In this document: one piece after another, positions 1 to 64,000 of the stretch | How positions within the stretch are numbered: the first letter of the stretch is position 1 | How the letters are laid out: each line of letters begins with the position of its first letter | The notes under the pieces: model-generated | Told to the model about the DNA's origin: nothing | What the model saw: the letters and a program-made list of their open reading frames with translations, nothing else | The model's database searches: none | Assembly: GCA_049509335.1 (NCBI GenBank) | Contig: JBEKZZ010000016.1 | Coordinates: 3,243-67,242, forward strand | Reading direction: 5' to 3' | DNA length: 64,000 bases | Source: Bradyrhizobium sp. | Lineage (GTDB): Bacteria; Pseudomonadota; Alphaproteobacteria; Rhizobiales; Xanthobacteraceae | Made by a program: the position numbers and the translations under genes

Positions 1-111
1 GGCCGCGATGTCCCGGCCTCCAGTGAACTGACGCGCAAACGCTTGCAATGGCAGCCCAGGGAACGCGGATTGCTTGCCGATCTCGGAGAATTGCAGGGCT
101 TCGAGAGCTGA
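1..111 (+). CDS. 3' end of NAD-dependent epimerase/SDR-family oxidoreductase (partial)
   Basis: Frame 1 reads GRDVPASSELTRKRLQWQPRERGLLADLGELQGFES*, resembling the D-x-PASS..TR..L.W.P...GLLADL C-terminus of extended SDRs. Confidence 0.55.
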   Translation, partial: GRDVPASSELTRKRLQWQPRERGLLADLGELQGFES

Positions 112-223
112 AAGGACTTCGAGAGTTGAAGGCTTTACGGATCGCCGCGGCAGCAAACGTAACCAGCCGCGGCGAACCCGGCGGTCAGAGGCGTGAACGC
201 CGCGCTTGCGGCAATCAAAGCGC

Positions 224-246
224 TTGACCTTGATGCCGCGTCAAGG
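224..246 (+). promoter_or_regulatory. MerR-type promoter/operator upstream of the CMD-family gene
   Basis: -35-like TTGACC overlapping the dyad CCTTGAtGC-c-GCgTCAAGG; near-identical to the site at 948-968. Confidence 0.7.
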
Positions 247-316
247 CCGCAAACCGTTCGGACGCGGCGGCGCAAGGCTGGCAAATCCGGTCTCAACCCT
301 GTTGGGAGTCTTGAAA

Positions 317-874
317 ATGAAGCGGCTTCACATTCAAACGATCGAGTCGGCATCGGAAAAATCCAGGCCGTGCCCACAAGGCCTTGAGAACAAGTTCGGG
401 TTCATTCCGGACCTGACGGCGACGATGGCCGAAAGTCCCGTGCCGATAAATGCCTTTGTCGGCGGGTTTTCGAGCTTTGATGGCGGCAGTTTCAGTGAAG
501 GCGAAAAGCAGGTTCTGCTCCTGACGGGCGCCGTCATGCTCAGGTCGCCCTGGACCGTGGCGCTCCATTCCACCATGGCGCTGCAGGAGGGTGTTTCTGG
601 CAACGATGTCGACGCCATTCATCGTGGCCGCTTGCCGAAAGATCCGAAATACGCGGCACTTGCCGCCCTCGCCAGGGCATTGATCGAAAAACGTGGTCAC
701 GTGACGGATGCGGAGGTCGAGACTTTTACCTCGGCCGGATATTCCGAGATTCAAGTTCTTGAGGTGATTTACGGCATCGGTATTTCGACCATGGCCGCTA
801 CTCTCGGAAATTTGGCGGGAACGTCTATCGACGACCGCCTCAAGGCGCAGGCCTGCGCTGCTGCCCGAAAATGA
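317..874 (+). CDS. Carboxymuconolactone decarboxylase/AhpD-like family protein
   Basis: ATG at 317 after GGGAG; FGFIP.L...MAESP N-terminus and LIEKRGHV...F..AGYS..Q.LEV C-terminus typical of the family. Confidence 0.8.
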   Translation: MKRLHIQTIESASEKSRPCPQGLENKFGFIPDLTATMAESPVPINAFVGGFSSFDGGSFSEGEKQVLLLTGAVMLRSPWTVALHSTMALQEGVSGNDVDAIHRGRLPKDPKYAALAALARALIEKRGHVTDAEVETFTSAGYSEIQVLEVIYGIGISTMAATLGNLAGTSIDDRLKAQACAAARK

Positions 875-947
875 CAGGCTGACGTCAACACCCGGTCGCC
901 GGTGCCTTTGCGTCATCGGCGCCGGCGGAAAGCCCGTGATTTCCGGC

Positions 948-968
948 TTGACCTTGACGCTGCGTCAA
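948..968 (+). promoter_or_regulatory. MerR-type promoter/operator upstream of the merR-family gene
   Basis: TTGACC followed by the perfect dyad TTGACGC-t-GCGTCAA in the spacer. Confidence 0.7.
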
Positions 969-1055
969 ACCTCATACCTTCAAAGTGCCGGGTCAAACCT
1001 TAACGCGAGACCGGCGTAGCTTAGATACTTCAAGGATCGCAGCGGAGTTCTTTCA

Positions 1056-1892
1056 ATGTTCCGAATTGGTGAATTCGCCCAGATTGCGCAGGTCTCGACC
1101 CGGCAGCTGCGGTTCTATGATCAGTTGGGGCTGTTGCAGCCGGTGCGCGCCGACGCGCAGACCGGCTATCGCTATTACAGCATCCGGCAGTTGCCGCGAC
1201 TGAACAGCATTCTGGCGCTTAAAGAACTCGGCCTGTCGCTGGAGCAGATCGCCCCGCTCCTGAAGGATGCGATCTCGACCGCCGAGCTGCGCGGCATGCT
1301 GACCATGAAGCGAGCCCAGGTCGAGCAGGCGCTGCACGAGGAGGCGGCGCGGTTGCGTCATATCGAATCGCGCATCGCCCAGATCGATAATGAGGGCGGC
1401 ATCGACGGCTATGACGTGGTGACCAAATCGGTCGAGCCGATGCCGTTCGTCTCGCTGCGCTGCTCTTGCCAGAACATGGACGAAGCGCTGCGCATGGTGG
1501 CCCTGGTGGCTGAAGATGGAGCCAGGCAGATCCGTCCAGCTCTGCGGGACAAGTTGATTGTGGTCTCGCGTGCGGCTTCCGAAACCGACACACTCGACCT
1601 TGAGATCGGGTTTTCGCTGACGCGGCCGTCGAATGCGACCTTTCAGATCGACGGCGACCTCGTGCTTCGCGCCGGCGAGCTGCCGGCCGTGGAAACCATG
1701 GCGACGATCGTTCGCCAGGGCGCGAACGCCGAAAGCCACGCGCCTTTCACGGCGATCGGAACCTGGATCGAAGCCAACGCTTACGAAATCGCCGGACCCT
1801 GCCGCGAAGTGTTTTTGGAGCCGGTGACCAGCGCGGCGAGCCTCGCTGGTGCTCTGCTGGAGATTCAGTTCCCGGTTCGGCGCGGGGCGTGA
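1056..1892 (+). CDS. MerR-family transcriptional regulator with C-terminal GyrI-like ligand-binding domain (BmrR-like)
   Basis: MFRIGEFAQIAQVSTRQLRFYDQLGLL HTH, GYRYYS motif; C-terminal GPCREVFL...EIQFPV. Confidence 0.92.
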   Translation: MFRIGEFAQIAQVSTRQLRFYDQLGLLQPVRADAQTGYRYYSIRQLPRLNSILALKELGLSLEQIAPLLKDAISTAELRGMLTMKRAQVEQALHEEAARLRHIESRIAQIDNEGGIDGYDVVTKSVEPMPFVSLRCSCQNMDEALRMVALVAEDGARQIRPALRDKLIVVSRAASETDTLDLEIGFSLTRPSNATFQIDGDLVLRAGELPAVETMATIVRQGANAESHAPFTAIGTWIEANAYEIAGPCREVFLEPVTSAASLAGALLEIQFPVRRGA

Positions 1893-1960
1893 GCCTTCCT
1901 CTTGGAAGACAAGGCCAACGCCGCGGCGGCTCGCATCGCGAATCATGATCTACGTTGATA

Positions 1961-2054
1961 TGGCGGAGCCGGAGGGATTCGAACCCTCGATAGGCCTTTA
2001 CAAGCCTATAACGGTTTAGCAAACCGCCGCCTTCAGCCACTCGGCCACAGCTCC
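1961..2054 (-). tRNA. tRNA-Ser (anticodon GCT)
   Basis: Reverse complement GGAGCTGTGGCCGAGTGGCTGAAGGCGGCGGTTTGCTAAACCG, long variable arm, GGTTCGAATCC T-loop, encoded CCA. Confidence 0.97.
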
Positions 2055-2492
2055 GTTGAGGGCGGATATGCCCGAGCGCGCGGCGAGCCGCAAGCTGCAG
2101 ATTGCAAACCGCAGGGTTCACCGGCGAATTGCGGACCCGGTTTTGCAGTTCGAGTGCGGTTTGCGTGCTTTTTGTGCAACATCTTCAGGAAACATCGATC
2201 CGAGAGCTGTCCGCGCGCCGTCTTTTCATTGCGTGTGCAGAAGCCTTCGGTAATTCTCCGCCCGCGACGGAGGGGGGCACCCGAGGTCGTCTCGGCGGTT
2301 CGCAGGAATTCCCGCTCACGCGGGAGAGGCGAGGGCGCTAAGAAGCTGAGCAGCGTTCCCGGGGGACATATCTTGGGGGGTATGGGGAACCTGCTCAGCT
2401 TTTTTGGCGCTTAGGCGCCAAGCTGAACATCCACTCATCATTTAGCAGACAGATGCAGCGCCGCGGCAAATGCGGCGGCGCCGTTTGCTGTT

Positions 2493-3635
2493 TCATTTGA
2501 GCGTAATGTACTCGGCCAGCGCTGCCGTCGATTCGATGAAGCTTGGCGGACAAGTGTCGGCGGCCACCTTGAGCAGCCGTTGCGCCTCCTTCTTGTTCTT
2601 CTTCAGAAGAGCCAGCTCGCCGCTGTAGAAATTGGCCTCGCAGGTTTGCGACGCCTTTGTCTGCGGATCGGCATCGAAGGCGGCGCCAAAGGTTTGTTCG
2701 GCGGTGAACTCGCCGAGCGACTCGCGGATCAAGGGCGCGGGCCAAGCCGTCATGTCGAGCTTTTTGGCAGCCTCCGCGAGGTGGCTTGGTGCATTGATGC
2801 GGCGCTCGGCGAGGTCGCGCCACAGCGCGGCATAGGCGTCCTTCGGGTTGAGTTCGGAAACTTTCTTGAAATCTGCGATCGCGTCCGGAATGCGGCCGCC
2901 GATGACGTAATAGGCGACGCCCCGGCTGAAATAGGCGGTGGGATCGTCAGGGTCGAACTTGATGGCCTTGCCGAAGTCCTCGAGCGCCGCCGGACCGTTG
3001 CCGAGCATGTAGGAGAGCCGGCCGCGGATGAAGTAGGCGAGCGCATAGTTGGGATCGAGCCGGATCGTATCGTTCATGTCGGCCATGGCATGCGCGATAT
3101 CGCCCCTGCTCCTGTACAACTCGCCTCGCGAGAAATGCGCGAGCGCGTAAGCGGGATCGAGTTTGATCGACTCGTCGAGGTCTGCAAGCGCGCGGTCGAT
3201 GTCGCCCTTGTTCTTGTAGAGATTGCCACGCTCGGCATAAGCCCAGGCATTTTTCGGATCAAGTCGAAGCGCTTCGTTGAAATCCGAGAGGGCGTGTTCA
3301 AAATCGGATTTGCTCAAGTAGACGTTGCCGCGGTTGAGATAGGCGGCTGCATCATTGCGGTTGGCGCGAATCGATTCGTTGCAGTCCGCCAAAGCCCGAT
3401 CGGAATCTTTTTTGGCCCACCACCATCCGCAGCGGCTGCTCAGCGCACTGGCGCGGTCTTGCGCGGATGTTTTTGATTCCTTGATGATGCGATCACAGGC
3501 GGCGATGCCGTCATCGGCCTTGTCGATTTGTCCGACGAACTTGCATTGATCAAGGTCGCCTTGAGCGTCGGCTGCATTCATGCCGACGAACATCAACGAC
3601 GCTGCTGACGCAGCCAGAAGCATTCGAAATCGCAT
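2493..3635 (-). CDS. Secreted tetratricopeptide-repeat protein (NlpI-like C-terminus)
   Basis: GGAGGA RBS; signal peptide MRFRMLL...AADA; repeated AY.NRG..Y...GD...A..D...A..LDP TPRs; CEANFYSGE motif. Confidence 0.88.
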   Translation of the reverse strand: MRFRMLLAASAASLMFVGMNAADAQGDLDQCKFVGQIDKADDGIAACDRIIKESKTSAQDRASALSSRCGWWWAKKDSDRALADCNESIRANRNDAAAYLNRGNVYLSKSDFEHALSDFNEALRLDPKNAWAYAERGNLYKNKGDIDRALADLDESIKLDPAYALAHFSRGELYRSRGDIAHAMADMNDTIRLDPNYALAYFIRGRLSYMLGNGPAALEDFGKAIKFDPDDPTAYFSRGVAYYVIGGRIPDAIADFKKVSELNPKDAYAALWRDLAERRINAPSHLAEAAKKLDMTAWPAPLIRESLGEFTAEQTFGAAFDADPQTKASQTCEANFYSGELALLKKNKKEAQRLLKVAADTCPPSFIESTAALAEYITLK

Positions 3636-4142
3636 TTTTCCTCCGTCGTTTTTCGCGCGCAACCACCGCTTGATGCCGCGGGATTACCTACGTTGGCGGA
3701 TGGCCATCCTGCAAGGATTCTTGAGCGTGAATCACGCTGCTGCGCGCTTCGTGGGCTCGTGCTGCCGTCAAGAAGTGCGCGCAAAATTCGACATTCGGAC
3801 GTCACCCCACGCTCAACGTTACGTCACGAATTTCGTCTCAAGGAATTTTGAGGCTAGCGGGCCCGACCGTCAAACAGACGAAAATTTCATGCAAAAACAG
3901 AAGCTTGTTGGTTTTGATGTCGAGGGCCTGTGTGTGCATATTTTGCAACACCCTGCAGAAAAAGGCCTGTGACAAAGAGTCATAAGCCAAGTTTAAATTG
4001 CCTTTTTGCCCGTGAGCAGCAACTCTTCGGAACAAGAAATAGGCATGTCGGATTCGTCGCGTTCGGAAAGTTCCGATGACGAAACGAGAAGTAAAAACCG
4101 GCGGCCTGGGGTGGTTTAGAGTTTAACACGACGAGGGGACAC

Positions 4143-5138
4143 ATGAAATCGAACACCAAAGCACTCTTGGCGGCAGCGGGTCTGGCCGCTTTCGCGTTTA
4201 CGCCAGCCAATGCCTATGAAGCGGGGTATCCGGGTTGGGCCAGCAAGCCAGGCGTGCTGATCGGGGCCAGCGCCGGCGTTCCGCCGCCGGGCATCTACAT
4301 GTTCAACCAGGTCTTCACCTACCAGACCAACCTCACTGGGCCTTTGACGAACGCTATCGGCAATCATGTGGGCGTGGCAGCGGCAGTCGATGTGCAGGGC
4401 TTCCTGTTCGTGCCCGGCTGGACCTTCTTGGGTGCGACCTATGACGCGGTCGTCGTGCAGCCGTTCATTATGTTCGATATTTCCTCGCCGCTCGCTGCTG
4501 CTGCTGCTGGCGCACACAACACCTACATCGCGCCGGTCGAATTGAGCTGGAAGCTTGGAACCAGCGGCTTTGTGGTCAAGACCGGCCTCGGTATCTATAC
4601 GCCGGATGGCACCATTCAGGGACCGACTGGTCTCGGAAACGTTGGCAATCCCTGGTGGACCTTCCAGCCTGAGTTGATCGTCTCCTATCTGAAGGATGGT
4701 TGGAACCTGACTGCCGCCATGTACGCAGAGTTCAATACGAAGAACTCGGTCGATGGGTACACGACGGGTGACATCTTCCACGCGGACTTCACGTTCACCA
4801 AGACGATCGGCAAGTGGACGTTTGGTCCTGTCGCCTACTACGCTGGACAGGTTAGCAACGACTCGTGCCCGGCTTTTACCTGTACGGTCGCAGGTGGCAC
4901 GTTGGGCAATGCCCAAAGGTTCAACATCTTCGCAGTTGGTGGTCTCGTCGAGTATAACTTCGGCCCGGCGAGCTTGTCGGTCTGGGCGACGCAGGAAGTC
5001 CTTGCGAACGCCAAGAACGCAGCGGTTCCGCCAGCAGCTGACGTGTCGACGATCACCCAGGGCGCGACGGTCTTCGCGACCCTCAGCTACCGCCTCTGGG
5101 CTCCTGAGGCGCCTGCGACCCCGATGATCCACAAGTAA
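4143..5138 (+). CDS. SphA/phenol MetA-pathway (COG4313) outer-membrane channel
   Basis: Signal peptide ending ANA; GVPPPGIY motif; alternating beta-strand pattern, NVGNPWWTFQP. Confidence 0.8.
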   Translation: MKSNTKALLAAAGLAAFAFTPANAYEAGYPGWASKPGVLIGASAGVPPPGIYMFNQVFTYQTNLTGPLTNAIGNHVGVAAAVDVQGFLFVPGWTFLGATYDAVVVQPFIMFDISSPLAAAAAGAHNTYIAPVELSWKLGTSGFVVKTGLGIYTPDGTIQGPTGLGNVGNPWWTFQPELIVSYLKDGWNLTAAMYAEFNTKNSVDGYTTGDIFHADFTFTKTIGKWTFGPVAYYAGQVSNDSCPAFTCTVAGGTLGNAQRFNIFAVGGLVEYNFGPASLSVWATQEVLANAKNAAVPPAADVSTITQGATVFATLSYRLWAPEAPATPMIHK

Positions 5139-5164
5139 GGATCACTGGTTTAACCACCCAATCT

Positions 5165-5203
5165 AAAAAGTCCCCCTTCCGAGAGATCGGAAGGGGGACT
5201 TTT
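5165..5203. terminator. Bidirectional rho-independent terminator
   Basis: AAAAAGTCCCCCTTCCGA-gaga-TCGGAAGGGGGACTTTT between convergent genes. Confidence 0.85.
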
Positions 5204-5280
5204 CTTGTGCTTTGGCATGAGGGGGCACGGGCCGTCGTGAAAGCCGGCCTTTGTGAAAAGGAGAAGCCGCGGGCGCAGTG

Positions 5281-7500
5281 CTATTCGACGCTGCCGCGAT
5301 GCAGGTCCGCCTCGATTTGCAGCCGCGTGCCGCCCCCGAAGCGCGCGCGATAGACCTGCAAGTTCTCCATGATCCGCTGCACGTAGTTCCGGGTTTCGGC
5401 GAACGGGATGAGTTCGACCCAGTCGACGGCATCGACCTTGGGATCGCGGGGGTCGCCGTAGCGATCGATCCATTTTTTGACGCTGCCGCGGCCGGCATTG
5501 TAGGCCGCAAACGTCATGATGTAGGAGCCGCGATAGTCATCGATCAGGCCGCCGAGCTCAGCCGCGCCGAGTGCTGCGTTGTAGACGGGATCGGTCTTGA
5601 GCCGGGCGAGATCGAAATTCGCACCGTATTTCTTGCAGACATATTTGCCGGCTTCCGGCGTTACCTGCATCAACCCGTAGGCCTGGGCGGGCGAGACAAC
5701 GGCCGGATTGAAGGCGCTCTCCTGCCGTGCGATGGCGTAGATGATGCTTGGCTCGACGTCGGGGCCGATCGATTTGAACGGCGGAATTCCCATCACCGGA
5801 TAGGCGTAGAAATCGAACGGCAGCCCGCGATTGAGCGCAGATTTGCCCATCAGCAGCATGCCGCGGGCATCGCCCTGGTGGGCCGCCAGTTCGCCGAGCC
5901 CGACCAGCGCGTCAGTGTCGCCGTTTTCACCCGCGTCGGCAAAAATCGGCACGGCGATTTCGCCTTCACCGAGTTCGTACAGCAACTGTACCGCGCGCAC
6001 GATCTCCAGCCGCTCGACGCCGCGGCCGCGCGCGGCCGGCGCCCCGTTCAGCTCGATCTGGGGCAGACCGAGCTTGGCGCGTGCCAGCTGGCCATAATAA
6101 CTGGTCGATTGTTCCGCGGCTGCGGCAAAGGCGGTGTGCGCCTCCTGCGAATGCCCGGCGGCCTCCGCCGCGCGACCCTGCCAATAGCCGGCGCGCGCGA
6201 GTGTCGTGGGGTTGGCGCTGCCGGCGCCGATGCGGGCAAAATGCTGCGTTGCCGTCGCAGGGTCGTCTAGGAATCGCAGCGCGATCCAGCCCGCGGTAAA
6301 TTCCTGCTCGGTCTTGTAGATGTCGCGCGAAGGCAGCGCCGCGTCGCGCGCGATCAGGTAGGCGGTACGGTGTTCGCCGACGTCGATCATCTTGCGCGCC
6401 AGCAATCGCCGCTCGACCCACCACTCATCCAGATTGTAGAGGCGGTTGGGATCCTTGGGCGCGCTCATCATCAACTGGGCGGCCTCGGCGAATTTCTCTT
6501 CCCGGCGCAGGAGCTGAATCCGGCTGAAGAGATAGCCGGGATCGTTGTGCAATTCGGACGGTACGGCTTCCAGGAGCGCGCGGGTATTGGGCGCCTTGTG
6601 GTAGGACGCGATACGGGCTTTCGCCAGCGCCACTTCGCCACTGCCGAGTCTCTTCGCCGCGCGCAGCGCCATCTCGTGCTCACTGCCATACAGGAAGAGG
6701 TCCATCCGCGCTTTTTGATCGCCGGGCGTGATCAGTGCCCCGAACAGATCGAGCGAGGCGTTTTCAGTGTCTTCCGACATGGTGTCGTTGCGCCAGGCAT
6801 CCCGCACCAGCCGCTCGGCATTCGCCTTGTCGCCGCGTCCGATCATGGCGCGCGCCAGCGAGAATTTGCCTTTGGCCGAAATCGGCGATTCGGTTTCGAA
6901 CCAGGACCAGACGGTCGCGTCGTCGCGGTGATCGTCCCACAGCGCCGCTTCGAGCCTTCGCCGCAGGAAGGTCTGCGACGGCCAGCTTGGGTTGGCGGTG
7001 ATAAAGGCGCGGTAGCGTTCGACCGAAGCGCCGTTGTCATCGCTGCGCAGGACGATCCATTCGGCAAGCTTCCTTGCCAGCGGATCGGAGATCGCGGCCT
7101 CGGCCTGGGTCGCATCGGCTGGTTTGTGCTTGCGCACGAGCTCAATGACGCTCTCCAGCGCTTCCTTGTCATCGCTGGAGGTCGAGGATGTGGTCGCTAT
7201 CGCCGCCGGCGTGGGCGGCTTACGGGCGATTGCAGGCGGCAACGCCGCATGCTGGCGCGTGGCTGGAGCGATTGCGGGCGCTGCCGGCGTTACCGTGGCG
7301 GCCGGCTTGGTTGCCGTCTTCTCCGCTGGCTTGTCCGCGGTTTTGGGCACGGCATTACGGGCGATCGGACGCGGCCTCGGCAATGGAATCTTCGGTTTGG
7401 CCGCGGTTTCGTTCGCGAAGGCATGCGATCCAAGAATCAGCGCAAGCGTGGTCACTATCGCCGTGGAACGCAAAGCTTTGGTGCGAGCGGAGCAAGTCAC
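5281..7500 (-). CDS. slt: Soluble lytic murein transglycosylase (Slt70-like)
   Basis: IARQES catalytic Glu, GLMQV, AAYNAG, IPFAETRNYV motifs; GTG start after an AAGAGGA RBS. Confidence 0.9.
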   Translation of the reverse strand: MTCSARTKALRSTAIVTTLALILGSHAFANETAAKPKIPLPRPRPIARNAVPKTADKPAEKTATKPAATVTPAAPAIAPATRQHAALPPAIARKPPTPAAIATTSSTSSDDKEALESVIELVRKHKPADATQAEAAISDPLARKLAEWIVLRSDDNGASVERYRAFITANPSWPSQTFLRRRLEAALWDDHRDDATVWSWFETESPISAKGKFSLARAMIGRGDKANAERLVRDAWRNDTMSEDTENASLDLFGALITPGDQKARMDLFLYGSEHEMALRAAKRLGSGEVALAKARIASYHKAPNTRALLEAVPSELHNDPGYLFSRIQLLRREEKFAEAAQLMMSAPKDPNRLYNLDEWWVERRLLARKMIDVGEHRTAYLIARDAALPSRDIYKTEQEFTAGWIALRFLDDPATATQHFARIGAGSANPTTLARAGYWQGRAAEAAGHSQEAHTAFAAAAEQSTSYYGQLARAKLGLPQIELNGAPAARGRGVERLEIVRAVQLLYELGEGEIAVPIFADAGENGDTDALVGLGELAAHQGDARGMLLMGKSALNRGLPFDFYAYPVMGIPPFKSIGPDVEPSIIYAIARQESAFNPAVVSPAQAYGLMQVTPEAGKYVCKKYGANFDLARLKTDPVYNAALGAAELGGLIDDYRGSYIMTFAAYNAGRGSVKKWIDRYGDPRDPKVDAVDWVELIPFAETRNYVQRIMENLQVYRARFGGGTRLQIEADLHRGSVE

Positions 7501-7730
7501 GGCATTCCTCTTTCGGCGAATCACGAAAGACCAACATCCCTAGACTTAACGGAAAAACACCCGATACGCGGGGAAGGGGCTGTTTGCGTCATCACCGAGG
7601 CAAAATCGCGGCCAGCCATGCCTCGCCATGAGCCGGGTTTTACTTTCGCCGAACCGTCATACCCGGTATGAATGGCTGAATTCATCGGTACTTAAGGAGC
7701 GGCCAGCCTGGTCCGTGTAGGGAGAAGTCC

Positions 7731-8621
7731 ATGGCAGCGAAGACAAAATTCCGAGGATCCTTCACCGCCCTGGTCACACCCTTCAAGAACGGCTCGCTGG
7801 ACGAGGCGGCCTTCCGCGGGCTCGTGGACTGGCAAATATCGGAGGGAACCCATGGTCTCGTGCCGGTGGGAACCACGGGAGAAAGTCCGACCGTCAGCCA
7901 TGACGAGCACAAGCGCATCGTCGAATGGTGCATCGATGAGGCGGACGGCCGCGTTCCCGTGATCGCGGGCGCCGGCTCGAATTCGACCCGGGAGGCGATT
8001 GAGCTCGCTGAGCATGCAGAAAAGGCCGGCGCCGATGCGGTTCTGGTGGTGACGCCCTACTACAACAAGCCCACCCAGGAGGGCATGTACCAGCATTTCA
8101 AGGCGATCAACGATGCGATCGGAATTCCGATCATCATCTACAATATTCCGCCGCGTTCGGTGGTCGACATGAGCGTGGACACCATGGCGCGTCTGTTCGA
8201 GCTCAAGAACATCGCGGGCGTCAAGGACGCCACCGCCAGCATGGTGCGCGTATCCCAGCAGCGCGCGCAGCTCGGCGAGGATTTCAACCAGCTCTCGGGC
8301 GAAGACGCCACCGTCATCGGTTATATGGCCCATGGCGGTCACGGCTGTATTTCCGTCACCTCCAACGTGGCGCCACGCCTGTGTTCGGAGTTTCATCAGG
8401 CCTGGCAGAAGGGCGACCACGCCACGGCACTCAAACTGCACGACAAGCTGATGCCGTTGCATACCAACCTTTTCATCGAGTCCAACCCAGCGCCGATCAA
8501 GTATGCACTGTCATTGCTCGGCAAGATGGAAGAGAGGCTTCGATTGCCGATGGTGCCGGTGTCCGAACCGACGCGTGTCGCGGTTCGCAACGCGATGGTG
8601 CATGCGGGGTTGATCAACTGA
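7731..8621 (+). CDS. dapA: 4-hydroxy-tetrahydrodipicolinate synthase
   Basis: [25 protein letters not shown] (Schiff-base Lys). Confidence 0.97.
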
Positions 8622-8676
8622 TTTTAGCGCGGCTAAAAAGTCTTCCTGTTCACGAAATTGAAGAGGGGCCTGCACC

Positions 8677-9111
8677 ATGCTTAAGGAATTTCGCGACTTT
8701 GCAATGAAGGGCAACGTCGTCGACCTTGCGGTCGGCGTGATCATCGGTGCGGCTTTCGGCAGCATCGTCTCTTCGCTTGTTGGCGACATCATCATGCCGA
8801 TCATCGGCGCGATCACGGGATTGATCACGGGCGGCGGCGGCCTGGATTTTTCCAACTATTTTATTGGGCTTTCGCATAAGATCACCGAAAGCAACCTGGT
8901 CGACGCCAAGAAGCAGGGCGCGGTCCTGGCCTATGGCAGTTTCCTGACATTGACGCTGAACTTCCTCATCGTCGCCTTCGTGCTCTTCATCGTCATCCGT
9001 CTGATGAACAAGCTCAAGCGCAATGAAGAAGCCGCGCCATCTGCGCCGCCGAAGCCAACGCGCGAAGAAGAACTCCTTACGGAAATCCGCGACCTCCTGA
9101 AAAAGGCTTGA
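8677..9111 (+). CDS. mscL: Large-conductance mechanosensitive channel
   Basis: [27 protein letters not shown]...LLTEIRDLL. Confidence 0.97.
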
Positions 9112-9148
9112 GCGGTAGAGCCGTCAATTTGAGATCGAGATAACAGAC

Positions 9149-9622
9149 GTGGCCGAGAAGAAAGAACGCCCCATCAAGGTGATTGCGGAAAACCGCAAGG
9201 CCCGTTTCAACTACGCCGTCGATGACACCGTCGAAGCCGGGATTGCGCTGACAGGCACCGAGGTCAAGTCGCTGCGCGGCGGCAAGTCGACGATCGCTGA
9301 ATCCTACGCCGATTCCAAGAACGGCGAGATCTGGCTGATCAACGCCAATATTCCCGAATATTTGCAGGCCAACCGTTTCAACCACGAGCCAAAGCGGCCG
9401 CGCAAACTGCTGCTGCACCGAAAGCAGATCAACCGCCTGTTGGGTGCGGTCGATCGCGACGGCATGACGCTCATTCCGCTCAAGCTCTACTTCAACGAAC
9501 GCGGCCGTGCCAAGGTGTTGCTGGCAGTAGCCAAGGGCAAGAAGCTGCACGACAAGCGCGAGAGCGAGAAGAAGCGCGATTGGGGCAGGGAAAAGGGCCG
9601 CCTGATGCGCGCGCGGGGATAA
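9149..9622 (+). CDS. smpB: SsrA-binding protein
   Basis: [34 protein letters not shown]. Confidence 0.97.
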
Positions 9623-9625
9623 CGC

Positions 9626-9688
9626 GGCGAATGGGGAATAGCGAATAGGGAAATTCTCCACTATCTTCGCCTCTATTCGCTACTCGCC
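9626..9688. repeat. Inverted heptamer (GCGAATA/TATTCGC) repeat element, copy 1
   Basis: GGCGAAT GGGGAAT AGCGAAT A...CTATTCG CTACTCG CC; same motif at 40153-40228. Confidence 0.7.
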
Positions 9689-9706
9689 TCTTTGAGGAAC
9701 GCGGCA

Positions 9707-10282
9707 ATGAATCAGAAGAACCTGCTTGAAGTCGACTGGAGCCAGATTCCGGCGCCCGCGGATGATGGAGCTGCCGATCACCTCAAGGGCCAAACGATCC
9801 CGCCGATCAGCCTCGTGGCCACCGACGACACGACGATCACCCTGTCTGCGCTGTCGGGTCGCAGCGTGGTGTTCGCCTATCCCCGAACCGGCGAACCCGG
9901 CAGGATCTCGCTGGTCGATGATTGGGACATGATTCCGGGCGCACGCGGCTGCACACCGCAAACCTGCTCGTTTCGCGACCTCTTCGCAGAGCTGAAGGCG
10001 GCCGGCGCGCAGCATGTGTTCGGCCTGTCCACGCAGAGCAATGCCTATCAGACCGAGATGGCCTCCCGGTTGCACTTGCCATTTCCGGTCCTCTCGGACG
10101 AGAAGCTTGCTCTGACGAAGGCGTTGAACCTGCCGACGATGGAGGTCGCAGATCTGGTCCTGATCAAGCGGCTGGCGCTGATCATTGACGATGCGCGCAT
10201 TACCCACGTCTTCTACCCGGTCTTTCCGCCCGATCGGAATGCCGGCGACGTGCTGGAATGGTTGAAGGAAAATCGCGTTTAG
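9707..10282 (+). CDS. Peroxiredoxin (BCP/PrxQ-like)
   Basis: YP...PGARGCTPQTCSFRD peroxidatic CxxxxC motif. Confidence 0.88.
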   Translation: MNQKNLLEVDWSQIPAPADDGAADHLKGQTIPPISLVATDDTTITLSALSGRSVVFAYPRTGEPGRISLVDDWDMIPGARGCTPQTCSFRDLFAELKAAGAQHVFGLSTQSNAYQTEMASRLHLPFPVLSDEKLALTKALNLPTMEVADLVLIKRLALIIDDARITHVFYPVFPPDRNAGDVLEWLKENRV

Positions 10283-10962
10283 ACGAGATCAGCTCGCACT
10301 CTCGCGAATACGCTGTGAAACATTTCAGGCGTCAGGACGCCTGTGTTCGTGTTGTAACGCGAGCAGTGATAGCTGTCATAAAGCTTCAGCCGACCGGCTT
10401 GGTGAACGGCGCCATGCCCAAAGGGGGCGGACACAGCGCGAAGTCCCAGTGCTTTGACGGTCGATTCGTGGGCGATGCGTCCGAGCGCGACGATGGCGCT
10501 GAGACGTGGCATGCCCTCGATGGCGGCCAGGAGAAAGGGCCGGCAGTTGGCGATTTCCGCCGGCAGAGGCTTGTTCTGGGGCGGCACGCAACTCACCGCG
10601 TTGACAATGCGGCAATCCACCAGCGTCAGGCCGTCGTCGGGGCGGGCCTGATAGACGCCTTTGGCGAAACCGAATTTGATCAAGGTGGCGTAAAGCAGGT
10701 CGCCCGCGTAGTCGCCGGTGAACGGGCGCCCGGTGCGATTGGCGCCCTGCAAGCCCGGTGCAAGCCCGACGATCGCGAGCTTTGCGTTTCGATCTCCGAA
10801 GGCGGGGACCGGTGCGTTGAACCACTGCGGTTTTTGAGCACGGTTGGTCGCGCGGAAAGCAGCAAGCCTCGGGCAAAAGGCGCAATCGTGATCAGGCGCG
10901 GTTCCGGGCGGCAGAGAGACCTGTTTTACCGCTTTGCTTTCAGTCGTCGAAATCGTCGCCAT
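10279..10962 (-). CDS. Uracil-DNA glycosylase, family 5
   Basis: CAFCPRL Fe-S motif, GLAPGLQGANRTGRPFTGD, SYHCSRYNTNTG. Confidence 0.9.
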   Translation of the reverse strand: MATISTTESKAVKQVSLPPGTAPDHDCAFCPRLAAFRATNRAQKPQWFNAPVPAFGDRNAKLAIVGLAPGLQGANRTGRPFTGDYAGDLLYATLIKFGFAKGVYQARPDDGLTLVDCRIVNAVSCVPPQNKPLPAEIANCRPFLLAAIEGMPRLSAIVALGRIAHESTVKALGLRAVSAPFGHGAVHQAGRLKLYDSYHCSRYNTNTGVLTPEMFHSVFARVRADLV

Positions 10963-11569
10963 CGCCCCTCGACGCCAGCGTGGTCGCCCGTTGCAAGAAC
11001 TGCGGAGCGTGGTGGCGCGGCTCGCGGGGAGCTGGGCGTTCCGAAGGGTCGCGCCCGAGCTTGGATTGCAGCTCGACCAGATCGGTAAAAACGTCGGCCT
11101 GGCGGCGCAATTCGTCGGCGATCATCGGCGGCTGACTCGAAATCGTCGAGATCACGGTCACGCGTACGCCACGGCGCTGCACAGCTTCAACCAGCGAGCG
11201 GAAGTCGCCGTCGCCCGAGAACAACACGATCTGATCGACGTGCTCGGCCAACTCCATCGCGTCGACCGCGAGTTCGATGTCCATATTGCCCTTCACCTTG
11301 CGCCGCCCGCTCGCATCGATGAATTCCTTCGTCGCCTTGGTAACGACGGTGTAGCCGTTGTAATCGAGCCAATCGATCAATGGGCGGATCGAGGAGTATT
11401 CCTGATCCTCGATGATGGCGGTGTAGTAGAAGGCGCGAACCAATGTTCCCCGGCTCTGGAACTCCTTCAGAAGGCGCTTGTAGTCGATGTCGAAGCCTAG
11501 TGTCTTGGCGGTGGCATAGAGGTTGGCGCCATCGATAAAGAGCGCGATCTTATTGGAAGCGGGTGACAT
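10940..11569 (-). CDS. NYN/LabA/DUF88 family PIN-like protein
   Basis: FIDGANL, KGNMDIELAVD, SGDGDF acidic motifs. Confidence 0.92.
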   Translation of the reverse strand: MSPASNKIALFIDGANLYATAKTLGFDIDYKRLLKEFQSRGTLVRAFYYTAIIEDQEYSSIRPLIDWLDYNGYTVVTKATKEFIDASGRRKVKGNMDIELAVDAMELAEHVDQIVLFSGDGDFRSLVEAVQRRGVRVTVISTISSQPPMIADELRRQADVFTDLVELQSKLGRDPSERPAPREPRHHAPQFLQRATTLASRGDGDDFDD

Positions 11570-11920
11570 TCAGAATTCTCACAGAGTTCTTAAGGATATT
11601 TCCGGTATACTTCTTGGCACGGCCGCAGCTCCCCGCGTATTTGGAGACCGTGCTGCCGAAGCCCTGCGGATGTCTAGAGGCTACCGGAAAAAGGGTAGGC
11701 CGAAACAACCGGAAATGGATTTTGACAACGCAATGAAGCGTTTTCTTGTCCGCGCCAAAGTTGTGACAGCTCGAAACGCCGCACTGCCAGCCTCCGGTTT
11801 GGGTTATCAGAGCAAATTAGGTAGGCCAAATCACAAATTAGTCTTGCGAAACGACCTTTGCCCCTATAACTACCCCAACATAATCAACATATTCCGTCCC
11901 CATTAGCGGAGCGACATTCG

Positions 11921-12313
11921 ATGGCTCGCGTCACCGTAGAAGATTGCATTGATAAGGTCGACAACCGGTTCGATCTGGTTCTTTTGGCCGCGCATCGCGC
12001 CCGAATGATCTCGTCCGGGTCGCAACTCACGGTCGACCGCGACAACGACAAGAATCCGGTTGTATCGCTGCGTGAAATCGCCGATTCGGCGATTTCACCT
12101 GAGGATTTGCGCGAAGAACTCGTCCATTCCCTCCAGAAATTCGTCGAAGTGGACGAGCCCGAGCCCGATACGGTTCCATTGATCGGATCGGCTGGCGCGA
12201 GCGTTGATGCGGATGACACCGAAGTCGCTATTGAGCGCATGACTGAGGAAGAACTCCTGAAGGGTCTCGAGGGGCTTGCGCCGCCTGAAGAGCAGCCCGA
12301 AGAAGACGAGTAA
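11921..12313 (+). CDS. rpoZ: RNA polymerase omega subunit
   Basis: [28 protein letters not shown]...[11 protein letters not shown]. Confidence 0.98.
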
Positions 12314-12354
12314 GTATTTACGTTACGTATCGCGGGCTAAAGCCCCTATTCGCC

Positions 12355-12387
12355 AAGGCCCGGACAAAGCTCCGGGCCTTTGCTTTT
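12355..12387 (+). terminator. Rho-independent terminator-like hairpin after rpoZ
   Basis: AAGGCCCGGA-caaagc-TCCGGGCCTT followed by TGCTTTT. Confidence 0.65.
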
Positions 12388-12617
12388 GGTACGCCCACTT
12401 TATGGTTACCGGCCGCGGCCGTCCGGCGAATCCATTGGAAACTGTCTCCTATTTAAGCTGACGGGCGCTGGTTTCTCGTTACACTACCTCGGTGTTCCCC
12501 AGGGCCTGGCGCGCCTTCTACATCAGGAGGGTGACGCCCGGCCGGGGAACCCACTACATTGCCAGATCATGTACGAAGCGAATCCGGTTCGGGTTCACTT
12601 GCGGAGGTGTTGACCCG

Positions 12618-14999
12618 ATGGCGTATCGGCGCCAGAGCCCGGAGCAGATGCAAGCCGCGAGTTCGATCTCGGTGGCGCAGCCGCCGGCTGCACCGGTATC
12701 CTCCTCGGCTGCACCGGTATCCTCCTCGGCTGCACCGGTATCCTCCTCGGCAGCGCCGGTCTCTTCCTCGGCTGCGCCGGGCCTGGAGCCGAAGCCGGCC
12801 AAGTCCCGCGCCCGCATGATGCGGCAATATGATCTGGTCGAGCGCGTCCGTTCCTACAATCCCGACACCAACGAAGACCTTCTGAACCGCGCCTACGTTT
12901 ACGCGATGAAGGCGCATGGTTCGCAGACCCGTGCTTCCGGCGATCCGTATTTCTCTCATCCGCTCGAGGTCGCGGCCATCCTCACCGATCTCAAGCTCGA
13001 CGATGCCACCATCGTCGCAGCGCTGCTGCACGACACCATCGAGGATACAGAAGCCACCCGCGGCGAAATCGATTCCGTGTTCGGACAGGAGATCGGGGCG
13101 CTGGTGGAGGGTCTCACCAAACTGAAGCGGCTCGAACTGGTATCGCGGGAAGCCAAACAGGCGGAGAACCTGCGCAAGCTCTTGTTGGCGATTTCCGATG
13201 ACGTGCGTGTGCTGCTGATCAAGCTCGCCGACCGTCTGCACAACATGCGCACGCTCGAATTCGTTCCGCCGGCGGCACGCCATCGCATCGCCGAGGAGAC
13301 GCTCGATATCTATGGGCCGCTCGCCGGGCGCATGGGCATGCAGGAGATGCGGGAGGAGCTTGAAGACCTGTCGTTCCGCACCCTCGATCCGGATGCCTAT
13401 TCGGTGGTCCGGCAGCGGCTCGATTCGCTGGCCGAGCAAAACCGCAATTTGATCGGCGAGATCGAAAGCCAGTTGTCCAAGAATCTCCAGAAGAACGGCT
13501 TGAAGGCGCATGTCTACGGCCGCCGCAAGCAGCCGTTTTCGATCTGGACCAAAATGCAGCGCAAGTCGGTCGGCTTCGAACAATTGTCCGACATTTTCGG
13601 TTTCCGCGTCGTGCTTGGGGATGTCGAGTGCTGCTACCGCGCGCTCGGCGTCGTGCACACCACCTGGCCCGTGGTGCCGGGCCGCTTCAAGGATTACATC
13701 TCGACGCCGAAGCAGAACGACTACCGCTCGATCCACACCACCGTGATCGGTCCGGGAAAGCAGCGCGTCGAACTGCAAATCCGCACCGAGGATATGGACC
13801 AGATCGCCGAGTTCGGCATCGCGGCGCACGCCTTCTACAAGGATGGCGTGGGATCACCGACCGAACGCCTGAAACGCGAATCCTCAGCTTTCGCCTGGCT
13901 CCGGCACACCATCGCGATTCTGTCGGATAGCGCCAATCCGGAAGAGTTTCTCGAACACACCAAGCTCGAACTGTTCCACGACCAGGTGTTCTGCTTCACA
14001 CCCAAGGGCAAGCTGATCGCGCTGCCGCGGCAGGCCAATGTGATCGACTTTGCCTATGCCGTGCATACCGACGTCGGCAACAGCGCGGTCGGCTGCAAGA
14101 TCAACGGCAAGTTCGCGCCGCTGTCGTCGGAATTGCAGAATGGCGACGAAGTCGAGGTCTTGACCTCGGACGCCCAGTCCTCGCCGCCAACGGCCTGGGA
14201 ATCGCTCGCGCGCACCGGCAAGGCGCGCGCGGCGATCCGAAGGGCCACACGCACCGCCGTGCGTGATCAATATGCCGGCCTTGGCCGCCGTCTCGTCGAG
14301 CGGCTGTTTGCCCGCGCCAAGATCGAATATGCCGACGACAAGTTGAAGGGGGCGCTGCCGCGGCTGGCGCGGGCCTCGATCGACGATGTGATGGCGGCTG
14401 TGGGGCGTGGCGAAATGAAGGCCTCCAACGTCGCTCGCGCGATGTATCCCGACTACAAGGAGGAGAGGGTTGCGCGGTATGGCGGCAAGAAGGGCCTCGC
14501 CGACAAGCTGAAGCTGAAATCGCCGGATGGGGCAGGGCGGAGCCTGTCGGCTATTCCGATTCGCGGCATCAATTCGGATTTGCCGGTCAAGTTCGCGCCC
14601 AATGGCGGCGCCGTGCCGGGGGACCGCATCGTCGGGATCATCTCTCCGGGCGAGGGCATCACGATCTATCCGATCCAGTCGCCGGCCTTGAAGGATTTCG
14701 AGGAACAGCCCGAGCGCTGGCTCGACGTGCGCTGGGATGTGGATGAGACGACGCCGCAGCGTTTCCCGGCGCGAATCATGATCGACAACGTCAATGAGCC
14801 GGGAAGCCTGGCCCAGGTCGCTACCGTCATCGCCGAGCACGACGGCAATATCGACAACATCAGCATGTCCCGCCGCTCGCCCGATTTTACCGAATTGACC
14901 ATCGATCTTGAGGTCTATGACCTCAAGCATCTCAGCGCTATTATCGCCCAGTTGCGCGCCAAGGCCGTGGTCGCACGGGTCGAGCGCGTCAACGGGTAA
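12618..14999 (+). CDS. spoT: Bifunctional (p)ppGpp synthetase/hydrolase (long RSH)
   Basis: HD motif ALLHDTIED, KLADRLHNMRT, KDYISTPK.NDYRSIHT, TGS and ACT domains; GGAGG RBS. Confidence 0.96.
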   Translation: MAYRRQSPEQMQAASSISVAQPPAAPVSSSAAPVSSSAAPVSSSAAPVSSSAAPGLEPKPAKSRARMMRQYDLVERVRSYNPDTNEDLLNRAYVYAMKAHGSQTRASGDPYFSHPLEVAAILTDLKLDDATIVAALLHDTIEDTEATRGEIDSVFGQEIGALVEGLTKLKRLELVSREAKQAENLRKLLLAISDDVRVLLIKLADRLHNMRTLEFVPPAARHRIAEETLDIYGPLAGRMGMQEMREELEDLSFRTLDPDAYSVVRQRLDSLAEQNRNLIGEIESQLSKNLQKNGLKAHVYGRRKQPFSIWTKMQRKSVGFEQLSDIFGFRVVLGDVECCYRALGVVHTTWPVVPGRFKDYISTPKQNDYRSIHTTVIGPGKQRVELQIRTEDMDQIAEFGIAAHAFYKDGVGSPTERLKRESSAFAWLRHTIAILSDSANPEEFLEHTKLELFHDQVFCFTPKGKLIALPRQANVIDFAYAVHTDVGNSAVGCKINGKFAPLSSELQNGDEVEVLTSDAQSSPPTAWESLARTGKARAAIRRATRTAVRDQYAGLGRRLVERLFARAKIEYADDKLKGALPRLARASIDDVMAAVGRGEMKASNVARAMYPDYKEERVARYGGKKGLADKLKLKSPDGAGRSLSAIPIRGINSDLPVKFAPNGGAVPGDRIVGIISPGEGITIYPIQSPALKDFEEQPERWLDVRWDVDETTPQRFPARIMIDNVNEPGSLAQVATVIAEHDGNIDNISMSRRSPDFTELTIDLEVYDLKHLSAIIAQLRAKAVVARVERVNG
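12687..12779 (+). repeat. In-frame 21-bp tandem repeat (about 4.4 copies; AAPVSSS) in the spoT N-terminus
   Basis: GCTGCACCGGTATCCTCCTCG x3 exact, then one degenerate copy and a partial. Confidence 0.95.
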
Positions 15000-15008
15000 G
15001 TCCGCAAT

Positions 15009-15109
15009 CCTCATGGTGAGGAGACGCACTTGCGTCGTCTCGAACCATGGGGCCACAATGAGGCTTCATCCTTCGAGACGCGGCGAAGACGCCGCTCCTC
15101 AGGATGAGG
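15009..15109. repeat. REP/RIME-like palindromic element (CCTCATGGTGAGG...CCTCAGGATGAGG)
   Basis: Terminal inverted repeats with internal hairpins; second copy at 47734-47858. Confidence 0.85.
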
Positions 15110-15140
15110 ATAATCAGCTTGTTCCTTGAGAATATTCTCA

Positions 15141-15899
15141 ATGTCAAAGACTTCCTCCCTACGCCTCGGAGTAAACGTCGACCACGTCGCCACACTCCGC
15201 AACGCGCGGGGCGGCGCGCGGCCCGATCCGGTGCGCGCGGCGCTGGCGGCGATTGCGGCTGGCGCCGACGGCATTACCGCGCATTTGCGGGAGGATCGCC
15301 GCCATATCCGCGACGAAGACATGGCGCGGCTCAAGGCCGAAATTTCGAAACCGCTGAATTTCGAGATGGCGGCCACCGCCGACATGCTCAAGATCGCGCT
15401 GGCGACCAAACCTCATGCGGTGTGTCTGGTGCCGGAGCGGCGGGAAGAACTGACGACCGAGGGCGGTCTGGATGTGGTTGGCCAGCACAATGCGCTCGCG
15501 CCCTATATCGCCCGGTTGAACGATTCGGGGGTGCGGGTGTCGCTGTTCATCGCAGCCGACCCGGCGCAGATCGAAATGGCCGCCACATTGCGCGCACCCG
15601 TGATCGAAATTCATACGGGCGCCTGGTGCGATGCGGTGGTCGACGGCCATCTCGACAAGGCCGAATCGGAATGGAAGCGCATCGTTGCCGGTGCTGCGTT
15701 GGCCCGCTCGGTCGGCCTGGAAGTGCATGCCGGCCACGGTCTCGACTACGCGACCGCGGAAAAAATCGCCTCCTTGGGCGAAATCGCCGAGCTCAATATC
15801 GGCTACTTCATGATGGGCGAGGCCCTGTTTGTCGGCCTTGCGGAAACGGTTCGCGCGATGCGTGCCGCGATGGATCGCGGCCGGAAGGCAGGCGGGTAA
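15141..15899 (+). CDS. pdxJ: Pyridoxine 5'-phosphate synthase
   Basis: [37 protein letters not shown]. Confidence 0.97.
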
Positions 15900-15902
15900 G
15901 GC

Positions 15903-16322
15903 ATGATCATCGGCATCGGCTCCGACCTGATCGATATCCGCCGGGTCGCCAAGGTGATCGAGCGTCATGGCGATCGTTTTCTTGATCGGATCTTCACCGG
16001 CGCCGAGCGCGCCAGGGCTGAACGCCGCGCCAAGAACCCGAACATGGTCGTGGCAACCTACGCCAAGCGATTTGCAGCCAAGGAAGCCTGTTCCAAGGCG
16101 CTCGGAACCGGTATCCGGCAGGGTGTCTGGTGGCGTGACATGGGGGTCGTCAACCTGCCCGGTGGCCGGCCAACCATGCATCTGACCGGTGGGGCGCTGG
16201 CCCGGCTGGAAGCACTCACCCCGGTGGGCTTTGAGGCCAAAATCGACCTCAGCATTACCGACGATTGGCCCTTGGCCCAGGCCTTCGTCATCATTTCGGC
16301 CGATGACATCCGTAACGCATGA
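15903..16322 (+). CDS. acpS: Holo-ACP synthase
   Basis: [26 protein letters not shown]. Confidence 0.97.
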
Positions 16323-16458
16323 AGCGGGCGATCGCAGGCCGTAACAAAACTAAAATGTTATATTTATCAGTGGCTTATGAAATATTGAATAAGCCGTTGA
16401 TTGCGCGCTCCACAACAACCGTCTAAAACGCGGAGGGCGTTCGGACCGAGTCCCGCTT

Positions 16459-16676
16459 GGGATTTGGCATTCGCTTTACGGGCGGGGAGCGAATGCCAAA
16501 TCCACTCCACTAGTGCGGCGAATTTGACGTTCCCATCAGTTTTGCCGCGCGTTCGTTTCGGGAACTTCAGATTCAAAGGCCGCACTAGAAATCATTTTTT
16601 GCTAGAGCTCCTATGATTCCGAAGTTCGCATCAGAGGCCCCCCAACGACATGCGAACATCGGAATCGGAGCTCTAG
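16459..16676. repeat. Cluster of three hairpin repeats including a CTAG-bounded bipartite element (16510-16676)
   Basis: GGATTTGGCATTCGCT..AGCGAATGCCAAATCC; CTAGTGCGG..CCGCACTAG; CTAGAGCTCC..GATTCCGAAGTTCGCA..TGCGAAC.TCGGAATC..CTAG; homologous to 60372-60538. Confidence 0.8.
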
Positions 16677-16772
16677 TCCATTTCCTTGACGCGAAGCGAA
16701 TGCTGGTCGCGTGGGGACCGTTCTCTGCCGCCAGGGGCGGCGGGCAACAAGAAGCAGGAAGTTAAGGAAGCC

Positions 16773-17522
16773 ATGAGCGTGACATCCAGTACCAAATCCG
16801 AAGGCGGCATGGGCGAGACCGTCCGCGTCATCGTTCATGCTCTCCTGATCGCGCTCGTCATCCGCACCTTCCTGTTCCAGCCCTTCAACATTCCGTCGGG
16901 ATCAATGAAGGCGACGCTTCTCGTCGGCGATTATCTTTTCGTCTCGAAATATTCCTACGGTTACAGCCACTATTCGTTTCCGTTTTCGCCACCGCTGTTT
17001 TCGGGCCGTATCCTGGGCGCCGAGCCTACGCGCGGCGACGTCATCGTGTTCCGCCCGCCTCACGATCCTTCGACCGATTTCATCAAGCGCTTGATCGGGC
17101 TGCCCGGCGACCGCATCCAGATGAAGGACGGCCTGCTCTATATCAACGACACCCCGGTCAAGCGCGAACGCTTGAGCGATTTCGTCGGCGAGGATCCTTG
17201 CAGGCTGGGGCCAGCCAGGCCGGTGAAACGCTGGAAGGAAACTCTGCCAAACGGCGTCAGTTACGAATCTCTCGATTGCTTTGAGAACGCTCGCTACGAC
17301 AACACCGAAGTCTACGAGGTGCCGCAGGGTACCTTCTTCATGATGGGTGACAACCGCGATGACTCCGAGGATAGCCGCGCGTGGCGCTATGTGCCGTTCG
17401 AAAATCTGGTCGGCCGGGCTCAGATAATTTTCTTCTCCGTCTATGAGGGAGAAAACGGCTGGATGTTCTGGCGCTGGCCATGGTCGGTTCGCTGGAATCG
17501 CATATTCAAACTTGTGCGATGA
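16773..17522 (+). CDS. lepB: Signal peptidase I
   Basis: IPSGSM (Ser), FIKRLIGLPGD (Lys), MMGDNRDDSEDSR. Confidence 0.96.
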   Translation: MSVTSSTKSEGGMGETVRVIVHALLIALVIRTFLFQPFNIPSGSMKATLLVGDYLFVSKYSYGYSHYSFPFSPPLFSGRILGAEPTRGDVIVFRPPHDPSTDFIKRLIGLPGDRIQMKDGLLYINDTPVKRERLSDFVGEDPCRLGPARPVKRWKETLPNGVSYESLDCFENARYDNTEVYEVPQGTFFMMGDNRDDSEDSRAWRYVPFENLVGRAQIIFFSVYEGENGWMFWRWPWSVRWNRIFKLVR

Positions 17523-18337
17523 GCGACGACGCATCAGAAATCATTACCCCGGCAACCGGCAAAGCAAGTCCGCAGATTGAAGCCGGTAGCGAGCCTGCGG
17601 CAAAGAAAAAGAAACGGCCGAGAGCAAAATCAGGCTCGAAGGCTGCTACCGCCGCGCTTGAGGCGCGGATCGGGCATCAATTCGCCGATAGCGCCTTGCT
17701 CGCAATGGCCCTGACCCACGTCTCCGCGCTAAAGCCTTCGCGCAAGCGAGGCGACAGCTATCAGCGGCTGGAATTCCTCGGCGATCACGTGCTCGGATTG
17801 ATCGTCTCGGATATGCTCTACCGGGCATTTCCGAACGCCGATGAGGGCGAGTTGTCCAAGAGGCTGGCCGATCTTGTGCGCAAGGAGAGCTGTGCCGACG
17901 TCGCCAAATCGTTGGGGCTCGTCGACGACATCAAGTTGGGGGCGGTCGGCGCGGGGGCCGGCGCGCGCCTGCGTAAATCCGTGCTCGGCGACATCTGCGA
18001 GGCGGTGATCGGCGCGGTATTTCTCGACGGCGGCTACCAGGCGGCTTCGCAATTCGTCGAGCGAAACTGGACCGAGCGGATGCACAAGCTGCGGCGGCCA
18101 CTGCGCGATCCCAAGACCACGTTGCAGGAGTGGGCGCAAGGAAAGGGGCTGCCGACGCCGGTCTATCGCGAAATTGAACGCACCGGGCCGCATCACGATC
18201 CGCAATTCCGGATTGCGGTCGAGTTGCCTGGTCTGGCCTCAGCCGAAGGCGTCGGTGGAAGCAAGCGCGCCGCTGAGAAGGCTGCGGCCTCCGCCATGAT
18301 CGCGCGCGAGGGCGTCGGCGGCGGCAGCAATGACTGA
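17519..18337 (+). CDS. rnc: Ribonuclease III
   Basis: QRLEFLGDHVLGL signature; dsRBD DPKTTLQEWAQ; ATGA overlap with lepB. Confidence 0.96.
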   Translation: MSDDASEIITPATGKASPQIEAGSEPAAKKKKRPRAKSGSKAATAALEARIGHQFADSALLAMALTHVSALKPSRKRGDSYQRLEFLGDHVLGLIVSDMLYRAFPNADEGELSKRLADLVRKESCADVAKSLGLVDDIKLGAVGAGAGARLRKSVLGDICEAVIGAVFLDGGYQAASQFVERNWTERMHKLRRPLRDPKTTLQEWAQGKGLPTPVYREIERTGPHHDPQFRIAVELPGLASAEGVGGSKRAAEKAAASAMIAREGVGGGSND

Positions 18338-19259
18338 CGAATTGCCAGAGGAAACCTCGCCACCCGCACCGCGTTGCGGCTTTGTCGCGCTGATTGGTGC
18401 GCCGAACGTCGGCAAATCGACGCTGGTCAATGCGCTCGTCGGTTCCAAGGTCACGATCGTCTCGCGCAAGGTGCAGACGACGCGGGCGCTGATCCGCGGC
18501 ATCGTGGTCGAGAACAACGCGCAAATCATTCTGGTTGATACCCCCGGCATCTTCGCCCCCAAGCGGCGGCTGGACCGGGCGATGGTCTCCACCGCCTGGA
18601 GCGGGGCGCATGACGCCGATCTCGTCTGCGTGCTGCTCGATGCCCGCGAAGGGCTGGATGAGGAAGCCGAAGCGATCTTCGCCAGACTGGCGGATGTCGC
18701 GCACGAGAAGATTCTGGTCATCAACAAGATCGATCTGATCCTGCGCGAAAAATTGCTCGCGTTGGCCATGGCCGCCAACGATCGCCTCGCATTCACGCAC
18801 ACCTTCATGGTCTCTGCGCTCTCGGGCAATGGCGTTGACGATTTGCGCCGTACGCTCGCCGCGATGGTGCCGCCTGGGCCGTTTCACTATCCGGAAGACC
18901 AGATGTCGGACGCGCCGATCCGGCAACTGGCGGCCGAAATCACGCGGGAGAAAATCTTTCAAAAGCTTCATCAGGAGTTGCCGTATCGCTCCACGGTCGA
19001 GACCGACAGCTGGACCGAACGCAAGGACAAATCGGTTCGCATCGAGCAAACGATCTTTGTCGAGCGCGAAAGCCAGCGCAAGATCGTGCTCGGCAAGGGA
19101 GGCGCCACCATCAAGTCGATCGGGGCAGATGCGCGCAAGGAAATCGCCGAGATCATCGAGCAGCCGGTGCATCTGTTCCTGTTTGTGAAGGTGCGCGAGA
19201 ACTGGGGCGAAGATCCCGACCGCTATCGCGAGATGGGGCTTGAGTTCCCGACCGAATGA
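18330..19259 (+). CDS. era: GTPase Era
   Basis: GAPNVGKST, QTTR, DTPG, NKID; KH domain GKGG. Confidence 0.97.
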   Translation: MTDELPEETSPPAPRCGFVALIGAPNVGKSTLVNALVGSKVTIVSRKVQTTRALIRGIVVENNAQIILVDTPGIFAPKRRLDRAMVSTAWSGAHDADLVCVLLDAREGLDEEAEAIFARLADVAHEKILVINKIDLILREKLLALAMAANDRLAFTHTFMVSALSGNGVDDLRRTLAAMVPPGPFHYPEDQMSDAPIRQLAAEITREKIFQKLHQELPYRSTVETDSWTERKDKSVRIEQTIFVERESQRKIVLGKGGATIKSIGADARKEIAEIIEQPVHLFLFVKVRENWGEDPDRYREMGLEFPTE

Positions 19260-19304
19260 TCGGCGGAATAATCCGGATCAAATGAGAGATTGTTGGCGCC
19301 GTCG

Positions 19305-19673
19305 ATGAAAGTTCCAAACAACGTGGTCTGGTTTGAAGTGCTCTTGTACCTGTCGCTGACGTTCGATGCACTGTCAGTTGCGTTTGCCGACCGGTCGACC
19401 CTCGAGGGCGACCCGCTCGGCCCGATGATCCTGGAAGCGGGCTTGATCCTGCTGCTGGTCTATTTCGTTCACCTCGCAGCCCGGAAACGCAAGAATTGGC
19501 CGCGCTGGGTGCTGACGGCGCTGCTGGTGCTTTCAATATTTTCCCTGCTGCCGGTATTGGCCGAAGACGGCCTTGAGATCGACAGCGGCATCAAGGTCGT
19601 ATCCTGCATCCTGACGGCGATCGGCCTGTATTGCTCGTATACCGGCGATGCCCATGGTTGGTTTAACGCGTGA
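19305..19673 (+). CDS. Small hypothetical membrane protein (about 4 TM)
   Basis: Hydrophobic segments; RKRKNWPRWVL motif; fills the gap between era and recO. Confidence 0.7.
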   Translation: MKVPNNVVWFEVLLYLSLTFDALSVAFADRSTLEGDPLGPMILEAGLILLLVYFVHLAARKRKNWPRWVLTALLVLSIFSLLPVLAEDGLEIDSGIKVVSCILTAIGLYCSYTGDAHGWFNA

Positions 19674-19685
19674 GAATTTCCCGGC

Positions 19686-19787
19686 GTCATTCCGGGATGG
19701 TGCGCTAGCCAGACCCGGAATCTCGAGATTCTCCGATGTGCAATTGCACATCGTAGTTCGCTCGCCATGCTCGCGCCCCGGAATGAC
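19686..19787. repeat. REP/RIME-like palindromic element (GTCATTCCGGG...CCCGGAATGAC)
   Basis: Terminal inverted repeat with an internal GATGTGCAATTGCACATC palindrome. Confidence 0.85.
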
Positions 19788-19833
19788 ATTTAGCATAGCT
19801 GCACCTTCCGCCAGAATCCGGTAAGCTTGTCGC

Positions 19834-20583
19834 ATGGAATGGACTGACGAAGGCATCGTGCTCGGGGTGCGGCGGCATGGCGAATCTTCCGCCATTGTCG
19901 AACTCCTGACGCGCAGCCATGGCAGGCATCTTGGCTTGGTGCGCGGCGGCGCAGGAAAACGGATGCGTCCTTTGTTACAGCCCGGCAACAGTGTCTCGGC
20001 GGTGTGGCGGGCGCGGCTGGACGAGCACCTCGGATATTATTTGATTGAAGGCACGCGGCTGCGTGCGGCGAATCTGTTTGCCTTCTCGCACGCGGTCTAT
20101 GGTGTGACGCATCTCGCATCATTGGCGCGGCTGCTGCCTGAGCGCGACCCGCATGAGGACATCTACGAGATGCTCGATCACATGCTGGATGATTTCGACG
20201 ATGCGAGCGGGGCGGCCGCGCATCTGATCCGGTTTGAACTCGCGATGCTCGCCGAACTCGGCTTCGGGCTCGATCTCGAAACTTGTGCGGCAACGGGTGC
20301 GACCGCTGATCTGGTCTACGTGTCGCCCAAATCCGGCGGCGCGGTATCGCGCAGCGCCGGCGCGCCGTTCCACGACCGGCTGCTGCGGCTGCCGGCCTTT
20401 TTGCGTCAAAGCGAAAGGGGCGCAACCGGCTGGTCGGAAGAGGATTTACGCGATGGATTTGCGCTGACCGGGCTTTTTTTGATGCGCCACGTGCTGGAGC
20501 CTCGCGGGCAGGGGCATTCCGACGCCCGCGACGGTTTTATCAACGCGGTCACAAGGCCTCGCGCGAAGCTTGCGGTTTCGTAG
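19834..20583 (+). CDS. recO: DNA repair protein RecO
   Basis: [32 protein letters not shown]...YVSPKSG; follows rnc-era. Confidence 0.95.
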
Positions 20584-20664
20584 CGCCACGCCACAGCCTA
20601 AATTGGACTGCTGATTCGCAAAAAGCCCATTTCTTACCGACTAGAATCCGGATAACGCCTTCCC

Positions 20665-22917
20665 ATGGGAAAACGAACACCTCCGCCTGAGCCAGCCGAA
20701 ATTCACGAGGTCATGCTGCGCGACGCGCTCGAAGAGCGCTATCTCGCTTATGCGCTTTCGACCATCACGGGCCGCGCGCTGCCGGATGCCCGCGACGGGC
20801 TGAAGCCGGTGCATCGGCGCATCCTGTACGGCATGCGGTCGCTCAGCCTTAACCCCGGTTCAGTTCCGAAGAAGTCGGCCAAGATCGTCGGCGAAGTGAT
20901 GGGCTCGTACCATCCCCATGGCGACCAGGCGATCTACGACGCCATGGTGCGGCTGGCGCAGGATTTCGCCTCGCGTTACCCGCTGGTCGACGGCCAAGGC
21001 AATTTCGGCAATATCGACGGCGATAATCCGGCCGCGATGCGCTACACCGAGGCGCGGCTCACCGATGTCGCTCGCCTCCTGCTTGAAGGCATCGACGAAG
21101 ACGCGGTCGAGCTCAAGCCGACCTATGACAACAGCGGCAAGGAACCCTCGGTTCTCCCGGGCGGCTTTCCGAACCTGCTCGCCAACGGCTCGCAGGGTAT
21201 TGCGGTCGGCATGGCGACCTCGATCCCGCCGCACAACGCAGCGGAACTCTGCGAAGCCGCGCTGCACCTGATCGACAAGCCGGACGCGAAATCCAAGTCG
21301 CTTCTGAAATGGGTCAAGGGCCCGGACTTTCCGACCGGCGGTATTGTCGTCGATTCGAAAGAATCCATAACCGAAGCCTATGTCACCGGGCGGGGCTCGT
21401 TCCGCGTGCGCTCGAAATGGAGTCAGGAAGAGGGTGCGCGGGGCACCTGGGTGATCGTGATCACCGAGATTCCGTGGCTGGTGCAGAAATCGCGCCTGGT
21501 CGAGAAGATCGCCGAACTCCTGAACGAGAAGAAACTGCCGCTGGTCGGCGACGTTCGCGACGAGTCCGCCGAAGACATTCGCCTCGTCATCGAGCCAAAG
21601 TCGCGCGCGGTCGATCCTGAACTGCTGATGGAGTCGCTGTTCCGGTTGACCGAGCTGGAAAGCCGGATTCCGCTGAACCTCAACGTGCTGATCAAGGGCC
21701 GCATTCCGAAGGTCGTCGGATTAGCCGAAACCTTACGGGAATGGCTGGACCATCTGCGCGATGTGCTGATCCGTCGCTCCAACTACCGCAAGGGCCAGAT
21801 CGAGCACCGGCTGGAAATCCTTGGCGGGTACCTGATCGCCTATCTCAACATCGACAAGGTGATCAAGATCATCCGCACCGAGGACGAGCCGAAGCCGGTG
21901 TTGATCAAGGCGTTCAAGCTTACCGAAATCCAGGCCGAGGCTATCCTCAACATGCGCCTGCGAAACTTGCGCAAGCTCGAGGAAATGGAAATCCGGGGTG
22001 AAGACAAGGACCTTCGCGCCGAATTGAAGGGCATCAAGGGGCTGCTCGGCTCGGAGGCCGAGCAATGGACGAAGATCGGCGAACAGGTGCGGAAAGTCCG
22101 CGACATGTTCGGGCCGAAAACGCCGCTCGGCAAACGCCGCACGCAATTTGCCGATGCGCCCGAGCACGATCTCGCCGCGATCGAAGAAGCCTTTGTCGAA
22201 CGCGAGCCGGTCACGATCGTGATTTCCGAGAAGGGCTGGGTGCGTACGCTCAAGGGTCACAGCGCCGATCTCGCAGGCCTCACCTTCAAGACCGACGACA
22301 AGCTAGACCATGCGTTCTTCGCCGAGACCACCTCGAAACTGCTGCTATTCGGCACCAACGGCAAATTCTACTCGCTCGACGTAGCGAAACTGCCGGGCGG
22401 CCGCGGCCACGGCGAACCGATCCGCATGTTCATCGATCTCGATCAGGATGCTGCGATCGTGTCGCTGTTCGTCAACAAAGGCGGCCGCAAATTCCTGATC
22501 GCAAGCGGGGAAGGCCAAGGCTTCATCGTCAACGAGGAGGATTGCGTCGGCAACACCCGAAAGGGCAAGCAGGTGCTTAATGTCGAGATGCCGAACGAGG
22601 CGTGCGCGATCGCTACCGTCGTAGGCGACAGGGTCGCGGTCATCGGCACCAACCACAAGATGGTGATCTTCCCGATCGATCAGGTGCCGGAGATGGCGCG
22701 CGGCCGCGGCGTGCGCCTGCAGAAATACACCAGCGCCACGTTGTCGGATGTCACTGTCTTCGATTCCAAGGTCGGTTTGACCTGGAAGGATTCCGCCGGC
22801 CGCGAACAAAGCATGACGTCAAAAGAGTTGACCGACTGGAACGGCAACCGCGCCGATGCCGGCCGTCTCGCGCACGGCCTGCCGAAGTCGAACAAGTTCG
22901 GCAAGGCGGTGGACTAA
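20665..22917 (+). CDS. parC: DNA topoisomerase IV subunit A
   Basis: [26 protein letters not shown] (catalytic Tyr); 750 aa with ParC-type CTD. Confidence 0.94.
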
Positions 22918-23044
22918 CCCTGATTTCCCGATACCGCGTGATGGCGAAAATCACCATTGTTTACGCGGCGCCTGTCACGCTAGGGTGGTGTGGAGGGGTT
23001 ATAAGGTCCAAAGCCCAGCAACCAAAAAATCGGGGAGAGACAGC

Positions 23045-23872
23045 GTGAAGCGAACAGTTGGTTTTGTGGCAGCGGCCCTGTGCTTCGTGGCGGCCGATCT
23101 CACCTCGGCCCAGTCCGCCCAGGCGGGCGTCGAGAGGCTCTACGTTCTCAATTGCGGCGAGGGCGTTGCCGGCGACATCTCGCGCTGGTCGCCCGGCGTC
23201 AATGAAGGCAAGTCGATGGACTTCGTCGACAACTGCTATCTGATCAAGCACAGCCAGGGCTGGTTCCTGTGGGACACCGGCATTACCGACGCGGTCGCAG
23301 CGATGCCGAACGGGCTTGCTCCCGCTGATCCGAAAGCGGTCACCTGGCATCGGCCGAAGACGCTGGCTTCCCAATTGGAGCAGTTGGGCGTCAAGCCGTC
23401 CGACATCAAGGCGATGGCAATCTCGCATACCCATCCCGACCATATCGGCAATGTCGAGATGTTCCCGGACACGATGCTGTATGTGCAGAAGGTCGAATAT
23501 GAGTGGCCGGGCGCTAACAACGCGCCGCGCTTCAAGCCGGAGCACCCTGTCACCAAGCTGGAAGGCGATCGCGACATTTTTGGCGACGGCAGCCTCGTCA
23601 TTCTCTCAACGCCCGGCCATACGCCGGGACATCAGTCGCTGCTTGTGAAGCTGCCGAAGACCGGCGAGGTCGTTCTTTCCGGAGATGCGGTGCATTTCAC
23701 GAGCAATTGGGAAAACCGGGGCGTGCCCGTCAACAATTTCAGCAAGGAACAGACGCTGGCGTCGATGCAGAAGATCGCGGACCGGCTTGCCCAGGACAAG
23801 GCGCAGCTCTGGATCAATCACGACAAGGCCCAGCGCGACACGTTGAAGATGTCGCCGGAGTTTTATGAGTAA
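23045..23872 (+). CDS. Secreted N-acyl-homoserine-lactonase-like metallo-beta-lactamase-fold hydrolase
   Basis: GTG start after GGGGAGA; signal peptide ending AQA; HTHPDH, TPGHTPGH, GDAVH and WINHD metal ligands. Confidence 0.85.
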   Translation: MKRTVGFVAAALCFVAADLTSAQSAQAGVERLYVLNCGEGVAGDISRWSPGVNEGKSMDFVDNCYLIKHSQGWFLWDTGITDAVAAMPNGLAPADPKAVTWHRPKTLASQLEQLGVKPSDIKAMAISHTHPDHIGNVEMFPDTMLYVQKVEYEWPGANNAPRFKPEHPVTKLEGDRDIFGDGSLVILSTPGHTPGHQSLLVKLPKTGEVVLSGDAVHFTSNWENRGVPVNNFSKEQTLASMQKIADRLAQDKAQLWINHDKAQRDTLKMSPEFYE

Positions 23873-24770
23873 GGTAATTTCACCTCTCGACCAACAGCGC
23901 CGTCGGGGGCGCCATATTGCGGCAGCGCTCGTTGCCGCATCGATGATGATTGTCACCGCTTCTGCGCGAGCCGAACCTGAGTGGAAAATCGCCTTTTATG
24001 ACGACATCCGCATTGAAGTCGCCGTGGAGGGCCGCGGGCCGCTCATCGTCATGTTGCCTTCGCGCGGTCGCGGCGCGGGGGATTTCGATGAAGTTGCGGG
24101 AGAACTGGTCAAAGCCGGTTTTCGCGTGTTGAGGCCGCAGCCACGGGGCGCTGCATTAAGCCTCGGGCCGATGCAAAATCTAACGCTTCACGATTTGGCC
24201 CGCGATGTCGCCGCCGTCATCCGCAACGCGGGCGATGGCGGTCCCGCAATTATCGTGGGCCATGCTTTTGGCAGCTGGGTCGCGCGCATGACAGCCATCG
24301 ATCATCCCGACCTTGTGCGTGGCGTGGTGATGGCCGCCGCAGCAGCCAAGACCTATCCGGCCGGGTTCGACGGCGCGAAGGAATTGTCGGAAGCGGTGCG
24401 AAAATCCGGCGATTTCACGCTGACGGATAGCGAGCGGCTGGAATATCTGCGACGGGCTTTCTTCGCCCCGAACAGCGACGCAAAGGTTTGGCTTCAGGGT
24501 TGGCATCCGGCCGCGGACGAAGTGCAGTCGGTCGCCGGCCGTGCCACCAAACAATCCGAATGGTGGTCGGGCGGCACTGTACCGTTGCTCGATCTTCAAG
24601 GTGAACTTGATCCTTTCAAGCCTCGCGCCACGGCAAACGAGATGCGTGAGGAGTTCGGCGAGCGCGTCTCGGTCGTGGTGATACCAAACGCCAGCCATGC
24701 CCTGCTGCCGGAGCAGCCGGATGCGGTCGTCAATGCGATCCGTGCCTGGATCGGCAAGCTTCCGCAATAA
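23865..24770 (+). CDS. Alpha/beta-hydrolase-fold protein with atypical GHAFG nucleophile elbow
   Basis: RVLRPQPRG, VGHAFG, LQGELD, ASHALLPEQP; N-terminal signal-like segment. Confidence 0.8.
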   Translation: MSKVISPLDQQRRRGRHIAAALVAASMMIVTASARAEPEWKIAFYDDIRIEVAVEGRGPLIVMLPSRGRGAGDFDEVAGELVKAGFRVLRPQPRGAALSLGPMQNLTLHDLARDVAAVIRNAGDGGPAIIVGHAFGSWVARMTAIDHPDLVRGVVMAAAAAKTYPAGFDGAKELSEAVRKSGDFTLTDSERLEYLRRAFFAPNSDAKVWLQGWHPAADEVQSVAGRATKQSEWWSGGTVPLLDLQGELDPFKPRATANEMREEFGERVSVVVIPNASHALLPEQPDAVVNAIRAWIGKLPQ

Positions 24771-24774
24771 GGCC

Positions 24775-25968
24775 TCATGGATTTGTGGGGTCAGGCACTG
24801 GTTGTCCCGAGGCCGGCCTTAACAGGAAAAGCGCCGCCAACGCCGAAAGACTGAGTGCGGCGGAGACGATCAGGACCTTGATTCCGATCAGGTCGATCAA
24901 CAAGCCGAATGCCAGCGGTGCGGCGGCTTGCGCCATTCGCGCCGGCGCGCCGATCAGGCCGAGGCGATAACCGTAATCCTTGGGGCCGAAGATCGCCAAG
25001 GGGAGGGTGCCGCGTGCGATCGTCAGGATGCCGTTGCCCATTCCAAAAAAGACCGCAAACGCGCTGGCGGCTGTTCCGCCAAATACCGCGAGGGTTGCCG
25101 CGCCAATCGGATGGGTGAGGCAGGCGAGCCGCGTCGAGACCAGCGGATGGTAGCGTTTGAGAAACGTCGCTTCGAGGATGCGCGCGAGTACCTGCGCCGG
25201 ACCGAACAAAGCGCCGGCCGCCACCGCCTGCACGGCGGTCGCGCCCCCGGCCTCGAGAATGCGCGGCATGTGCGCGGCCATCGCGCCGGTCACGGTCCAC
25301 CCCGCCGCAAAAGTAAACGCCAGCAGGATCATGGTGCGATCGATGGGAATATGAGGCTTGATCGCGTTGGCGGCGGCTACCTTCGCGCCCGCAACCTTCG
25401 GCAACATGAAAAAATTGATCGGCAGGCCGATCAGGATATGCGCCGCCGCCCAGGCAAAACAGGTGTTGCGCCAGCCGATGTGATCGAGGCCGAACGCGGT
25501 CAGCGGCCATCCGACGGTGGAAGCAAAGCCGGCCATCAGCGTGATGCCGGTGATGGGCCCGCGCGCGGCGTCGCCATAGATGCGTCCCAGTGCCGCGAAG
25601 GCCGCATCATACAGGCCATAGCCCATGCCGACGCCGAGCAGAATCCAGGCCACGACAAGCAAGGGAATCGAGCCCGAGACGCCGAGCAACACCAGACCCG
25701 CCGCGATCGAAAGGTTGGAGGTGCACAACACCGGCCGTCCGCCAAACAGGTCGATCTGCCGGCCGATGCGGGGGCCAAGCAGGGCCGAGATCACCAGCGC
25801 CGCCGAGAAGGCGGCGAAGATCCAGTTGGCGGACATGCCGAGGTCGCGCCCGATCGGATCGGCGAGGATCGCAGGCAGGTAGTAGCTCGAAGCCCATGCC
25901 AGCGTCTGCGTGGTGCCGAGCCCCAGAATGATCGGGAATCGGCGGGTGGCTTGATCAGACGCCATCAA
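24775..25968 (-). CDS. MFS transporter (ArsK-like)
   Basis: About 12 TM; LGTTQTLAWASSYYLPAILA, ITLMAGFASTVGWP; lies near the ars operon. Confidence 0.78.
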   Translation of the reverse strand: MMASDQATRRFPIILGLGTTQTLAWASSYYLPAILADPIGRDLGMSANWIFAAFSAALVISALLGPRIGRQIDLFGGRPVLCTSNLSIAAGLVLLGVSGSIPLLVVAWILLGVGMGYGLYDAAFAALGRIYGDAARGPITGITLMAGFASTVGWPLTAFGLDHIGWRNTCFAWAAAHILIGLPINFFMLPKVAGAKVAAANAIKPHIPIDRTMILLAFTFAAGWTVTGAMAAHMPRILEAGGATAVQAVAAGALFGPAQVLARILEATFLKRYHPLVSTRLACLTHPIGAATLAVFGGTAASAFAVFFGMGNGILTIARGTLPLAIFGPKDYGYRLGLIGAPARMAQAAAPLAFGLLIDLIGIKVLIVSAALSLSALAALFLLRPASGQPVPDPTNP

Positions 25969-26091
25969 ATTTCCTGAAAGGCGTTAGCCCCCTGTTATTT
26001 TCAGAAACGCATTTTTGGCGTTGGTCGCGCAGGCGTCAACACCTGTCCATGGCGGACGCATGCGCTGAGCGAACATGGGCCGTTGCGCGCC

Positions 26092-26403
26092 TCAATCGCC
26101 TTTAGCGCGTTCCTTGATGATCAAGCCAATCGTCATCATCGCGATCGCGCCGATCACCGCGCCCGTCAGCGCTTCGGACGCGAATACCTGGACATGAGTG
26201 GGTGCGTTCAGGGTTCCGCTTCCGGTGACCATGGTTGCGGCGTAGGTCTGCAAAGCGAGCCCGCCAACGGCGCCGCTTACCAGTCCAACAAGGCTATGTC
26301 CCCAGAACCCGAACCGGTGCTCATGGGCTGCAGCGGCAGCGATATGCGATCCAATCAGCCCAGCCACGGTCTGGATGATCAGGTTGGCAAAAGTCCACTC
26401 CAT
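26092..26403 (-). CDS. Small Gly-rich membrane protein
   Basis: Three hydrophobic Gly/Ala-rich helices; GGGGGA RBS. Confidence 0.65.
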   Translation of the reverse strand: MEWTFANLIIQTVAGLIGSHIAAAAAHEHRFGFWGHSLVGLVSGAVGGLALQTYAATMVTGSGTLNAPTHVQVFASEALTGAVIGAIAMMTIGLIIKERAKGD

Positions 26404-26462
26404 CTGACGGCTTCCCCCTTTTAAGTTCAGAATCGAATCGCACGGACATTGATTCCAGGCAA

Positions 26463-26500
26463 TTGACTTCGCCGTTATATATCGATAGTTCCGGATATAT
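26463..26500 (+). promoter_or_regulatory. ars promoter with imperfect inverted repeat (putative ArsR operator)
   Basis: TTGACT -35 box and ATATATCG..CGGATATAT dyad abutting the arsR ATG. Confidence 0.55.
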
Positions 26501-26867
26501 GGAAATAGAGAAAACAGTTATGGCGCTGGCCGCCCTGGCGCAGCCGACCCGGCTCGAAGCCTTTCGTCTTCTTGTCCGTCATGAGCCGAAGGGGCTCGCC
26601 GCCGGCGAGATCGCCCGCGAATTGGCCGTGCCGCAAAACACGATGTCGTCGCATCTGGCCGTGCTGTCGCGAGCCGGCTTGATTTCGGCGCGGCGTTTCA
26701 GCCGTTCGATCATTTACCGGGCCGAACTTTCGCAGTTCCGTGCCGTGATCCTGTTCATGCTGAGGGATTGCTGTGACGGCCGGCCCGAAATCTGCGCGCC
26801 CTTGATCGAAGAGCTGATGCCCTGTTGTCCACCGGCCCCCAAGAAGCGCGCTCATGCAAAACTTTGA
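26499..26867 (+). CDS. arsR: ArsR-family As(III)-responsive repressor
   Basis: ALAQPTRLEAFRLL HTH; C-terminal DCCDGRPEIC Cys triad. Confidence 0.9.
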   Translation: MEIEKTVMALAALAQPTRLEAFRLLVRHEPKGLAAGEIARELAVPQNTMSSHLAVLSRAGLISARRFSRSIIYRAELSQFRAVILFMLRDCCDGRPEICAPLIEELMPCCPPAPKKRAHAKL

Positions 26868-27552
26868 CCTGACCCGCCGTCTGGCCGCGGAGGCGCTCGG
26901 CACTGCATTTCTGGTAGCGACCGTCGTTGGTTCCGGCATCATGGCCGAAAGCTTGACGAAGGATGTCGCGTTGGCGCTGCTCGGCAACACGCTTCCGACC
27001 GGCGCGATTCTGGTCGTGTTGATCACCATTCTGGGGCCGATATCGGGCGCGCATTTCAACCCGGCGGTCACCATGGTCTTCGCACTCAAGCGCGAACTCT
27101 TGCCAGCCGAGGCACTGGGTTATGTTCTGGCGCAGATCGCAGGTGGCATCGCCGGGACGCTGATGGCGCATGCGATGTTTGCATTGCCGCTGTGGGACGC
27201 TTCGCTGAAGGCGCGGACCGGCGGGCCGCAGTGGCTGGCAGAAGGCGTCGCCGCCTTTGGCCTTGTCGTGACCATTCTGGCGGGGCTGAAGTTCAACCGG
27301 CCGGCCATCGCCTGGCTGGTCGGTCTCTACATCACCGCGGCCTACTGGTTCACATCCTCCACGTCGTTCGCAAATCCCGCTGTTGCCATCGCAAGGTCGT
27401 TGACGAACACGTTCTCCGGCATTCGGCCGGCCGATCTTCCCGGATTCATTGCCGCCGAACTTGCTGGCGCGCTCGCAGCGCTCTGGCTGATGAATTGGTT
27501 GCTGCGGCCCGGCGGCGAGAAAATTGAGCTGCCCAAGGAGTTTCGCGCATGA
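26854..27552 (+). CDS. aqpS: Aquaglyceroporin arsenite channel
   Basis: SGAHFNPAVT and SFANPAVA NPA boxes; between arsR and arsC. Confidence 0.85.
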   Translation: MQNFDLTRRLAAEALGTAFLVATVVGSGIMAESLTKDVALALLGNTLPTGAILVVLITILGPISGAHFNPAVTMVFALKRELLPAEALGYVLAQIAGGIAGTLMAHAMFALPLWDASLKARTGGPQWLAEGVAAFGLVVTILAGLKFNRPAIAWLVGLYITAAYWFTSSTSFANPAVAIARSLTNTFSGIRPADLPGFIAAELAGALAALWLMNWLLRPGGEKIELPKEFRA

Positions 27553-27950
27553 GCGTCACGATCTATCACAACCCCTCCTGCGGTATCTCGCGAAATACGT
27601 TGGCGATGATCCGCCAGAGCGGGGAGGAGCCGGAAGTCATCGAATATCTGAAAACGCCGCCGGACCGCGCGCGGCTGACCGCGTTGATCCAGGCGATGGG
27701 CATTTCCGTCCGTGCGTTGCTGCGCGAGAAAGGCACGCCCTATGCCGAGCTTGGGCTGGCCGATTCCAAATGGAGCGACGACGAACTGATCGATTTCATG
27801 CTGGCGCATCCGATCCTGATCAACCGGCCGATCGTGGTGACCGCGAAAGGCACAAAACTATGCCGGCCCTCGGAAGCGGTGCTGGATCTTCTGGACCGGC
27901 CCGTGACGTCTTTCTTCAAGGAAGACGGCGACAAGGTTACCCGGACATAG
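27549..27950 (+). CDS. arsC: Glutaredoxin-dependent arsenate reductase
   Basis: IYHNPSCGISRNTL, HPILINRPIV, LCRPSE. Confidence 0.95.
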   Translation: MSVTIYHNPSCGISRNTLAMIRQSGEEPEVIEYLKTPPDRARLTALIQAMGISVRALLREKGTPYAELGLADSKWSDDELIDFMLAHPILINRPIVVTAKGTKLCRPSEAVLDLLDRPVTSFFKEDGDKVTRT

Positions 27951-28000
27951 GGCGAGCCGCAGGTCTTTCCGCCGTCGCGATCGCGCGGCATAATCCCCTC

Positions 28001-29254
28001 ATGGAACTTACCACCCGCCTGGAGATGACGAACTGGCTGGCAAGCCAGGGCCTCACCGGCCTGTCCGAAAACGATCTGGTCCGCGGCTTTTGCGAGCGCT
28101 GCTGCGCCGCAGGCCTCGATCTGTCGTGCAGCCTGATCTTTATCGACACGCTGCACCCGATCTTCGAGGGACGCGGATTTCGCTGGAACGATTCCGAGAC
28201 CAACGAGGCCGATTCCTTCGAATATGGGCCGACCGGCGACAATGATGACACCTGGCGCCGTTCGGTTTTCTTCCACATGCTTGAGCATGGACATGACGAG
28301 CTACGGCTCGAGCTGACCGATCAAGCCGCGGTCAAATTTTCAAGGGTCTCCGAACTCATGGAAAAAGGCCACCGGCATATGCTGGGCTTTGTCCATCGTT
28401 TCGGCGAGAGTGGCGCGCTCGGGCAGATGGACTGTTTCTATTCCTATTGGCTGACCCGGCGCGCCGAAGGATTCAATGACAACGAACTCGCGGCCTTGCG
28501 CGATCTGGTCCCGGTGCTGGGGCTGGTCATCAAGTCGGCCCAGCAGGTCGATATCGTGCGAACCCTGGGGCGGGTTTATCTCGGGCGCGATGCTTCCGAG
28601 CGGGTCTTGCACGGGAAGATTTCGCGCGGCGTCACCGAGCAGATCAACGCTGTCTTGTGGTTTTCCGATCTGCGCGGGTCGACCTCCATCACCGAAAGCA
28701 TTTCTCCCGACGAGATCATCCCGTTCCTCAACGACTACGCGCAAGCCGCCATCGACGCCATCCACGATTCCGGCGGCGACGTACTCAAACTGATCGGCGA
28801 CGGCGTGCTCGCGATGTTCACGGGTGAAAACCTGGCTCATTCCAAGCGGGCGGCACTGCGGGCCGAGCATCGCTTTCGCCTCAACATGATTGCGCTCAAC
28901 GCAAAACGGGGCGCTGAGGGAAGGGCGGTCACCTCGGCCTATGTCGGCCTGCATGTCGGTGAGGTGTTTTATGGCAATATAGGCCATGACGACCGACTGG
29001 ATTTCACCGTGGTGGGACCGGCGGTGAACGAGGTCAGCCGCATCTCCTCGATGTGCCGTTCGGTCGATCGCGAATTATTGGTTTCGGCGGCCTTTCGCGA
29101 CGGTCTCGATGCCGCCGGGCAACGTTATCTCGTCTCCACCGGCCGCTTTGCGCTGCGCGGTATCGGGCGCGCGCAGGATCTCTACACGCTCGAACCGGCG
29201 ATTTCGACCGATGAAGCCCTGGCCGGGCGCTACGAACTTTATCTCAGGGGTTAA
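28001..29254 (+). CDS. Class III adenylate/guanylate cyclase with N-terminal GAF-like region
   Basis: FSDLRGST, KLIGDGVLA, GNIG..RLDFTVVGPAVNEVSR. Confidence 0.9.
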   Translation: MELTTRLEMTNWLASQGLTGLSENDLVRGFCERCCAAGLDLSCSLIFIDTLHPIFEGRGFRWNDSETNEADSFEYGPTGDNDDTWRRSVFFHMLEHGHDELRLELTDQAAVKFSRVSELMEKGHRHMLGFVHRFGESGALGQMDCFYSYWLTRRAEGFNDNELAALRDLVPVLGLVIKSAQQVDIVRTLGRVYLGRDASERVLHGKISRGVTEQINAVLWFSDLRGSTSITESISPDEIIPFLNDYAQAAIDAIHDSGGDVLKLIGDGVLAMFTGENLAHSKRAALRAEHRFRLNMIALNAKRGAEGRAVTSAYVGLHVGEVFYGNIGHDDRLDFTVVGPAVNEVSRISSMCRSVDRELLVSAAFRDGLDAAGQRYLVSTGRFALRGIGRAQDLYTLEPAISTDEALAGRYELYLRG

Positions 29255-30489
29255 GCACACTCTCCAACCATGTCCGGCTGTCGCGTCAGCCCGACTGCCG
29301 GCGACATCAGGATGACCACTGCCTGCGTGGCAAAGATCAGCGCTGCGAGGTACAGGCATGCTTCCGCGCCATAGAGCCCGCCGATCACGGCGCCCAACGC
29401 CGAGCCGAGCGGACGCGCGCCATAGCTCAGGATGTTGATGGCCGATACCCGGCCCAGCAGGCTTGGCGGCGTCACCGATTGCCGCAAGGTGGTGGTGGAG
29501 ATGACCCAGAGGATCGGACCAACGCCCAGAAGAAAGAAACCCAAGCCCGCAAGCGGAGCCGATGGAATGAAGGTGGTCAGCGCCATGATGGCGGAAGCGA
29601 TGAAGCCGGTCACGGGGCCAAGTCCAATCACGGTGCCGAACGGTATACGGCGCATCACTCGCGTTGCCAGCAGCGCGCCGACCACCATGCCGACGCCATA
29701 CATCGCCAGCGTGAAGCCGACGCCGGTCGCCGACAGTGCGAGATGACGCACCGCGTAAGGGACGAAGACGGCGAGCAGCAGAAACGAGCCGGTGTTGAAA
29801 ATGAACTGCGTGATGAAGACCGGCCGCAGCAGCGGATGCCGCATCACAAAAGCCGCACCCTCCCTGATGTCACGCAGCGGACGACGCGGGCGAGCGGCCG
29901 GGCGCTGCGGTTCGTAAATGCCGGACAACAACGCCACCGCGACCACGGATAGTGCGGCGGCAAACGCAAAGGCGGGCGCGGCCCCAAGCCATCCGACGAG
30001 GACGCCGCCGAGTGCCGGTCCGCTGGCGAAGGCAATGGTACGCGCCAATTCGATCCGCGCATTGGCCGCGGGCAATGCTTGCGCCGGCACCAGCGAGGGG
30101 ACAAGGGCAGGGGCCGCCACGCTGTACACGACCGTGCCGCAAACCGCGATGAAGCCGGAGAGCGCAAGCAGCGGCAGCGTCAGCCAGTTGAGTCCGATCA
30201 GAAGCAGGATCGCGAGCAGCGCCACCGCACGCACGGCTTCGGCGCCTGCCATCAGCCGCCGCCGTGAGATGCGGTCGGCGAGAAGGCCTGCCGGAATCGC
30301 GATCACCACAAACGGTAACGTCAGCGCCGTCTGTAGCAGGCCGGTCTCGCCTTCGCCGACACCAAGCATGAGCACGGCGACAATCGGGGCTGCGGCCAGC
30401 GCAATTTGTTCAGCCGATTGTGCGGCGAGGTTGGACCAGGCGAGCCGGTTGAAAGTGGCTGGCAGGCGGGGCGTGTGTTCGGTCGGCAT
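29251..30489 (-). CDS. MFS transporter (MFS_3/EntS-like)
   Basis: GLLADRISRRRLM motif A; about 12 TM; AAGGA RBS. Confidence 0.88.
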   Translation of the reverse strand: MPTEHTPRLPATFNRLAWSNLAAQSAEQIALAAAPIVAVLMLGVGEGETGLLQTALTLPFVVIAIPAGLLADRISRRRLMAGAEAVRAVALLAILLLIGLNWLTLPLLALSGFIAVCGTVVYSVAAPALVPSLVPAQALPAANARIELARTIAFASGPALGGVLVGWLGAAPAFAFAAALSVVAVALLSGIYEPQRPAARPRRPLRDIREGAAFVMRHPLLRPVFITQFIFNTGSFLLLAVFVPYAVRHLALSATGVGFTLAMYGVGMVVGALLATRVMRRIPFGTVIGLGPVTGFIASAIMALTTFIPSAPLAGLGFFLLGVGPILWVISTTTLRQSVTPPSLLGRVSAINILSYGARPLGSALGAVIGGLYGAEACLYLAALIFATQAVVILMSPAVGLTRQPDMVGECA

Positions 30490-30585
30490 GATTGATCCTT
30501 CGATCTCGATTGATCGACAATGTCGGTCGCCGACGGCGCCAAACCCACCCGTTTCCCGATAAGGCCCAAGAAGACAAGGCACATG

Positions 30586-30618
30586 AAAAAGCCTGCCGCG
30601 AGAAGCGCGGCAGGCTTT
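30586..30618 (-). terminator. Rho-independent terminator of the pspA-yqiJ-flotillin operon
   Basis: AAAAAGCCTGCCGCG-agaag-CGCGGCAGGCTTT; U-tract on the minus strand. Confidence 0.8.
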
Positions 30619-30678
30619 ATGTTGGTTCAAGTGTTGGTTTAAACGGCAATCAGATTTTTGTCTGATCCGGCTTAGCCA

Positions 30679-32448
30679 TTACGATTTAGGACCAAGCGTC
30701 GCATGGCCCGTTCCTGACAGGCTCGAAGGCGGCGCCGCGGGCGCGTCGGCAGTTGTCGCCGCCGCTTCAGCGGGAGTTGCCAGTTGTTGAGCGGCGAGCG
30801 CCGCGGTCAGGCTGGTCAGTGCGTCGGGACCAGCAGCAAAACCAGCCTCGGTCAGGATCTTGTCGATGATCGGCCTGAATGCCGATACCGACAGCAATTG
30901 CGCGGCGAGGCCATCGCCAAGCCCAAGCCCGGATCCAAGGCCGTGGCCGTTCATCCCGCCGTTGGCGGCGCCGCCCCGGCCGAGCAGGCTCCCGGTATCG
31001 AAGATCCGGATGTCGGAAATCTTCTCGATCGGCTTGACGGCTTCCGCAAGCGCGTTCGGGATGATGTTGATACGGGCGAGGTTGAGATCGTAGTCGATCA
31101 TCGCCGAGCTGAGTTTGTTGCGGGCCTCCGCCTTCATCGTGGCGACCTCGGCTTCGGCTTGTCCCAGCGCCTTGACGCCGGCCGCTCTTGTCGTGGCCGC
31201 ATTCGCATCCGCCTTTGCCAGCACATTGGTGGCTTCCGCCTTGTTGGCGGCGGCTTGCCTTTCGGCTTCCGCCGTCACGGTAATCGGCATCGCATTGGTT
31301 TCGGCGGCCTTGCGCGCGGCGATCACGTTGATGATCTTGTCGCGCTCGGCGATTTCGGTTGCGCGTGCGGTCGTGACCTTTTCTTCGGCGGCGATTGCGA
31401 GCGCGCGGGCGGTCTCGGCGATGGTTTGCGCTTCGGATTGTTCCTTGCTCTTTGTCGCCACCGTAATCGCGCTCTCCTGGGCGACGATCTGGAGGTCACG
31501 TTCCATTTCGGTGTTCTTGCGCTTGACCGCGAGATCGGCCTCGATCTTTCGGCTGTCGCGCAACTGATTGGCCTCGGTCTGTTTGTTGGCGACGGCCAGT
31601 TCCTGCTGGATGCGATATTCGGCTTCGTTCTGCAACGCGGTCTGTTCGACCTGGGCGGTCTGCGCCCGCATGGCCGCCGTCTTGTTGGCGATGTCGCGCT
31701 GCTGGGCGAGCTCGGCCTCGCGCTTGGTACTCTCGATCGTAAGCGTCGTCTGGCGCGCGACCAAATCCTGTTGCGCGATGTTCACCTCGGTGGTGCGGAC
31801 GATCTGGTTACGCTCCTGTTCGCGTTCCTTGGTGATCTTGGTCAGGGTCGTGAGGCCGTGCGCGTCGAAGAAGTTGCTCGGGTTGAAATGCTTGATGTCG
31901 CTCTGGTCGAGACGCGTCAGCGATACCGATTCGAGTTCGAGGCCGTTATTCTGGATGTCGGCGCCGACGGCATCCTGCACCGCCTTGACGAAGGTGGCGC
32001 GCTGCTCCTGCAACTCCTCGAGGTTCATGGTGGCGGCGACCGAACGCAGGCCGTCGACGAATTTCGCTTCGACCAGTTCGCGCAGTTCGGCCGCGTCGTT
32101 GGTGCGGCTGCCGAGCGTCTGCGCGGCGAGCGCGATCGATGACGTATCGGGTTTGACGCGCAGGTAGAATTCCGCGCCGATATCGACGCGCATGCGGTCC
32201 TTGGTGATCAGCGAATCCGGGCCGCCGCGGGCGACCTCGAGCCGCAGGGTTTTCAGGTTGACCGCGGCCGTGGAATGGAAAACCGGAAGAACGAGGGAGC
32301 CGCCGTCGAGCACGACTTTCTGGCCGCCAAGGCCGGTGCGGACATAGGCTTCGTCACGGGTCGAGCGCCGGTAGAGTTTCGCAAGCAACAGGCCGATAAC
32401 GAGAACGACAAGAACGCCTATCGCAACGGGTACTGCAAGTTCCCACAT
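30679..32448 (-). CDS. Flotillin/SPFH (band 7) protein, YqiK-like
   Basis: N-terminal TM, VRTGLGGQKVV..GG, LITKDRMRVD, NGLELESVSLT; Ala/Glu-rich coiled coil. Confidence 0.92.
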   Translation of the reverse strand: MWELAVPVAIGVLVVLVIGLLLAKLYRRSTRDEAYVRTGLGGQKVVLDGGSLVLPVFHSTAAVNLKTLRLEVARGGPDSLITKDRMRVDIGAEFYLRVKPDTSSIALAAQTLGSRTNDAAELRELVEAKFVDGLRSVAATMNLEELQEQRATFVKAVQDAVGADIQNNGLELESVSLTRLDQSDIKHFNPSNFFDAHGLTTLTKITKEREQERNQIVRTTEVNIAQQDLVARQTTLTIESTKREAELAQQRDIANKTAAMRAQTAQVEQTALQNEAEYRIQQELAVANKQTEANQLRDSRKIEADLAVKRKNTEMERDLQIVAQESAITVATKSKEQSEAQTIAETARALAIAAEEKVTTARATEIAERDKIINVIAARKAAETNAMPITVTAEAERQAAANKAEATNVLAKADANAATTRAAGVKALGQAEAEVATMKAEARNKLSSAMIDYDLNLARINIIPNALAEAVKPIEKISDIRIFDTGSLLGRGGAANGGMNGHGLGSGLGLGDGLAAQLLSVSAFRPIIDKILTEAGFAAGPDALTSLTAALAAQQLATPAEAAATTADAPAAPPSSLSGTGHATLGPKS

Positions 32449-32450
32449 GT

Positions 32451-33116
32451 TTATGCCCTGCGTGATGGTTGTTGTTGTGGTGCGAGGTCTTCGGGTGCGG
32501 AAATGGCAATGAAGCTTTTGCTGTCACGGTCGACCAACAGAACGCTGGCGCCAACGGGAAGCGGGGTCGAATCGGAGCTGGCGCGCGCCGGCACACTGTG
32601 CCAGTTGCCGAAGACATCCTTGAGACGGACACGGCCGGGCAATCCCTGATCCAGCGGTCCGATCGATACTTCGGCGACCTTGCCGACGAAATCGGCATCG
32701 TTCACGGCATAGGTCTCATCGCGCGGGATGATCCGCGCGATGCCGCGGCTGGTGACCCTGATCACCGGCAGGCTCAGCGCCGCAACCACGACCGCGGCAA
32801 GGCCGACCGGAATGGCTGTGCCGGCGATGTGCGCGAACCCTTGCAGGAAAAACCCTTCGATCGAAAACACGCCCAGCGCCAGGATGATCAGGACGAGAAG
32901 GGGAAGGCGGCCTGCATTGATCCAGAGAAACAGGCCGCCGATGGCGCTGTCGTGGTGTTCGACCTCAAGTGCGAAATCCGAGCCGATGAGTTCGCTGATC
33001 GAGAAACCGACGATCATGGTCAGCAGTTCAATGCCGCCGAGCGTGGTCATGATCGCGGCCGCAATCGCGAAGGGACGTACATCAGGCGCCAGCAAGATGT
33101 CGGTGACGGCACTCAT
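32451..33116 (-). CDS. YqiJ/NfeD-like membrane protein with C-terminal OB fold
   Basis: PFAIA N-terminus, WIN.GRLPLLV, IPRDETYAV, R+KD.FGNWH; directly upstream of the flotillin gene. Confidence 0.88.
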   Translation of the reverse strand: MSAVTDILLAPDVRPFAIAAAIMTTLGGIELLTMIVGFSISELIGSDFALEVEHHDSAIGGLFLWINAGRLPLLVLIILALGVFSIEGFFLQGFAHIAGTAIPVGLAAVVVAALSLPVIRVTSRGIARIIPRDETYAVNDADFVGKVAEVSIGPLDQGLPGRVRLKDVFGNWHSVPARASSDSTPLPVGASVLLVDRDSKSFIAISAPEDLAPQQQPSRRA

Positions 33117-34255
33117 TGCTGCGATTTGATCCTTTCAAGCCGCGCCGCGATTTCCCTTTCGCGGTGCAGCCGGTCGAGTTCATCAAGTGCCTTGTCGCCG
33201 AGCACGTGTGCTGCGGGAACGCCGGTAACGCGTGCGATCGCTGCCATGGCTCGGTCGGCACTCATGGTTTTAGTCGTGGGGAGCATCTCGCCGGGTTCAA
33301 GCGGCATCTGCTGCATCAGGCTTGTTTCGAGATCGGCAAGGCGAGCCTCGGCTTCACGCCGCGCACCAAGCATTGCCTGTAAGGCCTTGGTCTGCTCATC
33401 GATTTCCAGTTCGATGAAATCGGTCGCGCGCTCGAGAGCCAGCCCCTGCGATTCCAGATCAATTTGCCGTGCGACACCGGCACGCGCGAGGTCTTCGCGA
33501 TTTTCCGCAATTGCGAGACGGATCTTTTCCGTTAACCCGTTAACCTCCGCATCGAGTTGCTCGCGCCGCCGCTTGAGACGGAATTCTTCGGCCCGCGACT
33601 TGCCGAGCGCATAACGCGCTTCATCCGCGCCGGCGTCGATTTCGCGGATCGCCTGTTTGACCAGGGCGACCTTGTTGTGGTTCTCGGCGTTGTCGATGGT
33701 TTGGCTGGCGATGGCGGCAAGAAGCCGGCCCATACGCGCAAGGATGCCCTCGTGAAGCATGGTCTTCTCCTCCGGTGGAGTTGTTTTGGATTTGACGGCG
33801 ATGTGGATTTCGTAAGCTCGTCCGTCCGAGACCAGGTGGGCGGGGAAAGGGCTATCCCAGCCGGCAACATAACCCGGCACGTTGAACGGCACCAAGACGC
33901 GTCCCTTGACAGTGCTAATGGTGAGTGAAGTGGGTCCCTTGATTGCGAACAATTTGTCGTCGAGCGGAATTCGGCGCGCCGGATTGCCGGCGATATAGCC
34001 GGCGCGGTCGCGTAGGCCGAGCGTGACCAGCCGCGCGGGCAGCCCGGTCTCCACGCGAATCTTCTCGTAGGCTTGCGCGTGGAGCGAGACGAGGTTTGCG
34101 CCGACGGGCGCTACTTCAGCGAGTATCGCCATCATGCGGTCGTAGGCGGCGAAGGTCGCCTCGATCGCGGCGATGGCCGCCTCGTCAGGGACCAGCGCGT
34201 AACGGAGCGTAGCGGTCGGCGTTTCCACAGGTAGTTTGATCATGACTAATACCAA
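33113..34255 (-). CDS. PspA/IM30-family protein (aa ~166-380) fused to a TnpB-like WED/REC N-terminal domain (aa ~1-160)
   Basis: C-half: [14 protein letters not shown]...KQAIREI...REDLARAGV coiled-coil PspA pattern. N-half matches the TnpB N-terminal pattern by eye. Start uncertain (TTG 34255 or ATG 34243). Confidence 0.82.
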
Positions 34256-34310
34256 AGCACTTCTCCGGTACTTTACAATGGGGTCTCTATATTATTTCCG
34301 TGATCATCAG

Positions 34311-34356
34311 ATGCAGTTGCAAATTAGTTGCAATAAGATTGGATTTGCTCCATTTT
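34311..34356 (+). promoter_or_regulatory. mntH promoter with a Mur/Fur-type Mn-responsive box
   Basis: ATGCAGTTGCAAATTAGTTGCAATAA (repeated TTGCA units) overlapping -35 TTGCAA; 17-bp spacer; -10 CATTTT. Confidence 0.72.
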
Positions 34357-34362
34357 GGCTGG

Positions 34363-35751
34363 ATGGATGCGAAAAGCCCCGATTTGCCCTCGGCTTCCCC
34401 GGCAAAATCCGCCCCAGGCGTGATGGCCGGGACAGGATGGCGTGGCGAACGCGGTCCACCCTCGCTCGCGGAAGTCTTTGCCTCTGTTCGAACTGCCCCA
34501 AAAGGTCCGTTCTGGCGCAAGCTTTTGGCGTTCCTTGGCCCCGGCTATCTCGTCGCCGTGGGCTACATGGACCCCGGCAACTGGGCGACTTCGCTCGCGG
34601 GCGGCTCCAAATTCGGCTACGCGCTGCTGAGCGTTGCGCTGTTGTCCAATGCCATGGCGATCGTCCTGCAATCGCTGTGTACGCGGCTCGGGGTGGGCGC
34701 CGGCCGCGACCTCGCGCAGGCCTGCCGCGATTCATTTCCGCGCTGGGTATCGTGGCCGCTGTGGTTGTCGGCGGAACTCGCAATCACGGCCACTGATCTG
34801 GCCGAAGTCATTGGGACTGCGATCGGCCTCAATCTGCTGTTTCACATTCCGCTCGGAATCGGCGTCATCCTCACCGCGGCGGATGTGTTGTTGATCCTGG
34901 CGCTGCAGGCTTTCGGCTTTCGCTGGATCGAAGCCTTTGTGGTGGCGATGCTGGGCGTGATCGCGGCCTGCTTTGCGGTGCAGATCGCGCTGGCCGATCC
35001 CGATTGGGGCGCGGTCATGCGGGGCTTTGTGCCGACGGGCGAAATCATTGCCAACCACGAGATGCTGTATCTCGCGCTCGGCATTTTGGGCGCGACCGTC
35101 ATGCCGCATAATCTCTACTTGCATTCGGGGCTGGTGCAGACCCGCTTCATCGGCGAAGGCAGACAAGAGAAACGCCAGGCCATCAGGCTTGCTAACATCG
35201 ATACTTCGATCGCGTTGTGCCTGGCATTGATCATCAACGCCTCGATTCTGATTCTGGCGGCCGCGACATTTAATCGGGCAGGGCGGATCGACGTCGCCGA
35301 ACTCGATCAGGCGCACGCCTTTCTCGCGCCCCTGCTCGGCTCGACACTGGCGCCGACGCTGTTTGCGATTGCGCTCTTGTGCTGCGGATTGAACTCGACC
35401 ATCACCGCGACCTTGTCGGGTCAGATCGTGATGGAGGGCTTTCTGAACCTCCGCATCGCACCATGGCTGCGGCGTCTGGTGACGCGGTTGATCGCCATTG
35501 TGCCGGCGGTTTTGGTGACGCTTCTCGCCGGTGAAAAGGCGACCGGCCGCCTTTTGATCCTGAGCCAGGTGGTGCTCAGCCTGCAATTGCCCTTTGCCGT
35601 GGTGCCGCTGGTGATGTTTACCTCGAGCCGCCGCAAGATGGGTCCGTTCGTCGCGCCGCGCTGGCTGAGCGGATTGGCGATGATGACAACGGCGCTCATC
35701 ATCGCGCTCAATGCCAAACTGGTCTGGGATTTTTGGGCCGGAGGTTTTTAA
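34363..35751 (+). CDS. mntH: Nramp-family Mn2+ transporter
   Basis: [10 protein letters not shown] and [13 protein letters not shown] Nramp signatures. Confidence 0.96.
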
Positions 35752-35769
35752 GCACGCCTCCTCACTCCA

Positions 35770-36231
35770 CTAGGCCCATGCAAAGCCACCGATGAGCGCA
35801 GGCGCGTCATCATCGTTTTGCCGCCCGCGCACCAGCCGTTTGCGGCTCTTCGTGTTGCGCTGGCGCCGATGCCGGAAATCCACCCCACGTATCGCCGTCA
35901 GGAGGCCGCTGGCTGTTCTTGCGACCCGGGCGGTTACATGGCCGATGATGAACAGGACCGTTGCGGCGCGGCTTAGAACTCCAACCAGGAACACCACCGC
36001 GAAGATGTCGATATAGGCGAGAAAATCGCCCACGAGCATCAATTCAGGCGGAATCGGAATTCGGTGATAGTAAGCCAGGACGAGAATGACGACGGGGATG
36101 AACGCGATAATCCGCCGCAACGTCAGCCGGTCCAGAAGAACTGCCAATTGCACGACAAAGACGTCCCATAGCCAGTCGCCGAGAAGCGCCGGCTTGTCGA
36201 TCGTCCATGTCTTCCAGAGCGCCTTCCACAT
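35770..36231 (-). CDS. Hypothetical membrane protein
   Basis: Hydrophobic segments, PIPPELMLVGDFLAYID, basic tail; no family recognised. Confidence 0.6.
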   Translation of the reverse strand: MWKALWKTWTIDKPALLGDWLWDVFVVQLAVLLDRLTLRRIIAFIPVVILVLAYYHRIPIPPELMLVGDFLAYIDIFAVVFLVGVLSRAATVLFIIGHVTARVARTASGLLTAIRGVDFRHRRQRNTKSRKRLVRGRQNDDDAPALIGGFAWA

Positions 36232-36301
36232 CGTTTCCGCCCGCACTTGCCTGGACGCCGTTCCAGCATATCATGCTTCTGTAAAACCACGGAGACCCGC
36301 C

Positions 36302-36775
36302 TTGAAGAAGATCATGCTGTTGATGATTTCGCTGTCGTGGGTTCACCTCGTCGCCGCCGAGCCGCTTCCGCTGTCGCCGTCGGGCGTGAAGACGCTGGCG
36401 CCGGAGGGTGCGATCAAGCCAACGGGCCCGTGGAGTCTGGGCACGCACGCGGGCGATTTCGTCTACATCGCCGGCATGCGCGGCATCGACCCGAAAACCG
36501 ATCTGCAAGTGGCGGGCGACGAGCCGCGCATACGTCAGGCTTTTGCTAATATGAAGTTGATCGCCGAATCCGAAGGCGCGACGTTGCGCGATGCCACGCG
36601 CCTCGTGGTCTACGTGACGGACATGTACCGCTTCCGGCCGATCGTGAACAAGATCCAGGAAGAGTTTTGGGGGAAGGGGCCCTATCCGCCGCGCACCATC
36701 ATCGAGGTGCATCGGCTCAACGGCGACGATATCTGTGAAGTCGAAGGGACCTTCTACGCGCCGGTGAAGAAATAA
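36302..36775 (+). CDS. RidA/YjgF/UK114-family protein with predicted signal peptide
   Basis: TTG start after GGAGA; GPWS, FVYIAG, YPPRTIIEV (conserved Arg), ICEVE. Confidence 0.82.
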   Translation: MKKIMLLMISLSWVHLVAAEPLPLSPSGVKTLAPEGAIKPTGPWSLGTHAGDFVYIAGMRGIDPKTDLQVAGDEPRIRQAFANMKLIAESEGATLRDATRLVVYVTDMYRFRPIVNKIQEEFWGKGPYPPRTIIEVHRLNGDDICEVEGTFYAPVKK

Positions 36776-36838
36776 GCGTATGCCGCCCGGCCAGGCGTGG
36801 CAAAGCTGCATCCGGAGCGTCGCCCGGTACAAATGACG

Positions 36839-37810
36839 TTAGATTGGCAGGGGCCTCGCTGCCCGAAGCGCCGCACGATCTTCGCGAGGGGACACTCCAA
36901 AGGCTTCCTTGTAACGCCGGCTGAAATGGCCGAAGTCGGCGAATCCGCAAGAGAGTGCGATCTGCGCGATGCTGTCACCTGCGTGCAATGGATCGGCCAG
37001 GTATCGCCTGCTCTTTTCCAGCCGCCGCTTCCAGATCCACTCGCTGACCGTGCTTTGCTCCGCGTGGAACAGATCCTGAAGGTAGCGGGAGGAAATGCCG
37101 ACAAGGCCCGCAATCTTGTCGGTGTTAATCGTGTGGTCGTGCAAGAGGCTCTCGATGAGCGCCTTCGCACGGAAAGTCAAAGCAGCGCGCGCCGCCGTAC
37201 CGCTATTCAACTCGCCGCCCTGATGCTCGGCCAGGGCCGCCGTCACCAGCGAGAGACAAGTTTCCGATAGCTGATTTGCCGTGGCAGGCGTGATGTTCGA
37301 CACGATGGATGCGGTCTGCCGTACGAACGGCAGTACCAGCGAAGCGACCGGGCTGGTCGCCTCGATACGGCGCGCCGTCCAGGTTTCAGTTCGGCCGATC
37401 CTCCGGACCATGGCTTCGCGCGGCATGTGGAGAACGATCTGTTCGAAATCGGCAGCGAACGTCAGGGTGTAAGGGCGGGTGCTGTCGTAACAGGCAAAAT
37501 CGCCAGGCTCGAGCCGCGCCTCGCGTCCGTCCTGTGCGATCGAGCCGGCGCCACGTACCTGCAAGCTGATGAGCACGACCTCTTCGCGCGCGTGCCGGAT
37601 GCGCGCCGGCGTGCGCTTGACGATCTGGCCATCGGCGCGAACGGAGGAAAAGTGAAGGTCGTTGCAGCGAGCGGTCGCCAATTCGCCGAAGAAGGGCCGA
37701 TCCGCGTAGGCCTTGCAATCGAGATCGACGAACGTGTCGCAGACCGCGTCCTGCCAGAACAGAAAGCGCTTTCGCTCGGCGACGTCGCTGGTTGACACCA
37801 CGGTTTTCAT
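36839..37810 (-). CDS. AraC-family activator (FeaR/NitR-like), divergent from the nitrilase gene
   Basis: W..AVCDTFV N-domain; IAQIALSCGFADFGHFSRRYKEAFGVSP HTH. Confidence 0.9.
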   Translation of the reverse strand: MKTVVSTSDVAERKRFLFWQDAVCDTFVDLDCKAYADRPFFGELATARCNDLHFSSVRADGQIVKRTPARIRHAREEVVLISLQVRGAGSIAQDGREARLEPGDFACYDSTRPYTLTFAADFEQIVLHMPREAMVRRIGRTETWTARRIEATSPVASLVLPFVRQTASIVSNITPATANQLSETCLSLVTAALAEHQGGELNSGTAARAALTFRAKALIESLLHDHTINTDKIAGLVGISSRYLQDLFHAEQSTVSEWIWKRRLEKSRRYLADPLHAGDSIAQIALSCGFADFGHFSRRYKEAFGVSPREDRAALRAARPLPI

Positions 37811-38037
37811 AACACGCACCCTTTTCGGGCCGTCTCGACGAGATCGATACTAGCACGGCCTCGCCAGCGGGCAACGGTGCTTAGTGGGGCTCTGCGCCGG
37901 TAGCCCATTTTTTCTGCGGATGCAGCCAAGAACGCGGCGGCTCGGTCCGCTAGGTTGGTTGCTGACAGTGCGCGTTCCCTCCGGTGGTGCGCGCCCTCGT
38001 AGTCCCGTTTCGGAAAAGCCAAACCTTTCAGGAGCCG

Positions 38038-39102
38038 ATGATGAGTCAGGTCCATCCAAAATTGAAGGTCGCTGCTGTGCAGGCCGCTCCAGCGTTTCTC
38101 GATCTCGATGCGTCGATCGAAAAGACGATACACTACATCGATGAGGCAGGTAGCGCGGGAGCGAAGCTCATCGCGTTTCCGGAAACCTGGCTTCCCGGCT
38201 ATCCGTGGTGGATTTGGCTTGGCGCTCCGGCCTGGGCAATCATGCGCGGCTTCGTCTCGCGGTATTTCGACAACTCGCTGCAATATGGGAGTCCGGAAGC
38301 CGAGCGGCTGCGAGACGCCGCCAGGCGCAACAAGATTTATGTCGCGCTTGGCCTGTCGGAGCGGGACGGCGGCAGCCTGTATATCGCGCAATGGATCATA
38401 GGGCCGGACGGCGAAACGGTCGCGCAGCGCCGCAAGCTCAAGCCGACGCACGCCGAGCGCACAGTGTTCGGCGAGGGCGACGGTTCACATCTCGCCGTGC
38501 ATGATCTCGATATCGGACGGTTGGGCGCGCTTTGCTGCTGGGAACATCTGCAACCGCTATCGAAGTATGCGATGTACGCCCAGAACGAGCAAATTCACGT
38601 CGCCGCGTGGCCGAGCTTCTCGTTGTACGACCCGTTTGCGCACGCACTCGGCGCAGAGGTCAACAATGCCGCGAGCAAGATCTATGCGGTCGAGGGATCG
38701 TGCTTTGTCGTCGCGCCGTGCGCGACGGTTTCGCAGGCGATGATCGATGAGCTTTGCGACAGTCCCGAAAAGCATCAATTCCTTCATGTCGGCGGCGGCT
38801 TCGCCGTGATTTACGGTCCCGACGGCTCACCGTTGGCCAAACCTTTGCCGCCGGACCAGGAGGGGATTCTCTATGCCGACATCGATCTCGGCATGATTTC
38901 AGTCGCCAAGGCTGCCGCCGATCCCGCTGGGCATTATGCGCGTCCGGATGTGACCCGCTTGCTGTTCAACAATCGTCCGGCAAATCGCGTCGAGAAGCTG
39001 GCTCTGCCGGTCGATCAGGAAGCCGAAGCCGATAGCGCGCCGAAGGCTCCCGGTGCATCTCCCAAAGTGGTGGCACTTCAGACGCCGCAGGCTGCGGAGT
39101 AG
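38038..39102 (+). CDS. Nitrilase
   Basis: Glu-Lys-Cys triad: [23 protein letters not shown]; [11 protein letters not shown]. Confidence 0.95.
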
Positions 39103-39106
39103 CGTC

Positions 39107-40144
39107 ATGGAATCTGCCATTCCTTCCCATCTTCAAGTCTCGCGCAGCCGCCACCGCCGGGTGCCTGACGACTACCAGCCGCCGTATCCATCCTTTGTCG
39201 CGCGGCACCGTCCCGAAGTCGGCAGCGTGGTGATGGCCTATTTCGGTGTTCAGTATTCTGGTGGCGCCCCCAAGGGTTTGCCCGCGGTGCTGAAGTCGCT
39301 CGAGGCCGCATTCGCGTCAGCCAACGGGCCGCGTCATTGGGACCGCGCTGGGTATGTCGATGAAGCCGGTTACAGCAACACGGTCTCGGTCGCCTATTGG
39401 GATGATCGCGCCGCATTCGACGTCTGGTTTCCGGGGGCGCGCGCGGCCTGGACCGGTGTCGAGGCCGCTGGCTTCGGCAAGTTCATCGAAGTTCTGAGCC
39501 CTTCGGTGAATGATTACGAGACGCTGTTCTCGTCGCTCGGCCGTCCCGAAGGCGTCGCGGTCATCGCCGACGACATGAGCGGCGAGGTTTTGGAGCATGC
39601 CTATTGGGGTGGCATGCGCGATCGCATTCCGCTTTCCCAAACCAATGAGATGGCCCCAGTGGGCGTACCTGCTGTCGTGCGCGAAGGCCGGCGTCTGCGG
39701 GTGAAGCCGCATGACAACATTTGTTTGATTCGATCCGGCCAGGACTGGAGCGATACGGATTCCTCCGAGCGCAAGATGTATCTGGAGGATGTCGAACCGG
39801 TGTTACGCGAGGGAATGGAGTTCCTGCGCGACGAGGGGCTTGCTATCGGCTGCTTCGCCAACCGCTACATGACGGTTCTCGACGGCGACGGCCGGCCAAC
39901 CGAGAAGAGCTACGGCATGAGCTGGTGGAAGAGCCTCGCCACCCTCGAACGTTGGGCCGAGTCACACCCCACTCACGTGCGCATTTTCGGTGCGGCAATG
40001 AAATACCTGTCGACGCTCGGTCCGGCTGCAAAGCTCCGGCTCTATCACGAGGTCACGGTAGCTCGCGCAGCCGATCAGTTCTTTGAATACCTGGACTGTC
40101 ATCCGGGTACGGGAATGCTGAAGGCGGTGACGGTCGAAGCTTGA
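39107..40144 (+). CDS. oxd: Aldoxime dehydratase (heme, Oxd family)
   Basis: MESAIP.HL, YWGGMRDRIP, LIRSGQDW, ERWAESHPTH, LRLYHEV. Confidence 0.93.
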   Translation: MESAIPSHLQVSRSRHRRVPDDYQPPYPSFVARHRPEVGSVVMAYFGVQYSGGAPKGLPAVLKSLEAAFASANGPRHWDRAGYVDEAGYSNTVSVAYWDDRAAFDVWFPGARAAWTGVEAAGFGKFIEVLSPSVNDYETLFSSLGRPEGVAVIADDMSGEVLEHAYWGGMRDRIPLSQTNEMAPVGVPAVVREGRRLRVKPHDNICLIRSGQDWSDTDSSERKMYLEDVEPVLREGMEFLRDEGLAIGCFANRYMTVLDGDGRPTEKSYGMSWWKSLATLERWAESHPTHVRIFGAAMKYLSTLGPAAKLRLYHEVTVARAADQFFEYLDCHPGTGMLKAVTVEA

Positions 40145-40152
40145 TGGTAACG

Positions 40153-40228
40153 GGGGAATGGCGAATAGGGAGTAGCAAATAGGAAGAACAACTCTATTCG
40201 CTATTCGCCACTCACCATTCGCCTATTC
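40153..40228. repeat. Inverted heptamer repeat element, copy 2
   Basis: GGGAATG GCGAATA GGGAGTA GCAAATA...TATTCGC TATTCGC CACTCAC CATTCGC between convergent genes. Confidence 0.75.
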
Positions 40229-40999
40229 CTGCGGCTCGGTCAGCGTCTCGCCGGAGGCCTCAATGCGTATCCAGCCTGAGGGCGCGAGCCGCTGCTGCGG
40301 CAGGAAGCGGCCCTTGTAGTCCATCTTCTTCGAGCCTTCGATCCAGTAGCCGAGATAGACGTAAGGCAGGCCCTGCCGGCGCGCGCGGTTGATGTGGTCG
40401 AGGATCATGAAGGTGCCGAGCGAGCGGCTCTCTTCAGAGGGCTCGAAAAAGGAATAGACCATCGACAGCCCGTCCGAGAGCACGTCGGTTAGGGCGACTG
40501 CGACCAGATCGTTGCCGCGCCCGTTGACGGCGGTGTCAACGCTGCGGCGGCGGTATTCGATGATGCGGGTTTCGACGTGGCTGTCTTCCACCATCATGGC
40601 GTAGTCCAGCACCGTCATGTCGGCCATACCGCCATGGCGGTGCCGCTGGTCCAGATAGGCGCGGAAGATCGAATATTGCTCTGAGGTCGGCACCGCGCTG
40701 CGCTGCTCCCCGACAATGTCGGCGTTGCGGGCCATGATTTTGCGGAAATTGCGCGAAGGGCGGAATTCGTTGGCGACCACGCGGACGGAGACGCAGGCCC
40801 GGCACTGGTCGCAGGCGGGCCGGTAGGCAATCGACTGGCTGCGCCGGAAGCCGCCATGGGTCAGGAGGTCGTTGAGGTCGCCGGCCTTGTCGCCCACCAG
40901 ATGGGTGAACACCTTGCGCTCGTGCCGTCCCGGCAAATAGGGGCAGGGCGAGGGCGCCGTCAGATAGAATTGCGGGGTGTCACGCGAATGCTGGGTCAC
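40223..40999 (-). CDS. bpt: Aspartate/glutamate leucyltransferase (bacterial ATE-like)
   Basis: [41 protein letters not shown]. Confidence 0.92.
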
Positions 41000-41130
41000 G
41001 GGATGTCGTCGGTCCTAAAGGCGAGGCATACGAGAGCCGAACGCAGCATCGCGCTGCCAAGCCTAACGGTCAATTGGTTTGCAAACCGTTTGCCCGTGCC
41101 GTCTGTGTCCGCGGATTTCCGGGTGGATGA

Positions 41131-41715
41131 TCAAAAAGTCCGCGCCGGCTGGCCTACGGGGGCCCTAACCGAGGTGTTGATGACCACGGTTCCCAGCACA
41201 ATATCGTGCAACAGGCGCCGCCGGCCATTGAAAAGCCCGACCAGAACCACGAACGGCGTCAGAAACGAGACCGAAACCCAGAACAACACGGCGTGCATGG
41301 CACCCAGAACGAAATAACCGGGGGCGCCATAAAAGGTTCGCAACTCCAGATCCATCACCCGCATGCCGACTGTGGCCGAGTGCGGACCGCCGAGCGAGGC
41401 GCCGTAGTAGACGATGGCCCAGACCACCGAGGCCGGCCATGCCAGCCAGAACAGCACCCAGCCAAGCCCGAGCGTGATCAGCCCGAACACCGCGATGAAG
41501 ATGTAGCCGAGGATAACGGGCACCGACAGCACGATAAGGTCGATCAGAAACGCGAACACCCGCCGCGTCAGCACGCCGCGAAACAGTTCAGGCTCCAGGT
41601 CGGGATCGAAGGCATGGGGTGGAGCGCCGCCGTCGTTACGCCAGGCGCCGCCAGCATTGTCAGCGCCGCCAGTACCATAACCGCCGCCGGTATTTCCAGA
41701 ACCGCTATACGACAT
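41131..41715 (-). CDS. RDD family membrane protein
   Basis: RRVFAFLID, ATVGMR, RRLLHDIVLGT. Confidence 0.88.
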   Translation of the reverse strand: MSYSGSGNTGGGYGTGGADNAGGAWRNDGGAPPHAFDPDLEPELFRGVLTRRVFAFLIDLIVLSVPVILGYIFIAVFGLITLGLGWVLFWLAWPASVVWAIVYYGASLGGPHSATVGMRVMDLELRTFYGAPGYFVLGAMHAVLFWVSVSFLTPFVVLVGLFNGRRRLLHDIVLGTVVINTSVRAPVGQPARTF

Positions 41716-41986
41716 GATCCGTCCTTTCGGGAAACTGGCAAGGACATGGGAACCGGCAAGGCGGTTGCAAGCCCTCACCGAGGACGGAACCCCAATATTG
41801 TGGCTTGCGAATGATTATCGTTCGCCGCCCCGCCGATGAACACCAAGTCTGGCCGCACCCGTTCTTCAAACGTGACGTTAGCGCCACGATCTATCCGTTT
41901 GACGTGCTCGCGCGCGAGGAGCGCGATGCGCTCCGGCCGCTGTGCGGGTCGCATCCGACGGCAAAAACCTGATGCGGCGAGCTTGA

Positions 41987-42991
41987 TCAGTCCATCGCCA
42001 GGATAACTTTGCCCTTGGCGCGACCGGTTTCCAGATAGGCCATCGCCTCCTTGGCTTCGTTGAATGGAAAGACGCGGTCGATGATGACGTCGAGCTTCTT
42101 GTTGTCGATGAGTGACGCCAGAAAAGCGAGGTCCGCGCCGCTCGGATGCATGAACAGATAGCGATAGCTGATGCCGTGACGGGCGGCGCGCCAGCGCGTG
42201 GTGAGGCTCGCGATCCAGAACAAGGCGGCGAGGCCGTTGCCGGCTTTGAGATCCTTCAGCGCCGTCATGGGCTCGGGCATGCCGGCGATCGAGACGACGT
42301 GGCCGCCGCGCTTTAGCACCGGCCACAGGCGCGCCAGGGTGTCGCCGCCGACGAGATCGAAGGCGCAGTCGTAGCCCGACAATTTCTCTTCGAAACGCTC
42401 GCTCTGATAGTCGATGATCACATCGGCGCCGAGCCGCTTGACGAGGGTCTCGCCGCGCGGCGACGCTGTCGTCGCGACGTCAGCACCGAAGTGCTTGGCA
42501 AGCTGGATCGCGAATGTGCCGACGCCACCCGCGCCGCCCGGGATGAAGATGCGATCGCCGGCACCCAAGTGCAATTCATCCCGCAGCGCCTGCAACGCCG
42601 TGAGCGCCGCGAGCGGCACAGCCGCCGCCGACGTGAAGTCGAGCGAGGCCGGCATCAGCGCAGCGTGATCTTCGTGAACCGCGGCGTAGTCGGCGAAAGC
42701 GCCCATGTTCTTCTTGTCCACGCGCGCAAACACGCGGTCGCCTTTGACAAAGCGCGTCACCCCGCCGCCTGCGGCTTCGACGACGCCGGCAAATTCGTTG
42801 CCCATCACGATCGGCAGCGGATATTTGTGGATGATCTTCAGTGCGCCGTCGCGCGTCTTGTAGTCGACAGGATTGAGACCGGCGGCATGGACGCGGACCA
42901 GCAGTTCATTGGCCCGTGGCGCCGGTTGCGGCATCTGGGTGAGTGCCGTGCATTCAGGTCCGCCATAGCCTGAGAGGACGAGAGCCCGCAT
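41987..42991 (-). CDS. NADP-dependent (MDR/zeta-crystallin-like) oxidoreductase
   Basis: AAGLNPVD, GGAGGVGTFAIQLAK, GRAKGKVIL. Confidence 0.92.
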   Translation of the reverse strand: MRALVLSGYGGPECTALTQMPQPAPRANELLVRVHAAGLNPVDYKTRDGALKIIHKYPLPIVMGNEFAGVVEAAGGGVTRFVKGDRVFARVDKKNMGAFADYAAVHEDHAALMPASLDFTSAAAVPLAALTALQALRDELHLGAGDRIFIPGGAGGVGTFAIQLAKHFGADVATTASPRGETLVKRLGADVIIDYQSERFEEKLSGYDCAFDLVGGDTLARLWPVLKRGGHVVSIAGMPEPMTALKDLKAGNGLAALFWIASLTTRWRAARHGISYRYLFMHPSGADLAFLASLIDNKKLDVIIDRVFPFNEAKEAMAYLETGRAKGKVILAMD

Positions 42992-43070
42992 GGGATGAGC
43001 CCTGACATTGCCTGTTAAGTCGCGTTAGCCGCACCCGTCGGCGCTGCTGGTGGAGTGAATTTGATATTCG

Positions 43071-44306
<1,236 letters not shown>

Positions 44307-44342
44307 TCAAATCTTCGCCAATGGTGATAAGCCACGCATCTG

Positions 44343-44807
44343 ATGTCAGATACCTCCACCACACGCGATACCTCCCGGGACCACGCGATATCGGTCGATG
44401 CGATATCGTCGGAACGAATCGATTCCGCCGATAATGTGTGGACGCGCCGGCTGGTGCTTTTCCTGCGTGTCATGGCCGTCGTCTCCGTTGCCAAGGGTCT
44501 CTTTCACTGGGCGCAGGTCACGGGTTTTGTCGGCGGCGAAGAGGAGGCTTTTGAAAACCAGTCGCTCGCATGGCAGGCCTCGACCGTCTATTTCGCCGTG
44601 ATCGAACTCGTCGCCGCCGTCGGGCTTTGGCTGGCGACGCCGTGGGGTGCGGTGGTGTGGCTGATCACCGTCGTCTCGATGACGGTGATCGAACTGATGT
44701 TTCCGGCCATCTATGGCGGCAGCCTCGCGATTGTCGTCGCGGAGGCGTTGATGCTGACGGCCTATCTCGCGCTGGCGTGGATGGCGGCTCGCGAGCGGCC
44801 GCCATAG
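44343..44807 (+). CDS. Conserved membrane protein (DUF6163-like)
   Basis: FLRVMA..KGL.HW, FAVIELVAAVGLWLATPWG; hemB/ldtR neighbourhood. Confidence 0.75.
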   Translation: MSDTSTTRDTSRDHAISVDAISSERIDSADNVWTRRLVLFLRVMAVVSVAKGLFHWAQVTGFVGGEEEAFENQSLAWQASTVYFAVIELVAAVGLWLATPWGAVVWLITVVSMTVIELMFPAIYGGSLAIVVAEALMLTAYLALAWMAARERPP

Positions 44808-45126
44808 TCCGAAATCGGCTTAACCATTCGCTCACCGTGACGCCTCCCGTCACACCTGTTACGCAACCGTTTCCGTTTTCATCCGCGCTGTTTCCATATG
44901 TGACAGGGCGTGCAGACGAAGCGTGAACAGCGCACTTTCACCGTCAATGAAAGGTTGCGAAAAGCCCTTGTATTGCGGGCTTAATCCGCGATTCACTGTC
45001 TTAAATTCATGATCTCTTTATTCTCTTATTTAAGCTGATCTTCAAACGCACCCCTTAAGTTGCAGCTATCAGGCGGGACAAAAGTTTCGTCGAATAAGTC
45101 GATAAAACGACAACAGGGGAAGTGTC

Positions 45127-45639
45127 ATGATGAAAGCCGTTGCAACGGCGGAAGCCGTCGAGCGTGCTCCGGGGCAAGCTCCGGTTCAGCCGCTCTATCT
45201 CGAAGCCTTGACCTTGGTGGAGCGGCTGCATCGCCGCCTGCTCGATGTCATCAAGGATGAATTCGATCGTCGCGGCCGCGCCGATATCAATTCGGTGCAG
45301 GCGCTATTGCTCTATAACATCGGCGACAAGGAGCTGACCGCGGGCGAGCTGCGCACACGCGGCTACTATCTCGGCTCCAACGTTTCCTACAATCTGAAGA
45401 AGCTGGTTGAACTCGGCTTCCTCGATCACCAGCGTTCGCGCGTCGATCGCCGTTCGGTTCGTATTCGCCTGACCCCGCAGGGCCAGGAAATCCGCCGTAT
45501 CGTCGATGCGCTCTATCAGAAGCACGTCAAGACCGTGGAACAGGTCGGCGGCATCTCGAACGAGGAATTCGCGACGCTCAACAAGTCGCTGCATCGCCTC
45601 GAGCGCTTCTGGACCGACCAGATCCTCTATCGGCTCTGA
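45127..45639 (+). CDS. ldtR: MarR-family regulator LdtR
   Basis: LVERLHRRLLDVIKDEFDR, ELRTRGYYLGSNVSYNLKKL, ERFWTDQILYRL. Confidence 0.88.
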   Translation: MMKAVATAEAVERAPGQAPVQPLYLEALTLVERLHRRLLDVIKDEFDRRGRADINSVQALLLYNIGDKELTAGELRTRGYYLGSNVSYNLKKLVELGFLDHQRSRVDRRSVRIRLTPQGQEIRRIVDALYQKHVKTVEQVGGISNEEFATLNKSLHRLERFWTDQILYRL

Positions 45640-45837
45640 GTTTACGTTTCGGCCAAGCCGGCACCTTAAAAGACCGGCAGCCGTAACGATCTAAAAGACA
45701 CTTCCCCATCAGCGCACTGGTTCGGATTTTTCCGAAGCCGGTGCGCTTTGTCTTTTCGCTGCTCCAAAATGACCGGCAGAAAGAAAATGGAACTTTTCCG
45801 CTCGACCGGACTTATCGGTTGGTATCGGAGAGCGGCG

Positions 45838-46065
45838 ATGCTGGTCGAGCGCGGATTACAGGTGATAAATGTCGGGGTGATCAGCGACGCTTACGCGATC
45901 GCCGCCGACTACCTGTACCGGACCGGCGCCACCGCCGACAATTTTGCGACCAACGAGCAACTGCTCTCGATCATCGTGCAGCTGTTCGAGCGCGGCGAGT
46001 TCAACAGGATCAGGCTCGCCAACAAGGCGATCGCCAGGTTCGAAGCGCTAGTAGAGTGGGTTTGA
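45838..46065 (+). CDS. Small hypothetical protein
   Basis: GGAGAG RBS; LFERGE..RIRL motif; coding-like codon usage. Confidence 0.55.
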   Translation: MLVERGLQVINVGVISDAYAIAADYLYRTGATADNFATNEQLLSIIVQLFERGEFNRIRLANKAIARFEALVEWV

Positions 46066-46113
46066 CGTGTCGCTACCGGCCAGGCCGCAAGTTCGCTTGG
46101 CGAATGTCGAATC

Positions 46114-46371
46114 TTGACGGATCAAGCCCATCAGAACGCGAGGAAAGCCATGGAAGCCGCCATCGACCGTATCATGATGACCTACGATCTGCTGTTGAAC
46201 CGCTCGGCGGCCGCCAGCGCCGAAGCGCGCACCAAGGTGACCGAATATGTCACGACCCTGTTCGAGGCCGGCGAAAAGGACATGCACCGGCTGACCGTGT
46301 GCGGGCTCACGTACCTGCGCGAGCTCGATGGCTCGAGCAATCCGGTCAAGGCCGGCTATACCGGGCTGTAG
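46114..46371 (+). CDS. Small hypothetical protein
   Basis: LFEAGE..MHRL motif; probable start at ATG 46150 after GAGGA. Confidence 0.6.
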   Translation: MTDQAHQNARKAMEAAIDRIMMTYDLLLNRSAAASAEARTKVTEYVTTLFEAGEKDMHRLTVCGLTYLRELDGSSNPVKAGYTGL

Positions 46372-46535
46372 GATCGGCTTGGCGGAGGCGGTCAATCCAT
46401 TGATCGCACGAGGCCTTTGCGAATGAGCCCTGGGCGAAATTGTCGCCATAGCTGACTGCCTTTTTTCCAACACCTCTGATAAGCACCTCTGGTAAAGCTC
46501 TGCGGCTGGTGCAGACGCTTCAGAGGGCCAAACCC

Positions 46536-47162
46536 ATGCTCACCCTTCATCATCTCAACGACTCCCGGTCGCAGCGGATTGCGTGGCTGCTGGAGGAGCT
46601 TGGCGCGCCTTATGAGATGAAGCACTACCAGCGCGACGCCAAGACGCGGCTGGCGCCGCCGGAGCTGTTGGCCATCCACCCGCTCGGCAAATCGCCTGTG
46701 ATATCAGATGGCGATCTTAAAATCGCCGAATCCGGCGCTATCGTCGATTATCTCGTTCGAACCTATGGCAAGGGCAAGATGATGCCTGCGATGGGTAGCC
46801 CGGACTTTGAGGCCTACAGTGAATGGCTGCATTATGCCGAAGGCTCCGCCATGTTGCCGCTGATGCTCAACCTGTATGTGTCCAGGTTGAAGGAAGCAGG
46901 CAGCCCGTTGCATCCGCGTATCGACAGCGAGATCGCCAATCATCTCGGCTATGTCGACGGCGCGTTGAAGGGCAGGGAGTTCTTCGTCGGCCAATCGCTG
47001 ACGGGCGCTGACATCCAGATGAGCTTCGTCGGCGAGATGGCCGACGTGTACGACCGGCTCGGGCCGTTCCCAAATCTTGCCGCCTGGCTCAAGCGAATGC
47101 ATGCGCGGCCGGCCTTTCGGCGCTCGGTCGAGAAGGGCGGCGCCTACCGTTTTGCGAAGTAA
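46536..47162 (+). CDS. Glutathione S-transferase
   Basis: HHLNDSRSQRI.WLLEEL, HPLGKSPV, ESGAI. Confidence 0.93.
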   Translation: MLTLHHLNDSRSQRIAWLLEELGAPYEMKHYQRDAKTRLAPPELLAIHPLGKSPVISDGDLKIAESGAIVDYLVRTYGKGKMMPAMGSPDFEAYSEWLHYAEGSAMLPLMLNLYVSRLKEAGSPLHPRIDSEIANHLGYVDGALKGREFFVGQSLTGADIQMSFVGEMADVYDRLGPFPNLAAWLKRMHARPAFRRSVEKGGAYRFAK

Positions 47163-47716
47163 TGCCGAAGCCGGAAACGATGAGTAGCTTTCGTCTGTTG
47201 GGCCTGTTGCCTCTGCTTGCCGTTGCCGCCTGCTCACAGCCGAGCTTCCTGACCTCGTTTGCCGAGCGAAATACGGCCGCGCCCGTCGAGCGGCTAAATC
47301 CCGGAACGGCGCCGCCTGACAGGTGGTCGCCGGCGGCCGATCCGGTCGAGGATACCGATTTCCCGAACACCGAGCGCATCTCGCAGTTGCCGGGTAAAGT
47401 AGGCGATTGTGCCGAGACGACCATCACCTCGATTACCGACCGCTACGGCGAGGACTTGCCGCCTCGCGTCAGGAAGGGGACCGATCCCGGCACGATCGTC
47501 CGCTTCTCCAATTCCGGCGTTCAGGTTTCGATGCGCCGTGAGAACTCCGTTGCCCACTCCCAGGTGTTCGACAAGGTCAGCATGTGCCTGGTCGAGGTCC
47601 CCGAAGACTGCCCCACCGACATCCACGGCCGCGTCTACCGGACCACTAATCTGAGGACCAAGGAAAGCTGGAGCCTGGCGAACGACGTTCGCAGTTGCGG
47701 TGGGCAGGCCGGTTAA
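47162..47716 (+). CDS. Putative lipoprotein
   Basis: Lipobox VAAC; four further Cys; no family recognised. Confidence 0.7.
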   Translation: MPKPETMSSFRLLGLLPLLAVAACSQPSFLTSFAERNTAAPVERLNPGTAPPDRWSPAADPVEDTDFPNTERISQLPGKVGDCAETTITSITDRYGEDLPPRVRKGTDPGTIVRFSNSGVQVSMRRENSVAHSQVFDKVSMCLVEVPEDCPTDIHGRVYRTTNLRTKESWSLANDVRSCGGQAG

Positions 47717-47733
47717 GGCCGTGCTGTGCCAAA

Positions 47734-47858
47734 CCCTCATGGTGAGGAGGCGTTTACGCCGTCTCCGGACGACGCATTGCGTCGCCGGGAGAACCATGAG
47801 GTCCGGATATCGGCTTCATCCTTCGAGACGCCGCTTGCGCGGCGCCTCGGGATGAGGG
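47734..47858. repeat. REP/RIME-like element, second CCTCATGGTGAGG-family copy
   Basis: Shares CCTCATGGTGAGGAG...AACCATG...TCATCCTTCGAGACGC...GGATGAGG with 15009-15109. Confidence 0.85.
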
Positions 47859-47977
47859 GAAACGTTTGGGCGTCCCTTCACGTATTTGCGACTGGCAGGA
47901 TTTGCGGCCTTATGCGCCGCGCGAAGCTTTGCTATGAAATGCCGTTTGGTTAGAGCTGGATAGCGATCCCCCCACCG

Positions 47978-49234
47978 ATGAGTGCCACCACCCGCCGATC
48001 GTTCCTCGCTTCAGCCGCCGGCCTTGCCGCCAGTGCGGCGGCGCAGCGCGTCGTCGCTGCCGATGGTGAGCAGACTCCCGATCAGATGCTCGACGAGCTG
48101 ATGCGGGAAAATCAGGAAAACGGCGTCGGAAGCGGTTTCGATAACGCCTCGCGCAATGTCCGCCTGCCAAAGAAGTCGTTGCCGACGTTATCGCCCTCGA
48201 CCGCGGAAACCACACAGACTTCAATCGGCCAGTACGAGACCATCGTCGCCAAAGGCGGTTGGCCGAACGTACCGGCTTCCGCCAATGGCTTGAGCGTCGG
48301 TGCCAGGACCCCTGCGGTGTCGTCCTTGCGCCAGCGGCTGTCGAGCGTCGGTGATCTCGAATTGAATTCCGGTGACCCGCAGGTCTTCGATTCCTATGTC
48401 GATGCGGCGGTGCGGCGTTTTCAAGTGCGCCACGGCTTGCATGCCGACGGCATCTTGCATGAGCCGACCCTGCACGCGCTCAACGTTCCGGCGGAGCAGC
48501 GGCTCGCGCAACTCAAGACCAACGCCGTGCGGTTGAAAACGCTCTCCGGCAATCTCGGCAACCGTATCGTGGTTGCGAATATTCCGGCTGCCCAGATCGA
48601 GGCAATCGAGAACGGCGTAGCGATCACGCGTCACACGGCGGTTGCCGGCAAGCCGGACCGGCCGTCGCCGGATCTTAAAACCAAGATCACCCAGATCAAC
48701 TTCAACCCGTTCTGGACCGTGCCGGTATCGATCATCCGCAAGGATTTGATTCCAAAGATGCAGGCGGAGCCGGACTATCTCTCCAGGAACCACATCCGCA
48801 TCTTCGATCCGAAGAACAACGAGCTACAGCCGTCGCAGATCGACTGGTATTCGACCGAAGCGGTCAATTACAAATTCAAACAGGACGCCGGCAATTTCAA
48901 TTCGCTCGGGTCGATGAAGATCAACTTCCCAAGTCCGGATGGCGTCTACATGCACGACACGCCGTCGAAGAACCTGTTCGGCGAGGATTTTCGTTTTGCC
49001 TCTTCGGGGTGCATGCGCGTGCAGAATGTGCGCGAGCTTGTCTACTGGATTTTGATGGAAACGCCGGGCTGGTCGAAGGCCGAGATCGACGATGTGATCC
49101 AGTCCGGCGAACGCAAGGACGCCAAGGTTGCCAAGCCGGTGCCGCTCTATTGGGTCTACATCACAGCCTGGGCCACGCCCGATGGTGTCGTGCAGTTCCG
49201 CGACGACATCTACAACCGCGACGGCGTGAGTTAA
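47978..49234 (+). CDS. L,D-transpeptidase (YcbB/LdtP-like) with Tat signal and PG-binding domain
   Basis: TTRRSFL Tat motif, AVRRFQ.RHGL..DG, YMHDTP...SSGCMRV. Confidence 0.92.
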   Translation: MSATTRRSFLASAAGLAASAAAQRVVAADGEQTPDQMLDELMRENQENGVGSGFDNASRNVRLPKKSLPTLSPSTAETTQTSIGQYETIVAKGGWPNVPASANGLSVGARTPAVSSLRQRLSSVGDLELNSGDPQVFDSYVDAAVRRFQVRHGLHADGILHEPTLHALNVPAEQRLAQLKTNAVRLKTLSGNLGNRIVVANIPAAQIEAIENGVAITRHTAVAGKPDRPSPDLKTKITQINFNPFWTVPVSIIRKDLIPKMQAEPDYLSRNHIRIFDPKNNELQPSQIDWYSTEAVNYKFKQDAGNFNSLGSMKINFPSPDGVYMHDTPSKNLFGEDFRFASSGCMRVQNVRELVYWILMETPGWSKAEIDDVIQSGERKDAKVAKPVPLYWVYITAWATPDGVVQFRDDIYNRDGVS

Positions 49235-49363
49235 GCCGGCGTCAAAAAGCCGCTGACCCCGCAACCCTCATCCGCCGGCGTCAACGCCGGAAAAACCGAC
49301 CAACCGGCATAAAGCCGCATTGCCGAAAGCAGGAACGGCGGGGCGGTCGTTTCGCGGAATCAG

Positions 49364-49462
49364 TCGAAGAACAACTGATCGGTCGCAGCCACGTTCGAGG
49401 GCGAGTTCTCCAACGTCACATCGAGCTACGCCGGGAAAGGTGTCGTGCGCTATCAGTGGTGA
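49364..49462 (+). pseudogene. Relic of an autotransporter beta-barrel C-terminus
   Basis: Reads SKNN*SVAATFEGEFSNVTSSYAGKGVVRYQW*; in-frame TGA where Trp is expected; no upstream ORF. Confidence 0.7.
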
Positions 49463-49470
49463 GGCGTCCT

Positions 49471-49596
49471 GTGCCCCGGACGCAGCGCAGCGCTTCAGCG
49501 GTGCGCTGCTGATCCGGGGTCCATATCGCTCATCGTCTCTCAAATAGGTCCCGGCTCAGCGGCGCAGCACTGCGTGCTGCACCGCGTCCGGGACAC
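49471..49596. repeat. REP/RIME-like element (GTGCCCCGGACGC...GCGTCCGGGACAC)
   Basis: Terminal inverted repeats and nested GC hairpins. Confidence 0.82.
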
Positions 49597-49619
49597 GAAA
49601 GCATTTGCTCTTCACTTGA

Positions 49620-50135
49620 CATCAATTTGCGAAAGCCACGCGATTTGCCCGTCGTGGCCAACGTGTCGCAGGCGTTTTCGCTTGTGCCGACGGGCAAATC
49701 AAATCCACTTCTTCTCGCCGTCCCGTGCTCTTCCAAGAGGGCGCTTCGCGGTCGTCACGAACGTTGGGTGCGGGATGCGATGGACGCGGCGGTATCGCAA
49801 GACGAGCGATGCCTGTCGCGTACGGTGAAGCCATGCGGTCCTGACGCCCCGATGCTGGCGCCAAGTTCTTAAGAAGCTAACGCTTCTCAGGGATGACGGA
49901 GACAACCAAGCCGGTCTCCGGGGAGAACATGGAATAAGCCGTAAAGCCATCGCGCAGGGAAGGCCGGATTGATCCGGTGAACCTGTAGTGACTTACTCGT
50001 ATGCTTTTTACTTTCGCATACGAGGCTGCGGGTGCATTGGGCGCCCGGCTTTCCCTGCGCCCTCGGTTCTCGGGGGGCGACCCATCCCAACGATCCGGGC
50101 CCTGATTGGGGTCGCGGAGAGGCAGCGCCGTGGCT
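49620..50135. repeat. Long (~0.5 kb) structured non-coding element of a type recalled as multicopy in Bradyrhizobium
   Basis: GATTTGCCCGTCG/CGACGGGCAAATC inverted repeat; GCGCAGGGAAGGCCGG/CCGGCTTTCCCTGCGC pairing; no credible ORF; single copy in this window. Confidence 0.6.
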
Positions 50136-50310
50136 TTGGCGAGTTCCATGGAAATTCGCTAACCCCACCATATCTTGCATAAATATCAGGCCTGTACCGC
50201 AAGCCCTTGGCCATGGCCGGGCAATGTGGTATCCCGCGAGACCCTTTCGACCGCCATAACGGACCGACCGCGATACCCGTAATTGGTTGCGGCGGTGGAG
50301 ATATTTGCCC

Positions 50311-51612
50311 ATGAGCTCTTCGGCCAAGACCACTTTCGCGCCCGACTCGTTCTTCACCGCTACCTTAAGCGAGGCCGATCCCGACATTGCCGCCGCCATC
50401 CGCGGCGAGCTCGGCCGCCAGCGCCACGAGATCGAGCTGATCGCGTCTGAAAACATCGTTAGCCGTGCGGTACTGGAAGCGCAGGGCTCGGTGCTGACCA
50501 ACAAATACGCCGAAGGCTATCCCGGTAATCGCTACTACGGCGGCTGCGAATGGGTGGACGTGGTGGAAACGCTCGCGATCGAGCGCGCCAAGAAACTGTT
50601 CGGCGCCAGCTTCGCCAACGTGCAGCCCAATTCCGGCAGCCAGATGAATCAGGCGGTGTTTTTGGCGCTGCTTCAGCCCGGCGACACCTTCATGGGGCTC
50701 GATCTCGCCGCCGGCGGACACCTCACGCATGGATCGCCGGTCAACATGTCCGGCAAGTGGTTCAAGGCCTCGCATTACACCGTGCGCCGCGAAGACCAGA
50801 TCATCGACATGGACGAGGTCGCCAAGCAGGCCGAGCAAGTGCGGCCCAAGCTGATCATCGCCGGCGGCTCGGCCTATTCGCGTCCGTGGGATTTCAAACG
50901 CTTCCGCGAGATTGCCGACCACGTCGGCGCTTATCTCCTGGTCGATATGGCGCATTTCGCCGGCCTCGTGGCGGGCGGCGTTCATGCGTCGCCCGTTCCG
51001 CATGCGCATGTCACGACCACCACGACGCACAAGTCGCTGCGTGGCCCGCGCGGTGGCCTGATCCTCTGCAACGATGAGGCGCTGGCCAAAAAACTCAATT
51101 CGGCGATTTTCCCGGGGCTGCAAGGCGGTCCCTTGATGCATGTGATTGCGGCCAAGGCGGTGGCTTTTGCCGAAGCCTTGCGGCCGGACTTCAAGATCTA
51201 CGCCAAGAACGTCGTCGAAAACGCCAAGGCGCTGGCCGAGAGCCTGCGCGCCGAAGGCCTCGATATTGTTTCCGGCGGCACCGACAACCACCTGATGCTG
51301 GTCGATCTCCGCCCGAAGGGATTGAAGGGCAACGTCTCGGAAAAGGCGCTGGTGCGCGCGGCCATCACCTGCAACAAGAACGGCATTCCCTACGATCCGG
51401 AAAAACCATTCGTCACCTCGGGCCTGCGTCTGGGCACGCCGGCCGCGACCACGCGCGGGTTCGGGGTTGCCGAATTCAAGCAGGTCGGCGGCATGATCGC
51501 CGAGGTGCTGAACGCGGTGGCGCAGTCAAAGGATGGCGCCGCGCCCTTGGTGGAATCGGCCATGAAGGAACGGGTCAAGGCGCTCACCGACCGCTTTCCC
51601 ATTTATCAGTAA
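50311..51612 (+). CDS. glyA: Serine hydroxymethyltransferase
   Basis: [35 protein letters not shown] (PLP Lys). Confidence 0.98.
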
Positions 51613-51624
51613 GGTCTGATCCGC

Positions 51625-52107
51625 ATGCGTTGCCCAAGCTGCAACAGTCTCGATACGCAGGTGAAGGACTCCCGTCCGACGGAAGAGTCCGCCGTGATCC
51701 GGCGCAGGCGCGTATGCGTGGCCTGCAACTTCCGTTTCACCACGTTCGAACGCGTGCAGCTTCGCGAATTGACGGTCATCAAGCGCAACGGCCGCAGGGT
51801 GCCGTTCGACCGCGACAAGCTGGTGCGCTCGGTGGCGATCTCCTTGCGCAAGCGTCCGGTGGATTCGGAGCGGGTCGAGAAGATGGTCTCCGCCATCGTG
51901 CGCGAACTCGAGAGCGGTGGCGAGGCGGAAATATCCTCCGAGGCGATCGGCGAGATCGTGATGGAGCATCTGCGCCAGCTCGACGACGTCGCCTATGTGC
52001 GCTTTGCGTCGGTCTACCGCAATTTCCGTGAGGCCAAGGACTTTGAGGCTGTGCTCGGCGAGCTCTCCGGCGACGACGACGCCCGGATCGCCTTGTTGCG
52101 AAAATGA
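51625..52107 (+). CDS. nrdR: Transcriptional repressor NrdR
   Basis: MRCPSC...RRRRVC..C..RFTTFER; ATP-cone; [10 protein letters not shown]. Confidence 0.97.
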
Positions 52108-53249
52108 TCTTCCCCGGCGCGGAAGAGCAAGTCACAGAGAATACGAGCCTGGCTGATGTGTCCGATCAGCGCTTCATGGCGCTGGCGCTGGCTCTTGGCC
52201 GGCGCGGCCTGGGACGCACGCATCCCAATCCCGCCGTGGGCGCCTTGGTCGTCAAAAACGGTGTCATTGTCGGCCGGGGCTGGACCCAACCTGGCGGCCG
52301 GCCACATGCCGAACCCGTTGCGCTAGCGCAAGCGGGTGAGGCGGCGCGCGGCGCCACGCTCTATGTGACACTCGAGCCCTGTTCGCATACCGGCAAGTCG
52401 CCGCCTTGTGCCGATGTGGTGATCGCTGCCGGCATCAAACGTGTGGTGTCGGCGATCGAGGACCCCAATCCGGAAGTGGCAGGGCAGGGCCATGCGAGGT
52501 TGCGGGCGGCCGGAATCGCGGTCGATGTCGGGCTTGGCGCCGCGGAAGCAGCGTACGCCCATGCCGGACATTTCCGGCGCATCCGCGATAGGCGCCCGCA
52601 CGTGATCCTGAAACTCGCTGTTACCACCGACGACAAGATCGGAACCGCGGGTCACAAGCCTGTCGCGATCTCGGGGGAGGTGGCCCGCGCGCGCACGCAT
52701 CTCCTGAGGGCCCAGTGCGACGCCATTCTGGTCGGGATCGGCACGGCGCTGTCGGACGATCCGCTATTGACCTGCCGGTTGCCGGGCATGGAGGCGCGCT
52801 CGCCGGTGCGCGTCGTGCTCGATCGCGCGTTGCGGATACCGGCCACAAGCCGCCTGGTTCATTCGGCACGCAGCACGCCTCTCTGGGTGGTGAGCTCTAA
52901 CCTCGCCGAAGCGCCCGCGGCGGCGATGCTGGGCGCCACGGGGGCGCAGGTGATCCGTGTCGCATCGACGCCGACCGGATTGGACCTGCCGGCGGTGCTG
53001 CACGCTTTGGCGGAACGCGGTATCACCCGGCTTCTGGTCGAGGGCGGGGCGCGCGTGGCGTCGTCTTTCGTCTCTGCAAATCTTGTCGATGAATTCTGGC
53101 TGATCCGCGGTCCGGACGCGATTGGAGCCGATGGCGTGGCGGCGCTGGATGCATTGCCGCTTTCCGCAATCACCCAGTCGCCGGCCTTTCGCGTTCATGC
53201 TAGCGAAAGCCTCGGTACCGACACTCTTACCGTCTACGAGCGCGCCTAA
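52104..53249 (+). CDS. ribD: Riboflavin biosynthesis deaminase/reductase
   Basis: PNPAVG, HAE, TLEPCSH.G.SPPC, VEGGA. Confidence 0.96.
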
Positions 53250-53857
53250 TGTTCACCGGCATCGTCACCGACATCGGGGAGATCGAAAGCCTCACGGCTG
53301 TGGTGAAAGGCCAGTTGCACCGGCTGCGCATCGTCTGCCGCTACGATCGTGCGACGATTGCCGACGGCGCCTCGATTGCCTGCAATGGCGTCTGTCTGAC
53401 GGTGGTCGCTTCGGGTGTCGATCGGGGCAAGACCTGGTTCGATGTGGACGCCGCCGCTGAAACGCTCGGGATGACGACGGCGAAGCACTGGGCTGTTGGC
53501 AGCAAGCTCAACCTCGAACGGGCGCTCAAGATTGGCGACGAACTCGGCGGCCATATCGTCGCGGGGCATGCGGACGGCGTGGCCACCGTCCTCTCGCGCG
53601 AGGATCTCCCCGACATGGCGCGGTTCGAACTCAACACCGCGCGGGAACTGGCGCGCTTTATCGCGCCCAAGGGCTCGATCACGCTCGACGGCGTCTCGCT
53701 CACTGTCAACACGGTCAAGGACACGGCTTTTTCCGTGCTGATCATTCCCCACACGCTTCAAGTCACGACCTTGTCGTCCTGGCGCGCGGGCAGCGAGGTC
53801 AATGTCGAAGTAGACCTGATGGCCCGATACGCGGCGCGACTTTCCGAAATGAAATGA
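53249..53857 (+). CDS. ribE: Riboflavin synthase (alpha chain)
   Basis: MFTGIV N-terminus, SIACNGVCLTV, GGHIVAGH. Confidence 0.96.
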   Translation: MFTGIVTDIGEIESLTAVVKGQLHRLRIVCRYDRATIADGASIACNGVCLTVVASGVDRGKTWFDVDAAAETLGMTTAKHWAVGSKLNLERALKIGDELGGHIVAGHADGVATVLSREDLPDMARFELNTARELARFIAPKGSITLDGVSLTVNTVKDTAFSVLIIPHTLQVTTLSSWRAGSEVNVEVDLMARYAARLSEMK

Positions 53858-53952
53858 TGCGTTGCGATAATTATAAACGGCGACTACAAGGCGCGAAAAC
53901 GTTGACATTTAACGCTATCGTTAATTGCCAACGAAAACAGATGGATTGAAGA

Positions 53953-54450
53953 ATGGCAGATGCGCGGCGCGCACCTTTGAAAGACCAGACCGATATTTCC
54001 GGCGCGCGGGCGCTGATTGTCGAGGCGCGTTTTTATGACGACATTCAGGATGCGCTGCTCGAAGGCGCCGTCACCGAACTCAAGGCGGCCGGCGTCGGCC
54101 ACGACCTCTTGACTGTTCCCGGCGCGCTGGAAATTCCGGCCGCGATCGCGATTGCGATTGATGCTGCGGAAAAGGCCGGCAAGCCCTACGATGCCGCGAT
54201 TGCGCTCGGTTGCGTGATCCGCGGCGACACCATCCATTTCGAGATCGTTTCGCAGGAGTCCTCGCGCGCGCTGATGGATTTAGCGGTGGCGAAACGGTTT
54301 CCGCTTGGCAACGGCATCATCACCGTCAACACCGAGGCGCAAGCCTGGGCGCGGGCGCGCGCCTCCGAACTCAACAAGGGCGGCGATGCCGCGCGCGCGG
54401 CGCTCGCAATGCTGCGGATCAAGCGGCGGCTGACCGGACCGCGATCATGA
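53953..54450 (+). CDS. ribH: 6,7-dimethyl-8-ribityllumazine synthase
   Basis: [26 protein letters not shown]. Confidence 0.96.
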
Positions 54451-54950
54451 GCGGCGACAAGAAAAAGCTTGTGAAGGGTGCAGACAAAAAAGCCAACCGG
54501 CGCGGGGCGGCAAGGCTGGCCGCGGTTCAGGCGCTCTATCAAATGGACATTGCCGGCGCCGGCATCAACGACATTTTCGCGGAGTTCGAAAGCCACTGGC
54601 TTGGCGGCGAAGTCGAGGGTGACAGGTACCTGCCGGCGGAAGCCGCGTTTTTCCGAGACGTGGTCTCGGGTGTGGTACGCGATCAGGCAAAGCTCGATCC
54701 CCTGATCGACGATGCGCTGGCGAAAGGCTGGCCGCTGAAGCGGATCGATGCCATCCTGCGCGCGGTGTTGCGCGCCGGCGCCTATGAGCTGGAACATCGC
54801 AAGGACGTTCCCGGCCGTGTTGTGGTGTCGGAATATGTCGATGTCGCGCACGCCTTTGTCGAGGCGGAGGAGACCGGCATGGTGAATGCGGTACTCGACC
54901 AGATTGCGCGCCAGTTCCGCGCCAGCGAATTCGTGCGGGCCGGTGGCTGA
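54447..54950 (+). CDS. nusB: Transcription antitermination factor NusB
   Basis: [29 protein letters not shown]; ATGA overlap with ribH. Confidence 0.96.
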
Positions 54951-54951
54951 G

Positions 54952-55953
54952 ATGATGGCTCCCGGTGCGCCAGCATCCGGCGAGGATTCCCTGATCGCGC
55001 GCTACTTCAAGCCGCTGGCGACCGATCCCGGCGCGTTCGGCCTGACGGACGATGCGGCTGTTCTGAAGGCGCGTGGCGAAGACATCGTCGTCACGACGGA
55101 CGCCATCGTCGAGGGCGTCCATTTCCTGTCCGACGATCCACCGCACACCATCGCAAAGAAAGCCTTGCGCGTGAATCTGTCCGATCTCGCGGCCAAGGGG
55201 GCGACGCCGGCGGGTTTCGTCCTGACCCTGGCGCTCCGCGCGGTGGACGAAACCTGGCTTGCGGCCTTCGCCCGCGGATTGGGAGAGGACACGAGCGCGT
55301 TCAATTGCCCACTGCTGGGCGGCGATACGGTTTCCACGCCCGGTCCCCTGATGATCTCGGTGACGGCATTTGGCCGCGTCCCGCACGGCAAAATGGTCCA
55401 TCGAAGCGGCGCAAAGCCTGGCGACCATGTCGTGGTGACGGGCACGATCGGCGACGCCGCACTTGGTCTCGACATTCTCCGAAAGGGAAGGGCGATGGCT
55501 GCGCTTGTCGATGATGCCCCGTCACGTGACATGCTGATTGGTCGTTATCGCGTGCCCGAGCCCCGGAACGCGCTCGCCTCAGTCATCCGAGCGCATGCCG
55601 ATGCCGCCATGGATGTATCCGATGGGTTGGCAGGCGACCTCGCCAAGCTCTGTGCGGCCTCCGGTGTGTCGGCTGTGATCGACGTTCCGTCCGTCCCGGT
55701 GTCGGCCGCCGCCAAAGTTGTGCTTGCCGCCTCAGCTGCCGGCATTGAAAACCTAATTTCCGGTGGCGATGACTACGAGATTCTGTGCACGGTTCGCCCG
55801 AGCGCACTCGAAGAGTTCATGCGGGAGGCTCGAACGGCGGGGATCGCGGCAAGCCCGATCGGGACCATTGTTGCTGGCGTAGCTGCTCCCAAGTTTCTGG
55901 ATGCAATGGGTAAGGAACTGGCGTTAACGCGAACGTCCTACAGCCATTTCTAG
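54952..55953 (+). CDS. thiL: Thiamine-monophosphate kinase
   Basis: DDAAV, VEGVHF, NLSDLAAKGA, GGDT, DVSDGL, GGDDYE. Confidence 0.95.
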   Translation: MMAPGAPASGEDSLIARYFKPLATDPGAFGLTDDAAVLKARGEDIVVTTDAIVEGVHFLSDDPPHTIAKKALRVNLSDLAAKGATPAGFVLTLALRAVDETWLAAFARGLGEDTSAFNCPLLGGDTVSTPGPLMISVTAFGRVPHGKMVHRSGAKPGDHVVVTGTIGDAALGLDILRKGRAMAALVDDAPSRDMLIGRYRVPEPRNALASVIRAHADAAMDVSDGLAGDLAKLCAASGVSAVIDVPSVPVSAAAKVVLAASAAGIENLISGGDDYEILCTVRPSALEEFMREARTAGIAASPIGTIVAGVAAPKFLDAMGKELALTRTSYSHF

Positions 55954-56162
55954 GATTTTGGGGGAAATGGCCGGTTTCCTTACAAATACCTATCGAAATC
56001 GACCGTTTTTGCGTGCCGCAGCGTTGCGCCGGGGGTGCGATTTTGGCATGGTCCCGGCCGATTTCAGGCCACCCTTTTGGGCAGGGCGGGCCTGCTTTTT
56101 GAGCGCCGGCCGCGATCGCGGCCATGGCGTGGGGACATTCCTAGACATCTGAGGCAAGTTCA

Positions 56163-58283
56163 ATGACAGCATTATGGTTGATCGTGCTCTGCGGCGCGCT
56201 TTCTATCGTCTACGCTATCTGGGCGACCATGTCGGTTATGAAAGCCGACGCCGGCAATCCGCGCATGCAGGAAATTGCGGCCGCGGTACGTGAAGGCGCG
56301 CAAGCCTATCTGCGGCGCCAGTACACGACGATCGGTATCGTCGGGGTCGTGATCTTCGCACTGCTGGCCTATTTCCTGGGCATTCTTGTTGCTGTTGGTT
56401 TTGCGATCGGCGCGATCCTTTCGGGCGCCGCCGGCTTCATCGGTATGAACGTGTCGGTTCGCGCCAACGTGCGCACCGCGCAGGCTGCCACCACCTCGCT
56501 CGCCGGCGGCCTCGAACTCGCCTTCAAGGCCGGCGCCATCACCGGCATGCTGGTCGCGGGTCTGGCCCTGCTCGGCGTCACCCTTTATTTCGGCTTCCTG
56601 ACGTTCTCGCTGCATCTTCCTGTCGACGACCGCACCGTCATCGATGCGATGGTGGCGCTCGGCTTCGGCGCGTCGCTGATCTCGATCTTTGCGCGTCTCG
56701 GCGGCGGTATCTTCACCAAGGGCGCTGACGTCGGCGGTGACCTCGTCGGCAAGGTCGAGGCCGGCATTCCCGAAGACGATCCACGTAACCCCGCCACCAT
56801 CGCCGACAACGTCGGTGACAACGTCGGCGACTGCGCCGGCATGGCGGCTGACCTGTTTGAGACCTATGCGGTGACGGCGGTTGCCACCATGGTGCTGGCG
56901 GCGATCTTCTTCGCGAAGACGCCGATCCTCGCCAACATGATGACGCTGCCGCTCGCTATCGGCGGTATCTGCATCATCACCTCCATCATCGGTACCTTTT
57001 TCGTCAAGCTCGGCGCGAGCCAGTCGATCATGGGTGCTCTGTACAAGGGTCTGATCGCCACGGGCATCCTGTCGCTGGTGGGCGTTGCGGGCGTGATCCA
57101 CACTCTGATTGGCTTCGACAAACTCGCCGGCGTTGATTTCACCGGCATGGCGTTGTTCGAATGCGGTATCGTCGGTCTTGCTGTCACAGGTCTGATCATC
57201 TGGATCACCGAGTACTACACCGGCACCGACTTCCGTCCCGTGAAGTCGATCGCGGCGGCCTCGGTCACGGGCCACGGCACCAACGTGATCCAGGGCCTTG
57301 CGATCTCGATGGAGTCGACTGCGCTGCCCGCCCTCGTCATCATCGCCGGCATCCTCATCACCTACAGCCTCGCCGGCCTGTTCGGCATTGCGATTGCTAC
57401 CACCACAATGCTGTCGCTGGCCGGCATGATCGTCGCGCTCGACGCCTTCGGTCCGGTTACGGACAATGCGGGCGGCATCGCGGAAATGGCCGGCCTTCCG
57501 AAGGAAGTGCGCAAGTCGACCGACGCGCTCGACGCGGTCGGCAACACCACCAAGGCCGTCACCAAGGGCTATGCGATCGGCTCGGCCGGCCTCGGCGCGC
57601 TGGTGCTGTTCGCGGCCTATAACCAGGACCTGAAGTTCTTCATCGCGGACTCGGCCCATCATCCCTACTTCAAGGACGTCATCCCGGACTTTTCGCTGGT
57701 CAACCCCTATGTGGTCGTAGGTCTCCTGTTCGGCGGTCTGTTGCCCTATCTGTTCGGCGCAATGGGCATGACCGCGGTGGGACGTGCGGCCGGCGCGATC
57801 GTGGAAGAGGTGCGTCGCCAATTCCGCGAAAAGCCCGGCATCATGCAAGGCACCGACAAGCCGGACTATGGCAAGGCGGTCGACCTCCTGACCAAGGCAG
57901 CGATCAAGGAAATGATCATTCCTTCGCTGCTGCCGGTGTTGTCGCCGATCGTAGTCTACTTCGTAATCTACGCGATTGCGGGCGGCGGCGTGGCCGGCAA
58001 GTCGGCGGCGTTCTCTGCCGTCGGCGCGATGCTGTTAGGTGTGATCGTCACCGGCCTGTTCGTCGCGATCTCGATGACTTCGGGCGGCGGCGCCTGGGAT
58101 AACGCCAAGAAGTACATTGAAGACGGCCACTATGGCGGCAAGGGCTCGGACGCCCACAAGGCCGCGGTGACCGGCGATACCGTCGGCGATCCCTACAAGG
58201 ACACGGCGGGCCCCGCGGTCAACCCGATGATCAAGATCACGAACATCGTGGCGCTGTTGTTGCTGGCGATCCTCGCGCATTAA
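56163..58283 (+). CDS. hppA: Membrane H+-translocating pyrophosphatase, K+-independent type
   Basis: [26 protein letters not shown] (Lys determinant of K+-independence), [10 protein letters not shown]. Confidence 0.95.
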
Positions 58284-58300
58284 GACGCGCGACTAAACAT

Positions 58301-58333
58301 AAACCCCCGCGGGTTGCGACCCGCGGGGGTTTT
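58301..58333. terminator. Bidirectional rho-independent terminator
   Basis: AAACCCCCGCGGGT-tgcg-ACCCGCGGGGGTTTT. Confidence 0.85.
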
Positions 58334-58382
58334 GATTCAGACGACGATGGGGGCCGATCCGGGCGATATGCCCGGCGATAGA

Positions 58383-58859
58383 TTAATTGTTGCTGCCCTG
58401 ACCGATGTTGAGCGCCTTGAACAGCGGTGCGACGTAATTGATTTCCTGGCCCGAGGTCGGTGTGGTGCGGCTGATGAAGTCGAAGATCATGCCGTCTTTC
58501 AGTCCATAGTTGGCAAGGCGCCGCACCTGGCGGTTCTTGTCGAAATAGACCGCGATCACACGCTGGTCGACGATCCGATCGTTCATGAAGGCGATCGGTC
58601 GTTCGGCGCGCTGGGAAATATAGTAGAAGACCTCACCGTTGAGCGTGGCGACGGTGGAGGGGGTTCCCATTACGATCAGCACCTGATCCTGACTGGCGCC
58701 GATCGGGATTTGTTCGAGCGCGCCGGGGGGCAGGATATAGCCCTTCTGGAACTGCTCGCCGCAGCCGCCGACGGCGCACAGCAACGCGACTGCGGCCACG
58801 GTTCGCAGACCGCGCCAACGTAGGCTGCGTGCAAAGCCTGTCAGACTGGGCTTGATCAT
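58383..58859 (-). CDS. bamE: Outer membrane assembly lipoprotein BamE
   Basis: Lipobox VGGC, SQDQVL..MGTPS, FYYISQ, VIAVYFD. Confidence 0.88.
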   Translation of the reverse strand: MIKPSLTGFARSLRWRGLRTVAAVALLCAVGGCGEQFQKGYILPPGALEQIPIGASQDQVLIVMGTPSTVATLNGEVFYYISQRAERPIAFMNDRIVDQRVIAVYFDKNRQVRRLANYGLKDGMIFDFISRTTPTSGQEINYVAPLFKALNIGQGSNN

Positions 58860-58977
58860 TCGGAAGGCGTCCCATCCCCTTGCATCGCGTGAGGGCTTGA
58901 CGTACCCGGCAAGATGCTTGTTTGCAACAAATGCGGGTCCATCGGGCTCGCTAGTGTGGACACTATCGGAACCCTCA

Positions 58978-59532
58978 ATGCTTTGGCCATTCAATCACTT
59001 CAGTAAGTCCCGGACGCCCCCGCGCGGCACCATTGAGGCCATCTATGGCATGATCGTGACGCAGGCGCGAGAACCGTCGTTCTACCGACAACTTGGGGTG
59101 GCCGATACGGTTAATGGCCGTTTTGACCTACTGGTGCTGCATTTGTGGATCGTTTTGCGGCGATTTCGATCTGGGGAAGGAACTGCCAGTGTCTCGCAGG
59201 CTCTTTTTGATCGTTTCTGCGAGGACATGGACGCCAATTTGAGGGAAATGGGTGTGGGCGATCTCACCGTTCCCAAGCGGATGCAGGCATTTGGGGAAGC
59301 GTTTTACGGCCGTGCAGCGGCCTACGACGCGGCTTTTGCCACTGGTGAGGAGGCGCTGGCCCAGGCCATTTGCAAGAACGTTCTGAACGGGGAAGGCATG
59401 GAAAAAGCACGACGGCTTGCTACCTATGCGAAAATCGTCCTGGCCCGTCTTGATGGCCTCGAAGATTCCGTACTTGTGGCTGCCGCATGGACTTTTCCTG
59501 CCCCGGCCGAAGCAGGCGAGTCCGATTCCTGA
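58978..59532 (+). CDS. Ubiquinol-cytochrome c chaperone (Cbp3-like)
   Basis: GVADTVNGRFDLLVLH, DANLREMGVGDLTVPKRM. Confidence 0.9.
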   Translation: MLWPFNHFSKSRTPPRGTIEAIYGMIVTQAREPSFYRQLGVADTVNGRFDLLVLHLWIVLRRFRSGEGTASVSQALFDRFCEDMDANLREMGVGDLTVPKRMQAFGEAFYGRAAAYDAAFATGEEALAQAICKNVLNGEGMEKARRLATYAKIVLARLDGLEDSVLVAAAWTFPAPAEAGESDS

Positions 59533-59545
59533 AGGGTAATGGCCA

Positions 59546-60139
59546 ATGAACCCCGCTGACCCCTGGCGTGTCCCCGTTATCGTGGCGCAAATACCCGATA
59601 CCGGATTGTATCGCGCGTTCGAAGCCGGTGAGGCAACCCGCGCGGCAATGGCTAATCTTGCCGGTTTGCGTGAAATCATGTCGGCGAGCGCCTCGTTCGA
59701 TCTGAAGCTTAAAAGCGGCGGGCGCGTTCATGTCACGGGCGAGGTGCGTGGTCGGGTCGGGCAGACCTGTATCGTGACGCTTGATCCTATCGAGAATGAG
59801 ATCGAGGAGACGGTCGACCTGACGTTTGCGCCCGCGGAGCAAATTCGCAGCCTCTCCGCTTTGGTCGATGAAGCTGCCCAAAGCGAAGATGAAGAAGTCC
59901 CCGATCCGCCGGAACCGATCATCGACGGCGTGATCGATCTTGGCCGGCTTGCCACTGATGTCTTGTTCCTGGCGATCGATCCTTATCCGCGCAGGCGCGA
60001 TGCGGTGTTTGAGCCGCCGCTGGAAATCGTCGACCCCGCGGATCACCCGTTTGCGGCGCTGAAGGCGCTGCAAACAGGTGGCACGTCCACCTCCGCCAAG
60101 AAGGATCCCAAGATTCCCGGGGATGGCAAGGGCCGATGA
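59546..60139 (+). CDS. YceD/DUF177 family protein
   Basis: QTCIVTLDP, IDLG..LAIDPYPR, HPFAALKAL; upstream of plsX. Confidence 0.9.
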   Translation: MNPADPWRVPVIVAQIPDTGLYRAFEAGEATRAAMANLAGLREIMSASASFDLKLKSGGRVHVTGEVRGRVGQTCIVTLDPIENEIEETVDLTFAPAEQIRSLSALVDEAAQSEDEEVPDPPEPIIDGVIDLGRLATDVLFLAIDPYPRRRDAVFEPPLEIVDPADHPFAALKALQTGGTSTSAKKDPKIPGDGKGR

Positions 60140-60371
60140 GGTACTGCAAGTGATTCTGGCGTAATGCCAACTTCCAAAGATGGATTTAAGTATTTGAAAT
60201 AATTTATCTTATGTCTACGGGGCCGTTCTGCCGTTCCGTCGCTTGCGCCGCAAAAGGTGGCGGTCAAGAGGTTGTGTCGGTACAGGGAAACGCTATTGTC
60301 GCGGCCCGGCTTGGCAAGGTATCGCGTCTTGCCGATAGCCGTAATCGCGGCGACTTCCGCAACTGGCATTT

Positions 60372-60538
60372 CAAGTGCGGCGAATTCGGAGTTCCTATCA
60401 GTGTTCCCGCAAGTTCGTGGTAGGAACTCCAAATTAGAGGCCGCTACTCAACTCAATAACTTGCTAGAGCTCCTTCGATTCCGAAGTTCGCAAAGAGATT
60501 GCCGCGATATCATGCGAACTTCAGAATCGGGACACTAG
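60372..60538. repeat. Bipartite CTAG-bounded hairpin element, copy 2
   Basis: AGTGCGGCGAATT..GTTCC.ATCAGT..GGAACT..GGCCGC, AT-rich spacer, then CTAGAGCTCC..GATTCCGAAGTTCGCA..TGCGAACTTCAGAATC..CTAG; colinear with 16510-16676. Confidence 0.82.
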
Positions 60539-60568
60539 TCCGAAAGAGATCGGGTTTCCGGGACGTTC

Positions 60569-61630
60569 ATGCCTCAAAAGGTTCGAATAGCGCTTGACGC
60601 CATGGGAGGTGACGTCGGCGCCTCAGTCGTTATTCCCGGCGCGGCGATTTCGTTAACTCGACATCCCGGCACTGAATTTCTCCTGTTCGGCGATCGAGGC
60701 GCCATCGACGCGCAACTCGCAAAACATCCGGCTTTGAAGGCGGTCTCTTCCGTCATCCATACGGACGTTGCCGTCAGCATGCACGACAAACCGAGTCAGG
60801 CTTTGCGCCGCGGCCGCAAGAACTCCTCGATGTGGCTGGCGATCGAAGCCGTCAAAAAGGGCGAGGCCGATGTCGCGGTATCCGCCGGCAATACCGGGGC
60901 GCTGGCGGCGATGGCGCGGTTTTGCCTTCGTATGCTGCCAGGGATCGACCGACCGGCGCTGGCGGCGATATGGCCGACGGCACGCGGCGATTCCGTCGTG
61001 CTTGACCTCGGCGCCACGATCGGTGGCGATGCGCATCATCTGGTAGCGCTGGCGGTGATGGGTAGCGCCATGGCGAGCGTGTTGTTCGATCTGGCGAGGC
61101 CGACCGTCGGCCTGCTTAATATCGGCGTCGAAGAGATCAAGGGCCGCGAGGAAATTCGCGAAGCGGCCGAACTGCTGCGCGCGATGAACCTCCCCCAGCT
61201 CGAATATGTCGGCTTTGTCGAGGGCGACGGCATCGGGCGCGGTGCGGCTGACGTCATCGTTGCAGAAGGTTTCAGCGGCAATATTGCCCTGAAAGCCGCC
61301 GAAGGCACAGCGCGCCAGATCACCGAATTCTTGCGCGCGGCGCTGTCACAGACTTGGCGCTCGAAGATTGGTTATCTATTCGCCAAAAATGCCTTCAAGG
61401 CGCTGCGCGACAAGCTTGACCCCTCGAAATCCAATGGCAGTGTGGTGCTCGGACTGAACGGAATCGTCGTCAAGAGCCATGGTGGAACCGACGCCGATGG
61501 CTTTGCCTATGCCGTCGATGTTGGCTATGAGATGGCCCACTACGATCTCCTCAACAAGATCAATCAAATGCTTAAACTCGATGGCGGCGCCCTGGCTCCA
61601 TCGCCGACCACGCAGGAGCCTGTCTCTTGA
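60569..61630 (+). CDS. plsX: Phosphate acyltransferase
   Basis: [29 protein letters not shown]. Confidence 0.96.
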
Positions 61631-62604
61631 CTGCAATACGCTCGGTCGTGCTCGGCTGCGGCTCGTATCTGCCGGAGCGAGTTTTGACCAACGCCGAACT
61701 GGCGGCACGGATCGACACATCGGATGAATGGATCGTCCAGCGCACGGGTATCCGTCAGCGTCATATCGCGGCCGACGGCGAGTTCACGTCACATCTGGCG
61801 ATCAAGGCCGCGCAGTCGGCCTTGGCCCATGCCGGCGTCGACGCGCAATCAATCGACCTGATCGTGCTCGCAACCTCGACGCCTGACAACACCTTTCCCG
61901 CCACGGCGGTTGCGGTCCAGAACGGGCTTGGCATTTACCACGGTGCAGCCTTCGATTTGCAGGCGGTATGCTCGGGCTTCGTGTTCGCGCTCGCGACAGC
62001 CGACAATTTTCTGCGCAGCGGGGCGTTCAAGCGTGCGCTTGTGATCGGCGCGGAGACATTCTCGCGGATCCTCGACTGGAACGATCGCGGCACCTGCGTG
62101 CTGTTTGGCGACGGCGCCGGAGCGGTGGTGCTGGAAGCCCAGCCGCAGCCCGGGCTCAGCTCCGACCGCGGTATTTTGACGACCCATCTGCGATCGGATG
62201 GGCGGCACAAGTCGAAACTATATGTCGATGGCGGCCCGTCCTCGACCCGGACTGTGGGTCACCTCCGAATGGAGGGGAGGGAGGTCTTCAAGCATGCCGT
62301 GGGCATGATCACCGACGTGATCGTCGATGCCTTTGAGGCGACCGGTCTGACCGCCGATGACATCAATTGGTTTGTTCCGCACCAGGCCAACAAACGAATC
62401 ATCGATGCTTCTGCGCACAAATTGCATATTGCGCCGCAGAAGGTCGTGCTCACCGTTGACCGGCACGGCAACACGTCAGCGGCGTCAATTCCGCTGGCGC
62501 TGGCGGTGGCTGTTGCCGACGGCCGCATCAAGAAGGGCGATTTGGTGCTGCTGGAGGCCATGGGCGGAGGGTTTACCTGGGGGTCGGTGCTGGTCCGTTG
62601 GTAA
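61627..62604 (+). CDS. fabH: 3-oxoacyl-ACP synthase III
   Basis: AVCSGF (Cys), PHQAN (His), GNTSAAS (Asn). Confidence 0.97.
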
Positions 62605-62735
62605 GCAGCGGGTAAATAAAACCCGATGTTTTGCGCGTTTCTTTCATGCTATGAGGGCAGGACGGCTGTTGACCGTCGGTACTTAAGCTCATAATTTCAG
62701 AAGCGAATATTTGTTCGCCGGGAGTGGGGCAGGCG

Positions 62736-63059
62736 ATGACCGGAAGCGGAAAGACCGTCACGCGTGTTGATCTGTGCGAGGCCGTCTACCAGAAGGTGGG
62801 GCTATCGCGCACGGAATCATCCGCGTTTGTCGAACTGGTATTGAAAGAGATTACCGATTGCCTTGAGAAGGGCGAGACGGTGAAGTTGTCTTCGTTCGGC
62901 TCGTTCATGGTCCGCAAGAAGGGTCAGCGGATCGGCCGTAATCCGAAGACCGGGACCGAGGTGCCGATTTCGCCGCGCCGTGTCATGGTGTTCAAGCCAT
63001 CGGCGATTCTCAAGCAGCGCATCAACGGCCACGCCGGAAACAACGGCAAGGCCGAATAG
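62736..63059 (+). CDS. ihfA: Integration host factor alpha
   Basis: [27 protein letters not shown]; fabH-ihfA-merR synteny. Confidence 0.95.
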
Positions 63060-63102
63060 ACCAGCGGTCTTTCCACCAGGGCGAGGATAGAGGAGCGAGC
63101 AT

Positions 63103-63672
63103 TTGGACAAGGCGCCGGATGCCTTCCGAACCATAAGCGAGGTCGCGGACGATCTCGACATCCCGCAACATGTCTTGCGGTTCTGGGAGACACGATTCTC
63201 CCAGATCAAGCCGATGAAGCGGAGCGGGGGGCGCCGATACTACCGTCCTGACGATGTCGACTTGCTGAAGGGAATCCGCCGTCTGCTCTACGGCGAAGGC
63301 TACACCATCCGTGGCGTGCAGCGCATTTTGAAGGAGCACGGGATCGGATCGGTGCAGCGGCTTGCGGATGCCTCCGCCGTTGCTTCCTTCGGCGCCATCG
63401 AGGAGGTGGTCGGCCAAAGCATCTTGGAGGAGGACGACGGCGTCGCTCCGCCGCTTGACCTCGATGACGACGATTTTGACAGTGCCGAGGAAAGCGGAAT
63501 CCCCCGCTTTGCCGAGCGCGGCCGCCGACGAGAAGTCGAAAGTTTCGACGAGGAGGCGATCCCGGGCGTCGCGGAGCTATCTCCCGTGGTTGATCTGGCG
63601 CGCTTGAGGGGGGTGCTGGAGAATCTGGTCGCCTGCCGGCGATTGCTGGATGCCGCGCTCAAGGACGGCTAA
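63103..63672 (+). CDS. MerR-family regulator (ihfA-linked)
   Basis: [29 protein letters not shown]. Confidence 0.92.
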
Positions 63673-63779
63673 AGCCTCCGGTAGGGCCCAGACTCATCGG
63701 CTAAAGTAACTGATTGATCGGCCAAGGGCCCGGTCGCCAAGCGAATCCTACCCGTCCGGATCAAAATTCAGGGTAATGA

Positions 63780-63857
63780 TGGTCGGAGCGAGAGGATTTG
63801 AACCTCCGACCCCTAGTCTCCCAGACTAGTGCGCTAACCGGGCTGCGCCACGCTCCG
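63780..63857 (-). tRNA. tRNA-Pro (anticodon GGG)
   Basis: Reverse complement CGGAGCGTGGCGCAGCCCGGTTAGCGCACTAGTCTGGGAGACTAGGGGTCGGAGGTTCAAATCCTCTCGCTCCGACCA. Confidence 0.97.
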
Positions 63858-64000
63858 ATGCCGTTCCCTTAGCTTCGATCAGACTGGCGCGCAAGGCGCG
63901 CGATGTACTGCCGGGGCGTGCGCCGGGCTCCAGCCCTGCCCATCCCGGTCAGCATCCGCCCACCGAAAAACCATCGATCTCCGTGATGTTGGCCGACCCG

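Follow-up and report, generated by a model that had tools for sequence, protein, structure and literature searches.

The question raised by this locus is what a TnpB-like sequence is doing at the front of a PspA gene. The window (the whole 64,000-nt stretch of Bradyrhizobium sp. DNA that was analyzed) contains the open reading frame as the earlier note gave it, 380 aa on the minus strand (33113-34255) when read from a TTG at 34255. The ATG at 34243 is the likeliest true start, in agreement with the Bradyrhizobium homologs (374 to 376 aa), which begin at the equivalent ATG; the TTG falls within a conserved inverted repeat. The gene and its parts are as follows.

33113-34243, minus strand: long product, 376 aa from the ATG at 34243, with a TnpB-derived WED+REC domain, a linker and PspA/IM30
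33761-34243, minus strand: N-terminal domain, a RuvC-less TnpB REC lobe of ~160 aa (aa 5-165 of the 380-aa reading frame)
34193-34213, minus strand: WED strand 1 of the N-terminal domain (AF2 model)
33992-34183, minus strand: three REC helices of the N-terminal domain (AF2 model)
33794-33976, minus strand: WED strands 2-7 of the N-terminal domain (AF2 model)
33113-33760, minus strand: PspA/IM30 (ESCRT-III-like) part (Pfam PF04012; AF2 helices)

The Pfam PspA_IM30 match (PF04012) is restricted to aa 170-303 and scores 38.9 bits (cut-off, 33.9). The score of 31.8 with the NCBIfam PspA equivalog model lies far under its cut-off of 243, so that this part is to be read as a family member and not as an ortholog of E. 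coli PspA. In the full-length AF2 model, its helices (167-185, 191-246, 250-311 and 351-375) outline a predicted alpha0, a long alpha1-alpha2/3 coiled-coil hairpin and, after a disordered stretch, a C-terminal helix. The linker between WED/REC and PspA is short and disordered in the same model (~14 aa, pLDDT below 50), and there is no confident packing between the domains (pTM 0.41). A complex prediction for the N-terminal domain and the PspA part, both supplied as alignments, returned "no answer" with a score of 0.00 and has no weight either way.

With respect to the origin of the N-terminal domain, aa 1-168 gave zero matches in Pfam, NCBIfam and PDB sequences, with either the domain or its 8-sequence profile as the query, and the homology to TnpB is visible only through exhaustive profile search, not through direct family searches. 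An hmmsearch with the domain profile against 1.84e9 proteins returned 739 matches, the best 150 of which include at least 45 TnpBs with RuvC and at least 30 PspA fusions. True TnpBs, carrying both OrfB_IS605 and TNB, were matched across the whole domain at E values of 1e-15 to 1e-18, among them P0177 (E 2.6e-18; OrfB_IS605 at 161-261, TNB at 292-358), which BLASTP with the domain also matches at E 4e-10. The domain and its TnpB relatives have 13 core residues in common, and OrfB_IS605 of these relatives begins at the residue equivalent to the end of the domain. In the fusion protein, Pfam finds no OrfB_IS605 match, the last WED strand being followed by the linker and then by PspA helices, and no TNB zinc finger (PF07282), whereas P0177 has one. 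RuvC is therefore missing outright and not merely dead as in TldR and dCas12f, a distinction that the earlier note had drawn correctly.

The predicted fold leads to the same family. The AF2 model of the domain, built from a diverse alignment, is confident (pLDDT 91.9) and has the topology b1-a1-a2-a3-b2..b7, which matches the order of blocks claimed before any model existed: a strand, three helices and six strands, with PspA replacing RuvC. The comparison of an AlphaFold model with known structures by Foldseek, which had been proposed as a check, retrieved WED+REC lobes of TnpB, Fanzor and Cas12 exclusively among the top ~30 matches, with modest values (best E 8e-4, TM about 0.5). By VIA-align, the top 30 matches likewise belong to TnpB, Fanzor or Cas12 throughout (Z 10.4 and 10.0); the structural Z against residues 1-191 of 8H1J is 10.0, and the nearest unrelated fold has a Z of 4.3. 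Profile, BLASTP and structure matches together bear out the homology of the extension to the WED+REC part of TnpB/Cas12f. The same lobe, made of WED strand 1, a REC bundle and the remaining WED strands of an OB-like barrel, is found in ISDra2 TnpB (PDB 8H1J/8EXA) and in the TnpB descendants Cas12f and Fanzor, and the domain ends exactly where RuvC-I starts in TnpB. The REC portion has three helices (~65 aa), compared with four (~104 aa) in ISDra2 (PMC10097598). The N-terminal domain is a domesticated TnpB REC lobe that consists of the WED beta-barrel and the inserted REC helices only, RuvC and TNB having been lost; unlike TnpB, the protein is also without the C-terminal domain, and Rfam over 30000-36000 detected no omegaRNA.

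A domain that stems from a mobile-element gene could be a recent insertion-sequence scar, that is, a TnpB fragment decaying in frame and having no function, and such a history would fit two Bradyrhizobium genomes in which the N-terminal domain is broken (a TGA in G572 and a frameshift in G579) with the PspA part still open. We find this explanation hardly credible and reject it, as it is contradicted by several lines of evidence. Other alphaproteobacterial families keep the domain at 24-50% identity, and in two allele groups of Bradyrhizobium it evolves at a dN/dS of 0.13 and 0.10, as against 0.11 for PspA itself. The domains linked to PspA group together as one clade (branch support 95/83) in a tree with an assumed root, the fold is confidently predicted, and neither insertion-sequence ends nor TnpA accompany the locus; the assembly (5.4 Mb, 84% complete) contains the domain a single time. 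The taxa named for the homologs, taken from source names, are Bradyrhizobium, Mesorhizobium and a Methylobacteriaceae MAG. The module is single-copy, immobile, of one clade and under purifying selection, and in contrast to TnpB, the fusion gene is syntenic and lies outside any insertion sequence. Judged from these sequence comparisons, the stretch from 33761 to 34243 is not a chance open frame of the kind that GC-rich genomes produce. The homolog survey thus describes an ancient fusion, conserved across families, under purifying selection (dN/dS ~0.1) like that on PspA. The earlier note had named three outcomes that would count against its reading (no similarity to TnpB/Cas12f, a degenerate fusion confined to one genome, an untranslated N-terminal part), and, the fusion being old, conserved and maintained by purifying selection, none of them describes the locus.

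Fusion is not the only arrangement that we observe. Contigs from three samples, of one lineage, carry a split form, in which the gene for a 167-aa domain ends in a TGA stop and is followed, after 3 nt, by a 220-aa pspA, and the domain gene is translationally coupled to pspA. The TnpB-PspA link proposed for this locus is real and conserved, though not always as a fusion. Because the two-gene form exists, the N-terminal domain acts as a dedicated partner of PspA, beyond mere fusion to it. Downstream of PspA, the operon continues with two genes.

32451-33116, minus strand: YqiJ (NfeD-like) membrane protein (Pfam YqiJ_N + YqiJ_OB)
30679-32448, minus strand: flotillin with SPFH/Band 7 and Flot domains, last gene of the operon (Pfam Band_7 + Flot)

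There is a 4-nt overlap between the start of YqiJ and the PspA stop codon, YqiJ follows the fusion in all loci that were looked at, and the gene order PspA-YqiJ-flotillin is the same in distant homologs. Whether fused or separate, the N-terminal domain occurs only as the first domain or gene of this operon. This is the same operon logic as that of the CesT/Tir-PspA dyads, which have been reported alongside flotillin and YqiJ (Ravi et al. 2024, PMC11237479), and of B. subtilis pspA-ydjGHI, in which an SPFH protein connects PspA to the membrane (PMC8581546), with a small accessory upstream of a yjfJ-like pspA, YqiJ/YuaF and Band-7/flotillin. The split form (L049) is exactly such an accessory-PspA dyad. 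The shared operon type, together with the modest Foldseek values, could be taken to mean that the domain is not derived from TnpB and is a CesT/Tir-like PspA partner or a convergent OB-fold with a helical bundle. This is very improbable given the sequence homology to TnpBs over the whole domain in 1.84e9 proteins, the same strand-helix order, the common core residues and the uniform TnpB/Cas12 membership of the top VIA-align matches. A CesT/Tir fold is found neither in Pfam nor among the structure matches of the domain, and with the positive assignment to TnpB WED/REC, we reject a CesT/Tir-like identity. Unlike the CesT/Tir (DUF2170-like) partner, known here by description, this partner has the TnpB WED/REC fold, is usually fused and retains an internal start.

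That internal start is predicted at the junction of the two halves.

33758-33773, minus strand: junction with SD-like GGAGGAG (33767-33773) and in-frame ATG (33758-33760), the predicted start of a 215-aa PspA

An internal SD core with ATG is present at the junction in 41 of 41 loci, as opposed to 6% of the other in-frame ATGs, and the Met at the junction is invariant; in the split form, the stop codon sits between this SD and the ATG. The codons that form the junction SD encode E-E-K and could be kept for protein reasons. The first ATG of the long form, on the other hand, is preceded by an SD in only 2 of 37 loci and lacks one in the other 35. Logan contigs from three metatranscriptomes (shares 0.06-0.07) cover pieces of both halves; with an identity of only 90-95%, these contigs come from relatives, and one of them, of 262 nt, bridges the junction between the N-terminal domain and PspA, a coverage too thin to speak for transcription, starts or isoforms. 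The distribution of SDs, strong and conserved at the internal ATG, might suggest that the 215-aa PspA is the only product, the upstream frame being a long leader that is not translated. We give this very little credence, since protein-level conservation and purifying selection on the N-terminal domain equal those of PspA, the model from a diverse alignment is confident, and the split form has its own stop codon; a leaderless mRNA or some other unusual start could account for the absent SD. The untranslated leader is rejected on these grounds, and the conserved junction SD and ATG instead predict two PspA isoforms, one long and one short.

The only conserved non-coding element that we found at the locus lies just upstream of the long form.

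34254-34274, minus strand: inverted repeat or hairpin AAAG-N-AC N7 GT-N-CTTT, a candidate cis-regulatory element that ends 10 nt upstream of the ATG

In nearly all lineages, this 21-nt repeat can pair into a stem of 7 bp around a loop of 7 nt, and it precedes the start by 10-14 nt. Across the alignment, 94.9% of cells are paired (34-46% when the repeat is slid), 14 cells show compensatory double changes (0/500 shuffles), and the five G-U wobbles are all on the sense strand. In the genome, the repeat is single copy. It is a candidate operator in a promoter spacer or a candidate hairpin in the 5' leader; the arrangement as a palindromic promoter spacer with a leaderless mRNA is a possible reading from inspecting other loci only. 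A scan of 34150-34450 with sigma-70 and terminator consensuses gave no promoter or terminator site, and Rfam at E<=1 over 30000-36000 gave no RNA match. When the leader of this genome is folded alone (z = -1.68), the conserved stem is not the minimum-energy fold. As a covarying element upstream of the gene, the repeat is a possible ligand of the N-terminal domain.

Whether the domain still binds nucleic acid bears directly on its function, as the earlier note had proposed a nucleic-acid-binding module that couples envelope stress to gene regulation or to sensing of foreign nucleic acid. This proposal has become doubtful, weakened by the loss of about 10 positive charges: the cores of PspA-type domains carry a net charge of +0.2 on average and those of the nearest TnpBs one of +10.8, that is, near 0 and not about +11, and conserved Arg/Lys of TnpBs have given way to conserved Leu/Asp in the PspA type (for instance, L in place of R at residue 79 and D in place of K/R at residue 83). 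TnpB and PspA-type domains alike have R67 and G118-R119 as invariant residues. Net charge tells only roughly whether a domain binds nucleic acid, and a WED barrel with an OB-like shape could yet accommodate a small ligand of this kind.

It is conceivable, though we think it unlikely, that WED/REC still binds nucleic acid, likeliest the 21-nt repeat as promoter DNA or leader RNA hairpin, and that PspA thereby regulates itself, sequestration at the stressed membrane altering operon expression in analogy to PspA-PspF. In TnpB, the TAM duplex is bound by WED and REC, and the omegaRNA by these together with RuvC (PMC10097598), and the presence of the stem-loop near the start in nearly every lineage, its compensatory changes and sense-strand wobbles, its uniqueness in the genome and the invariant residues are all in line with such a role, as is the lack of a conserved separate regulator gene next to the operon in the loci compared. 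However, conserved basic positions are now Leu or Asp, the RNA scaffold of TnpB is gripped jointly by WED and RuvC, which is absent here, Rfam gives no RNA, the hairpin is not the minimum-energy fold of this window's sequence alone, and the repeat may serve an unlinked regulator. The full mechanism, in which WED/REC would bind its own hairpin or palindrome and be released or sequestered upon PspA polymerization, with stress setting operon expression and the isoform ratio tuning it, is less probable still.

The explanation that we favor, with slightly better than an even chance of being right, is a domesticated TnpB fragment in a gene with two products, which has lost RNA-guided DNA binding and serves PspA as a protein-level accessory. 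The locus would yield a long WED/REC-PspA from the SD-less ATG just downstream of the repeat, as well as a short, ordinary PspA from the conserved SD and ATG in the flexible linker. Because the basic surface of its TnpB relatives has been lost, the domain would no longer be an RNA-guided DNA binder, and it stands at the position that a CesT/Tir-like chaperone gene occupies in related operons. There, the domain may act on PspA polymers at the flotillin/YqiJ microdomain by capping, nucleating or tethering them, or alternatively it may gate the membrane-binding helix alpha0, which starts right after the linker. An accessory or regulatory module of PspA is the most likely role for the domain, and binding to its own leader or promoter is a possible one.

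Nuclease-dead TnpB and Cas12 derivatives (TldR, dCas12f-sigmaE, Cas12k and Cas12m) have been described (PMC10691335; bioRxiv 10.1101/2023.11.30.569447; PMC13472631), and like these, the domain is TnpB-derived, taken over by the host for a role outside transposition, immobile and next to a fixed neighbor gene. They keep the whole TnpB fold, with RuvC mutated or partly truncated, as well as a guide RNA, and are RNA-guided DNA binders, whereas the fusion has the REC lobe only, joined to a membrane-remodeling protein, with no guide evident. PspA fusions make up <2% of homologs, none with a TnpB-like domain (PMC11237479), and PspA is not among the partners in a survey of exapted TnpBs (sigma, SpoIIE, flagellin, RHH). 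We found no prior description of a TnpB-PspA fusion or gene pair in the PSP or TnpB literature, so that the statement of the earlier note to this effect stands.

The present fusion shows that a single TnpB lobe can be salvaged alone and wired into membrane maintenance by PspA/ESCRT-III and flotillin, under selection across Alphaproteobacteria. To our knowledge, the reported domestications of TnpB (Cas12 effectors, Cas12k, TldR, dCas12f-sigmaE, Fanzor) all keep the whole protein and RNA-guided DNA recognition. For the TnpB/Cas12 field, the locus is a natural experiment on WED+REC without RuvC and apparently without a guide, and for the PspA field, it offers a new, structurally defined accessory module, a predicted two-isoform gene and a dedicated cis element. 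The predictions on module, isoforms and cis element are testable in culturable Bradyrhizobium and Mesorhizobium. If WED/REC does bind its own repeat and is released or sequestered as PspA polymerizes, the guide- and TAM-binding lobe of a transposon protein would now serve a bacterial ESCRT-III system as its sensor-output arm, without a separate regulator.

An open frame of 380 aa joins a PspA part to an N-terminal extension, as the earlier note had described, and is followed by two further genes on the same strand:

33113-34255, minus strand: WED/REC-PspA gene, open frame of 380 aa
32451-33116, minus strand: YqiJ (Pfam), the next gene, with a 4-nt overlap with the PspA stop
30679-32448, minus strand: flotillin (Pfam), the gene after YqiJ

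The fusion gene is present in one copy in this genome. Its nearest homologues, Bradyrhizobium proteins of 374-376 aa named PspA/IM30 family, begin at the ATG equivalent to 34243, which we therefore take as the start of the gene. Pfam assigns residues 170-303 to PspA_IM30 (38.9 bits against a cut-off of 33.9) and has no match for residues 1-168, with the N-terminal part also lacking a match in NCBIfam and in a PDB sequence search.

The N-terminal extension (N-domain) is a TnpB lobe. An AlphaFold2 model built from a 50-sequence alignment (pLDDT 91.9, pTM 0.84) shows a strand, three helices and six strands, and Foldseek against the PDB matches it to the WED and REC domains of TnpB/Cas12 (best E 8e-4, probability 1.0), with 36 of the 37 top rows being Cas12f, TnpB, Fanzor, Cas12k or other Cas12 and the remaining row CasLambda2. 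An all-against-all comparison independent of Foldseek (VIA-align) returns only TnpB, Fanzor or Cas12 among its top 30 chains, with Z scores of 10.4 for Fanzor2 and 10.0 for ISDra2 TnpB (chain residues 1-191); no unrelated fold exceeds Z 4.3. ISDra2 TnpB is laid out as WED (1-12 and 117-176), REC (13-116) and RuvC from 185 (PMC10097598), and the N-domain has the same WED, REC, WED order. In the full-length AlphaFold2 model a disordered linker of 14 residues separates the last WED strand from the helices of PspA, and the window protein keeps no remnant of RuvC or TNB; PspA does begin where RuvC would be expected.

The resemblance to a TnpB/Cas12f WED-REC half, which the earlier note had read from the sequence, is also borne out by profiles. 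Searching 1.84 billion representative proteins with a profile of eight N-domain sequences (A1) gave 739 matches at E<=1e-3 (178 at E<=1e-10), and the best 150 of these include at least 30 PspA fusions and at least 45 proteins that share a P0177-like RuvC part. P0177, a 377-aa stand-alone tnpB product from a 757-kb contig, matches A1 over its residues 11-160 (E 2.6e-18) and carries the Pfam domains OrfB_IS605 (161-261) and Cas12f1-like TNB (292-358); the window N-domain itself matches it by BLASTP (E 4e-10).

With respect to distribution, we find the fusion in 33 of 80 Bradyrhizobium species genomes, as two allele groups that are about 88% and 57% identical to the window, and this patchy occurrence hints at loss or transfer. 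The allele groups (L017, L018 and L035-L048 versus L015 and L021-L033, N-domain identity about 88% and 57%) are deeply divergent within one genus and occur together in none of the sampled genomes. At the family level, 6 of 150 genomes and 4 of 62 genera carry the fusion. A 400-genome sample of the class yielded three homologues at 37-38% identity from two other families and a weaker one from a third, all followed by YqiJ. A sample of 400 genomes from across the phylum yielded fusions only from the window's order (three families including its own) and one other family of the same class; the two matches outside the class are a true TnpB and a 219-aa frame without RuvC or PspA. In the two allele groups, pairwise dN/dS comes to 0.13 (15 genes) and 0.10 (16 genes) for the N-domain; the PspA part gives 0.11 in each. 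Judged from these comparisons, the N-domain is translated and under constraint, because it is conserved in other families and its dN/dS is close to that of PspA, which contradicts a degenerate N-part restricted to this genome. Two Bradyrhizobium species genomes have an interrupted N-domain upstream of an open PspA frame, one by a TGA near residue 47 (G572:C1:263533-264007) and one by a frameshift at residue 91/92 (G579:C27:95242-95734); these could be domain decay or assembly errors.

A maximum-likelihood tree built from 50 N-domains places the PspA-linked ones together on one side of a single branch (support 95/83), with two label exceptions: P0174, on a long branch, joins beside the TnpBs, and P0171 lies within the PspA-linked clade with a C-terminal part lacking a PspA match. 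P0171 (L014:1277-2752) has 491 aa, of which the C-terminal ~350 match neither the PspA profile nor Pfam. Since the distribution of the WED-REC-RuvC architecture is vastly wider than that of the PspA-linked clade, we infer, with the root assumed, that the PspA-linked form descends from TnpB. P0184, a ParA-like fusion, groups within the TnpBs and by this placement is an event separate from the PspA-linked clade. This 486-aa protein (L013:1919-3379; TnpB-type WED/REC with a ParA/MinD-like ATPase) is encoded next to an IS66 fragment on a sole 3.7-kb contig, and may have arisen by independent exaptation or by accident.

Fusion is not the only arrangement. In a split form from three samples (L049:4001-5170; also L050 and L051), the TGA stop of a 167-aa WED/REC gene is separated by 3 nt from the start of a 220-aa pspA, with YqiJ and flotillin next in line. 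A low-GC lineage (L053:5001-9012, L054) has an ATP-grasp gene upstream of a 293-aa WED/REC protein with a ~150-aa coiled-coil tail, then a 239-aa protein without family match, YqiJ and flotillin. The constant partner of the WED/REC domain is thus the PspA-YqiJ-flotillin operon, not the fusion alone. A stand-alone 157-aa WED/REC protein without RuvC (P0190, L052:4001-4474, 40-kb contig) is flanked by a PemK-like toxin gene on one side and by genes for SSB and a ResIII helicase on the other; the next ORF, of 159 aa, does not resemble RuvC.

Two elements accompany the gene:

33758-33773, minus strand: junction start, GGAGGAG and an in-frame ATG at the domain boundary
34254-34274, minus strand: inverted repeat AAAG-N-AC N7 GT-N-CTTT, 7 bp with a 7-nt loop, found by conservation

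The junction Met is present in every fused homologue, and a Shine-Dalgarno (SD) core (GGAG, GAGG or AGGA) lies 5-16 nt 5' of its ATG in 41/41 loci with DNA, versus 13/216 (6%) of other in-frame ATGs, counts that overstate support as the loci are non-independent relatives. Flanking amino acids vary while the purine core is kept, and in the split form the stop codon sits between the junction SD and the pspA ATG. The first ATG of the gene has an SD core in only 2/37 loci. We infer two products: a PspA that is short and well initiated, and a long form that would start by another route.

Ten nucleotides separate the inverted repeat from the first ATG downstream of it. The repeat has one copy in the genome and recurs in nearly all lineages, split and low-GC forms included, with inner pairs changing jointly and compensatory substitutions seen between families. 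In a 20-sequence alignment, 94.9% of cells pair (34-46% with the partner slid), with 14 double-sided changes (0/500 shuffles) and five G-U wobbles, all sense-strand. CTTG and a TAT-rich hexamer flank it in many loci, so it may be an operator in the promoter spacer of a leaderless mRNA, or else a 5' leader hairpin; a search of the window against promoter consensus sequences gave no match.

In TnpB, the WED/REC cleft grips the TAM duplex, and WED with RuvC grips the RNA scaffold (PMC10097598). Net charge over the structured core averages +0.2 (range -4 to +6) in PspA-linked domains and +10.8 (2 to 16) in the 24 nearest TnpBs. Of the sites occupied by Arg/Lys in at least 60% of these TnpBs, eight aligned positions and a loop insertion are non-basic in the PspA-linked domains, and two of them, both on REC helix 3, are fixed, residue 79 being Leu and residue 83 Asp. 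The residues invariant in both groups (Y63, R67, D99, G118-R119, Y129) look like the core of the fold. This argues for loss of the broad nucleic-acid surface. The main rival reading, in which the domain would still bind nucleic acid and the upstream repeat is the obvious candidate ligand, is set against this loss of charge and basic positions, and we consider it rather unlikely. The same loss favors a role at the protein level, directed at PspA and at the complex of flotillin and YqiJ: the domain may cap, nucleate or tether PspA, or it may gate helix alpha0, which begins directly after the linker. Neither the full-length model (pTM 0.41) nor a complex prediction of N-domain and PspA part, which gave no answer, informs on contacts.

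The earlier note knew of no described TnpB-PspA fusion, and literature searches on TnpB with PspA and on RuvC-less TnpB, together with two PSP surveys and a TnpB/Cas12 survey, likewise gave no account of the module; databases label these proteins PspA/IM30 only. Known exapted TnpBs (sigma-, SpoIIE-, flagellin- and RHH-linked, TldR, Cas12k) differ in keeping the full fold and guide. Ravi et al. report PspA fusions in <2% of homologues, without mention of a transposase-like domain, and CesT/Tir-PspA dyad operons that carry flotillin and YqiJ (PMC11237479); the CesT/Tir-like gene occupies the same operon position as the WED/REC module. We rate WED/REC-PspA not as a categorically new system but as an exapted TnpB derivative that probably forms an accessory module of PspA.
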